This document shows, in pieces, positions 1 through 64,000 of a DNA stretch of 64,000 bases. The first letter of the stretch is position 1; each line of letters begins with the position of its first letter. The translations under genes and the position numbers were made by a program. The notes beneath the pieces are model-generated. The model saw only the letters and a program-made list of their open reading frames with translations. It was not told the origin of the DNA and did not search any database. Source of the DNA: Camelus ferus (Eukaryota); contig NC_045696.1 in the NCBI RefSeq assembly GCF_009834535.1, forward strand, positions 56,422,001 through 56,486,000. Reading direction: 5' to 3'.

Positions 1-1353
1 TTATGATATAAACTCTTCAGAAAGTGGGCTTAGAAGGAACATATCTCAACATAATAAAAACATTATATGACAAACCCATATGTAACATCATACTCAATGG
101 TGAAAAACTGAATTTCTCCTAAGATCAGGAACAAGACAAGGATGCTCACTTCCTCCACTTCTGTTCAACTTAGTTTTGGCAGTGCTAGCTACAGCAATCA
201 GAGAAGAAAATGAAGTTTAAAAAATTTAAATAGGAAAAGGAGTAAAACTGTCACTGTGTCAAGATGACATGATACTATACACAGAAAATCCTAAAGAGAC
301 TAACAGAAAACTATGAGAGCTCATCAATGAATTTGATAAAGTTGCTGGATACAAAATTAATACACAAAAAAACTGTTGCATTTCTATACACTAACAACAA
401 AATATCAGAAAGAGAAATTAAGGAAACAATCCCATTTACCATTGCTTCAAAAAGAATAAAATATCTAGCAATAAACCTACCAAAAGAGGCAAAAGACCTG
501 TGCTCTGAAAATTATAAGATGCTGATAAAAAAAAATGAAGGTGACAGAAACAGATAGAAAGATATACCATGTTCTTGGATCGGAAGAATAAATATTAAAA
601 TAAATACCAATGCAATCTACAGATTCAATGCAATTCCTATCAAAAATGGCCTTTTTCACAGAACTAGAACAAGTAATTTTAAAATTTGTATGGGAACACG
701 AAAGACCTCAAATAGCCAAAACAATCTTGAGAAAAAAGAACAGAGCTGGAGGAATCATCCACCCCGACTTCAGACCATACTACAGAGCTACAGTGATCAA
801 AACAGCATGGTAGTGGCACAAAAAAACAGATCAACGGAACAGGATAGAAAATCCAGAAATAAATCCATGCACGTATGGTCAATTAATCTAAGACAAAGGA
901 GACAAGAATATATGATGGAGAAAAGACAATCTCTTCAATAAGTGGTGCTGGGAATACTGGACAGCTACAAGTAAAAGAATGAAATTAGAACATTCTCTAA
1001 CACTGTATACAAAAATAAACTCAAAGTGGATTAAAGACCTAAATGTGTGACTGGATACTATAAAACTCCTAGAGGAAAACATAGGCAGAACACTTTTTAA
1101 CATAACATTTTTTTGGGATCTATCTCCTAGAGTACAGGAAATAAAAGCAAAAATAAACAAATGGGACCTAATTAAACTTAAAAGCTTTCACACAGCAAAC
1201 GATACCATCAACATACTGAAAAGTCAATCTACTAAATGAGAGGAAATATTTTCAAATAATATGACTGATAAGGGATTAATATCCAACATATATAAATAGC
1301 TCATACAACTCAACATCAAAAAAGACAAACAGCTCGATTTAAAAATGGGCAGA
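1..1353 (+). mobile_element. LINE-1 ORF2 fragment (RT region to C-terminal region), decayed
   Basis: Translations such as AFLYTNNKISEREIKETIPFTIASKRIKYL and [35 protein letters not shown] are L1 ORF2. Multiple frameshifts and stops; runs off the window start. Confidence 0.93.
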
Positions 1354-1534
1354 TACACAGGGAACTATATTCAATATCTTGTAGTAACTTATGGTGAAAA
1401 AGAATATGAAAATGAATATATGTATGTTCCTATATGACTGAGCATTGTGCTATAAACCAGAAATTGACACAACATTGTAAACGGACTATACTTTGTTAAA
1501 AAATATATTATAAATAGATAAATAAATATTTTTT
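1354..1534 (+). mobile_element. Younger 5'-truncated L1 3' end nested in the older L1
   Basis: L1 3' UTR-type sequence (cacagggaactatattcaatatcttgtagtaac...gaaattgacacaacattgtaa) with A-rich tail, flanked by the direct repeat aaatgggcaga at 1343-1353 and 1535-1545. Confidence 0.85.
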
Positions 1535-3464
1535 AAATGGGCAGAAAGACTCTTTGGCTTTTTTACCTCTTGGTCTGTGCTACTTATAAATTGGTGAATG
1601 ACTTGTAAGGAAAATATCTCAAATTTATTGGGCTGATTCCTCTGTGCCTCTTTCCTTTCCATGATCATGGTCGCTCATGTTCCGACTCATTTAGTATCCT
1701 TGAATTCCCTTTTTCCCCTTCTCAGTCCTATCAGGCTACAGAATGTTCTGCTCAGCTTCTCTGACTCTAAGCAGCTGGTTTTTGCCTGGCTTCTTAGCTT
1801 CTCCTCACATGCTACTTAATAAATGGTAAATGTCTCAAGGAAAAATACAACCTAGAATGTGGGGCACTCAATAAATTTCTCTTCTTTCTGAGGTCTTAGC
1901 TCTCAAGCCCTGGCTATCTTTTATGCCTTCAAATAGATTTCTGAAATCCAGCTTTTCTAGATGTCTCCTCTGGGAGCAATGGTCTACTACCAGGTAATCC
2001 ATTATGTCCAGAGGCAGATGCTTAATGTCTTGTAATATGTTTAACCTTCAATTTTTTTTTACTGACAAGACCAAACTCTTAAAGATAATCTTCACAGACA
2101 CAAATCACAGTGCAAACAGTATAAGACGTAACTATCTTTACTATTAACTATGAGACCATCTAAGATACATTATAGAATGCCTAAGTTGTAAGAGACAAAC
2201 TTTACAGGAATTGGTTTAACTATCAGTATTACTCTGTTAGTGCATATTTGGAAATTAAAAGTTTATGTAAAATGATGTATTAACAGAAAAGAAGATACTA
2301 TTCTTCAGGTTTATATACCTCCAAACCAAAGTTAAAATTTCTCCTTAGAAATCAGTCACAGTGACTTCTCTCCTGGTTTTCTTTTCTTCTCTTAGTTTTC
2401 AATCTAGGACACAAAAATCCATCTGAAAGCTACCGAGTAAAAAATGCAGCATGTGTTACAGAAGCCAGCAGCAAAATGTCTGCCACAAGACTTCATAATT
2501 TTGTTGCCTCTGCTTCTAATGTTTGCATTCTGAACACAGAATCACAACTGGGTTTCTAATACAGATTAGAGATCATAGATTTCCACAGAGTGTCCATAAG
2601 CTCACAGGCCCACTGGTCACTGAGCAGCCTTCAGGTAAGGATTTTTAAAATCTCATACACTTCTTGCTACTTTGTCAGTTCACCATTTATTTATATTTCA
2701 CTTGCTCATACTCACCAGCTTCCCTTAATGCTTCTCTATTTTCTGCAACCCTGGTGTAGTGAGGAATCCCATTCCTCCCCAGTCTTGTGGACTAGACTGA
2801 ATTTTTATGTGCAAACAAGAGCAAAACTAACAATGAAGCCCAAGTAGTCCTGGGATGCTCACTCCAAATGCCAGATTGGGTAAAATCATTTGTTTAAAAA
2901 TGTTCGCATCTGTTGCTTGGCACTGATCCTTAAGCTCCAAGACCCCTACCTTCTCAACTAATTATCTTCATGTCAAGTAATCAGTTGTAGTTGATTGACT
3001 ATATACTCATAAAAATCCCCAAATCCCAAATCCTTCAAAATAGAGGGAAGAGACCGAGATGGAATCAAAGAACTTTTCTCAATCCAGCTATTAAGGAAAG
3101 GGCACAACAAAAAACATGCAGAGACAATGCTGTGAGAAAGTACTGAAACAGCCTATTTTCTCTGAAAGCATCCCCTCCACACTGATCACACTGCTCCTGC
3201 CACAGATGAAGACCATGTATAATTCCTCAGCATGGAATAAATGAGCAAGGGGAATTGTAAACAGTCTGGCCAACCACAGCAACAGACACAATGCAACCGA
3301 GATACGGCAGACCCTGCTCCCCACTGATATAATCCACACTTGGCAAGGATGAGTTCTCACTGCAGGGCACTCCTGCCTAAACACACAGGCTCCCCGGAGA
3401 AAGGCGGTGGGAGAGGGGAGAACAAGACAAAGAAGGGAGGGAAGCAACCGCTGCAGGGGAGACC

Positions 3465-3985
3465 CACAGTCAGCATTAAAATTGTGTGTGTTCCCTTTGA
3501 CCCAGGAACGCCAATTTGGGGAATTTTCCTTGGAAAATAAAAACCAAAGTGTAAGGATAAATGTAGAATGTTCATTGTGGCATAACTTGTTGTGTAAAAC
3601 AAAACAAAACAAAACACTGGATGAAAACCCAGAATATCTATAAATACAGAAATAACGGGGAAAATTATGGAACTTCCTGCAAAGCAGTACTAGGTAGCTA
3701 TTAAAAACAATACATTGGATCAATTATATGTATATATTTGTAAAAAATGTACATAATATAATAAATAAAATGAAACATAGAGTAACTATTATTATATAAT
3801 TCCATTTACACATGAAATAGAAAATAACTCTACAATGTTTGAACGTAGAAAAGGAGTGAAGTGGTTTTGTCAGGAAGACGGAGGAGAGAAGAGGTGGAGA
3901 TAGTAACATTTTCTTCATATACTGCTATCTTACTGGACTTGTTATAATGAGTGTATATTACTTTTATAATTTAAAATTAAAATAC
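3465..3985 (+). mobile_element. Ancient L1 (L1M-type) 3' end fragment
   Basis: Degenerate L1 3' motifs (ccctttgacccagg...aatgttcattgtggcataacttg...aaattatggaac). Confidence 0.5.
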
Positions 3986-6586
3986 ACTTAAAATATAAAA
4001 AGGATTTATTATAGCTGTAGAGTTATTTATTAAGCTGTGGAAGTAATGCCAGACCCCAGAGCTCAGTGGGAGTGTGTAGTTCTCTGGCATTTGCTTTAAA
4101 TTGATCCTGGTGGGTAGAGGTAGACAACAACTTCTGCTCCTAGAGAGGCCTCACCTCGAGTCCCTCCATTGAAGCCAACTAAAGCACAGACTCGACAGCG
4201 CCTCTGGGAATGGCCAGTGGTTGTGGAATGAAAGCTACATCTACCTCTCCAAAGGCTCAGCTGCAGAGCCTCCCAAGGGGCTGCCAGAGCTGGTGAGCAG
4301 CCGGCAGAGGTGTGGATGAGAACTGAACAGGCTTTTATCTGGGAAAATCCCGCTACTCCGACCACTAACAGCTTTTGTTGGCTCCTGTTCCATTCTCCTA
4401 AGATGAGATGCACAAGACTTGCCCAGCTGCTGCAGGAATCAACACTAAACTCTGTGGGAAAGATGCTGCCACCCAGGTTAAAGTGTTCTGTGTTAGCACC
4501 TTGGCAGAAGATTCTTTGAGGACTACTAGAAGCCAGTTGTGGGACTTCCAGTTGTCACCCACATGATGTCATTAAGGCCCTGGAGGTGTGACAGTTGGCT
4601 TAATATTTGCAATTTGGTTTCATGCTAATAGAAGCTTCCAGATCTTCAGGGGAGCAATAGATATACAAAATCCAATCACAACAGAAGCTAGCAGCCTGCA
4701 AAGAATTAACTTTTCTGTTCATTCATCTTCCAACATCTTTTTTTCTGTTCTTGTACAATCCTCTGTCCTCCATCTGTGCTTCTTCTTTCTCCCTGCTTAA
4801 TTTCTTTAGTAGATTTCTTACTTAATGTTTTCTTGATTATCATAGAGATGCATGCTTATAATAGCAATTGTGGAAAATATGGATAAATTTAAAAAAGAAA
4901 AATAATCATTTATAATCCCACATCTGGTAATATTTAGAAATGATTTCTTGTTATCTTTATACTTTTTTAGAGTAGGTCTACATTTGTGTATCTTTGCAAG
5001 TACAGTTGAACTCACGTATATATCTAACATCATGAAAGAATATGAGAGAACGTGATGGAAGTGGGAAAGGGGATTTGGACGGCGTGTTGCTGCTGGTCTC
5101 TGCACGGTTGTGGTGTGGCTATGTGTTCTGGTGTGTCGAGCCTATATTAATATTCCTCAGACTGACTGACAACAGCCTTTTCTTTTCCCTTCATGGCTGC
5201 CTTGGAAGTCAGCAATATTTGCTGGAAAAGATTCCCATGGGTGGTTATTTGATCTTCCTTCCTCCCAGTTTTTCACTTGCAGATAACTGGATACCTAGCA
5301 GGTCACTACTCCCTTCCCTTTCCTGTCTCCTGACATTGTCTCTCCTACTCCCTCTATACTCCAATCTTCTGGGATAACAAACAGCATCCAAAAGCAGGCA
5401 GCTGTCATGAGTCAGGGCACAAAAACAGAAATGTACATTTGGAAAAGGCATTCAATTAAGCTTGCAGCCTGTTCACCTGTTCAGGGGAAATATTACAACC
5501 AATGTGGCCCTTGGGAGATTCCACTTCATGCAGAAAATAAGGAATATTTTAGATTAGAGCCAAGAAGGCCGTTGTTGGTCTGGAGTTTTGCCCTTTCCCT
5601 AGTTAAGACACTGGCATCTGCCTCCTCTCTCAAGATCTCCCCAGTTACCCTTGGAATTCAGGATGGAGAGCTGACAGTGCTGACTGATAGTTCGCCCTTC
5701 CAGCACAGGTAGACAGCAATGGGAGGGCCCAGAGCCTTCTTTCCTGGGTGTTCCCAGTGTCACTCTGGAACAGGTGCCCATGGCAGCAAGAAAGCAGTTC
5801 CAAACAGCAAGGTCCAGAGCAGAATCGTGAAGTTTCTCTAAGAGGTCCTTCCATGCTCTTTTCTGTCTTCATACTAAGAAACCGCTTGTCCCCATCAGGA
5901 CTTCAGAACTCTCTGACTAATCTACACGCATGCAAAGTTCCTCGCGGCAGCCCTGAAGACTGAATTCCCCAGGACCATCACTTCCACAATGATCTCTTCC
6001 TTATCACAAACATCATCAAGTGGAGATGCTGAGAGGTTTCACACCTCTCGCTCCCTATTTTTCACTACAGAGTTAAAAATAAACATCCTTGGGCACTTTT
6101 GAACAGGAATCGTAATCTGAAGGGAGACACGTGGAAGGTGGCCGGCAGTCCGGTCTACAGGTTGTCACTCTGCGTGGCCTCAGCCCTCTGCTGCCAGTTT
6201 TCTCTGCAGTCACCATCCAGTAGCCGGGTCGAAGCAGGTCTGAATTCTGCAAAGACGGTCTGCCGGCCTCACTGCCTTGGTCCTCTGTTGCCAGGCAACC
6301 TAGCCTGAAGTACACTGACCCAGATTTAGGTTCAGGCGATAAAGGGGTACTTAGACCCTTTCAAATCCCCTCCACTGAGGCAAAGTGGCCATAAAAGAGG
6401 TCAGAGGATGCAGCATATGGCCTATCAATTCAGTTTGACTCGGAGCATTCTGAGTGTATGTGTGATAAGGGGCAAGAGGGCGGTTGGTGAGACCTGTTCC
6501 TGGTGAGTCCCCGGAGTACACCAAATGGATCTGACCTCCCCTTGTCTACATCCTTCAGAGTAGACTACACAAAGTCTCTAGACTGA

Positions 6587-6622
6587 GAGAGCACCGAATC
6601 CTAACCACTAGACCACCAGGGA
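6587..6622 (-). pseudogene. Tailless retrocopy of the 5' half of tRNA-Glu(CTC)
   Basis: Reverse complement TCCCTGGTGGTCTAGTGGTTAGGATTCGGTGCTCTC matches nt 1-36 of tRNA-Glu-CTC as recalled, with one CpG-type change. Flanked by an 18-bp direct repeat at 6568-6585 and 6627-6644. Confidence 0.88.
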
Positions 6623-8019
6623 GTGTCACAAAATCTCTAGACTGGATTGGACATGGTAGAAAATTCTGGAAGTGCCTTGGACATAAACAGACCTCAAGGC
6701 CTTGCTCAGGCTGGATGCACCATCCAAGAATTATTTAAAATTGGACCCAATCTCAGGTCAAAAGTTATGTGGTTCCCTACAACAGAGTGAAGTCCACGCT
6801 CTTGGTCCTTTACAAGTTGGCCTTCAGTGCTCCCGCCTTATCTCTCACTGCAAACCTGCCCTGACCCTCCACGCGCCACCTCTTCACCTTACTCAAGCCA
6901 CACCAGCACTCGGCCCCACCTCGAATGTCTGCTCAACTTACCTGTCTCTCTGGAAATGCCCTTCCACACCACAACTGCCAGTCAAACAACCACATCTCCT
7001 TCAGACCTTGACTCAAAAGGCGCTTCTTCCTTGGAAGAAAATAATGATCCCTCTTGAAATAGCTAGTTCTCTACCCTCCACCTGGAAACTCTGGCTAGCC
7101 TCCACTCCTTCCCCCATAGTTTCATAGCAGGTGTGATAACTTAATTATAGCAGTCGGCAGAGTTGTCTTATGTAGGCCTTGTCTACATCGGTGTTGAAGG
7201 AACTGTGTCCTTTACAAGGCTGATTATTTCATTCATCTATTCGGAATGAACGCACGCCATCTTAATTAATCCCTCCTCACGATGACAAGCTCTTTTGCCC
7301 CAGCCCCTCTGGACTCACACCTTCAGGGATACTACATTAACTGTCCCTGCTCTTCTGGAATCATTTTTGTCAGCACAAGCATCTTTCTCCTGACCCAGAC
7401 ACTACTGATACCCATTCTTCTGTGTGCTCACTCTCCCCTATCCCTAGAAAGCAAGGTGCTCTGCAAGGTGGGTTCAGTATCACCAATGTTCTCTGGCCGT
7501 ATCATCTGTCTCTGTTGGAGCAGCTCATGATTATGACAAGTGTCTCTGAGAAACACCTTGAGAAGTCTGGATGGAAACCAATGCCCCATGGAAACACATA
7601 AATATTTTATCAGGCTCTGAACAAGACTCTTGTTCATAAATATTTCAACCCTTCGATGGCAGCATGCTCAGTGGCTGATCAGAGTCAACTTGTGCTGGGA
7701 TGGGGAGCAGGGAGGAGGAGGGGGACACAGCAGCGGTGGCAGCAGGCACTCTACAGTCTCCTTTACGGATAAGAAGCACTGAAAGTGCACTCGGGGGCTG
7801 CCCGATTGGGATGGACACTCATTTTCCAAGTGCCCTCTCTCGGCAGCGGGAGGAGGTCAGCGCTCAGTGGGGCTGTCTACGGAAGGCACTGTGGGGCTGC
7901 AGGCGGACTGCCACATCAGTCACCACCCCCATAACCTGCCAGACTTCTCTCAGCACTTGTGGCACAAAGAAGACTTCCAGATAAAGTACACAGGACTTAA
8001 AATGAGGCAGAATCTATAG

Positions 8020-8395
8020 GAATGCTCATGGAAGCTTTATTCAAAATAGCCCCAAATTGGAATCAACCCAAGTGTCCATCAATAAGAGAATGGAGAAATA
8101 GATGGTAGATATTCATATGGTGGAATACTATCTTGGAATAAAAGGAAATGAACAAACTGATAGACTCACCCACGTGGATGAATTTCATAGACACTGTGTC
8201 CAGCAAAAAGAAGTCAGACACAAAAATATATCCTGTGTGAATGTTGTTTATATGATGTTCAGGAACCAGCAAAACTAATCTATGATAATAGAAATCATAA
8301 CAAAAGTTGCTCCTGGGAGGTGGGGGTGACTAGCAAGGGGCATGAGGGAAATTTCTGGGACTGAAAGGTCTATATCTTGTTTGGGATGAGGGTTT
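8020..8395 (+). mobile_element. Old L1 3' end fragment (L1MC/L1MD-like)
   Basis: Typical motifs aatagccccaaattggaatcaacccaagtgtccatcaa and aaaagaagtcagacacaaaa...aaaactaatctatg. Confidence 0.8.
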
Positions 8396-8599
8396 GTCAA
8401 AAATAACCCAGCTTCTGGCACAGGACTCAGCTTCAAAGCACTGTGAGGATACAAGTGGCTACTGAGCTCCAGGATCATCACTCACCTATAAAACATTGAT
8501 TAACCTGAATTACTTACAAGGACTTCTAGTATTTTACCAAGCATTCTGCAACCCTCATGGCAGGCAAGGTCTTGTTTGTGTCATTTAATTATCTAGTTA

Positions 8600-9100
8600 A
8601 TTCAATAATTATTTATTAATTGCTTACAATATGCCAAACATAAACAGAGCCATGGATAAAAAAAAAAATTCTTGTCTTTATGAAACTTACATTTGAGTGG
8701 GGGACATGTGGATGATTAACATAGAAACGGACATACTATAAAATGCCAGGTAATGATGAGTGCAGTGAAGACAGCTGAAGCAGGGTCAGAGAACAGGGAG
8801 TGACAAAGCACTGTTTTGGATCAGGTGGTCAAGGATGGAGAAAGTAACACTCGAAAAAAGCCCTGAATGAACTAAGGAAAGAAGCAGTGCACATATCTGA
8901 GGGAAGAGTGTGCAGGCAGAGAAGAGCAGGGAAGGCGGTAAAGTGAGGGGAGAGTGACAGAATACGTCAAAGAGGCCAGATCGCATAGGGCTTTGGTAGG
9001 TCCTGGTAGAGAACTGGATTTTATTACAAGTGTGAGGGATTTTATTCCATTGGAGGATGTTAAGCAGGGGATTGATATAATCCAACTGATGTTTTAACAA
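8600..9100 (-). mobile_element. L2 LINE 3' fragment
   Basis: Antisense L2 motifs (ttcaataattatttatt...cttacatttgagtgggg...ggccagatcgcatagggctttg...ggaggatgttaagcagggg). Confidence 0.7.
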
Positions 9101-11269
9101 TGGAAAAAAGGAAGCAATTAAGAGATTTGCCTAAGATTCTTCAGGAAGAGTCAGAGGAGTAAGATCCTATCCCCGCCACCCCCGCCCTCAGAAATGTTAA
9201 TTTCCTTCACACATCTATTTCTTAACCACCTTCTAATTCAAGCTCTGTCCAGGACCAGATAACATATGCCTGGATTGCAAAATCTGATTTTTATTAACAG
9301 TTAACGTCTGAAGATGATTATAAGTTTATAAGAGAGGTAGGTAACTTTTCTGTACGTCTGAAATTTTTCATAATAACATGTCCTTCAACATGTTATAAAA
9401 AGAGGTAGGAATGTGCATCATTTATCAAGGTAAAATTCATCAGTAACTGCATATGAATGTTAGGGTTCTCAACACCTTTCTGCAAAATAAATGGTCTAAT
9501 TTTTAACTAAATGTGGAACATTCTTTTCAGCTTTCAAATCCAACTTGTGGGCCCCAAGTCAGTTCACCTTCCACCGTCTCTGTGGAAGGTCAGAGCCTCA
9601 GTGCCTTTCTCCTCTCTCCCTCAGCCCCCACTTACTCTCTGTGAGTAGAAAGAAATGCAAATTCGGGAGAAGGGGAGACTTTTCAGAGATGTTCTCTACA
9701 ACATCAACCCCATCTGGAAATGGCCCTATAATCAAACAACAAATAAGGAAAGATTAAAACCTTCAGCAGGAAACAAACTGTTAAGCGTCTACTGTCCTCC
9801 CCAGAGAACCTCTTTCCCTTCATCATTACTCTCCTACTCTTCTGAGTGCCTCCTGGGCGGGAAGTCTAGGCTGGAAGTTGCTTCATCCCACCTACCTTTG
9901 GGCCACAATTCTGCTTCACTAGACTTGGAAATTCTCTATCCCCAGGCTATCATAACTCTGCCTCTGACCAGGCTTAATGCTAGACTTTACTGGGGAACAG
10001 GGAGAAGCTAAAAGCTGGAGGCAAAAGAGAAGGGGAAATATAGGGAGCACTCCAGAGACACTGGCAGCCCTGAAGTGGAATTAGGCTGGCAAAATAGGGA
10101 CCAGAGAGCCACCGTTCCCCTCCCAAAGGATTCTTAACTCAAGCAAAGCCTGCCAAGGCATTTTCTTCTCCAGACTCAAACTACCTTAACAATACATACA
10201 AATCACTTCCTCAGCCATTTGTCTCCACACCCTTTTGCTCCAACTGCAGCAAAGGAAGAAGCTGCTGTTTTGCAAGCCTGGCTGCTACTCAGCCTGCAGG
10301 GAGGCCTTCTATGCTGCATTTAGCCGTTGGTGGAGAAAAATCAGTTTTCCTTTGCAGGCCTTGCTGCCTCATACAATTGCATCAACAATTTTTCCAGCTT
10401 TTAATCCCCATCTCAAAATCTTTCACTTTTACGTGGAGATGCCATAATTTAATGTTACCCTCCATATCCTGGTTCAAAGGACTACACCAGAAAAGACATT
10501 TCATTATAGGCTAGGACATAATTTGCCTATTATTCATGCAGGCATGTACCTAAGAAACCAACAAAGGGAAGAGTAAGAGCATGCCAAGACTTCTCGCCCC
10601 ACAGATTTCTATTCTAAAATGTTAACAACAAAACTCGATTAAAAAAAAACCTCAAGGTTCGGATTCTGCAGTGTCGCATATATACCCAGACACACACTAT
10701 TCAGACGCCAAGTTCAAACAAGTGGCCTCAAGTTTCCGGATAGAGCCAAGTAGGAGACGAGTGCTCGCCAGGGTACAAGGATGCTGCAGCTCCCGGGAGA
10801 CTCTCCTTGGCCCAGAACAAGGCAATTCGACAGACCGCGGTGCAATAAAACTCTCGTCAGGACTTCACAATCTCCGTGAGGAAGTCCACCCTATCTACCG
10901 CCCTGCACCCCTGGGTGAACGCGCCCCTGCCAGGCAGATGGGACCAGCCTGGCGAGGAGGCTCTCTCCCTGCAGTTCCGTCTGAACAGTCTGTCGCTCAT
11001 TCAAGCAAACACAACAGCCGCAGCCCCTCTTCCCAACAAACACCAATGCTCTCCTCCCTCTCCTCAGGAAGCTGCCACGGGCATCCCTGCTCAGTGACCT
11101 CGGGCTCGCTTCCAGTTTCGAAGGTAGTTTCTTTACCGTTTCCGAAGAAGCAGCCCAGATTCTGAAGAGGAGACAAAGTGCTCCCATTCCTTTCCACTTT
11201 GTACCTTAGTGTTTGATGTTTTGTAGACATATCGTGTCCACAGAGAGGTCCCCACAAAATCCCGAATTT

Positions 11270-11780
11270 GGGACCCTCAAGGGCGCGCTGCTCACCTCAC
11301 CAGGTCCGGAACCGCCGAGGAGCGCCAACCCCGCGGTGCCCGGGTCTCTCGCGGGTGCGCGGGGCCGGAAGGGACGGGGAGGGGCGGCGGCAGCACAGCG
11401 GAGCGCCGCGCCCATCGCCGCGCGGGGAGCAGAGCGCGGAGGCGGCGGGACGGCGGCGCCGGGCTCTGCGGTCTGCGCGGGGCGCGCGGTGCCTGCGGGG
11501 CTGCCGCCGGCGGGCCCTGGCGGGGCCGCGCGTCCAGCCCCTCCCTTGGCACCGCCCCGCACGCGGCGCCAGACCGAGCGCTCGGCCGGGAGCGCCCGCA
11601 GGCTAGGACGGCTCGGAGCCCCAGGAACCCTGCGCGCCGCGCCCTCCTGCCCGCTCCCGCGTCCGGTCCCCTGGGGCAGCCCGGCCTCCGGCCGCTGGGC
11701 TCCCAGACCCCCTCCGTGGGCGCCTTCCTTCAGCCTGGGCTTGCGGCTGCCGGAGGACCTGGCCCCGGGGCCGTGGAGCC
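11270..11780 (-). promoter_or_regulatory. GPR156: CpG island; probable promoter and non-coding first exon of a minus-strand gene, by synteny GPR156
   Basis: A dense CpG island is seen directly, with minus-strand donor motifs CTG|GTGAG and GAG|GTGAGC at 11291-11300. The gene name rests only on recalled mammalian order GPR156-LRRC58-FSTL1 (all same strand). No GPR156 coding sequence was recognised in the window. Confidence 0.6.
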
Positions 11781-12729
11781 TCAAGCTTGGGTCCCAAATA
11801 TCCATTTTTATTTCTAAGATGGAGTTACCAATTCATATTCTTATTTTATCCTCTGTAGGTTTTCCAAATGCTTTACGTTGAGTTTGTATTCACTTTATTA
11901 TCAGATGAGAACGTTGCTTTTCCCAGGATTGTTAAAAGGAAACCCAAACAAGATGTTTACCCATGAAAAATATGCATGAGCTTTGTGTTTAAGACATCCT
12001 TAAAAAGTCACAGGGTGAGAGAGATGGAGATGGTCTTGGAGAGACTTTCCATATTTTCATTTACTTTAAAACCTCAGACGTGTTGTGCTCGTTGGGAAGC
12101 CCCACATTTTCTCCACTGCGTGGAGGAAACCCTTGGCTGGCGAGGAGGGAAGGGAGGGAAGCTGGGTAGTGACATTCTTAGATGTCTTATGCACTATGCT
12201 ACCCAAGAGGTTTCTTTTCACAGAAAGGGTACTAATGAAGGGGGACATTAGAGGAAGAAAGGATAGCCAAGGGTTTCCTCAAGGCAGTGAGCAAAAAGCT
12301 GGATTTCCCGAGTGCAGGAATTATGCCTGAGATTCTACCCAGGTCTCTTCCAGATCTCTCGTTCTTTCTGTACAGCCTGACCTGTGCATTTGGAACAGAC
12401 AGAAAGTGAGGGAGACAGATTTGATCCTCTTTCTTGGGAGTTGCTTTAGTTAAGAAGGCACGTGGGTTTAACGTCTCCTCAGGGCAGCTGAGTCCAGAGA
12501 CCAGAAACAGCTCCTCAGTTCTGTGATTGTAGATTGAGGATTTGTCCTTCTTAACTTTATAGGGCTTTTGTTTCATCTCAGAATTTCTCCTTACTCTTAG
12601 CCCATTATTCTCAACAGTCCTCCTATATTCTGCAAGATACTGGAATCTTTCTCCCGACATAGTTCCTACCTTCAATCCCAATGTTCTTTTTCCAGTTGGA
12701 GTATCCCCAAGTCCTCACTTGCCATGCAC

Positions 12730-13440
12730 AGGTTTTCCATCTTCCACCAAGGCCTGCCCTGTTTACCTCAGAAATGTTTCTGGAATCCTTCCCCTCCTCT
12801 GTATTCCCACATTTCTGCCCTTGTTAGCTGTTGATTACCTAGGCCTGAATCATTTTAATAGTTTCCTAACTGGTTTTCTTATCCCCTGTCTCTCCCCACC
12901 TCGAAAGCAGAAGCAGAACGAAGAATGTCATTCTCTTAACAAAACAAAGCATTTCCCCCACCTCCCACCCACCCTACACACAGACTGCAGTAACTCCTCT
13001 CTGCACTTGGGGTACGGTCTAAACTGCTTTCACAATTGGAAACCAGCTTACCTTTTAAATTTTCTGTCCACTCAACACCTGTGTTCCAGCTGTACTGAGT
13101 TGGGCCAAGTGCCGTTCTTTGAATATACCCTGGGTTTTTAATGCCCCCCCCCCCCCGTGTTTTGCTCACTCTGTTCCCTTATCCTGGATTTCTCTTTATT
13201 CCCATCTTTACCTGTTGAATTGCTCCCAAGCCTTCAAGATCCAACGCATATTGCTTCTCCTTTACCGAAGTTCTTTCAGATCTTCTCAGTCAGATCTGTA
13301 AGATCAACTGATGTCTCTTTCCCAGCACCCTGTGCTTCTGTTACAGCATTAACGAAGTTGGTCTTCATGTGACAGCTGACTGTATCCTCTTGTCTCTCTG
13401 TTAATGGTCAGGGTCTGCAAGGTAGGGTATTTCTGCAAGG
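12730..13440 (+). mobile_element. L2 LINE fragment
   Basis: Pyrimidine-rich L2-like motifs (tacctcagaaatgtttctggaatccttcccctcctct...tttgctcactctgttccctt). Confidence 0.5.
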
Positions 13441-13781
13441 CAGAAAATATTTCTGACTCAACTTCATCCTCCATGGCAATGGCCACATACATATTTTAAA
13501 ATAAATAACCCTTCTTTCATTGTATATAAACTTTACTTACTATAAAAATTCAAATTTGTAACGTATAAGGAAGGAAATAAACCCCCCAAACCCTGAAATA
13601 ACTACTGTTAATGTTTTGATGATCATATTTCATGCATATTTTTATGCATCTGTCCATCCATATATGCACACATGGAATTATTTCGTGTAGGCTGTGTTTT
13701 CTTTTGGACACCCTCTTTTTCAGTCTTTTCTTACCTGATTCTCCCCTCATTACTCTCAACTTCTTAAAAGTTAAGCATGCT

Positions 13782-13782
<1 letters not shown>

Positions 13783-13827
<45 letters not shown>
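13783..13827. repeat. (AGAT)11 tetranucleotide microsatellite
   Basis: Eleven perfect AGAT units seen directly. Confidence 0.97.
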
Positions 13828-13879
13828 TAAATATATATCTTATAGATATATATTTAGATCTGTATCTTATCTATATATC

Positions 13880-14545
13880 TTTATTTTACAAAATGAGGAA
13901 TCATAGTGTAAACATTTCCATGCTTCTTGCTTTTCTCATTAAACAATCTCACAAAAATCCTTCCAATTCAACAGGTATAGCTCTAATTCATTCTTTTATT
14001 TTAGAGGCTGCATAATGTTCCCCAGTATGGATGTACCAAAATTTATTCAAGAGTGTCCCTACTCATGACATTCAAATTCTTTTTAAACAATTGCCACTGC
14101 CACCAGTGTTTTAATAAACATCCTTATATGTATATCCAAATGCCCTGGTACTTTAATTTCCGAGGTGTTGACTCCCAGGTATGAGATTGATCTTTTTAAA
14201 ATGTTAATAGAGCACCTTCTAAAAGGCTATACCAATTTGCTTTGTATAATTTTAGCCATTCTGATAAATGAATAGTTGTTCCTTTAATTTGCATTTCACT
14301 GATTACTAGTGAAGCTGCTCATGTTTTCTCTTTTTGCCCCTTTTGGATTTTCTGTTCTATAAATTGCTTATTCATATAATTAGTTCATTTTTCTTTTTGA
14401 GTTACTGGTCTTTTTCTTTTTGAAATGTAAGAATTTCTTATATATTATAGATAGTAACTCTATATATGTTGTGTGTTAATATGTTGTATGTGTTGCAAGT
14501 ACTTTCCCCAATCTCTCATTTATCTTTTAACTTTGTTTGGAATTT
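13880..14545 (-). mobile_element. Ancient L1 3'-region fragment
   Basis: Antisense L1 motifs (ttttagccattctgataaatg...tttaatttgcatttcactgattactagtgaag...ttctgttctataaattgcttattcata). Confidence 0.7.
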
Positions 14546-15179
14546 TTAAACCAACTACAGTTTATTCAGGTTTATGTCAATTTAATTTCACATGAGTTAT
14601 AACTAGAGTCAATATTGCACTTAGGTAATGAAAATAGATCTTGCTGTTTCAAACTTCCTTAGGAAACCAATCTCCTCTTTCAATATTTCAAAAATTTGAC
14701 ATAGCATTCTACTCTCTAATCTCCTACCCAGTCACTATTAATCCACATTGCTCCATTCACAAATATATGTGCATTTATAGTATAATACAAATTTTCTGTA
14801 TATTATTATCTGGCAGAGTCACATTAAATAGACCATTTTGATTTATTAAAATTCTAGTTAACAAAGTGTTAAAACATTTAGTAGTCATAATTTATTTATT
14901 TCTTTTCCAAATACACTTCTTTGGGAAAATTTCTCCTGTGCAATTCTAGAGATCTGCCAATTTTGGAACCTCACTCTTTTGACCACAATAGTGGACATGA
15001 CCCACACTATAGCAAATAGACTTTATGTCCCAGGAATTTGAATCTTGAATTTTATATTGACACTGGTTTAAAATGATTGTCCTTAATTCTATCTACTAAA
15101 TCCTCAGATCTACTGTGTTTCTTTTGATTATACACACACATGCACACACACATGTATTTATTTATTTGTTTGTTTGTTT

Positions 15180-17525
15180 TCTTAGTGGTTGCCTTGGGCA
15201 TTTTGATTAACATCTGTACTCAAATAATCTACTTTGGAGTAATACCAACTTAATTTCAATAGTATACAAAAGTTTTGCTCCGATATAGCTCCATTCCCTC
15301 CTCTTTCTTTGTGCTATTATTTTTGCACAAATATTATTTGTACCCTTTTTTACATTATAAGTTCATTAATACAGTTTTATGATGAATTACTTTGTAATAC
15401 AGTTTATTTTAAAATTAGGAGAAAAAGTTACAAACAAAAAAATACATTTATACTGTCTTTTATATTTACCTGTGTAGTATGTTTACTTGTCCTTTTTATT
15501 TCTTCATGTGAATTTGAGTTACTGTCTAGTGTCCTTTTATTTCAGCCAGAAGGACTTCCATTAGCATTTACTGTAGGGCAGATCTGCTGGCCACAAACTC
15601 AGTTCCTGTTCCCTTGAAATGTCTGAATTTCTCCTTCATTTTTGAAGGACAGTTTTCCTGAATATAGGAAAACTTTCTTAGTTGACAAGTTTTTTTTTAT
15701 TCCTTCTAGTATTTTGAATATGTTATCCCATTTCCTTCTGGTCTCCATACTTTCTGATGAAAAGTCAGCTGTTAATTTTTATTGAGGATCCTTTGTATGT
15801 AAAGAGCCATTTTTCTATTTTTGCTTTACAGATTCTGTCTTTGGTTATCTACAATTTGACTATGATATGCCCAAGTATGGGTCTCTTTGTGTTTATCATA
15901 CTTACAGTGTGTTGATCTTCTTGGATGTGTACATTAATGTTTTTCATCAAATTTGGGAAGTTTTAAGGCATTATTTCTTAAATTACTGTTTTTGCCCTTT
16001 TATCCCTCTTCTCTCCTCTGGTACTCCTATTATGCTTGTATTGGTACATTTGATGGTGTCACACGAGTCTTTGAGGCTTTCTTCATTTTTTTTTTCTTCC
16101 TGTTCTCCAGACTGAATTATTGCAATTGACTTATTTTCAAGTGTGCTGATTCTTTTTTCTACCTGTTAAACCTGCTATAAATCCTCTAGCGGATTTGTGA
16201 TTTCACTTATTGTAATTCTCAACTTCAGAATTTTAACTTTGTTTGTTTTAAAAATAATTTATGTCTTTATAGATATTCTTTGATGAGACATCATTTTCTT
16301 TTAACTCTTTATATGTGATTGTTTAAAATTCTTTGAACATATTTATAATAGCTGACTTAATTATTTTGTCTAGTAAGTCCAAAATCTAGGCTTCTTCAGG
16401 GACAGTTTCCACTGACTGCTTTTTGCCCTCTGTGTATTAGGCCATACTTTCCTATTTTTTTGTCTCATTTTTTTTGTTTGTTAAAAAAAGGACATTTTAA
16501 ATTGTATAATGTGGCAAATCTGTAAATCATATTTCACCCACCCTCAGGGTCTGTTTTTGTTTCTTTTTGTAATTGTTGTTGTAGCTGCTGCTATGGTTTG
16601 CTTGTTTAGTGACTTTCCTGGACTTATTTTGTGAAATCTGTATCTTTTGTCCTGTGTAGCCACTAAAGTTTCTGCCCACTTAGCTTAGTAGTTAATGATG
16701 GAACAGAGATTTTATTAAATGACTTGAACCAATAAATTTCCCACCCTTTGCTGAAGATCTCTGTGTATATGTGTCTTGAGGCAAGAATTCAATGCTCCAG
16801 AAGTTTACAGCTCTGCCTTAGCCTTCACCTCCTGCTTTTCAGTGCCTCCAAGTCAGCCAGAGGTGAGAGATTATGGACTTCTTAGGTCTTTTCTGGATAT
16901 TCACACAGCCCTGCAAGTGCACTTGGCTTTCTACATTCCCAGGAATGTGTCAGAAATTTTCAAATCTGGACATCTCATTCTCCAGGTTTTCTTTTAAGTC
17001 TTTTTGGCCAGCTTCTTATTTGTTCCAACTGGAATTACTACCTTAGGCAACTGTGATATTAAAAAGTTGTCACTGATTGTCTTTGTCAAACCCTCTGGGA
17101 TAGAGTATTCCTCTGATGAAGACCTGAGTCAGGTCAAATAAAGACAAGCCCTGTTTATGTGACTTTTCCAGGGAGCTGCCTGACAAGTCAAATAATGACA
17201 GTTTTCTCTGGATGGGGCTTATGTTCTCTCCAGTGGCTGCTAGACTGCTGTTTTTCACAACTGTCTTAGTTGTGAGGCTGTTGGTTTTTCAGACTACTGC
17301 AGCACTAGGGTGAGGCAAATGGGACTAGAGCAGGTTAAAATGCCACAAAGCTTGTTGTTCTTATTGAGATTCAGCCATTTTATTTGAATAAATGCTCCTC
17401 AGGTTTTGCGGGCTTTAATTTTCACAGTTCTGAAAAAGTTGATTTTGACAACTTTGTGAGTGTTCTTGTTGCTTTCAAGAAGGTGTAAGTCTTTGGAGGT
17501 CCTTATTCTGCTATTCTGGAAGTAC
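15180..17525 (-). mobile_element. Ancient L1 5' region (5' UTR/ORF1), decayed
   Basis: Antisense L1 ORF1-region motifs (tctccttcatttttgaaggacagtttt, tttctgatgaaaagtcagctgttaat, ttcatcaaatttgggaagtttt). Confidence 0.8.
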
Positions 17526-20500
17526 TTCTCCCTTTCTAGTTAATTTATTACTAAACATTTTTTGGTTTTTGTCACTATTTTGAAGGAAATATTTTCCCCA
17601 TTTACATAGCAGACTTACGTAAAGAAAAACAATTAGGCTTTAAATTTTATCTTATATCCAGCCACCTTACCTAATTTAATTTTAACTCCATTAAATTTTT
17701 TAAGAGAATCTTTAAAAAATTCTGGATAAACAATTATATTATAAAAAATGAATAATTTAGTATCTTCTTAGTATTTATAACAATGAAAAACTTTTTTTCC
17801 CTCATCATAGTGTGTTTGCCAGAATCTACAAAGTAATGGTCAACAACGATGTTGGAAATTTCCTGTTTCGTGCCTGATTTTAGCAGAAATGGCTTAATGG
17901 GTTCCATCTTCAGAATAATTGATGTTGCTTTTTACTGAATAAATTTGTCATATATAATACTCCTTTTCTTCCAATAATGCATGTTGAATTGAATTGACCT
18001 TTTGGTTCACAAGCTTTTGGTAAGCTTTTTAATTTAGGTCTTAATATTACTCTGGGCCATTACTTGAAGGTAACTTGTGAAGTGTCTCATAATATGGAAT
18101 TACTCAGGTAGCCAGCTGAATTATAAATTGAGATATTACTATAGGGAACTAGAGAAAACACACATTTTAACAGAAACTTTCTGAAGACAAAATTTCTGCC
18201 TGAATTGTTTGTGACATTAATGAGTCTACTTAAGTAGGGTGGGGGAGTTCAAGGTAAATCAAATGGAAGGGCACCCCTGTGTCACATTGGCAGGTGTGAT
18301 GTTTTAGGATGGGGAGAGCCATTGTTCTTGCTGTAGAATCTCCCATGATACTATCTGAGACCTAGAACCTGGAATCAATGGATTGACATTAGTACTGGAA
18401 CTCTGATCAGGTTCAGCCCTAAAGGTCCCCTCTTCCTGTCACTCATGCCAATCCTTCTTAAGAAAAAGGTAACCTCTACACTCCACCCTCTTGGCTTCTT
18501 GGCTCATCACCTTGACTCCCTTTTAATTTTGATCCACTTGGAATTTAAAATAAGGCCCCAGAGTTTTTACCTTGAAATTGACTTGAAAGCCACTAGAATT
18601 CCCAGGCCTCTCAGTCTTTAACCAACTAGTAACAGCAGGCATTGAAATTCAGACCCAGCTCAGTTTCCTAAGATGCTCCCTGCCTGACCTCAAACTGACC
18701 TACAAAGGCTAGTTCCAGTTTGCACTACTATATAGAGGGCTGTGGTTGGTTTGTGAATGGCACATTCTAAGAATGAACTATTATCAGAGTGACATTATCT
18801 TTTATTTTATTATCTTTTGCTGTTTTTTCCACAAATATTTGTCAAGTGTAGGAGATAACTTGTCCCTTTCCATGATTTCTTGCCATGGTCCAAAACATAG
18901 TTCTGCTTTCTCGGAAGTGTTAGGGAGAAAGCTTCAGTCCTTTGTTCTTTCACCTCCCACTTGTTTCTTGCGGGAAATAGAATGACTTGTGTGATTATTG
19001 TTTTAGAAAAAGTATCATTGCATTTACATAGCCAAGCCCTTTCTTGGCTTTCTGTGGAATAATCCTGCCCACAGAAGATATGCATTCTTCTCTTCTTCAT
19101 ATGGCAGACTAACTAGAACTGACCCTGCTTCTATAGATGGCCTGTGTTTGTACAAGTTCTGCCTAAGCTTGGGTGGTTAAGTTCAATTTGGGAGGAAAGA
19201 GTATGAAACTCATTTTGACTTCTAATAGAGGCTGTACTCCAATCTAACATTACCATTAAAAAGCTGATATTTAGATTAGTGCGTAAATTTCTTGGATTTA
19301 TATTTCTATTGTTCAGAACCTAGAGGCAAAAGGGATATGATTCTCCTTCTTATTGGTGTTCATTTTGTGCAATATGTTGCTAGAAGCAAAGAATTATGTA
19401 CGTGGTCCCTGTAGTTTTGTAGTAGAGCTAAGATATTTAAATAAGGAGTAACAATTCAAATGATAATATAAGCATCAAATATTCTGGAATCATTTGCTGG
19501 TTTAAGGTGTTGTGACAGGTACTAAGGATACAGATACGTTATGCATTCTACTCTCAAGGACCACACAGAGAAATCTTCACAGGGAAAAGGGAACTTGACT
19601 TGGTTTAAGATAGCTATGATTTCAAAGGGCAGAGATGGGAGAAGATATTCCACGTAGAGGAAATAGCATGAGCATGAACTCAGAGGAAGAAATCAAGGCA
19701 AGCAGTCCATTTTTGATAGAACTGGAGGGATCTTTGAGAAAAGCAATGGAAGATAACTGGACAGGTAGATTGGAACTAGATTGTGTGGTTTCTTGATTTC
19801 TGGCTTAATCAGAGGCAGGAGAGCCTAATATGTCGGTGGTCCTAGATAGAAAAAAAGGGGTGCCAACAGAGACTAAATGTCTTAAAAGAAGAAAAATGTC
19901 CCCCAAATAAATATTTTCCTCTGTAACTTATTTAGGTATAAGTTATAGAATATCAAAACTAGCAAAGACTTTAGAAATACTCTAGTTCAACATTCTCATT
20001 TTTAAAATGAAGAAAGAAGCCTAGAGAGATGAAGTGAATACTCATAGGAACACTAGGTGCATACCTAAAAAACTTACAGATGATGCTAATGTGAGAAATC
20101 TATCGCAAGAAGTAAGGGCAGCAACAGCATCATCTTTGAACAGGAAAGGCAGATGCCTTCCAGAATTCTAATAACACAACAGGTAAGGATTGTTGCAGGA
20201 ACACAAATTAAATTATTTCCTATAAAGCAAGTTGGAAGATTTCTGGTCCTTACATGTATGGATGCTCGTTTTGTGTGAACCAGAGGGACTGAGTAATTAG
20301 TAGATTACTGTTAGTTTTTTTTTTTTTTTTCATGTTACAGTCATGCCCCTAAATGACTTTCAGGTTAACTTTTCAACCCTCAGCAAGCCTTTAAAAGATG
20401 AGAGACATCTTCTGCTGGTGCTGGCTGCGATGATGGGAGGCCTTTGGAAAGAGTTGCCATTATGAGTCTTAGCAGGGAACCTGTCTCCTAGGCTTCACTT

Positions 20501-20834
20501 GTCAACAGTAAGCTCCATGGGATGGGCAGGAACAAGATACAGAGGGGAACACCTGTGGGAAACAGAAGTAAACAGTATATTAAAAATAATTAAGTTAATA
20601 AAATGGACATTCTCCAACCCACTTTCGTCACCAAATGTTTAATGCATTGTGGCCCCACACAGCCAGAGGGAGAATTTTCATGAGCACAAGACTCCCTGAA
20701 ACTAGATGTCCAGAATCCAACACAGTTGATGCTGGTAAGTCCTTTGAGGTTGAGAAGCTTTCTGGTTATTGAGCCCTTCTTGAGGATAGAAGTTAAGAAG
20801 GGCTCAGCCCTAGTGCTCTTAAGCAAATGTCCTT

Positions 20835-21390
20835 TTTCTTTTTTTCTTTTTTAAAAAACAAATTTATTTATTGACACAACATACAATTCACCCATTTAAA
20901 CTTTACAATTCAATAGCTTTTAGTATATTCACAGATATGTGCAACCATCATGATGGTCAATTTTAAAGTAATTTTATTACCTCAAAAAACCAAAAAAACC
21001 CTTGTTGATGAGAATGAAATGTAGAGTTACTATATGATCGAGTAATTCCAATTGTGTATATACCCAAACGAATTGAAAGCAGGGACTCGAACAGATATTT
21101 GCGTACTTGTGTTCACAGCAGCATTATTCACATGAGTCAAAAGGTAGAAGCAAACTAAATGTTCATCAATAGATGAATGGATAAACAAAATACTGTATAT
21201 ACATATAATAGAATTTTATTCAGCCTTAAAAAAGCATAAACGTCTGACACATGCTACAATAAAGATGAACCTTGAAAATGTTATGCCAAATGTAATAAAC
21301 CAGTCACAAAATGACAAATATTGTATAAATTTCATTTGTATGCAGGATCTAGAATAGTCAAATTCATTAAGACAGAAGTAGAATGATGAT
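20835..21390. mobile_element. L1MB-like 3' end in two oppositely oriented pieces
   Basis: 20835-21003 is a T-rich tail plus the extreme L1 3' end on the minus strand. ~21020-21390 is the adjoining upstream L1 segment on the plus strand (gaattgaaagcagggactcgaacagata...). Confidence 0.8.
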
Positions 21391-21574
21391 AGATGCTTGT
21401 GGTAAAGCTACTGAAACAGTATGGAAATAAAAGTTTTAGAATGTATTTCACAATTCCTCCATGTGTGTATATCTTCACCTAAGAATATCATGACATTTTT
21501 TGTATGAGCTGATAGGAATTTAACTGTTTTTAAGTTTCTGAGTAGTCTGCTATATGTCCTTCTTTATTTTTTTT

Positions 21575-22145
21575 AATGACTTGTTTTAAAGTCTATTTTG
21601 TCTGATAAGAGTATTGCTACTCCTGCTTTCTTGTCATTTCCATTTGCGTGAAGTATCTTTTTTCATTACTTCACTTTCAATCTGTGTGTGTCCTTCACCA
21701 TAAAGTGGGTCTTTTATAGGCAGCATATTGTAGCTTTCTGTCTTATTATCCAGTCTGCCACTCCATGTCTTTTGATTGGAGCATTTAGTCCACTGACATT
21801 TAATGTAATTATTGATACATATGTATTTATTGCCATTTTAAACCTTGTTTTCCAGTTGATTTTACATTTCTTCTTTGTTCCTTTCTTTTCTGTTTTTCCT
21901 TTTGTGGTTTGATGGTTTTCTTTTGTAATATGCTTGAGTTCTCCTCTTTTTGATTTTTGTGAATCTATTATATGTTTTTGATTTGTGGTTACTCTGGTTT
22001 TCAAGTATGCTAAACCATTACTATATCTACCTGTTTTAGCCTGGTAGTCATATAAGCTCAAACACACTCTTTAAAAGTCTACACTTTCTTACTCCTCTCC
22101 CCTACATTTCATGATTTTGATGTCCTATTTTACATCTTCATGGTT
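21575..22145 (-). mobile_element. L1 fragment spanning the inter-ORF region and ORF2 endonuclease N-terminus
   Basis: Translation from 21836, MAINTYVSIITLNVSGLNAPIKRHGVADWIIRQKATICCL*, is the start of the L1 ORF2 APE-type endonuclease, with a premature stop. Confidence 0.92.
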
Positions 22146-24464
22146 ATCAGTAGTCCACTATATGAGTGTGGACTATCATTTGTTTCAGCATTCTCCTTTG
22201 ATAAAATTTGTGTAGCTTCTACTTTTTCACTGAAATGACACAGTCAAGATATTTACACTTGATTCTTTGTGCTAGTATTTCCTAGAAGTGGAATTTCTGG
22301 GTCATAGATTATGGAAATACAGTGTTGTGTTAACCTGCTGTTTTTAAAAAAAACCATTGCTATACTATGAGCCTCTTTTCAGGTAATTAAATATTTAATT
22401 TAGCTGCCTAATATAACTTATGGATGTATTAAAATTTGTTTTCCCAATCTCTGAACACTGGAAATTAAGTTATTTCTAGATTTTTACTAGATTGCTTCAT
22501 AGTAAACAACTTTGCAATAAACATTACTTTAGCTAAATTTTTTCATGCATGCTTAAAATTGTACTCTTAAGATGAGTTCTTGATATAGAATCACTCATTC
22601 AAAGAGTATGCACATTAAAAATAATAACTTTCATTGTTTTTTCTTATTACAGAAATAATACGTGGTCATCCTAGGTAAGAAAATACAGATAGGCGAGAAA
22701 ATCAAACATGCATTACCTCACCACCCAGAGGCAACCATTGGTAACTCTCCTGTCTGCATACTTTTTCTTTACATAATTGCAAATATAGTGTACATGCTGC
22801 TTTGAACCACCAGTGATAAGCATCTTTTCTTTTATCTCCATTATCACTTTTAATATCTGCATAGTATTCTACATTATAAATGCACCAAAATTTATTTGTA
22901 CCATCCTTATTGCTGGGCATTTAGGTTCTTAATGTACATATTTTGAAAACTTTTCAGGTGAATGCAGTACATATGAGAGCAATCATCTCACTGTCAAAAA
23001 GCCCTGAGCAAAACGCTTCTATTTATGGACCTGAGGGCCAGGGAGAAGGAGAGAGAGAGAAGGGCTAGTAGTGGAAATATACTGAGTCAAAGTAGAGAAG
23101 AGCGCCTCATCCAAGGCCCCCAACAAGGAGGACTCTGAATGGAGGCATCTGGCATAGAAATGTAGATGTGTGTATGAGCATAGCTGGTTGGGATCGGGGA
23201 AGGAAAGCTGAGTCCTTGACTGCAACTCCCTCCAAAAAATTGCAATGGATTGGCAGTGTGTCAAGTCTGGTGGTGCAGGGGATTGGGACTCTGTATTCAC
23301 AGTCTGGTTTCTTTTTCTTCCTGCTCCTGTAGAAGACAAAGTAAATTGAGAAGTTTGGTTCTGCCAGGAGCTTTGATCTTCAGAAATGCTGAGGCGAGTG
23401 TTAGGGAGGGTTTAGGTAAACAGGCATTCCCATTTGCTGTTGATGATAGTGTACATCATATAACCTTTTTGGAGAGTAATTTGTAAATAGATAAATGCAT
23501 GTAACAAGAAATTGAGAGGGACTTTTTCTCTTCTTAAATTGCATTTAAAACCAAAGCTCATACTATTAGACACGAGTAAGAAAAACTAGATATGCATACA
23601 TTTTCAAGAGAGGCATCAACTGATCACTTTCAGATGGGGCAAATACCTCCCCAGGGTGTCTGGAAGGAAGCAAACCCGGCACAACTACCATCACCACACC
23701 TCAACTTCAGGCTGAGTCAATTTAAGAAAACTGGGAAGAATGGGAGGAATGGTGGTGGTCTTGTGAGAAAAGGCTACTACAATCTCCTTGAGAGGATTTT
23801 CCTTTCTTCTTTGGGAAAGGGAAGGAGGGATGCTTTCCCCTCCCCTCCTCCCAAAGTCCAGTGAATGCAGACTCCAAGTGTGGCAAGGACACTTCGTTGT
23901 TTTATGGACTGAGAAGACCCTACAGAATTATCTTGCCAGTGCTCCATCCAAGATGGTTACCCATTCAGGGAGCAACAGCTGTGAAGTGGACTCCAGTGGT
24001 CCAGTGGTGAGAGCTAAGATGGAATGGAAGAGGGTGAGCTAAAGCCATGTTGCTCACATCAGAGAACTGTGCAACAGAGAAGGAGGCCTCACAAGGTCCT
24101 GCTAAAGAACAAACAATCTTGATGCCTGCCACACAGATAACATCAACCATCTACCTGGTTAGCCAGAGAAGCAGCATAGCCAACAAGAGATGTTTAAAGT
24201 CAAGAAGGGTTTGCCTTTTCCCTCACTTCCATTCCTCCACTGTTTCAATCATTGAAGGAGCCCTTCCAAGTCTCTCAAGGGAAAGGGAGAGCTCTGACTC
24301 AGCTTTGAAGTTTTAAATGGACTAGAAAGGTATGGAATCTGCTCAAGATGCCCTTAAAAGCCCGAAGGGTATTCAGAATAACACAGTTGAAAGTGATGGT
24401 TTGAGAAACAAAACCATTTCACGTTTAGACTTTACAAAGAAGAGAGTCTTTAAAATAAAGTAGT

Positions 24465-25015
24465 TACATGCATATCCCTTTTGATCCTGGAATTCCACCG
24501 TTAAGAACTGAGACTCCAGATATGAGTAGCTAATGTATGAGAAGTTATGTGTACAAGGATGCTTACTGCAACATTATTTGTAGTCGCAAAAATAGCAGTT
24601 ACAAAAAGAAAAAAAAACAATAGCAACAAAAAACTAGAGACAATATAATGCTATAAATAGGATACTGGTTAAATCAATTATCTTATAATCACACATTTAA
24701 AAATAACAAAAAGATTGAGGTAGAGCTGTATGTGTTGACACAGAAACAGCTCCAAGATAAATGAAAAGGGAATGACAGCACAATGTGCATAAATCTTTAA
24801 AAATAAAAAAACTGCTTGTATAAGTATTTTTAAAATATGTACTGTATGTACTGTATATACTGATAAATAAATTAAAAATAATTCTGGAAAGAGCCACAAG
24901 AAATGTTTAAGAGTGATTTCCTTTGGAACAAATGGCTAGGAGACTAATTTTTCACTGATGCCTTCAGGTGCTATTTGAATTTGTCACTAAGGTCATGTGG
25001 TTATTTTTTTTAATG
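24465..25015 (+). mobile_element. Ancient L1 3' end fragment (L1ME/L1MC-like)
   Basis: Motifs atcccttttgatcctggaattccac...tgtacaaggatgcttactgcaacattatttgtagt...atactggttaaatcaattat. Confidence 0.65.
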
Positions 25016-25031
25016 TAAAAATTAGATAGAT

Positions 25032-25140
25032 AGGTTGTACAACAATGTGAATGCTCCTAATGCTACTGAATTGTATACTCAAAAGTGGTTAAAATGGTAA
25101 GTTTTATGTTAAGTATATTTTTCCACAATAAAAAAGTAAA
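25032..25140 (+). mobile_element. L1MB-like extreme 3' end
   Basis: ggttgtacaacaatgtgaatg...actgaattgtatactcaaaagtggttaaaatggtaagttttatgtt...cacaataaaaaa. Confidence 0.8.
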
Positions 25141-25569
25141 TAAATATATGTAAATTCATTTTAAATAAAAGAAGTATCAAGAGGAGAATAAGGAGCTGCA
25201 GGAAGAGAGAGTGAGCGTGTGAGAAATCTCTGAGGCAGCAGTAAAAGCAGGCTCAGTGCCTTGTCCTGGACGCACCAAGGGCTTTGCACAGGAGGCTTCC
25301 TGAGGCTTTAATAGGGGGTCAGAAAGAAGCCAGGACATGAACATTTGTCTGGAATAAGTTGAGGAGGGGAACTTGGCAATTTTTTGTTTTCACTGTATTT
25401 GTGGTTAGACCCTGCACTGTTGTGTGAAATTAAAGAGCAGGAGAATTTATTGGGCAGTGTGACCAGTTTTCTACCTGAATAACTGAGGGTTTGACTTTCA
25501 CCAAGTTCTGTACAAAAGCCGGGCTGAATTCTTCATGGATGAGACACTGTCCTAGATTCACAGGCTTTC

Positions 25570-25730
25570 AGAATATCAGAGCTGGAAAAGACCTTGGGTA
25601 TGCCCTTCTTTTTCTTGAGGACACTGAGACCAGGGAGTGACACATACAGGTCCAAGTCACACAGAAGCTCAGTGACTGAGCTAAGATTATAACCTGGGTC
25701 TCTGGGCCCCTGGTCAAGTACTGTTCTTCT
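25570..25730 (-). mobile_element. MIR SINE remnant
   Basis: gaggacactgagaccagggag...ccaagtcacacag...gagctaagattataacctgggtct resembles the antisense MIR core. Confidence 0.6.
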
Positions 25731-25933
25731 GAAAAAGTGATACTAGCACTCTTCTAGTCAAGGCTTGATCATCTTTACTCAAATTCTCTTCCTGTTGATG
25801 GCCCAACTGCTCCTCGGATTTGAGGGTCTGGTGTTTGGTCATTTTTTCTTTGAAGTATTGCAGGACTCTGGTTGCCGATACCTTACCTAGAATGTTTGCA
25901 CCTGTATTCCATGTGTGAGGTTACGGTTTTGTA

Positions 25934-26470
25934 CTGTTTCATCAATTTTGTGATGCAGATTGTTTCACTGTATCTCTGAAATCAAGGTGCCACTGAGGAT
26001 TGCCTTAGGCCAGGCCTAAGTTGTGACATAGTTGTCTTTGCCGGTGCCTGTGTGAACTTGTCTGAAACCTTCCACTGACACCCAGAGCAAGAACAAGAGA
26101 GATGCAGTGTCTAAACTTGCCAAGTGAGCGTCAGTAGTTTGGGGGAAAAAAGCTGGAGACAATGGGCCCTTCTCTTGGGAAAGGCGGTATTACCTATGAT
26201 TTTGATGCAGTAGAGGACAGTATTTTATGCAAAAACACAGACATCAGTAGCTTTGAATTGAAAAGTGATTCAGAAGGGCTTGACTCTTAGTATGAAAACA
26301 TTTTCTTTTTTATGATGCACAAGAGTGACAGAAGATAATCTTTTAAAATAAGCCTAAATTTGAGTAAATTTAAAGTAAAAATTCTAAGTGCTAACAAAGT
26401 GTTTTTGTCCTGGTACGTAGAATAACGTGAATTTCGCAATCATTGGCATCTTGGATTACATGAAATATGC
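25934..26470. mobile_element. Tc1/mariner-Tc2-type (Kanga/MER104-like) DNA transposon remnant
   Basis: Degenerate inverted termini: ctgtttcatcaattttgtgatgca...tctctgaaatc on the left (after a TA) and ggcatcttggattacatgaaatatg on the right. Family name is from recalled consensus. Confidence 0.55.
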
Positions 26471-26689
26471 CAACTATATATCAAGCTTTGATATTAAACA
26501 TGAAAATGAAGAGGGTCCCCCCCCCCTTTTTTTTTTTTGCTCTAGGTCTTGGCTATTTAAAAATAACATGAGAATTAACTAAATGTCAACTAAGGCTCAG
26601 CTATGAATCCATGTAATCCTGGGGTCTTTCCAACGCAAGTTTTTAAAGTACACAGCAAGATTTTCTGTGCTAACTGGTCTACTTATATT

Positions 26690-28380
26690 TATCGTATTTT
26701 AGGATTGATTTTGGTAATGTGTATTTTTACTAGGGAATTGTCCATTTTCTTAGGATTTCAGTTTGCTGTCATAGGTTTCTCTCATACTTTTAATTTCTCC
26801 TCTGCTTGTCATTTTCTACAGAATTCTTAGTTTTATCCATTTTTGCTCAGGGTTTTTTTCTTAAGCCAGATCTTTTGCCAGATTTATTTTTACTTTCTAC
26901 CTCATTTCCTGTATGTTCATTTTAGCTGTAATATTAATTCCTTCTTCCTAGTTTCTTTTGGTCTATCTTGTTGCTCTTTTTTTCTAATTTCTTAAGATAA
27001 AAACTAACTTTATTTCTTATATTATTTTCTTTAATGATAAAAGCATTTAAGGCATATCTTTTCTTCTGAATACAGTTTCCACTGTGACATTTGGGCTTTG
27101 GTGTAAAGCGCTCTTTTCTCATTGCTTTATAGGCATCTTTTAGTTTTGTTTGGAGCTCCTCTGTGTATGGCTTTTGGTCATCCTTACATTCGTTCTTTCC
27201 AGCTTTATTAAATTACTATCAGAGAATGTGATTCTGGTACTCTGTCAAGGTTTTCTTTGTGGTCAAATATGAGTGACTTTTGTAAATTTTCTATGACTAC
27301 CCCCAAAATGTTTTATGGTTGTCTGTTTGAGGGATATTAGATTCTGTACACAAATGTTACATCAAGTTTATTGATTGTAGTATTCAATTCCTGTGTCATC
27401 CGTATTTGTTCTATACCAGATTTGCTTAATTCTGGAATAAAGTATTAAAGTCTCTGCTATAATCGTGTTTTATCAAATTGTTTTTATATGTCTTACCATT
27501 TCTCACAAGATCATAAGTCATGGATGAGTGAACCAGACAGTACTTCTCTCCATTACTTTTACATCTTATATATTTAGCTATTATGTTGTTTGGTATATCC
27601 ACTTACACATTTTCAGTCTGATTCTATCCCTCTCCTTTTTATCTACGTGTATCTCTCTGTCTTTATTTTGATCCATTTATTCTAAGTTTTGTTGCTCACT
27701 CGCATCTTCATCCTTATTTATCACCTCGCACCCTCTGTTATGGTTAATCTGTTTTATGACTAGAGCCTCTTCTGAAGTTTCCCCTTTAGTGGGAAAATAT
27801 AGGTGTTAGTCTCTGACTCCTCACATATCTGCAGGTATCATTCTTTCATGGTGACGACTGAATGTTGTCTTGGCTGGTCATGGTATTCTTGAGTTACAGT
27901 CTTTTTCTGTCAGAAATCTGTGGATTATTCCACTGAATTCCAGCTACTGGTGATGCAGATAAGATGTCTGATGCTGTTTTCTTTACAATAAGGCAACTAT
28001 TCTTTTTATGAGAAAGCTGGTAAAATTTTCTTTTCTTCCTTAAGTGTCCAGGAATCTTACTAGGATGTGTGTGTGTGTGTGTGTGTGCGTGCGTGCATCA
28101 TTTCAGCTTGGAATCTGGACAGCCTATTCGATGTGTAGACTTAAGTATTTCTTGATCCAAGGAAAACTTCTCCTTTATATGCTTAATTATTTCCTTTCCT
28201 TCATATGTGCCTTTTTCTTCATCCAGCTTTCCTAATATTGTATGCTAAGCCTCTTGGGTCTATCCTCAAGTCTCTTGTCTTTTCTATCATGATTTCAGTC
28301 ACCTTTTATCTTTACCCTATGCTTTGAGGTACTTGCTCCATTTGATCTTTTAGCCCACTAGTTTAGTCTCAACTGTGATC
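26690..28380 (-). mobile_element. Highly decayed L1-type LINE sequence
   Basis: T-rich antisense L1 ORF2-like sequence. ORF 26934..27122 contains ALNAFIIKE...FYLKKLEK, resembling ORF2. Confidence 0.6.
28066..28087. repeat. (TG)11 microsatellite
   Basis: Seen directly. Confidence 0.95.
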
Positions 28381-28420
28381 TTTTTCTCCTTTCATTCATG
28401 CACACAATTAGGTTGGAAAA

Positions 28421-28612
28421 TCTTTTTTCCTTTTTCTTACCTTTCTCTTTCTCCTTCCCTCCTTCTCATTCTCTTTTTCTCCCTCTTTTCTTTTCCTTCC
28501 TTCCTCTCTCGGTCTCTTTTTATTTCCTTCCTTCCTTCTCTTTTTTCTCCCTTCCCTTTACCTCCCTTCCCCCTTTCCTTCCTTCCTTCTCCAGAAGCCT
28601 TTCTTTTTTCCT
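28421..28612. repeat. CT-rich polypyrimidine low-complexity tract
   Basis: About 190 nt that are almost exclusively C/T on the + strand. Confidence 0.9.
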
Positions 28613-29318
28613 GCACTTGTATCTTTCTGGTATATGCTTTGTCTATTCTGACTGGCCTTACTCTCTGCTACTGAGCTCCTTTACATATGTTATTATTTCC
28701 TTTGTTTACCCAACGGGGCTCAGGGCTGGTGTTGAGTATCCTACGAGGCCGCAGTTCCGTATGGTGGAAGGCAAGGTGGTCTCCTCTCTTTGAGCTCATT
28801 GCGTGGAGATAAGCTGTCCACAAGACTTCTACTGAAGCAGGGAAGAAGATGCCCTCTTCCCTACCCTTAGTAGATTCTCTCAGCCTCAGAGGTAGGGAAG
28901 GCAGTTCCTTCCTGTCTTCTTGGGATCCGAAAAAAGCAGCACATTCATGCAGGGCTGAAATCAATTTTCACTTTTAGGATCCACAAGATCACTCAGAGAC
29001 AAGTTTTCCCTAGATTTATTGGTTCACTCTTTCCCTGGGCATTTCCAATGGTGGCCCCTCTTGTAGCCTTTGGTAGGGGGATCCTGGCACTCTTCCTTTC
29101 CTCCAGGACTCATACACCGCCTCACTTCCATTTATACACTCATAGTCTTAGCTGCCATTTGACAAAAATTGGAGTTGCTAGTTAAAAGAGAGCACAGCTG
29201 TATTCAGATTGCCATCTTCCCAGTGTTCTAATTCCTAACTACTAAGCCCTTGGAAGGCACGACTACCTCTTGTGTCTTCCATGTCTAATTCTGTGACCTA
29301 CACATCATTACTATCATC

Positions 29319-29420
29319 AAGATGAAGGAGAAGGAAGAAGATGAAGGAGAAGGAAGAAGAGGAAGAAAAAGAAGGGGAGGAAAATGAGAGACTGAGGAGG
29401 AAGAAAAGGAAGGAAAGCAA
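29319..29420. repeat. GA-rich low-complexity tract starting with a 19-bp tandem duplication
   Basis: aagatgaaggagaaggaag x2 (29319-29356), followed by a purine-rich run. Confidence 0.85.
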
Positions 29421-32134
29421 GGTGCCAGTGCCAAAAATCTTTAGCGATGCAGCTGTCTTGTGAAGATTGGTTCTTAGTGCTAAGGGGCTTTCTTAAATTG
29501 GCATTTGCATCTGCATGACCTTCTTACCTTCCTCACTGCCTGATTTTATGAGGGTATACACCCATGGGGCCTGTTTTCTTGGATCTGCTAATATATGAAT
29601 GATTGCCTAATCCTGAGTTGATGTTCATGGTTAAATAAAAAAAACAAATTAGATGCTGGCTACCTGGGGCTAAAGGGCACATATAGGAAAATCACCCTCA
29701 CCAGGGTAATAGGCTCATTAATGATAAGCAGATCCCTCTAAATCTTGATCTGAGAAAAGAGACATCTGCTTTATGTCAGATCAAGTACTTGGCCTTTGCT
29801 CTAAGATGGCTTTGGCACTGCATCTCTCAAAGGAGAAAAATATCAGTCCTATCACCCAGGGGGCCCAGTGCTGTCTGCAGTGTCACCTAGAAGCTCATTT
29901 ATTCCTCTCTAGGCCATACGGTCAGATGAAAGTGACAGGCCATTCTGTCATCCGTGTCCAGTGACTGAACTTCAGCCTGCGTGTGGGCATATGTATATAT
30001 TTGCATGGGGTATCTGTGTATGTGGCAGGCAGAGGGAGCTGCAGAAGGATTTGGGCTTACCTGAATGTATACACTGATTTGACCCAACTCAAGTTCCTCT
30101 CCTCAGTGGTATCTTGAAGAGATTATATTACCTGAGAGTAACACTCAGCCAAGTGTCCTTCCTTCCTCCTCCTGGATACATCAACTCCTGTAACCACACC
30201 AGTCAGGCTGCTTCTGAGTCAGGAACACTAGTCAAGAAGCTTCTTGAAAACTTCACTGTCAAGAATCCTCTTTCCTCAACTCATCACAGCTTGATGTCCA
30301 GTTCTTTTATTACTGTATTTGTGTCCCAACTGCAGAGAACAGTGATCTTGTTGTCCTCTCATTTTCCTCTTCTTAATAGATGTTGCACACACACTTATAA
30401 GGTAAGAACTGTTGGAAGTACATGACTCCTTTGTGCACTGACTTTTATGGTGGTGGGAGGAGTTTGGGATCAAGAGAAAGGACAGAAAGTTCTCAGAGGA
30501 AGGGAGCAGCAACATTTGGGAGACAAAGGTACTAAAACAATATAATGCATACACACTCATGCAATATACTTTTGTCTTACTAGTATCATTGTGCCTGTCT
30601 GCTGACATAAATAGTTTAAAAGTTGCCTTCATATCAATCTGGCTAGCACGGATTACCAGAACCTTAAGAAAGACTTCCTCTAGTGACAGTTGTTAAACTT
30701 CAGAATTGCTAAAGAAGTAAAATCTTCTCTATGGTATTTAAAAATAGAAGTTCTCACCCTGATGGTTGAGTTGTCCTCTTGCATAAAGTGGTCTGATGAT
30801 GACTTTTCAAACTCTCACTGCCAAATCTTTGATTGTGCAATCACTTGGAACCAGAGAGAAATTCAGATAGCAGGCCACAGTTAAAAATGTAATTACCATT
30901 ATGCCATAGCTTAAGTCATAGGCATCTACTAGCAATCATCTGATTCATTTTTATCCATTGGTCAACTACACACATGCCTTTCTTTTATGAGTTGCTGCCC
31001 TCAGCAGAAATAAAAAACAGATTGTTTGTTTCAAAGCTGGCTACTGACTTGTCATTCCCTACAACAAACCCTTGGAAGTGAAATAAAGGGTAGAATTTTA
31101 ATTGCAGATCCAGGGGCAAAATTCTCATTACTCCACTAACATTGCCCCTGGCTGCATGTGACTAAAAAGGGTGTGGTGAGTGATGCAAGAACTTACAAAT
31201 GTTTGAGAGCTGCAAAAATAGAAAGGAGTTTTGAACACAGATAACTGTAGGTTCAAAGTCAGGAAGAACCTCAGAGATCAATGTCAAAGTTACAAATAGC
31301 TTAAAATTAACAATGGCAAAATTCTAAAATAGTAGCTTTTTAGCTGTAATTTGTAATGAGCTTAATTCCCACGAAGTTACTTATTTCACAAATCCCCAAA
31401 GTAACATTAAATCTAGTCTTTACTCATAGGAAAAAAATACCCCTAGTAACATTTTAATAAAGTTTTCTATGAGTTTTCATGGCATCATGAGCAAGTTTAC
31501 TTTTCCATTTAAATCTTCCATATATTTACAGAGGTCTTAAGATTGCCTTATTATTCAGATTTAAGCAGTAAAATAATCATATAATTTCATAGTTAGATCA
31601 AAAAGGAACTAGGGTAGAAATTATACATAGTGCTTATGAAAATGTGTAGCTGAGTTGAACTTTTCTTACTGTTTCCATCATGGGAATCTACGTTTCTGAG
31701 TGAACTAGTGTTTTCTTCTAGGCAGATGTCTGCATTTTCTTCTTTCTTAGTAACATCAACTTGCTCATCACTGCTGCTTAGGAGGTTAGCCATTTGTTTA
31801 CCTGTGGTCAAAAGAACGAGTGTATAACTTGACAGTTTTTCTCCCTCATGGAAAGGCTACCTCCTGCTTTGGCTTAACCTGAAATATTTGACCAAGCCAT
31901 CCTTTCATGAATGTTTCTGGTCAAGCTGAACTGTTTGCTGCTTTTGTGCTCCATGATTTGGCAGATACTCTTACTTGAAGCTGGCTTCAATATGGCCAAT
32001 TCACTTACATACCACCTTAATCCCCAAAATACTTTCAGTTCAGGACAGGGAAGCAAAGAACACTGGATTAGTAATCAGTGCCTGGTCTAAAGTAGGCATT
32101 CAATTAAAACAATTTTTTTAAAAATAGATGAATG

Positions 32135-32225
32135 GATTCTAGTCCCAGCTTTGTCACTATTTCTCTTAAGAGAACTTGGGCAAGTCACTTCATCACTTTG
32201 GGCCCATTTCTTTATCTGTGAAAAC
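32135..32225 (+). mobile_element. MIR SINE remnant
   Basis: ggattctagtcccagctttgtcact...cttgggcaagtcactt...tttctttatctgtgaaa matches the MIR core. Confidence 0.7.
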
Positions 32226-32309
32226 CCTAGCTCACCGACCTCAAGTTATAATGAAGTGACTTTCACCAAAGAATTATCACACTTGCTGAGTAACTGAGTC
32301 ACGTAGGAG

Positions 32310-32445
32310 AGCTTCTACAACTACTTATACCCAGACTCCACCTCTAAAGACCAAGTCTCAATTACTCTGGGGTTGGGACCTATGCATTTGTATATTTTGA
32401 AAGCTCCCATGGTGATTCTAATGCGCAACCAGGGTTGAAAACAGC
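32310..32445. mobile_element. MER5-like hAT-Charlie MITE remnant
   Basis: ctggggttgggacctatgcatttgtatattttgaaagctcccatggtgattctaatgcgcaaccagggttgaaaac. Confidence 0.7.
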
Positions 32446-33319
32446 TTCCCAGGAGAAATCTTTCTACCATCGTTTTTCTCCCTGTGGGAGAAAGACTAAT
32501 TGGGCAGCACTACAAGGTTTAAGATTTGACTTGACCTCCTTTGGATCTGTGGTGTGTTCTGGTCAGTCTTGAAATGCTTATCTAGGGGTAGACAGACCCT
32601 GCAGGGGGCGTCTGATTTTGGTTGGTTAAACTCAATTTAAAGAGAATAGAAGATGCTCATTCTGATTTGATAAAGCTGATATTAAGGTCCCTTTCTCAAA
32701 TCTATGTCAATTTCTTAGTTGATTTCAAACTCAGAGGAGGGAAAAGGTGTGATAAAATAAATCACACCAACAAACTTCACCACATCTAGTCCTACCTCAC
32801 AGCATCATGACAATTAAATAAGGTAGGTTCTTGATTGTGCTTTGTAAACATAACAAGTTATCCTGATATTTACTCTTATCTAATATTTCCCACCAGATCT
32901 AAATTCTGAATACACTGTGAGATATAGTGCAGACAGCATCACTTTGATGCTGGTTGGCCAATTATAATATCATACCAATACTGTTATTGATTTCCTATCA
33001 TACAATAGAGTATTAACTAAAGAAAGTAGCATACTCTAGTGGAGACAGCATTGACCTGGGAATCCAGAGGCTTGGATTCAAGATTCAGACATGCAAGTCT
33101 TGGACAAGTCTCTCTGGGTTTAAATTTTTTTAATCTCTCCAACAAGTGAGTGAGTCAGTTTCAGGCTTTTAAGATTTCTTCAAGCCCTAACATTCTAGGG
33201 CATGCTGATGGAATTGCTCATGAAGCTGGCAATGAATGATTGATGTTATGGATGACAGTTCCAAGTCTCATACTCCCTGAAATGTTCTGGCTTCCTAATT
33301 GGTATCAACGAAGTCAGAC

Positions 33320-36300
33320 AAGCCACTAAAGAAGAAAATTTTATTCTGACACTTGTTCTAAGAACATCCCCAACTGGACAGGTTAGGGGGCAGTTTTATC
33401 CTCAGGAAAAGGAAGATCAACTACATCCAGTGTTCTTTCTCTGAGCTGAGCTTTTTCCATTTCAGCAAATTTGAAACATCTGTTGTTTTATAAAGAGTGT
33501 TTCTTTCTTACCCACTCTGTTTACCTCAACTCATGATCAACCACAATACTCTTCCAAATTCTGGAATCTAGAATAATGTCAGGTGTTCTAGGGTCACCAA
33601 AATAATGGTACTAAACAATAAAAAATACTGTAATATCAATGTGCTCAGTTAATCCTATACCACTCTGATTCTGGACTAAATGCAGGAAGTTAACTGACCT
33701 TCATTAGCAAATCATTTCACCAATTTCTTTTTAGAGTATGCATCCATGGGTCTGTTAAGATTGTGAAAGCAGAAGGAACTCTAGTAGAAAGAACCTGGTC
33801 TAGTTCATCTTTTATCCTTTGCATGTAGTACGGAGAGCAAATGCCAATACACGTTTACTGTATTATTCATGTATTGAAAACATTCAATGAACGGATAAGC
33901 AATGGTATAGAGCAAGTAATCAGGCAAAAACCAACAGTATAAGGATTTTAGATTTTTTTTTTTAAAGTAAATGCTTGTCAATTAAAACTAAAACACTTTT
34001 ACCCTTCCAGAATACAGAGTTAGATTCCCACAAAACATTTTTAATAAAATAAGGCACAATGTTTGATAAGGCAAAATTCACACAAAGGGTTCATATTAGA
34101 TCACATTTTTTGGTGTGTCCTGGGGAAAAAAAAAAGGCGGTATAGAATTGAAGTAGCTTAAATATTCTTTTTAGAGCATTTACCATTGCAAGGTAATATA
34201 TAAATTTGATTCAACAAACTTTATCTTGCCTTGAAAATAAAATTTAATTATTGAGTCATGTTGCTGAATTACATTTATTGTTACCATTGTTTTAAATATC
34301 TATATGCCTATATTCCTAATTCACAATATTTCAAATATAGAAAATTAAGAAATCAGATAATAAAAGGTAATTTGACTAAAGTAAAATTTCATATATTTTC
34401 AAATATCCTTTGTTGATAAAGTCCCAAACTTTGCAAAAAATTAAAATGGTTATTTAAAGTGTTTCTCCTATTATATTTTTATTTCTCATGAATACAAAGT
34501 GGGCTCAGAAATGCAACAAACACCAATTGCAGGCACACAGATCTCTCCATGACTGTTATAAAGTAACTGCTGAGGTTAATATTCCTTTTCAATAACACAT
34601 TAATGTCAATCATTTAAATTAGTGAAAAGTCTCTTAAAACAGCAGTTGCAGACAGAAGAATTAACCAATTTAGCAATGTTTTTGTAGTACCAGCAAAAGT
34701 GATGTCAACGTTATCCCAGTTTCTTCCCCAAACTGGAATTAAGAATAAAATAAGTTTTATCCAATTTATTCACAGTCAAAGGAAGAAAGTAACTTCTGGT
34801 GAATGCACATAGTCTCTCCAGCCACGGCTTTCTGGTTCAATAGTATATAAATAACTTTCATTACTTATAAACTTTAACTAGACAGAATTTACTAGACAGA
34901 ATACTGTCTCTTACGATAAATTGAGACTGACAAGTTAACTGCTAGGTAAAAGTCTAGTAGCACCCAAATCAGTATTACCCTGTGAGTATTCAATAATGTG
35001 TAATGTTTGTTAGTGAACTGCTATTTTCTGCATCAATTCTTAGCAAGTACGAACCAAGTAGAGACAGAAAAAGAATGGAGATATTTACATACAAAAAATT
35101 TAAAACATACCCCCGTTTTAATCTGGTATTACAAAGAAAGCCCTCACAAAATATGCTAGGCCTCATGGCAATAATGTCTTTACACGATGCTATTAATATG
35201 AAGCTGGTTAGGGACCTCTGCCATCCTTCAGTGGTAGCAAATATATTTTCTTTATAAAATAGTATGAAAGAGAATAATACCTGTTCACTGACTTTATTTC
35301 AGGGACCCTAACCCTTATGGCTTTGACCTTCTGTGACAGTATGCATGACTCAAATTCCCTCTCTAGAAGTCCTAAACTCACAGACATTAGGCCTAGTTTT
35401 AAGGAAAGGAGTCTCTCACGATCACAGTCATTTTCCCTCAAGTCAAATGTAAAGGGTCACGAAGCTGTCACATACAACCTGTTAAATGACACAGTTCCCC
35501 AAACTTGGGTCCAGAGTGGAAGATTTAAGGCATATACTTTCTAAGCACAACTGAAGGCACTGCTACCTTTAAAAAGGTCATGACTATAATAAAAATACAA
35601 AATTGGATGCTACTAAACTCATCAGATTAATATTCTACAGAATATGCTGGTTAGTTCAGGAACAGTGAAGGTCAAACACCTCTTTTCTACACAGAGGGAA
35701 ATCACAACTAGGGATTACAGACCATGTTGCCTGAAACCTACGCAGCAGCCTCTGCTGTTGTTAAATGCTCAGCATAACTTCAAAGCTAGTTTGGACTAAA
35801 TAGGAAGTGATACTTACACTGACATAACAAAATCACTACTTTGGATGAGAAGAAACAGGGTATTACGTATTTCTAAATAAATGTACCTTAAACTCATTTT
35901 ATATACACATACTATATTTGATAAAAAGTTCTGCCTACAAAAGGCCTTATTATTTAGAATAACTTTTTATATAAATAGCTACTGCTAAAATGCTTTCTTT
36001 TACAAGATCAAATTTTATCTGCACTAATTATTTGTTTAGTATTTTTTCTTTTTTACACAGTGAAAAGGTAAACATTAACCAAGGGTGTACCACAAATTCC
36101 AGGTTAATGAGGTATTACTTTCTCCCTTTGGAAAGAGCAAGGTTGGCTGTAAGAAAATCCTATTATGTGCTGGCCCTTCACTACGGAGGGATGTGGATAA
36201 TTGCCCAGTAGCAGATACTGAAGAAATTTAGTGATAAAGACTCAGATGGTAATTAGTGGGCCACTTAATTTTAAAACAATTCAATATAACTTAAAAAATT

Positions 36301-39300
36301 TTTCTTGGCTCAGGGATCTCCCTGAGTGTCTTTCCCTGCCCTGTGTTGTCTTTAGAGATTTCTTTCATTTAACACTCTAGCAATCAGCTCTTTCCTTGCC
36401 TTCTTTTGTTTAAAATTGGTATTTACAATGTTTAATAGAATTGGCCTGTAGTATTACACTGAACTAGTGCAGACTGCTTTTAACTTTACATTAGCACAAA
36501 GATTTCTCAAATTGGAGGTACAGCTTCTAATGCAAGTTTCTACTTATAAGTTTGTTAACTTAAAGTTCCAAATATCAAGAATTTTAGAATAAGAGATCCC
36601 TCCAGCATGAATCTAGAAGTAAAATACAAACAGTAACCCTCAGATCTACCTCCACACACAAACATAGGCAATACTGTTACAGCTTGTCCTTAGGTCAGCC
36701 AATCCCTGGCACCATGGAAGCAAAGTATTATATTAGTTAATCTTTCTATTTTCTAAACTCCTAGGACTATTTCACCAACTCAGTTTGGTGACTCTGAGAG
36801 AAATGGATTCTAGGAATAAGATTACTAAGAATGTTCAGTGTATCCATTTCAATTCCAAATATTAGCACTGAAGAATTTCATTCTAAACACACTAATGCTT
36901 TGGTTAAGTAGTTTTATCCACAGAAGTTTTGGTCATTAAAATTGTCCAAGTGTAGCAATATCAAAAACTTACAAACAAGTGACTTAGCAACTAGAGAGAC
37001 TATCATTTAAAATTCATAATCAGCTGTATGACTCTGGAACTGATTATCTAGTTTCTAGATTACCAAGTCAATTTCTACAGTCACCAGTTAAACAGGGAAG
37101 GTAGGGAAAAGAAACAGGGAAAAGCTTACAAATTATTAGCAGCTCTTGTAAAAGGTTAAGTCAAAGATTAAAAAAAAGATAAAACTAACAGATAAAATGT
37201 AGATTTCAGTAAAAGTCACCAAAGACAGTTGCTTACTGATGAGAGATTTTCAAATGAACATATAGAGGAGCATGACAAACATTTTGATGAAAGATATTTT
37301 GCTGTATACTATGCTATATACATCTACATCACACAGCAAAGACTAAAAACTGCTTCCAGTTGGACCTATTTACATCCGTAAAAGATCAATCAGTATACCT
37401 TCTTTCTGGGAAGCTGGCAAGGTTTAGTACTGTATTTACATAGCTTCCCCTTTATTTCATAAAGGCTAACTCATAGAACATTACCCAAGCTGCTACTTAG
37501 ATCAAACTGGGAATGAAGTAGGAAGTAAACTGAGGCATTTAAGCCAGAAAAATTTGGTCCTATCAATTTGAGTATTTTACTCTGAATACATTATTTACTT
37601 TCTATGAAAATACTTTATGTATCTTAACTAAGTCACTTACTTACAAAACATTTTGGGCTTCCACTTAGGCACTGCCTAAGTCTTTCACGAATCTGTGGTA
37701 TGTAGCTTGCTGTGGCTCAAATGGAGGAGTAAACAAAGACGTTTTGTTACTTATATTTTATAATACAATTACCCACCTACTACTTTGCTAGGCAGTAGAA
37801 AGATACTAGGTTACTTCTACAGGCACAGAAAATTTCTGGATCAGAAGGAAAAAAAGACTCTTACTACAAGGTGAAGGGATTCAGTCTACAGCAGCGTTTC
37901 ACAACTGCAGTCATGAAACTCTCATGATGTTTCATGAATTAATTAACATAAAATAAACAAACTATCCTACAATATATTTTCTTCTAAAATAAAAAATACA
38001 TATATGACAAAAACCTAACATATGTACATATTATTACTATACAGCAATCTGCTTTTAAGAAATAGTGTGCCCCTGTCATGAATGCCAAAGTCAGAGGGCA
38101 GATCATCGGGATGTTCCAATGTGTTTCTGACTTGCATATTACTATATAGGTAATATTTACCAACTGTTAATGTTACTATAGATTAGTTATCTAATGGTTG
38201 CTAATACGCATTGTATATTTTCTTTTATAACATCAACTTATAGTTGTACTATTACTCAATTTTTATTGTATACTAAACTAGTTAAAAATTTGGTCGTTTC
38301 TACCAGCAATTTGTGAAAACATTTTTCTGCTATACTCTAAGGGTATTTTTAATACATTTAAAATATTTTATCAGTGTATTATTTTCAAAAAGTCCTCCAT
38401 GGTTAAATTTGTTTTGGAAATTGTTCAACACAATGACTGCTATGCCCAACTTTATTTCACCTGTTGCAGTATTTCTCTAGTTTTCCTTTAAAAAGTAGAG
38501 GAAGTTACAATTTGGTACACATAGGCAAAGGAGTCACAGTCGACCTTTAAAACTTTTAAAATCATTTTCCCACTTCTTTAATGCAAGATATAAAGATACT
38601 TTCCTATCTTACAGTTTCTTTCTGTTAAAAGAAATCTGACAGATTTTTCCATTATAAACTATTATTCTGTCTTATGATGAACAGATTATCAGGATTGTGG
38701 CCTCCCATTAAGTATAAAAGTGATGTGCTTATAGAGATTCACTTCACGTTTAAACAAAAAATGAAGTTACAGTGACCGTGAGCTCAGATGTCAGATATAC
38801 AGCTGTTCACCTACTTCTGTTAAAGCATATTTTGAAGTGTTCTGCATAGTATGTCAGGTTATAGGCTGCTCTGGTATCATTTCTTGAATAAAATTCTAAA
38901 TCCTTGTTATAATTAAGGCACTGTAACAGTCATTGCTGGATTGTACAAGGGTAACAAAAATAATCATTTAGAACAAAGAAGCAGACTGAAGAATTTAAAA
39001 CCCCATATAAAAGTTACATACCTTATTTTACCAGTCAGGTGAGAAAGGTTTAGGTCCTATGTAACCATCTGTGAGCTTATCTGAATAACTCTAATCTAGA
39101 CATATGGGTAACACAAAAAAGGGCAACTAATCCTGTTATGGTATAGTGTTCAACTTAAACTCAAGGACAACTCTGGTAAAAATTACAGCATTGATCATTT
39201 CTTTCTTCATCTCAACTGCCACAAGTTATACCACTCATGGTTTATTATAGCACTGCTCTTCAGAACGTTCCATTCTGTGATATGATTCATGCAAAATTTG

Positions 39301-39547
39301 AGTGAAAATTGCAAACAGTTAGCCAAATTTGAAACTGCCATTCAGAGTGAATTACATTCAAAGAATCCAAAACATGGAACTGGACTCACTCCTGCTGAAT
39401 GGCTAGAAACAAAATCTTTTACACCACTTCCCACTCTTGTCGTGGACATTCAAATGATGATAAGGCTTTTAGCAACCCTCAAAGTCTATTGTCTTTTATA
39501 ACTACCTTTCTCAGTCTTCTAGAGTTTCATACCACCCTGCACCCTTT
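33320..39547 (-). other. LRRC58: LRRC58 long 3' UTR (distal end inferred)
   Basis: About 6 kb of AT-rich, repeat-poor sequence follows the stop codon and carries sense-strand miR-124 and Pumilio motifs. Recognisable repeats (MIR, MER5) resume below ~33.2 kb. Confidence 0.6.
33340..33345 (-). terminator. Candidate distal polyadenylation signal AATAAA of LRRC58
   Basis: tttatt on the + strand, followed on the minus strand by U/GU-rich sequence (ttttcttctttagtggcttgtctgacttcgttg). Alternative AATAAA hexamers occur at 34274, 34765, 37451, 38262 and 38451. Confidence 0.45.
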
Positions 39548-39756
39548 TCAACCAAGAAGAACTTTCTGCATTCTGTGTGCAGCCACACTAGCTTCATCTT
39601 CTGAGTCAGACTCGCTCTGGGAGGTGGAGCTGTGAGAGGCAGAACTGCAAGGGGAAGAGCACTCTGGCGAACACAAGTAGTGCATCAGGGGGAGGCGGTA
39701 CTTCCCACAGAAGTCCACAAATTTAATTTGTCTGACGCAGCAATCAAAGTAGACTC
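39548..39756 (-). CDS. LRRC58: LRRC58 coding exon 4 (Cys-rich and Ser/acidic C-terminus, TGA stop)
   Basis: Acceptor cttcttctctccag|GA. Translates VYFDCCVRQIKFVDFCGKYRLPLMHYLCSPECSSPCSSASHSSTSQSESDSEDEASVAAHRMQKVLLG, with TGA at 39550-39548. Confidence 0.95.
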
Positions 39757-42540
39757 CTGGAGAGAAGAAGGAATGGGTACAAAGTAATTACAAAGCAAAG
39801 AGCCACAGATTTCTTTTCAACCCTTCCTCCAGCATTCTGAAGAAATGTCTTTCAAGAATCTTTTGAGAATCTTAAGCAGAAGTAGTAGTTGCTTCCATAG
39901 CTGTTTATAGAAACACTGGAAGATCTTAAGAATAGCAATTTGACTGCAAAGAGAAAGCAAGGAGATTGATCTTACAGGGAGCAAGCGTTAAAAGGACACT
40001 GTTGACTTAGCTGGTTTTCTCTGGGTGACTTGGTGAACAGTGGCTGATGGAGATTACAGGATGCCTAAAGTGCCCTTTCTCCATCCCTTGGTTCACCCTT
40101 GGTTCTATCCTACAGTCAAGAAACAAACAAACAAAAAGCAAAACTCCTTCAATAATGATCATAAAGAATTAGTTGTCATACCCAAAAGTTGCAGAAAGGA
40201 GATGACTTTTGATACCCCTGATCTTATATACTGAGAAGGAAAAAGTAAAAGTAACAAAATGCCAACTTACATTTCCACAGGCTCTAAATCTACAGCTTCA
40301 AAGCTGTTTCACTAATGATCCCACTTGGCTTTTATGCAATATATATATTGCTAGGTAGACTGAAACTAGTATTCATCTCTTCTGATTCCTAATTTAATGC
40401 TCCTGAACAGTGGTCCTTCAATCAAGTAAAAATACAGCTAGAGATGAGAGGAAAGCAGAGGTTGCTGTGTTGTGGGCTTCAAGCTGCTCCTACTGCTAGA
40501 TACGGCACATTTCTAACCCACGAAGGCTGTCACAGCAGTGGGGTCCCATCACCTCTCTGGAGAGGAATCTCAACCTCTTCACTCTACCTAAGGTGCCTCT
40601 GGCACAAGCTACTCTGTGTATATCAGATAAGGGACCAAAATAAAAAGATGTGATCCAAGTAAAGGAGAAACAATGATTCCTATTTATTTTTTTCCTGTTA
40701 CTTCTCCATTAACTGTCTAATTTTCTGATCCTGTAGTAAGCTAGTATAACTCATAGTTTAAAAAGGAAAATTCATGGTGTATTATTTTGAGCAATTCAGG
40801 AAAGTAGACAAATTCAATAACACTAGTTAATCAATACTGACAATCCCTGAAAATGTGTTAGTTTCCTGAAAACGGAAGTAATAAATGAAACATTATAGAG
40901 TTACCATGAGCTAAAATAGTACAATACTATCTTGTCATTTGTAACATAGACTATACAAAGACAAAATATCTCACAAAACATAAAATTACTGTTGTTTAAC
41001 TTTGAGTTCAATAACTAAGGAGTCTGAGGGGAAAATGGCAATGGTTTATTTCAGATATCTCAAATTTTAAGCTCATAATTTTAAGTATTTTTGTTCCTAA
41101 GATAAATAACGTATCAGTATACGAAAGAAGTCATTAAGAAACCATTAAAGAGAGAAAACAGAATTTTTGTAGAGGTCCATTTCTAGAAAAGATAGGTTCA
41201 AAGCAGAGATTAGATATGGACTACTTGAAGGCCTGGTGTGAGTGTTGTCTCACCACTATTAATGCCAACTTCAGAAAGGACAATCACAGAGAAAATCTTA
41301 CGCACGTCTTATGTGGCACAGCACAGCAGCCTCTACTTCTAAGAGTAAGTGGCCAGAAATGGCCCAGAATAGTGTCATTTTTTCTTTTTTAAATCACCAG
41401 TGTCTTTTTTATCTTTTAATACTCTTTGAGAAACTTAAATCGCCTCTTTTATAGCAGTTTTCAAGGCATGATGGGACATACAGGGAAAACCTCAGCTGGC
41501 TCTGTTCATTATTATGCAGCATTTCCTCAGCACCTACATTTATCCTACAACAGTAAAAACCTTTCTGTACTCTTGTTACTTGGATTTTTCAAAAAGTAGT
41601 CTTTTATGAGGGAGCCAAAATAAAGTGACCTACTATCATTTACCAACCCACCACCACACACCCTGGCACTTCAGGCCCTTCGTAAAGTGGCCTCAACGTA
41701 TCTTTTACTTGTCTCTCATTACTTCCCTCACTGTACATTTGAGCCAAATTATTACTCTTCCAACATTCTGTCCCACACTGTTTTGCCTCCAATTTTACTC
41801 TCCATCTGAAAAGTTTCCTATCCTCAATCTTACCCTATCAAAATTCAACTCACATGTCAAGAATTCTCTCATCTTTTCCAGATCTAATTAAATGTACTTT
41901 CTCCCTCCTCTGATTTCCAATAGGGTTTTGGATTCCTACTTTATTCTGTATCACATTATATCACTTAATTTTCTCCAAATGCTCTAAACTCAAGAAATTT
42001 TGAACCATGAATTTAAAAGAATATAAATTCCAGGGCACATTCTGAAACTGGCACACATTCAGCCTGTTCTCATACATCCTAAATCGTACTCTCCAAAGGT
42101 ACCTGATACTCAGAGTGGTGAGTCTAAGAAAATGTCCTTAAACTAAATATGAAAGGTGGCCAAGCATTTTAGAGACTTTTTTTAAGGGAATCAGGACTGT
42201 TTATGCTTCTTCTTGTGTTTTCTCTCACGTTACCAACTTAACCTATCCTATGACAATTACAAGACAGGAGGAGACTTTCTGGTATTTCTGGGTATTTTCC
42301 TTGTGTATGAATCCTAAAGTACCATGAAAGGAAGGAATGAAGGAAGGTAGGGAAGGAGGGAGGAAGAAAGGAAGGAACCAAGAGAGGGTAAAATGTCTTA
42401 CTTTCTGATAAAAGGGTAAAAAGGATAAGGGAAACAGAAGCAAACTGCCTTTCTCTGAAAGATAGCTAATTAAAACGACACAGATCATCAATTTAAAAGT
42501 AGCTAAATGAATAGGAAACAAAGACACTGAATTAACTTAC

Positions 42541-42818
42541 CTCCGCACTTTGGGTTTGGGCAATTGCTGGCTGAACTCAAGTACCTAAGAAGATTCCCAG
42601 GAAGATCATAGGGAGTGTAGGAAATATTTCGAATTTTAATGGTCCGTGCAGCTAACTCCAGGAGAGTTGGAGGGTCATAGGTTAAATCTCTAACGAAACG
42701 AACAACCAATGGATTTCCTCGTAAACTCAATTCTTCCAAATGAATAAGGTTGAGGATCTCTCGAGGCAGGTATGTCAGCAAGTTATTGTGAAGACTGAGG
42801 GAACGAAGTGAATGTAAC
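42541..42818 (-). CDS. LRRC58: LRRC58 coding exon 3 (last LRRs, BC-box-like motif, start of Cys-rich region)
   Basis: Acceptor ttctag|G, donor GGAG|gtaagt, 278 nt. Translates LHSLRSLSLHNNLL...PPTLLELAARTIK...NCPNPKCG, inside ORF 42503..42862. Confidence 0.96.
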
Positions 42819-43471
42819 CTAGAATGAACAGAGTACAAAGTCAACAGCAGAAAGCAAGACAACTGCTGAGCAAGTTAAGTCAAAAACTCAATTTCCCCAT
42901 AAGAACAGCAATTAAGATTAAGGTCAATGGAAACAAAATTAAAAAGTGCCGAAACTAAATCAGAGCCCAGATTTGTATTGCCATGAAGGACTTTTGTCCA
43001 TGGAATCCTAGAGAGCTTAAAATATTTAGAGAATATTCTGATGTGCTGATATATACGCTAGATTGAAAGGGTTTTTTTTCCTACACGTGTTTTATCATTC
43101 AGATACCTAAAAAAGGAAAGATTTCAAATGTAACAGGAATTAAAATCCTTCACATTATCCTATCTAGGATAGGAATGCTTTGCATCAAATATAAAATCAT
43201 AAAACCTGGGGAAATCTATGCCAAAGTAATACTCTATTTTTGATTATAGAAAAAAGGCTCAATCCACATTTTTAGAGTATCAGAGCCTTTAAAAGTAAAA
43301 TTTTAAATAAGCAACCCAGTCCATAGCGAACCTCAGAATTTTAATTCTCACGTATCATTTACTTTGAGAACACTTAATTCGTTTTCACATATAAATCATG
43401 TGGATGAATGCAGGACAATAATTCCTAAGTATGGATCTCTGTGTATACATATACTGCCTGAAAATACTCAC

Positions 43472-43600
43472 TGTGAAAGCTGAGGAGGCACACTTTGGAT
43501 TTTATTATCACATAATACCAAATAATTTAGAGAAGACACATTTCCTAATTCTGGTGGAATTTCTTTGATGAAGTTTCCTCCAAGATACAAACACTCTAAA
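43472..43600 (-). CDS. LRRC58: LRRC58 coding exon 2 (LRRs)
   Basis: Acceptor ttttgcag|T, donor CA|gtgagt, 129 nt. Translates (S)LECLYLGGNFIKEIPPELGNVSSLNYLVLCDNKIQSVPPQLS(Q). This frame is not in the ORF track. Confidence 0.95.
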
Positions 43601-44290
43601 CTGCAAAAATGAATGAACAAAAACAAAAAAATAAATAGAAGTTGGACAAGTACCCTGTTGTCTTATTATAATGAACACATATTGTTTATTCATGCAGATG
43701 TTTTACTTAGGATTTCTATGTTCTATACAGTTTCTGGAGAAATAATGTAATCTTCAGGGAGCTTATATTATAGGTAAGCAGACAAGACACATCAATGGTA
43801 GACAACATTATAATTACATGCAGAACAAGCCCCCAGATAAGCATAATGTGATTAAAATACCAAAATAAGCAGGACTACCCGTAAATGATACAGGAGTTTA
43901 GAAAGTAGAGAAATAAAAAAAGGACAAAGTAGCTCTGATTGAAAGGCTTCCTCAAAGTGCTGTGACTTCAGCAGGACCCTGAATTTGGCCCTTTTAAGGT
44001 AGGAGGAAAGAGAACACTTCAGGTTGGAAGAGAGGGCTTTTATGGGATAATGGGTACATCTTTTAACATGTAAGAGGAGAATTCATGTTGAGAAACCCAG
44101 AGATACAGCTGGAGAAAGGCCAGATTCAGGAACCCTGAATTCCATGCTGGTGGGCAACGGGAAAATCACTAGCCTTTTTTTTTGAAGACTGGAAAACCAT
44201 GGCTGAAGTCTACTTCTTCTTTGCCCTCAGTATAGCAAATGCAGTCTTCAGAGGCTAACTAGATAAATTATGTAAAACCGAGCACTATCA

Positions 44291-44483
44291 GTGGCTTGCT
44301 CTCTGCCTTCTGAGACAGCCGGTACTCTTTCTACGGAGTGTGACCTACTTCTACTTTAACCACCCCCCGCTCCTCATGCCTTATGGCCTTTCTCTTGCCT
44401 TCTGAGATGGCCTACACTTTGTCTATGGAGTGTACACCTCCCTGAATAAATCTACTTTTATTTTTTTAAAAAAAGCCAAAACA
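44291..44483 (+). mobile_element. Short TSD-flanked polyadenylated retroposed fragment, LTR-like, in LRRC58 intron 1
   Basis: 17-bp direct repeats at 44274-44290 and 44484-44500 (15/17 identical), AATAAA at 44445-44450, A-rich tail from ~44468, and an internal ~45-bp imperfect repeat. Confidence 0.7.
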
Positions 44484-44829
44484 AAAACTGACCACTATCA
44501 TGAAATTAAAGTTCCAGATAATAATCCTGTTTTCCAATAAGTTGACAACATTTTAGACATAGTATATACTGTACCAAAATGTACTGCTAACTCCTTGTGG
44601 TGATGACTATAGGAAGGCTCTCTCCAAGATTTCTGCAGGGGGTGGCAGAATCAGTTCTTACTATATAAATACAAATAAAATGTATACACACAGACCTTTT
44701 CCATTACTATTTTACCTTTGTCTTCCTGTTAAATCTGCTAACTCAGTAGATACTCTCATTCTTTTAAGACACCTTTAAATGTAGGGAAAAACAGCCTGCT
44801 AAATTATTACCTACACTTCCTTCACCATT

Positions 44830-44867
44830 AAGAATTACCTGGAAAAAAAAAAAAAAGAATTACCTGG
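44830..44867 (+). mobile_element. Solitary poly(A) insertion with perfect 13-bp TSD
   Basis: aagaattacctgg - A12 - aagaattacctgg at a TT/AAGA site, within a MER5-like remnant. Confidence 0.85.
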
Positions 44868-45844
44868 GATACTTTTAAACCTACAAAATCCAGGCTCCAT
44901 CCAGATCCACTAAATCAAGAGTTCCAAGGGAAGGGCCTGAGAAGTGTCAGATTTTAAGGTGTATGGTGTAATGTTAAAAGAAAAAGTCAAATTACCCTGC
45001 AAAGTTATAGCTAATTACAATCTATAATCAGCATTTAAGAGCACTCCTGACTCTACAACCCTGCCAACACTTACCATTATCACCTGCTTTAACTTTTTTT
45101 CCTACTTTGTACTACTTGCTGGTGTAAAAATGGTATCATTCTGTTATTTTAATCTTCCCTAATTGTCAGTGAAGTTTAGCATCTTTTTATGTTTTGGGTC
45201 ATTTGTACATCTTCGGAGAATTTCTTATTCCTATCCTTTACCCATTTTTCCTGTGGATTATATGGCTTTCTCTTATTAATTTGTTGAGAGCTTTGTTGTT
45301 GTTAAATACATGATCTACATAACTTTGTTCCTCTGTGGCCTAGAGCATGGTCTATTTTTGTTCACATTTTTATGTGGAAAACAATGTACAGCTACTAGGA
45401 CTGAGCTTGTTAACTGTGCAATTCAAATTTTTTATAGTCTGTCTTATTTTGCCCTTTTACTCTGGTGGTTAGTCTCCCACCAGAACCATGGTGTTCCTTC
45501 TTCCCTTTATAGTTCTGTCAATTTTTGCTCTTTCCTCTCAAAATACGGAAGCTATACTGAAGATACATTCAAGTTCATGACTATTAAAACTTCATGTTGC
45601 ATTGTTCCTTAAATCACATGAAGCATTTCTCTTTCTTCCTTCTAATCCATTTTGCCTTAAAATCTGTTTCCTCTGATTACGAATACTGCCTACTGGTTTT
45701 ATTCTTTTCATTTAATCCTAGCTCCACTACCTACCAGTGTGGAGAAGTTGGGCCAGCTACTTAATCTCACTGTGCCCCAGCTTCCTCTTCTTTAATGGAA
45801 TAACATTATCATATATCATATAAAGTGTCTAGTGGCACTAGGCA

Positions 45845-46370
45845 CCTACCACGTGCCAGCCAGCATTCTAGGGAACACAGCGTGTAAGTAAGTTCTTGAC
45901 CTTAAGAGGCTTTCATTTAGTGAAAGAGACAGACAGTAAACCAAAGAACGTATATATATCATGGCAGATAGCTTTAAGTGCTATAAAGAAAAAGGAAGGT
46001 AATAATCAGATGGTAATGGAAGTGATATTGTAAATACAGTGGTCAGAAAAGGTTTCTCTTAGGAGATGACACTTGAACATAGATCTGAATCAAATGATGG
46101 AGTAAGTACAATCATTGAGGTGGGAAACGCTGGGTGTGCTGAGAAAGAGCAACACAGCCAGCGTGGGTACATCAGGGTGACAGAGGTGGGAGAGTGGTGG
46201 TCGGAGAGGTCATAGGTAGCCTGGGAAGGCCAGATCACAGAAGACCCTTCAGGCCTCAGCAAGGATTTTGAATTTTATCCTAGGTAGGAAGGGTTCTTAA
46301 CGAAGGTTGGTTGTGTAATTTGACTTACACTTTGGAAGGATCACTTTGGTTATCGTATGGAAAACGGACT
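45845..46370 (-). mobile_element. L2 LINE 3' fragment
   Basis: gcacctaccacgtgccag...gagacagacagtaaac...ggtcagaaaaggtttctct...ggccagatcacag...gaaggatcactttgg. Confidence 0.75.
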
Positions 46371-46479
46371 GGGGGAGTGGCAGGGAGAGGCAGTGCGATG
46401 GGAGAGGTGGGGTCAGAAAGGCCAGAATGGCGCCTAATGCAGTCAGCCCAGATGTGAAATGATAAGAGACTTGCCTGGT

Positions 46480-47750
46480 ACATCTTCTTTTATCCCTTAC
46501 CTTTTAACATATTGGGGTGTTTCTATTTTAAGTGTAACTCTTAGAAACAGTGTACAACTTGATTGTTGATATGTTTACACTTGTGTTTTCTATTATCATG
46601 GTGTATCTCAACATCTTTTTCTCTTCATTTCTGCCTCTTGTTGTGTTCACCAAGTTTCCTTTTGCCCCCCTCTCCTGCTGTTGTTTTGAACTGTATATGC
46701 TATTTCTATTTTGCTTGAAGTTACCCCTTCAGTTTCCTTTGCTCTCCCTCACTCCCAAACACACATCCATGCTCCCTTCTGTCATCTTCATATCATCATC
46801 TAGAATTAGTTCCGCCTTGATTTGAAAATAAATTTAAATTTATTTTTTCCCAATCAATAATTATTCAGATTCATCAATATATTTTACAAATTTCTTTGTT
46901 CATCACTGTTTTTGGCACTTGCAATTTCTTTACAAATTCATTTTTCTTAGAGTTCATCCTTCAGAATTTCTTTCAGTAAGGACTCACAGTTGTTAATTTT
47001 TGAGTCCTTTATCTCTGATGTTTTTATATTTTCCCCCCTCACATTAGAAATAATAGCTTGGCTGAGCATAAAATTCTAGGTTGACAGTTACTTTTCCTTA
47101 GCACTAGGAAGACACTGTTCTGTTAACTTATTATAGCCCATATTACTGTTATCCCTTTGTAGGTAATCTGCTTTTTTTTTTTCTTATCAGGACTTTCTAG
47201 GATCCTTTTTTTTTAATCCTTATGGTTCTAAAGTTTTATGATGATGTGTTAAGATATCAGTTTGGAGTGCACTCTTTCTTTAATTGTGGGCAACTTAGCT
47301 ACGATTACTTCCAGAATTGCCTTTCCTATGTTCTCTCTATTCTCCTAGAATTCCCAGCAGTTTGAACTTTAGGATCTAGTTTCCATGTCTCTTAACATTT
47401 CTTTCATACTTTCCATTTCTTTATCTTTTTGTGCTGCATTCCAGGAGAATACCTCAGTAAGATCTAGCTTACTAATTCACTCATCAGCTGACTTCAATCT
47501 ATCACTCAGCCTATTGAATTCAGAATTGTATATTTTTATTTCTAGAAATTCAGATTAGGGTTTTTCACAGATGTCAGCTGTAAAACTTCTTATTCTTGTT
47601 TCACTGCTGAAGTTCCTTCTTTTCCCTCTCTGAAGTTGGGAAACATACTTACTTTAAAGTCCTTAACAGATTGCCTTATATGTATTTTCTCAGGTACAAT
47701 TTCTTCCATTTGTTGAACTTATCTGAATTTCACAATCTCAGCCTTCCTTG
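46480..47750 (-). mobile_element. Ancient L1-type fragment (ORF1 region)
   Basis: Antisense motifs ttggctgagcataaaattctaggttgacagtta and cctttgtaggtaatctgctttt. Confidence 0.65.
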
Positions 47751-50700
47751 ATGTGTGGTGATTCAAAAAGCCAATTTTAATCTGAAGTTTTGTCATTTAA
47801 AAAATACATTAATGACACTTTTTTTCTGTTTCTTATTGTGTACATCTTTTCAAAATCGCATTTCTCTCTTTAGGTTTATAATGCTTAGTAAAAGTAAGCA
47901 GAAAACTTTAATCCCAATTGGGTATTTTTTTTCTTTTAAGGATTTCTTTGTATAAAAAATCAATGGTCTGATACAAAACTGAATTCCCCTATACATGTAT
48001 TTAAGCACTGGTGCAAAATGTTTCTAGGCAGGATTTTTGGATCTTATGGTATGTTACTGCTCAGTTACTTAGAAATTTGTTTTTCAATGATGAGAGCTCC
48101 TAGAATGGGAACAGAGTAGAGTAGAATATTTGGAGTCCAAACACAGAAACTATCCTGGAAAAACAACTATTTTAATGAGACCATTGGGGGAAAAAATTTA
48201 GCAAATTTGGAAGTCCTCTTATAAAGGATTCAATTGTTAAATAACAACTTGCAATTTAGTCCAGTGAGGGAGAAAAGAAGATAAAGTAAGCAAAGGGAAG
48301 AGTGAGTCTGAGAGCAAATATAGACATTGTCCTATTTGTTTAAGTCAAGAACTAAGAGAAACTAGTCAGTAAACCGGTCAGTTACTACCCAATGTCTTCT
48401 CTAATGTTTTGGAATGTGTGAGAAGGTACACAGACAGAAAAGAAGCCAAACCTTAGTAATTACTGTGACTTTGGCAGAGAAAGATCCAATGTTCTAAAAT
48501 ATAACCAAGCCCATGATTTCAAAATCATATAAATCTCTTTTGCAACTGTTAGGTATCATCAATAGAGTACACAATCAGCATATTAAATTTACATTTTAAG
48601 GCTTATTTCTCACAAACTCAAATAATTTCCAAAGTTCTTGGACTCAAAGCCTTTCAGTGATTTGCGGGGATTTCTAGAACACTACCATTTCCAAACATGC
48701 TTTTCTATAAGAAGAGAGGAAATTACTGTTGAGTTTAAAGCTATAGTGTTTAAAACTATAGTGTTTAAAAGTTCTTATGTATGTGAAAACTGCACCTCTG
48801 TTAATCAAGCTTGGAACAACTCAATTCTTTCGGTGTCTGACAAATACGAAAAGCAGGAAAATCATTCAGAAAAATTTATTGAAGAATTTTTCATTTCTTT
48901 TTTGTTTAGGGTTAACAGACCACCTTCAGATTTTATTTCCCTGAAGAGTATCTCACCTCTCCAATCTTTAGGCATGCTGAAGTGGATGCCTTTCCTCTAG
49001 CAAGGGCCAATGACACCCTGAAAAAATACACTAGGTTCCCTCAGTGCCAATCAACTTTAACCACAGGTATAAGTAGGAAATGTTTTGCTTCTCCACCCAA
49101 ATAAAAATGACATTAAATGTAACAAAAATACACATGAGTCCTATACTATGGTTGGTTGAAGAGAGATGGAATTTAAAAAGAAACAGGTTTGTACACAAAG
49201 AGGCAGAAAACAGAAAATAAGAGAAACAAACATAAGAACTATACACTGTAATTAAAGTAAGTTGTTTTCTTGAGGTAGTATCCCCGTATTAAGTGATTTT
49301 CAAATACTCACCACAGGTTTTTAAAATACATTATATACTCAAAAGTAGAAGCACAAATGGAGGAATCATCTCTCGGTACTTGCCCCAAACTAGGCAATGA
49401 AAGAAAGAAGTCAGCAGGAAGAAGCTGAGAGCCAGAGAAAAACTCAGTATGTGATTCTAAATGGGGAAAGAGTTTTTATTAAACTCTACTGCATTCTACT
49501 TATCATTTAGCTGAGTCACCTCTTTTGTAAGATATCAACCTAGTGTAAGATATTACACTAGCTTCAAAACATTCTAGGACATTAACATTTAGCTTTTATT
49601 TCTATCACAATTCTTGTATCTTTAATTTCTAAAACCATATCAGGCAGACAGTGAGAGAGGGGTCATGAAAAGAAAAAGGCAGGCATTACTTGAGAAGAAA
49701 AGATTGTGGGGAATAGTAGCAATGAAACTCACTTGTGCTCAAACCTACTCTCCAAATGTTTAGCATCCTGGATGCCAAACAACCCTGAAGCTTTTGTTTT
49801 CTTAAATAAAGTCTATTACCCATTGGGTGATAAGTTATTAAACTTGTCCTCAATTAATGGCTGAGCTAGTTAAGGGGAATAAAAGGTAAGAATTCAAAAA
49901 AAAAAAAAAAAAGAAACAGGTCAAAATATGAATTACACCTATTTTTTTAACATTATAAAAACAAAAACTAGTTTGTCCACATACTAGCCAAACAGTTACT
50001 ATATCTACTTGTTGAAGAATAACCTCATATTTTGATGGGAAGAATCTACATCCACATCCTCATGATTCACATCAAGCCTAATTTACTCTAAGGGAATGAA
50101 GTTAATCATAAAAATAAGATTTTCACCACCTACTTATTTGTTATACTTCAAAATTATCTTTCAGAAACCACTTTTTAAAAATTTTGCCAGTAGGGAAAAT
50201 GATGAACAGAGTACAGAAAACATACATGAAGACACCCTGCTAAATCTGGAGAGGTCAACTACACCAATTAAGTTAGGAGTATTAATTTGTTATTCCTTCC
50301 TGGAATGATGGAGGGTGGGGAGAAAGGGGACCTTTACATGGATTATACACTCCGAATTATTTTTTAAATTGTTGTTAAAGAGGGTAGATATATTCTTAAT
50401 GTCCAAAACACCTGACTTGGTGTTATAAGCCACACGGCATACATCAAGGTTATCAATGAGGTCTAGGGAGTTCACATATATTCTAAGAAGAAGATGGTGT
50501 TCTTGGGCAGGTCCCTTAGGGTTTGAGTGACTGAACCTCCATCTCTACACTTCTGAAGCTTTAATGTATTATTTGAGTAGTCAGTAATAAGGAGCATTTG
50601 AGGGTTGAACCACATGAATCTGTCACTATCTGGCCTCAAGCAAGCCACTGATACTAAATCTCAGTTTCTTCATCTGGAAAAAGAAGGGGGTGAATCAGGC

Positions 50701-51339
50701 CAGTTGCCAGCTGTTTCTATTTTTCTAAGAGTATATTTCTACATAACTATTTTGCCTACATTAAACCAGAGTTTACATTTGGAGCATATAATCTAAAACT
50801 TAAACTAATTCTTACCAGTAAAGAGAAATGGAACATAGAACTGAAAAATAAAAACACTAACATAAAAGAGCCTACACACAACTGGAGACAAAGGTACTAT
50901 GATCAAAAACCATAGCTGGTAGCCCAGAAAATCAGGTCAATCAGGCAAATGGCTTTGGCCAATCCTCCTGATCACATATACAACAGAAGTCGAGAATTAG
51001 GTTCTAGCCCTACTCTGTCACTGTGGAAAATTCATGACTTTGAAGTCAGAGATTCCAAAAGTCAAATCCAGTTCTACCACTCACTGATTTTGTGATCTTA
51101 CTACTTTATATCTCAGCACCTGAGTTCCTTCCTCACATCTCACAGAGTCATTGTGAGCCTTAAAAAGCCTATTTAGAGCATCTACAGCAGGGCTAACTGC
51201 ATTGTAAGTACTCAATAAGTGGGATTTTTGCCTACCTTTCCCTCCATGGGATGGAAATAATATTTTCTCTGGGTTTTTCTTAAGAAAATTCAAATGAGAA
51301 TGTTGAAATTACATAACATCAAAATTAGAAGAAACCAAG

Positions 51340-52035
51340 ACTGTCAATTTTGTATCTAAATCTCTCTCCAACCCTTCTATTTCTTACTATCTCTCCTACC
51401 ATTACCCTGGTATAAGCTACCATTATCTCTCATTCTACTAGAATAGAAGTTCTATTCTCCACCTTCCAACTAGCCCTCAAAATCTCTTCTCTCCCCACCC
51501 TCTTCCCACTCCATTCCTGCAAAGCAACGAGACAGATGTGCTTTTCAAAAACTCTTTCATGAGTACTTAGAATAAGTACTTATCATGGCCTTCAAGACAC
51601 TACCAAATTTATATTTGCCACTTTCCCTCTTGGTCACTTCCTCATTATGCTCTAGTACAATGTCCTCCTTTCAAAATTTTGGCCTTCAGTCATTCCTGCC
51701 TCTGGGCTTTCTTTCACACATGCTGTTCCTTCCACCTGGACTGATACCATCCCACCCTCTCCTGGTTAACTCTTACTCTTCCTTTAAAAGCTCAATTCTA
51801 ATGTACTTGCTCAAAGACCAAACTAAGTTAATTGCATTTCAAGGCACTCTGTACTTCTTCATAGAACTTATGACAACTGAAATTAAATAATGAAGTTTAC
51901 AGTTACGTGTTTAACGTCTCCTCTGTCAGTATGCTCCATGAAGGCAGGATCACATACACCACTGTTCCCCAGCACCTACGACAGTACCTGACACAGGGTA
52001 AGTGCTTGATAAAAATCTGTTAGTGAGTAAACAAA
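51340..52035 (+). mobile_element. L2 LINE 3' fragment
   Basis: cacatgctgttccttccacctgg...gctccatgaaggcaggat...acagtacctgacacag...gtgcttgataaaaatctgttagtgagt matches the L2 3' end. Confidence 0.75.
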
Positions 52036-53039
52036 GGAACATCTTGTCTGAATGCTTCATTTTGCTGATTAGGAAGCTATAGGATATGTTAAGTGACTTG
52101 CCCAAGGCTGGGACACCAAGAGTTCTCATTCTCAGGGCAGTGTTCTTTTACTACTCTTCAATTTTGAAGTCTCTTACAGCCCTGATATTCTGGTATCTCA
52201 GAAAATGCAATAAAGAATGAAAATATTTTGCAGGTGGAAGATACTTTTTTTTTTCATTTTGGACAATACACTTGCTCTTGCTTTACTCCTCACTCCCCGG
52301 CAGGGCACCTTTAGGGGACTTTTGTTATCCTGCTTCTCTGCTTCCTCCTTTCATTTAACTCAGCATATATTCACTGAATAATCTAGTAGATGAGCCAGAT
52401 CTGTAAACAAGAAATTATAATCAATAAGCCAAGTGCAATGGCAGGATGAATGAGATACTGAACAAGTACAGTTTAGGCATTAATTAATTGTTGTCCAGGA
52501 AGCAGTAAAGGAAACAAGACATAACCCTTGAAACAGATTTTGAAAGAGGAATAGGATCTTGCCAGGTGCAGACAATATTCTGGGCAAAAGAACATCACAT
52601 GTACCAGAGGCATTGTATCCATTCTACACACATTTGGTGAGTGCCTACAAGGTGCTGGTACGCTCAGTGAATTCCACAGAGTATTGCTGGCATTGTTACA
52701 TACAAGACAGAGCAGGAAATGGAGTGGAAAAGAAGGGTGAGATCAGAGTACCTTGTATGTCACGCTGAAAGACATAAACTTTGATCTACAGGCATGGAAA
52801 ACCACATGAGACCTAGGGGCAAGTAAGTGACAACTTCAGATTTACATTTGTTTGAGTATGTACTCAGTTCGGATCACTTCCCACACCCTAGAAAGACGAC
52901 AGAAAAACTGCCTCGAAATTCTGCATAGGGCAAACACAACAACCCAAACGGGGTCACACCCACGGTCTTATTAGATCTTCACTACTCGCAGAGTTGGCAG
53001 GGTAGTGACCACAGTCAGAGTTCAAGAAAGAGCCTGGAC

Positions 53040-54090
53040 GAAGACAGGTCCGTCACAATCGTGACAACCGAAGGCGCCAAGAGCAGGCGCGGGGCCCCGG
53101 GCCTCCCTGCTCTCAGGCAGGCACCAGCTCACCTCCTCAAGTTCTCGATCTCGGCCGGGATGCTCTGAAGTTGGTTGCCGCCCAAGCTGAGGGTCTGCAG
53201 CGCGCGCAGCTCCAGCAGAGAGGCGGGCACCTCCTGGAAGCAGTTTCCGCTGAGGTTGAGCACCTGGAGGCTGCGGCAGAGCGGCGACTGGGCCAGGCCC
53301 TTGGGCAGCGCGCCGGGCCCGCCAAGCCGGTTGTTCTTGGCCAGCAGCGTACGCAGGCCGCGCAGCGCCAGCAGCTCCGGCCCCAGCGCGGTCAGCGCGT
53401 TGCCGCTCACGTCCAACAGCTGGAGATGCGGGAAGCCGTTGCCCAGAGCCCGCGGCAGCGACACCAGACGGTTGTGCGGCAGCAGCAGCCGCAGCAGAGC
53501 CTCCCGCGCGCCGCGCCGCTCCTCGCCCCGCGCCTCCAGCTCCGACTCCAGGGTCTCGGGGGACACGCTAAACCGGGACAGATTCAGTTCCGCCTCTCCG
53601 GCCGCGATCACCGCGGCTCCGGCCTCCTCCATCCCAGCCGCCTCACCGGGCCGCGCGCGACCCACAGGCCGGGAGCTCCGCGGCGCCCCGGAACCTGAAC
53701 CGAGGGCTGCGTCGGAAGTGGCGCCGGCGGGCGCTAACCTCGCGCGCCCCCGACGAGTCACGGGACGCGACGCGAGGCGGCCGGGTGCGCGCGCCGCTCC
53801 GGGACCGGGACCGGGCTCCGCCTCCCGCGGCGCGCAGCGCAGAGAGGGTGCGCCGGGCGGGGTCGGAGACCCGGCGGTCCCAGGGATTACTCTGCGCGGC
53901 CTGCTGAGTTTGGGCGGCCGCGCTTTATAGTCCTTGCAGTCTGGTGACCTGTCTCCGGAGTCAAGGACCGCCCCAGTAAACAGCCGAGGATAGTTTGGTT
54001 TTTTGGCTTTGAGGGTTCGCGCGTCATGATGCACCGCCCACTTGGTTCCCGGTTTAGGAGTGGGGCCCCTAGTCTGCGGGGTCGGCGAGA
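53040..54090. promoter_or_regulatory. CpG island / promoter of LRRC58
   Basis: Very GC- and CpG-rich block covering exon 1 and upstream sequence. Contains an ETS/GABP-type CGGAAGTG at 53713-53720, GCGCGC tracts and GC-box-like motifs. Confidence 0.9.
53133..53632 (-). CDS. LRRC58: LRRC58 coding exon 1 (N-terminus and first LRRs)
   Basis: ATG at 53632-53630 in a good Kozak context (GGGATGG). Encodes LxxLxLxxNxL repeats (LQLLDVSGNAL, LRTLLAKNNRL, LQVLNLSGNCF, LQTLSLGGNQL). Ends TTGAGGAG|gtgagc, phase 2. Confidence 0.96.
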
Positions 54091-57000
54091 ACACAGGAAT
54101 TCAGTGGTGGTTCAGCTCCATGACAGCAAGCCCCAGGAATTTTTAAGTCCCAGGATTAACCAAGACGACTTTGAAGTGCGAAGACAGCTGAACTAGAAAT
54201 CAGAACTCTTGATCTTACCTCGGGTCAGCCTTGTTTCCTCCGACAAGGGATTTGATTTCTGTATCTCTATCCATAAAACATCCTTGCCTTGCTTGCCCTA
54301 CAGGATTAAAAAAAAAAAAAGCATTTTAAAAGGAATGTCTGTCAAATAAGGACGTTTCGCCATTTTAGCTGTAGAAGTACTTCTGCGGGTTTTTTTAGTT
54401 TAAGTTGTAGTGGCTAGAAATGAATTTGGGAGCCACGGAAGATTTTTTTGTTAATTTGAAATAGCTCAATTTTATTGATCGGTTTAAGAACACAGAAAGC
54501 ATTGAGATTTTACTTCAAGTTGAAACTACAACTTAACTGGGAAAATCCTGACTGGCTTTAATTTAGGACTTCCAATTAACATATTTTTTCCCTTGCCTTA
54601 AACTCAGTCTTTCCTGAAATTACTTTTTACAATTTTGAAAATCATGAATAGAAATGAGGAAAATATTTAGCGTATTTTTACAAAGCTAATGCATAAAATA
54701 TTCAAAGATTGTTCATAACCAGTGCCATTAAATTGCTTTCTTCCTAAAAAGGGAAATAAAGTAACTTTTTTCTTGCCAGTCGTTGGTGTGGGAAACTTTA
54801 TGCTTCTTACCCCCTGCCAAACTTTAACTTAATTTCTTTTTGAGTTATAGTTATGGGAGGATACACATTGTGAGTTTAAACTAGAGATGGAATGTTTTTA
54901 AAACCCATGGAGTGTTCTGAATTTGAAACTTGTTTTGAAAGGGTCCTTTAAAAAATTATATCTTGCTTTGGATCAAGATTACATTCTGGCAGAAACCTAA
55001 TATGTGAAAATTGCAAATATTTAAAATAGTACAGTCTTATGCTTTTAAAAATGTGTGTGTGTTTGTGATAAAAATAAACTGACAGGAATGTAATGTGAAA
55101 TGAGAAAAAATAATTCAAATATGATTCAGAAATAGAGTTAGGTTCACAAATCAGTGAAGTTAGAGGGGAAAAGATGGAATTAGCCTCAATAGTAGAGAAT
55201 GAAGCTACCTGGTAGACAGTTTTGAAGATAGACTGAAAGTAATGTGAGAATCCCCTTTCGGCTCATTTATAACCCTCTCTACCTCAGCTACCATGGATGC
55301 ATCTCTTTGCTGAAATGAGATGGGTCTAAATAAAGCAGCATCCCTCAACACTGCAGTGGGCCTTGAAACTACCCAGTCTGCTTAGAGAGTTCTGAAAACC
55401 CTCTGGGAACTGAAGGAGCTTTGGTGGCTAGTGAACCTCACAGTGATGGGGTCTGTCTTGGGGCCAGCTGAAGGAGAGGGCAGAGAGGCCGTGGGGACAC
55501 CGGAGAGCGTGAAGGGGAAAGGAGACAACGTGATGCGACGTCTAGGGAAAGGAAGATGGATTACAGGGAACTGGGGAAATACATGGTGTACTTGCCCACT
55601 TACAGGAACTTCACCGTTAAGTCAGTTTTAGGTCAAATTGACTGTTTCAAGATAGGTCTCCTGACTAGAATGTTACTGAAAAAAGAACAGAGACCAAGTG
55701 AAGGGCACTTCCTCCTTCAGCCATCCTGTCCATGTTTCCTGAGGGGGGGAACTGAATGTATTTACTACAGCCCTCCGTGAGATACAGCAAGCACTAAGTA
55801 AGTAGTGAGTACAGAAAAAAACAAAGCTGAGTGGAGAATCCTTTCATAAACTAGCTGGGAGGCAACATACTAAAGTAGAGAAAAAGTGGGCTTTGGCTTT
55901 TATCAGAGACAGGTTTCAAATCCCACCTCTGCAAATGAGATTTCTCTTACTTAATCTTGATTTTGTGACTTACTCTCTTTAAGCCTTGATCTCATTTGAT
56001 TATGATGAATATTGTCTGTTTCATAGGGTCAGTTTGAAGTAAATAATCCATAAGTAGTGGCAATTATTATTATTAGCAGTAATAGTAGTAATAGTTATTG
56101 TTATAACTATTACTGTCTCCCGCTTTATAGATCATCATCAGCGTAAAGAGAAACAAAGTTGAGAACAACCTTTACTCATGATGACACAATTTCTTACATA
56201 AACTGTGCTTTTCTGTTCTGGGCCAGACCATGTTTTCCAGATTATAATTTGAAAGGTTTGTCTGAACTTTCCTTGCCCTTGGTCTTGACACTCGAGATTT
56301 ATGCTTATTGTCCTCTCTATTTCCAGATTGTATCAGGACCTTGTACCTCCTAAACTGAACTCTTACCTCCATTCCAGCTACCTTGGATTCAGATAACTTT
56401 TCTGAACTACTGCTTTCATTATTTCAAGCTATCTCTCTCTCTTCCTCCCCTCCTAACCCTGAGTCTCTTCATTCATTATCAGATGAAGGTCAATGGCTTA
56501 GCCTAGCATGCAGGGTTTTGGATTATTTCCATTGCTGAGTCCCTCTCAGATTGATTTATCCAATTTGGCCTGAGGTGGTTTAAAGTTCTGCCATCTTCTT
56601 ACACAAACTGTAGTCCAAATCTCAAACAACAGTTACTCTCTGTTCAAGGCAGCATTGAAGGCAGAGGGAGCTGTAGTCTTTCAAGCCACCATGAGAAGGA
56701 ATTAGCCTTTATGTTTATAGGAGCGTAGAGTGAGTCTGCAGCCAGTTTTGTAATTTAAGGTCTACGATTTTGTTATTAGCAGTTCCTTCCTCTGCCTCAG
56801 TGTATTCTTTGCCATGGAATTGATAGATTTATATTAATTGGTAGACTAAGCTTTCCTGAATACCTTTCCCCTGCACCCAGTCTCTTTTGAAGTATGGGCT
56901 CTGTTTATTTTGCAGATTCAAATAATGACACGACATTTTTGGACATGGGTGTTTTTTACTAAGCATTTGTAAGAGCTGTGAAAGCATCCCCATCACTCCT

Positions 57001-57289
57001 TCCATTGAATTCACTTCATTTAGGGATTTTCTCACACCTGGTTAGGTGCTTTCCTTGGTGATTGTCTTGGGAATTTAAGTGGCTTTTAATCTTTAAAATT
57101 TTTTCCACTTGTTCAGCCTATGTTCCATAATTGGGTTGTTTTACTTTTTTATAGATAGCTAGTCATAACAACGACTATAACAAGCTAAAATACTGTTAGC
57201 CCCCAATTTATTCATTCAGAAATACTTACTGAGCACCTCTTGTGTGGAAGAAACTGAACTATGCGTTGGAGATGTATAGAGATAACCAA

Positions 57290-57500
57290 AACCAATGGCT
57301 AACATTTATTGTTTTCTCAGTGCCAGACACTATCCTAAGGGCTTTGTAGTTATTATTTTATTTAATCCTCATCCCCATTCTATAAGGTTATCCTCGTTTT
57401 ACAGACAAGAAAACTGAAGTATGAGAAAATTAAGTAACTTGCCACTTTACAGTTATGAAGGGGCTGGATATGAACATAACAGAATATGGCTTCAAAGTTT
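57290..57500 (-). mobile_element. MIR SINE remnant
   Basis: ggctaacatttattg...gtgccagacactatcctaaggg...tttaatcctca...tttacagacaagaaaactgaag. Confidence 0.75.
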
Positions 57501-57538
57501 ATGATTATGTCGAAATGCAATCACTGCCTTCAAGAGTA

Positions 57539-57629
57539 TATTTTTAATGACAAAAAGTGCTCACAAAACAGTTTAAGCAGCCGGACCCTAAACTGTATAC
57601 AAATTTAGTTATCTTAAAAAGTACACATA
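57539..57629 (+). repeat. Copy of a ~92-bp direct duplication (partner 60953-61044)
   Basis: Three substitutions and one 1-bp indel versus 60953-61044 by manual alignment. Confidence 0.93.
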
Positions 57630-57639
57630 GAGGTTTATA

Positions 57640-58536
57640 GTATAATAAAAATAACAGAGATTAAACATGAACCCATAAACCCCCAAATAATCCAATATAA
57701 AAGTGGGCAAAAGGTCTGATAGACTTTTCTCCAAAGAAGATCTAGGAATAACCAATAAGTAAACGAAAAGATGCTCAGTATCATTAGCAAATGCAAATCA
57801 AAACCACGAAGAGATACTGCTCACACCCACTAGGATAGCTAAAAGATAGACAATGACTGCTCAGGAGGATATGGAGAAATTGGAATCCTCATATACTGCT
57901 GGTGGGGATGTAAAATGGTGCAGCCACTTTGGAAAATAGTCTTGGTAGTTCCTCAAAAGGTTAAAAAATAGAATTACCATGTGACCCAGCAATTCCACTC
58001 CTAGGTATATATCCAAGAGAACTGAAAAGACATATCCAACAAAAATTTGTGCACAGATGTTCATAGCCACATTATTATCATAGCCAGAAAGTGGAAACAA
58101 CCCGAATTTCTATAAGCTGATGAATTGATAAATAAAATGTGTTTATCCATAAATGGAATATTATTTAGCAATAAAAATGAAGTACTGATATATGTTACAA
58201 TATGGGTCATTCTTGAAAACATGAAAACACATAAAAGGAAGAAACCAGTTACATACATACCACAGGACATATGAGTCCATTTACATGAACCATCCAAAAC
58301 AGGCAAATCTGTGGAAATAAAAAATAGATTAATGGTTTCCAGGGGCTGGAGAGAAGGGGGAATGGGGAATGACTGCTAATGGGCAGAATTTCTTTTGGGG
58401 GTGATGAAAACATTTTTAAGCTGATTGTGATGATGTTTGTACAACTCTGTGAATATACTAAAACCATTGAACTATACACTTTAACTAGATGAAGTGTGTG
58501 ATATGTGAACTTTATCTCAATAAAGCTGTTATAAAC
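57640..58536 (+). mobile_element. L1MB-like 3' fragment (ORF2 C-terminus and 3' UTR)
   Basis: aaatgcaaatcaaaaccac...ggtggggatgtaaaatggtgcagccactttggaaaa...gacccagcaattccactcctaggtatat...ctcaataaagctgtt. Confidence 0.9.
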
Positions 58537-59499
58537 CAAGTAATTAAAATATTAACTGTCATATAGATTCATAACCAAATACTATGAAAATTCAGAAAGA
58601 AGAGACCGTTTCAGGCTGCTGCAATTAGGAAAGCCTTCATTGGGTAGTGGGGTTTTAGTAGAGATGGGATGAGGCATGTGAAATTGGAGGAAAAGAAATG
58701 AAGAAGGTTATTTCTTGAGAAAGAATGTCAACAACAAGAAGGAAAGCATATGCCTGGGTAATGATGAAGGGTCTAGTTTGGCTGGTGTGCTTGGAGTGGT
58801 GGTTACAATAGCCAAGTGTTGGCGCACTTTAGAGAATAATAGCAGAAAATATTTTAAATTGTAACTTTGCCCCCTAAATGTAAGGTGTACTGTTATGGTA
58901 TCGTATAAAGGAGCGGTAAAGCTTGAAATGGTAAGTTGGCCTAGATCATGGAGGGAGAGGTATGAATACTAGGTCAGGAGAACATCTCTGATTCTTTCCT
59001 TACTGAAAGCTCAAAATCCCGTTTCCTTATTAGCTCATCTAGACATTGATGAAAAGACTGCCAGGCTTAGGGGAGCCTGTGGAATGTGGCACCTGTAGAA
59101 AAGCCTTATATCTGAGTACAAAGTATCCTTCCCAGTTTCTTCGGATTGTGGTAATATCACGATGTTTCTCTTCTGCATCAAGCCCTATGGCAGGAATTAC
59201 AGAAGTGATATGAATTGACTGCAATTATTTCATTCCATTATATTCCATTCCACAGTTATTTTATTGAGCAGCTGTGTAAAAGATCTATGTTGGATGTTGC
59301 AGGAGCTCAACAGTTCATGTTTGTAGATGTAGCTCTAAGTTTATTTTGAAACTTCGTAGGTGTTTCCTTCTTCCATCCTTCCTGAGAGGTTCTAGAGATG
59401 CAAAGGGAGGAACTACTTCACTCACAGTCAAATGGGGCCAGGGATCCAGAGTATAGCTGCCTCTGGCAGACCCCCAGCAGAAAGCCTCCTGTTCTTGTC

Positions 59500-59623
59500 T
59501 TTTTTTTTCTTTTTTTCAATTGAAGTACAGTAAGTTATAATGTGTCAATTTCTGGTGTACAGCACAATGTCCCAGTCATACATATACATACCTATATTCG
59601 TTTTCATATACTTTTTCATTAAA
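59500..59623 (-). mobile_element. Short younger L1 3' end, same type as 1354-1534
   Basis: T-rich tail followed by caattgaagtacag...tgtgtcaatttctggtgtacagcacaatg...cagtcatac. Confidence 0.8.
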
Positions 59624-60536
59624 ACCCTCTGTAGTGTTGTCATCTATAGTCCACCTGGGCTGCGTGTGGAGTGTAAGGACTAGGGCAACCTGGTTCAGCC
59701 CCAGACCCAGTCATCCATTTGCAGTGGTGGTGGGTGAGGGAAAGGCCACCACTGAACTTGAGTTTAAAAGTTAATCAGAAAGACTTTGAACAGGAGACAC
59801 AAACCATACTTATCCCTAAGAGGAAGAGAATAGAGAATAAATCTCATTTGCTCTCCTTCCTGTACCCTCACTCTCTGTACCACATTATATGTGTAAGATC
59901 TGTCTGTACATTTCTTTATTTTTCCAGTTATGAAGTATTTATCATAATGTAAATGGAAAAGGTCACTACAGAAAATTCAGAGAAATGTAATAAAAACAAC
60001 CAAAATCACACATCATAATAATCACTGCTAACATTTTGGTGTATTTCCTTCCTTTTCTATGTACATATAATTTCCCCCCACAAAGTTGGAATCATATATA
60101 TGTGTAAACATACATTAAGTTTTGTATTTTGATTTTTTTTGCTAATTCTCCAATATTGGACATGATGGTGTTCTTTTAGTTCCACTTTTCAGCCACAATG
60201 CCTTGCAAACACTTTTTTTAGCCAACAAATACAGCTATTAGAAACATGAACACTCGCAGAGCTCTTTGCTGAGCTTTTGCTGCAACAGTGTGGTAATCAC
60301 AGCAGCACCAAGCCCTCCCCCTGGGCACTGCCACACAGCCATCCCTTTGAAGACATGCTGACTCCGCCTCACCACCTTGCTTCTCACCTGGCTGATCAGA
60401 AGGACCAGCAGTGACACAGGTAAGCTCTTACAATGAAGAGACTATTTATTTGGGAGAAATTGTTGGCCATGATTGTGAACCAGAGAGCCAAATGTGACTG
60501 AAGTGTTTGGGTATATCCTCCAACTGCATGTGGTCC

Positions 60537-60699
60537 CTTTACATGTATGCCTCTACATCGAGCTAGTTCATAGTCTCCTCGTAGTTTTCCTGTAGATGAG
60601 AGGTGAAAAGGGTGTAAGGCCTGGAGACAATACCTGGGTGCACTGCTGGAATTTTCTGTTTTGGTGGAGTTCATACTCATCTTTCGTAGTTTATGAATT
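60537..60699 (+). repeat. Left copy of a 163-bp inverted duplication (partner 63762-63924)
   Basis: Ungapped alignment to the reverse complement of 63762-63924 with 11 mismatches by manual count. Confidence 0.95.
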
Positions 60700-61934
60700 T
60701 TATTTTTCTGTTTTTCCTTCTTTTTGTCTTTTTCCTGTTATACAGTGAAAATTTGTTAAAATGTTACACTAGATTAAATTTAATTTTGTTAATGCAATAA
60801 ACACGTATTGGGGCTGTACAACACGTGGAACACAATGACGGACATATGAAAGACAAGAGGACGTAGGCAGACCCTTAGGGAATTTACAGTCTAGTAGGGG
60901 TGATAAGCTATGCAAACAAATAACTATCAAAGTGCAGACCAGGTTATAGGGTTATTTTTAATGACAAAGAAGTGCTCACAAAACTGTTTAAGCAGCTGGA
61001 CCCTAAACTGTATACAAATTTAGTTACCTTAAAAAGTACACATACAGGAGACTGAGAAACAATACTCCAAAATGGAAATCGTGGTTGTCTGGGTGATGGA
61101 CGTAAAAGTAATGATAATATACTTTATTCTTTTCTATTTTTCTAATATTTTAAAACTGAATATGTGTTACTATTAGAATCATAAAAAATAAGCTCTATTA
61201 AATGTGTGAGAGTATTATATAAAAATACAAAATACAATAGAAGTGCAGAGGAGAAAATTTTATCTCTGACTGGGGTTGGAGGAAATGGGAAGGCTTTAGG
61301 ATTTATGTCTTTTATGATGATGAAAAGCTTTTAATCTTGGAAATAGATAATGAAATTTCATTGAGTTGAAAAGGCATTTTATATTCCTACAACTTTTTTC
61401 CTCTATGACATTTGACTACAGTCTCTCTCTGTTAACTATCTATAGTTCTAATAGCTGTTATCTGGCATACTGCCTTTTATATTTTATATTATTTTAGATA
61501 TCTTAAAAATTTTTTTGCTACATATACCATAGAGATATTTTCTAAGTTAGCAGTTGCTGGCAATCACTAGTCATATTCCTAATCAGAGTATATAGTCTTG
61601 GCAATGAATCTTTCTATTTGTCCCACTAACCCCAGAAATGCTTTATTTGGACATTTGCTGGCAAGGGCTGCTCGTTTATCCTCTTGTTCTTTTGAAGAAA
61701 TCTGTGTCTGTTAATATTCAACCCACAGAGCACATATTCTCCAGGGTCCAATAGGCCTCTAGGAAAAAGACTTTTTGTAATATTCCACAAGCCATCTGCT
61801 TCATCAGCAATGAGCTTCCTGTTCTTTTGGTGGACATCCTGGTTGACCCGACTTCCCACGGTGTGTGATGAAGTTGTAGGGGTTGGTCAGGACAGAATTT
61901 AGGTGACATGCACAGGCTTCAGCTAACCTGAAAG

Positions 61935-62120
61935 GTGAGAGTCTTGGTTCTGTGTGACCTTGCTGAATTATTTACCCTCTCTATGTCTTAGTTTCCTTAC
62001 TTAGAAAATGGATATAATGAAAAAGAAAAAAATGGAATTAATAATACTAACCATTTCCTAGGCTTATTTTGACGATTAAAATTAGCATTTGTTAACATTT
62101 GATATATAGCTGCTATTATT
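61935..62120 (+). mobile_element. MIR SINE remnant
   Basis: ctgtgtgaccttgctgaattatttaccctctctatgtcttagtttccttacttagaaaatgg matches the MIR core. Confidence 0.7.
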
Positions 62121-63682
62121 CTGATGTATCACAGACCTGGTAGGTTGTGGGGTTATTTTTGCTCCTTAATAGATTATAAGAAGAGGCAGAGTTTTGGTTG
62201 ATAAGTGAGTAGTGGGGGGGGGGGGCAGATGAGGGTGGTGTGACGGGGATTGTGCCAGGAAAAGAGGGTATGAACAGCACTATATAACTTCAGGATGGTA
62301 CTGGTGGAACTCGAGGTATGAGAGAGTAGTGAGAGATGAGACCAGAGAGAGGGACTGAATCCAGACTGTCAGTAGGGTTGCCTTTACCTGCTGTAGCTGT
62401 GCATTTATATCAGAGCTTCTTGAAGGGGCTGAGTGTTCCCTAAGTCCTTTCTCCCACCCTGTCCAGAGCCGTCCCAGGCTTGTTAATACCCTTCCCATTA
62501 AAGTGTGTCCCTGGCTGGGCAGATATGTTTAGTACTGTCTCTTGGTTATGTTCTCCTTTTGGGAAACATTGCTCCATAACTTCTCAGATACACCTGTAAT
62601 CTACTGGTTATGCCTCCCCTACTGCTGACTTTCCCCCAGCAACATCCAGAAAGGCCAGCAACAATTGCTTGGGAAGTTGTCATTAACCCCCTCAAACATC
62701 ATCTTAAGGCCCACTCTGATCCAAATGAATTCAAATGTGACTCACCTATAGAGATCTATTTGCATTTTATAGTAATAGAGTTCCAGATTCATACAGCAAA
62801 TCAAACAAATCTGCATAGGATCAGCTTGGGTGAACTTGACTCAGTGGACAATCCCACATGGAATGTCGAAGTGCTGGAAGCCTGTCTGCTAAGGGTGCAT
62901 CTGGTGGGCATGGAGCCTGGAGGTGGGGCCTGGGGGGCCTTCCTTGGATCCAGCAGGGTTGGGGCTGGGTTATGCTGGCTCACACTCTTTTTTAGCTGAA
63001 GCGTATTTCCTGCCTTTCTCTTTTTTCCTTCCAGATTGTCTTTCTTTTTGGTGATTATCAACATACATCTACTTGTCCATGATATAGGTGAGTCACTTTT
63101 CAAAAAATCTTTGTGGGTATTGCTGAAACAACTTTGGAGATAGGGAGGTAAATAGTGGTTTGGAGATTAGAAAAAAACAAGCACATGACTTCATCTCTCT
63201 GAACCTTACTTAGTCTTTTCATTCTTTAGATGTGAGTAACAATGCTGTATTTGTTTCACGGGAAATGGTGAAGAACAGATGGGAAAATATAACAGACCCA
63301 AATTGTAAAGCATTATTGTTTATTCTATTTCCATTTTTTTTAAATGAGAAAAGCCTCCCCATCCCCACCCCCAATCTGATTTGTCCGCTTGAGGCCATAT
63401 CTGGGTAACTACACTTATTCACATCTATAATTTGAACTCCTACCATGAAAAAAAAAACTAGACAGGCATCCGCACTTAAAGTGGTAAGTGCCAGTTTAGG
63501 GAATAGTATCACAGAATATTTGTGATCAGGTCTGCCTAAAAAATCTGGATGGGCAGTCAACACAGGGTTTGTGTAACTTTTTCTACTCAATTCTTCAAAA
63601 ACATGGAGATGAATAGTATATAGATATTGAAAATGTTAATGTCATTTAGCTAACTGAAAGTATATATGCAAAATTTTAAAAA

Positions 63683-64000
63683 TTTTTGGGAGGGAGGTAA
63701 TTAGGTTTATTTATGTATCTTTAAATTATTATTATTATTATTAATTTTTTAGTGGATTTACAATTCATAAACTACTAAAGATGAGTATCAACTCCACCAA
63801 AACAAAAAATTCCAGCAGTGCACCCAGGTATCGTCTCCAGGGCTTACACCCTTTTCACCTCTCGTCTACAGGAAAACTACGAGAAGACTACGAACGAGCT
63901 CGAGGTAGGGGCATACATGTAAAGTGGATGTACTGAGGATTGAACCCAGGACCTCGCGCATGCTAAGCATGCACTCTACCACTGAGCTATACCCTCCCCC
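63683..64000 (-). mobile_element. tRNA-derived SINE (vic-1 type, camelid), interrupted by a 163-bp insert
   Basis: Minus-strand head GGGGGAGGGTATAGCTCAGTGGTAGAGTGCATGCTTAGCATGCGCGAGGTCCTGGGTTCAATCCTCAGTAC contains Pol III A box (TAGCTCAGTGG) and B box (GGTTCAATCC). Tail ...TAAATAAACCTAATTACCTCCC. The 5' flank lies beyond the window edge. Confidence 0.88.

Follow-up and report, generated by a model that had tools for sequence, protein, structure and literature searches.

An inverted copy of nearby DNA inside a tRNA-derived SINE of Camelus ferus: a possible templated insertion

Background

How does a piece of nearby DNA come to lie, in inverted orientation, between the two ends of a SINE? The question is raised by a locus at the end of a 64,000-nucleotide stretch of Camelus ferus DNA, referred to below as the window. 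A sequence-only reading of this stretch had proposed two origins for the inverted piece, either templated insertion into a staggered break or template switching during SINE integration; this is the right pair of models to weigh, and we give the greater weight to insertion after integration.

In this report, we examine the two copies, the junctions, the host element and the donor (Table 1), and weigh the origins that the anatomy allows. Our main finding is that the inserted piece is a copy of local DNA bounded by a duplication of the SINE's own sequence. We also describe a second local duplication with a donor beside the first one, which is a new observation, absent from the earlier reading.

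Table 1. Features of the locus, in window coordinates
Feature	Position	Strand	Basis or remark
LRRC58 first coding exon (context)	53132..53632	-	PDB 9t7v_B, E 2.3e-98
Second local copy	57539..57633	+	96 columns, 4 substitutions, 1 indel, direct orientation
Donor of inverted copy	60537..60699	+	no SINE remnant, no breakpoint duplication
Probable donor of second local copy	60953..61048	+	254 bp from first donor
A-rich SINE tail (A6, TAA repeats, C-rich end, A5)	63683..63750	-	sequence
Tail-side 11-bp repeat copy	63751..63761	-	one substitution, at 63758
161-bp insert copied from donor	63762..63922	-	homology 63762-63924 including microhomology
Head-side 11-bp repeat copy	63923..63933	-	tRNA 3' acceptor-stem strand plus 2 nt
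tRNA-Ala-derived SINE head	63923..63999	-	ARAGORN; Rfam RF00005, 37.3 bits
tRNA-like part of SINE head	63925-63996	-	ARAGORN, Rfam
B box of SINE head	63937-63945	-	consensus match
A box of SINE head	63979-63989	-	consensus match

Results

The inverted copy claimed by the sequence-only reading is confirmed: 60537-60699 and 63762-63924 are ungapped reverse complements that mismatch at 11 of 163 positions, and BLAST aligns the two arms over 166 nt (92.8%, 246 bits), versus a maximum of 50 bits among inverted self-hits when 56000-64000 was block-shuffled 30 times. Donor and insert are 3.06 kb apart, and neither blastn (word size 7) nor nhmmer found a third copy of the 163-mer in the 64 kb. With about 7% divergence between the arms, the copying event is probably old.

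This divergence looks neutral. The mismatches are scattered, with a longest identical run of 26 nt and no significant clustering (p 0.30), and the weak/strong bias between the arms (6/9, p 0.51) is not significant. When the arms are compared, 7 to 9 of the 11 changed codons are non-synonymous in each of the six frames, so no frame shows coding constraint. Three mismatches (60570, 60597 and 60629) are, as had been noted, CpG on the SINE-borne side and CpA or TpG in the donor arm; taken as a signal, this 3:0 polarity is not significant and falls within chance (p 0.25). Editing of an RNA intermediate by ADAR was rejected, the relevant changes being two A>G and two T>C with no strand consistency, and error-prone synthesis near a junction is unsupported (5 mismatches in 26 bp, p 0.30). 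The reported lack of poly(A) was borne out by a scan of both arms, neither of which contains a poly(A) tract or an AATAAA or ATTAAA signal.

The insert sits between the Pol III head and the A-rich tail of the element, which is the split that the earlier reading had described. The head resembles tRNA-Ala(AGC) according to ARAGORN; its B box was found by a looser pattern, a stricter B-box pattern having missed the match. The 3' boundary of the tail was placed by eye, the first T5 run past it starting at 63682, and the window ends 1 nt beyond the head, so that any 5' target duplication of the SINE would fall outside it. Once the insert and one 11-mer are subtracted, the element measures about 145 bp, its head joined directly to the A-rich tail with no body, and it may be vic-1, a simple tRNA-derived SINE of camels. 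The same plan of tRNA head and A-rich tail, with no body, is given for simple tRNA-derived SINEs (vic-1 of camels, ID, DAS-I) in PMC3531059; the present copy differs from these by its 161-bp insert. The 64-kb window holds no second copy of the SINE. Exact patterns gave no match for the SINE head in viral, metagenome and prokaryote collections, for the tail in the viral one, or for the 163-mer in the metagenome one, collections that are uninformative for a mammal. Apart from tRNA, Rfam returned at E<=1 only FAM13A-AS1_1 (E 0.4) and mir-302_2 (E 0.57), both sub-threshold and taken as chance.

The direct repeat reported around the insert was found as well. Its two copies are identical at 10 of 11 positions, with no extension on either side, a likeness that chance would produce with a probability of about 2e-4 (about 25 registers near the junctions); only one other match of at least 10/11 to the 11-mer occurs within the 64-kb window. 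This flanking duplication is a repeat of SINE-internal sequence, namely the element's own 3' end of the tRNA part, and the left edge of its tail-side copy touches a plus-strand T-run (63745-63750). As for the 2-nt junction microhomology that had been claimed, it exists at the head-side junction, where 63923-63924, the final 2 nt of the head-side 11-mer, match 60537-60538, but not at the tail-side junction (0 nt; a 1-nt mismatch, then 2 matches), and 2 nt are expected by chance in 17% of cases, which is not significant.

The reconstructed empty site is called as a tRNA by ARAGORN if the head-side 11-mer is kept, and not if the tail-side one is kept. In the Rfam alignment, pair 4 of the acceptor stem is broken by base 63929/63757; as this base is common to both 11-mers, the stem-breaking change would be older than the duplication, although it could alternatively have been inherited from the source SINE RNA. 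The end of the 11-mer coincides with the start of the T-arm in the Rfam tRNA fold. The target site fits only TT/A, not the tailless-retropseudogene consensus TT/WAAAAWW.

Around the donor, there is no SINE remnant, flanking duplication or element-like end. It lies 6.9 kb upstream of the LRRC58 start codon (the SINE about 10 kb upstream), the gene being recognized by its first coding exon, for which named LRRC58 matches of 93-95% identity are among the best eutherian matches; by this exon, the host falls among the eutherians. The donor minus strand carries a consensus-type 3' splice site with an exon candidate at 60589-60388, one of six minus-strand candidates; the insert straddles the candidate splice site at 60589, and is therefore not a spliced product. 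The SINE arm has 6 CpG, a count reached by 3 of 375 non-island bins: the reconstructed ancestral 163-mer is CpG-rich, and the donor may be younger than its surroundings. The donor DNA has no special fold (z -1.16).

That the donor is a coding remnant was rejected, since Pfam, PDB and protein searches gave no support. Pfam yielded no family on the donor ORF, one sub-threshold match in the six frames of 60201-60742, no match in any of the 12 frames searched over 54101-64000 (12/12), and one weak unrelated match in five short frames. All seven PDB sequence queries from the donor region (7/7) gave no match below E 0.85, and a donor-region protein homologue search, a scan of 1.84 billion proteins and ESM Atlas were all blank. 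A likeness by eye to a decayed immunoglobulin-type exon was dropped after these blank protein searches; so was identity with a butyrophilin-like pseudogene that presumably lies beside human LRRC58, the gene name being also absent from the 25 papers that a literature search listed.

Could the insert be transcribed? The chimeric Pol III RNA suggested earlier is possible insofar as both boxes fit their consensus, but it would end early and have an ordinary fold (no better than shuffles, z 0.06). Runs of T4 or longer terminate Pol III. On the SINE sense strand the insert contains a T4 at 63876, a T6 at 63809 and a T4 at 63802, which correspond to RNA nt 123, 190 and 197, and all three were already T4 in the donor. 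Because of these internal runs, Pol III is predicted to stop within the insert, at about 125-195 nt (nt 123 or 190), ahead of the A-tail, whereas in a composite SINE the A-tail would be reached with no internal terminator. As to the double-stranded RNA also suggested, the two arms, if transcribed together, would pair strongly (152 of 163 Watson-Crick pairs, about -270 kcal/mol), but a functional reading, which needs a 3.4-kb transcript, is unsupported. The insert gives no sign of a function, and we infer that it has none.

The second local duplication lacks a SINE head, and its divergence is similar to that of the first (4/95 versus 11/163, Fisher p 0.58), which indicates that the stretch can be copied without a SINE head. 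A possible 6-bp duplication flanks the copy, at 57535 and 57639. An nhmmer match (E 0.13) spanning the right breakpoint of 60953..61048 weakly suggests that copying ran from there to 57539..57633. The 512-bp stretch 60537-61048 appears to be the source of both high-identity duplications in the window.

Discussion

We favor, with moderate confidence, a templated insertion, out and back, that happened once, in a SINE that had already integrated. The SINE would have been in place first, and a germline break or a stalled fork would have arisen where its head meets the A-tail. There, the SINE-sense strand would have paired through 2 nt at its 3' end with the opposite strand of DNA 3.2 kb away (5 of 6 positions pair if a bulge is allowed), and a polymerase would have extended it by 161 nt on this template, DNA rather than RNA. 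The extended strand would then have rejoined the SINE 11 nt upstream of its exit, or, in the case of a break staggered by 11 nt, been joined to the opposite end, which would yield an inverted copy with a flanking 11-bp duplication. Both copies would since have drifted neutrally, and the SINE copy was most likely disabled as a source of retrotransposition, as Pol III would stop within the insert.

Several features support templated insertion: the donor is local, with no third copy in 64 kb, the insert is bounded by a SINE-internal duplication (10/11, p about 2e-4), and it contains neither poly(A) nor signal. The stem-breaking base shared by both 11-mers argues for insertion after SINE integration. 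In keeping with local templated insertion, the template is intact and nearby, and marks of retroposition (poly(A), signal, splicing) are absent. Templated insertions are present at 2.2% of all germline breakpoints (PMC3638133); at breaks in the mouse germline, inserts that are locally inverted likewise have one junction with microhomology and one without (bioRxiv 2020.06.23.168138). The templated insertions attributed to FoSTeS/MMBIR or to polymerase-theta end joining are, as described in PMC3638133 and PMC7615360, alike in their short nearby copy, little microhomology, small re-copied segment and lack of poly(A), but they are found at the breakpoints of larger variants, whereas the insertion here stands alone within the window, with a SINE as acceptor. 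Some observations count against the preferred origin: the microhomology is only 2 nt, expected by chance in those 17% of cases, and L1 target duplications can also be 11 bp long (PMC5322556).

A comparison with templated sequence insertion polymorphisms (TSIPs), as PMC5110952 describes them, places the locus between classes. The insert is within the experimental range of 73-414 bp and the donor is intact. The L1-mediated class 1 has a target duplication of at least 5 bp, as here (11 bp, 10/11), together with a poly(A) and upstream AATAAA that are missing here; the break-patching class 2 has no tail, as here, and no duplication, unlike here. Neither class thus fits fully, and the present case also differs in having its donor within 3 kb or so instead of far off, and in its divergence of about 7%.

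The strongest competitor, which we hold to be a serious though rather unlikely one, is that reverse transcriptase jumped between templates during SINE integration, making SINE and insert the same age. The L1 enzyme would have begun with the tail and 11 nt of the tRNA part before switching to the donor close by (plus-strand DNA or a plus-strand transcript), where it would have copied 161 nt, and returned by 2-nt re-annealing to the SINE RNA at the head/tail boundary, the head being completed afterwards. The point of departure speaks for this, because the 11-mer ends at the T-arm start, a natural pause point for reverse transcriptase; moreover, two-template L1 concatenation and templated nearby genomic DNA have been seen experimentally (PMC11702581), and template-switching chimeras have been catalogued (PMC13174262). 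Set against this are the two jumps needed, off and back onto the same short RNA, the published templates of L1 integration, typically <=15 bp from the site versus 3 kb here (bioRxiv 2024.08.27.596794), and the second local duplication, which has no SINE head.

Much less probable is that L1, by target priming, inserted a fragment of internally primed RNA into a SINE already present, in the manner of tailless retropseudogenes, with a nascent minus-strand transcript across the donor as that RNA. The 11-bp duplication and the 2-nt complementarity are within the ranges of 8-30 nt and 2-18 nt (PMC5322556), and the consensus-type splice site of the donor minus strand (candidate 60589-60388) would agree with such a transcript, but the insert straddles that site and so is not a spliced product. 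Similarly, the plus-strand TTTT/AG is one of the less favorable sites for L1 nicking at SINE tail junctions (PMC2836564), but TTTT/AA or TTTT/AG is common (4.3 per kb in the window), a nick there would place the duplication on the A-tail side rather than the head side, and TT/WAAAAWW is not matched by the target. Tailless retropseudogenes and L1/SINE chimeras (PMC5322556, PMC13174262, PMC11702581) share target-duplication size, lack of a tail and short junction complementarity with the present case; here, unlike in these, the consensus is absent, the source is anonymous local DNA where a known RNA would be expected, and the extra piece is internal instead of 5'-appended.

Still less credit is due to the idea that the element belongs to, or founded, a composite SINE subfamily, or that the 163-mer is a young dispersed repeat with two independent insertions here: the CpG-rich ancestral 163-mer and a donor possibly younger than its surroundings would agree with it, but candidate Pol III terminators preceded the A-tail from the outset, the insert is a mere fragment flanked by SINE-internal sequence, and the donor has no element-like ends and no further copy in the window. 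An assembly artefact is hardly credible, as a mis-join would copy identical sequence, whereas the arms have 11 scattered differences and the 11-mers differ at one position.

Most likely, then, the locus records a single, old accident of copying or repair, of a type already known, and read as one more old templated insertion it matters little. Its anatomy is unusually clean, with donor, both junctions and duplication all readable, and it illustrates a route by which a simple SINE may gain a body module through local DNA capture; most such captures would die because internal T-runs sever the transcript from the tail. A search by title and abstract, with most subscription papers outside it, found no published local inverted copy inside a simple SINE.

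A bolder view, which we regard as distinctly improbable, sees 60537-61048 as a fossil germline break hotspot, from which at least two fragments (161 and about 96-105 bp) would have been released. The larger would have entered the SINE, 3.2 kb downstream, in inverted orientation; the other would have been captured 3.4 kb upstream in direct orientation, perhaps in circularly permuted form by way of a small DNA circle. For the 96-mer, such permutation has a p of 0.01-0.02, a post hoc value to be taken as a hint only. In its most speculative form, this view would have Pol III transcribe the captured piece into an RNA of 125-195 nt, complementary to the minus-strand splice acceptor at 60589. At meiotic SPO11 breaks, the insertions described in bioRxiv 2020.06.23.168138 and PMC13532658 measure 15-349 bp (ectopic) and 16-709 bp (inverted), ranges that accommodate the inserts of 161 and about 96 bp; they have 0-2 nt of microhomology or microhomology at one junction only (2 and 0 nt here), and one narrow source region can supply several fragments. 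They differ in having been recovered inside deletions, not between 11-bp duplications. If the hotspot view were true, the locus would preserve, in fixed and datable form, a re-insertion of double-cut fragments or circles like that described in mouse spermatocytes. If the two copies shared such an origin, similar pairs across the genome could be tallied as relics of mis-repaired germline breaks, and such a tally would allow a test of what double-cut fragment capture has contributed to evolution.

Structure of the inverted pair and its host SINE

Self-comparison of the whole window returned four off-diagonal pairs at E<=1e-4. The inverted pair, a donor arm and its copy inside a tRNA-derived SINE, aligned without gaps with 11 mismatches over 163 positions and scored 246 bits, while none of 30 block-shuffles of 56000-64000 exceeded 50 bits. 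Our recomputation agreed in all coordinates and counts with a sequence-only reading that had described this copy, and it recovered in place the 11-bp direct repeat and the 2 nt of junction microhomology also reported there. The repeat is 10/11 identical, with sharp ends on both sides, and its chance occurrence near the junctions is about 2e-4. An assembly error is hardly credible as the source of the structure.

Divergence between the arms is 6.7% (95% interval 3.8-11.7%). Several other properties carry no evidential weight: CpG polarity (3:0, p 0.25, or 4:0, p 0.125, when the second duplication is counted in), strong-base bias (6/9, p 0.51), mismatch clustering (p 0.30), and microhomology, present at the head-side junction, absent from the tail-side one and expected by chance, at 2 nt or more, at 17% of junctions. 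The differences showed no coding constraint in any frame, and the donor had no detectable protein similarity.

Removal of the insert and of one 11-mer leaves a SINE of about 145 bp, in which the A-rich tail directly follows the head and ends near 63683; simple tRNA SINEs are built in this way. The element is a putative vic-1 copy. The available text on SINEBase lists vic-1 of camels among the simple tRNA SINEs (PMC3531059), and the accessible portions of PMC8605555, PMC6726744 and PMC12849490 held no vic-1 consensus sequence.

Coordinates of the features discussed (window positions)
Feature	Position	Strand	Remark
Donor arm	60537-60699		
Insert (SINE-borne arm)	63762-63924		inverted copy of donor
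SINE head	63923-63999	-	tRNA-derived
tRNA-Ala(AGC)-like sequence	63925-63996	-	ARAGORN; Rfam 37.3 bits
SINE tail	63683-63750	-	A-rich
Tail-side 11-mer	63751-63761		
Head-side 11-mer	63923-63933		
Second duplication, copy	57539-57633	+	
Second duplication, putative donor	60953-61048	+	
Possible 6-bp target duplication	57535 and 57639		around second copy
Presumed old L1-like 3' fragment	about 57640-58530		by eye; second copy at left end
FAM13A-AS1 conserved region 1-like	60393-60527	+	Rfam, sub-threshold, E 0.4 at 24.2 bits; adjoins donor on the left
Exon candidate	60589-60388	-	consensus-type, 202 nt; 3' splice site inside donor arm
Small exon candidate	63035-63087	+	consensus-type; between the two arms
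Splice-donor-like site	60420	+	
45-codon stop-free frame	63785-63919	+	in SINE-borne arm; two stops in donor
21-nt inverted repeat	62730-62750 / 63083-63103		90% complementary, 332 nt spacing
LRRC58 start codon	53632	-	
LRRC58 coding exons	53132-53632; 42503-42874	-	
GC-rich second CpG island	about 11200-11900		
Older inverted pair	1395-1471 / 59541-59618		86%
Older inverted pair	20871-20988 / 58393-58509		73%

Direction and order of events

The duplicated 11-mer consists of the SINE's own 3' acceptor-stem strand plus two bases; because it belongs to the SINE, the arm at 63.8 kb is the inserted copy and the other arm the donor, whose breakpoints carry neither a SINE remnant nor a flanking duplication. 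The Rfam alignment of the head has non-standard bases at stem pairs 2 and 4. Pair 4 is broken by a base common to both 11-mers (63929 and 63757), whereas their sole difference, at 63758, disrupts a pair intact in the head-side copy, so that one change was present before the duplication and the other came with it or later. ARAGORN found a tRNA in the reconstructed empty site with the head-side 11-mer, and none with the tail-side one. The pair-4 change would fit equally well an insertion into an already aged SINE and a source RNA already changed.

Mechanism of the insertion

The event is most likely a small local templated insertion, of a known kind, that happens to fall in a SINE. Templated sequence insertion polymorphisms are set out as two classes in the available text of PMC5110952, and the event matches neither of them fully. 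Three routes could produce an insert together with a short duplication. We lean towards the first, in which the SINE integrated and a copy of the donor was inserted afterwards, either by out-and-back templated synthesis or by patching of a staggered break. In the excerpts available, templated insertions occur at about 2% of germline breakpoints (PMC3638133), template switching and joining of the theta type have been inferred for breaks in human meiosis (PMC7615360), and in locally inverted inserts of the mouse germline only one of the two junctions shows microhomology (bioRxiv 2020.06.23.168138; PMC13532658).

Jumping of the reverse transcriptase while the SINE integrates, for which models exist (PMC2912911, in part), is somewhat unlikely. 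In its favour, the jump-out point would lie at the T-arm, and two-template and genomic-template L1 insertions have been seen experimentally (accessible parts of PMC11702581 and PMC13174262), but two jumps are required and published templates, in the portion of bioRxiv 2024.08.27.596794 at hand, typically lie no more than 15 bp away. Tailless L1 insertion of an RNA made from local DNA is quite improbable; the duplication size agrees with the available text of PMC5322556, yet the site departs from the target consensus given there, and a plus-strand TTTT/AG site would, on our reading of part of PMC2836564, duplicate the tail side, such sites occurring at 4.3 per kb. A composite SINE family, or a repeat inserted twice, is very improbable; no second SINE copy occurs within the 64-kb window, which stops one base beyond the head.

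A second local duplication

Just one other pair in the window exceeds 90% identity, a direct copy of 96 bp (94.8%, 4 substitutions, 1 indel) whose divergence cannot be told apart from the inverted pair's (Fisher p 0.58). Its probable donor starts 254 bp past the end of the first; two independent donors this close have a post hoc probability of about 0.013 across 64 kb and 0.083 within 10 kb. Which copy is the donor is only weakly shown (nhmmer match, E 0.13), the direction being aided by 60953-61200, which by eye we take to resemble an old L1 3' end. The sequence past the copy resembles that preceding the donor, in the manner of a circular permutation (p 0.01-0.02, post hoc). Both duplications may stem from a single episode or a repeatedly broken site, and because this second local copying involved no SINE head, a DNA-level mechanism is modestly favoured. 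That the two fragments were taken from one fossil germline break hotspot seems improbable.

Predicted transcripts

The sequence-only reading had also suggested a chimeric Pol III RNA. A-box and B-box matches are indeed present in the head, but the RNA predicted from 63999 would end inside the insert, where T-runs fall at nt 123 (T4), 190 (T6) and 197 (T4), all three already T4 in the donor; the 195-nt product folds at -60.8 kcal/mol (z 0.06). Pol III terminates at such runs, so the RNA would stop before the A-tail, which L1 priming requires. The capture thus most likely disabled the SINE copy and would not have founded a family. As for dsRNA, strong pairing is predicted if a putative single transcript were to cover both arms (152/163 Watson-Crick pairs, -270 to -278 kcal/mol).

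The window holds 10 consensus-type exon candidates, two of which fall on coding sequence of LRRC58; shuffled sequence gave about 0.9 per strand. This neighbouring gene lies on the minus strand, the donor being 6.9 kb and the SINE about 10 kb upstream of it. The small exon candidate between the arms could form part of a transcript that runs divergently from the LRRC58 promoter, where a pseudogene presumably lies in human. No protein similarity was found for the 202-nt exon candidate or the 45-codon frame.

Neighbouring features

The SINE-borne arm holds 6 CpG, a count reached in 3 of 375 non-island bins. At 60800-60899, inside an apparent old L2 fragment (by eye), there are 4 CpG per 100 bp, which together with the CpG-rich arms may hint at GC-biased conversion; 60500-61050 has 7 CpG versus 37 in the 6 kb before, an excess that is not strong. 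The FAM13A-AS1-like match would be a chance hit or an ancient repeat shared by the two. The 21-nt inverted repeat, which overlaps a splice-donor-like site at 63088, is probably due to chance, and the older inverted pairs from the self-comparison look like ordinary dispersed L1-type fragments. At the second CpG island the gene following LRRC58 probably has its first exon; by synteny that gene would be GPR156.
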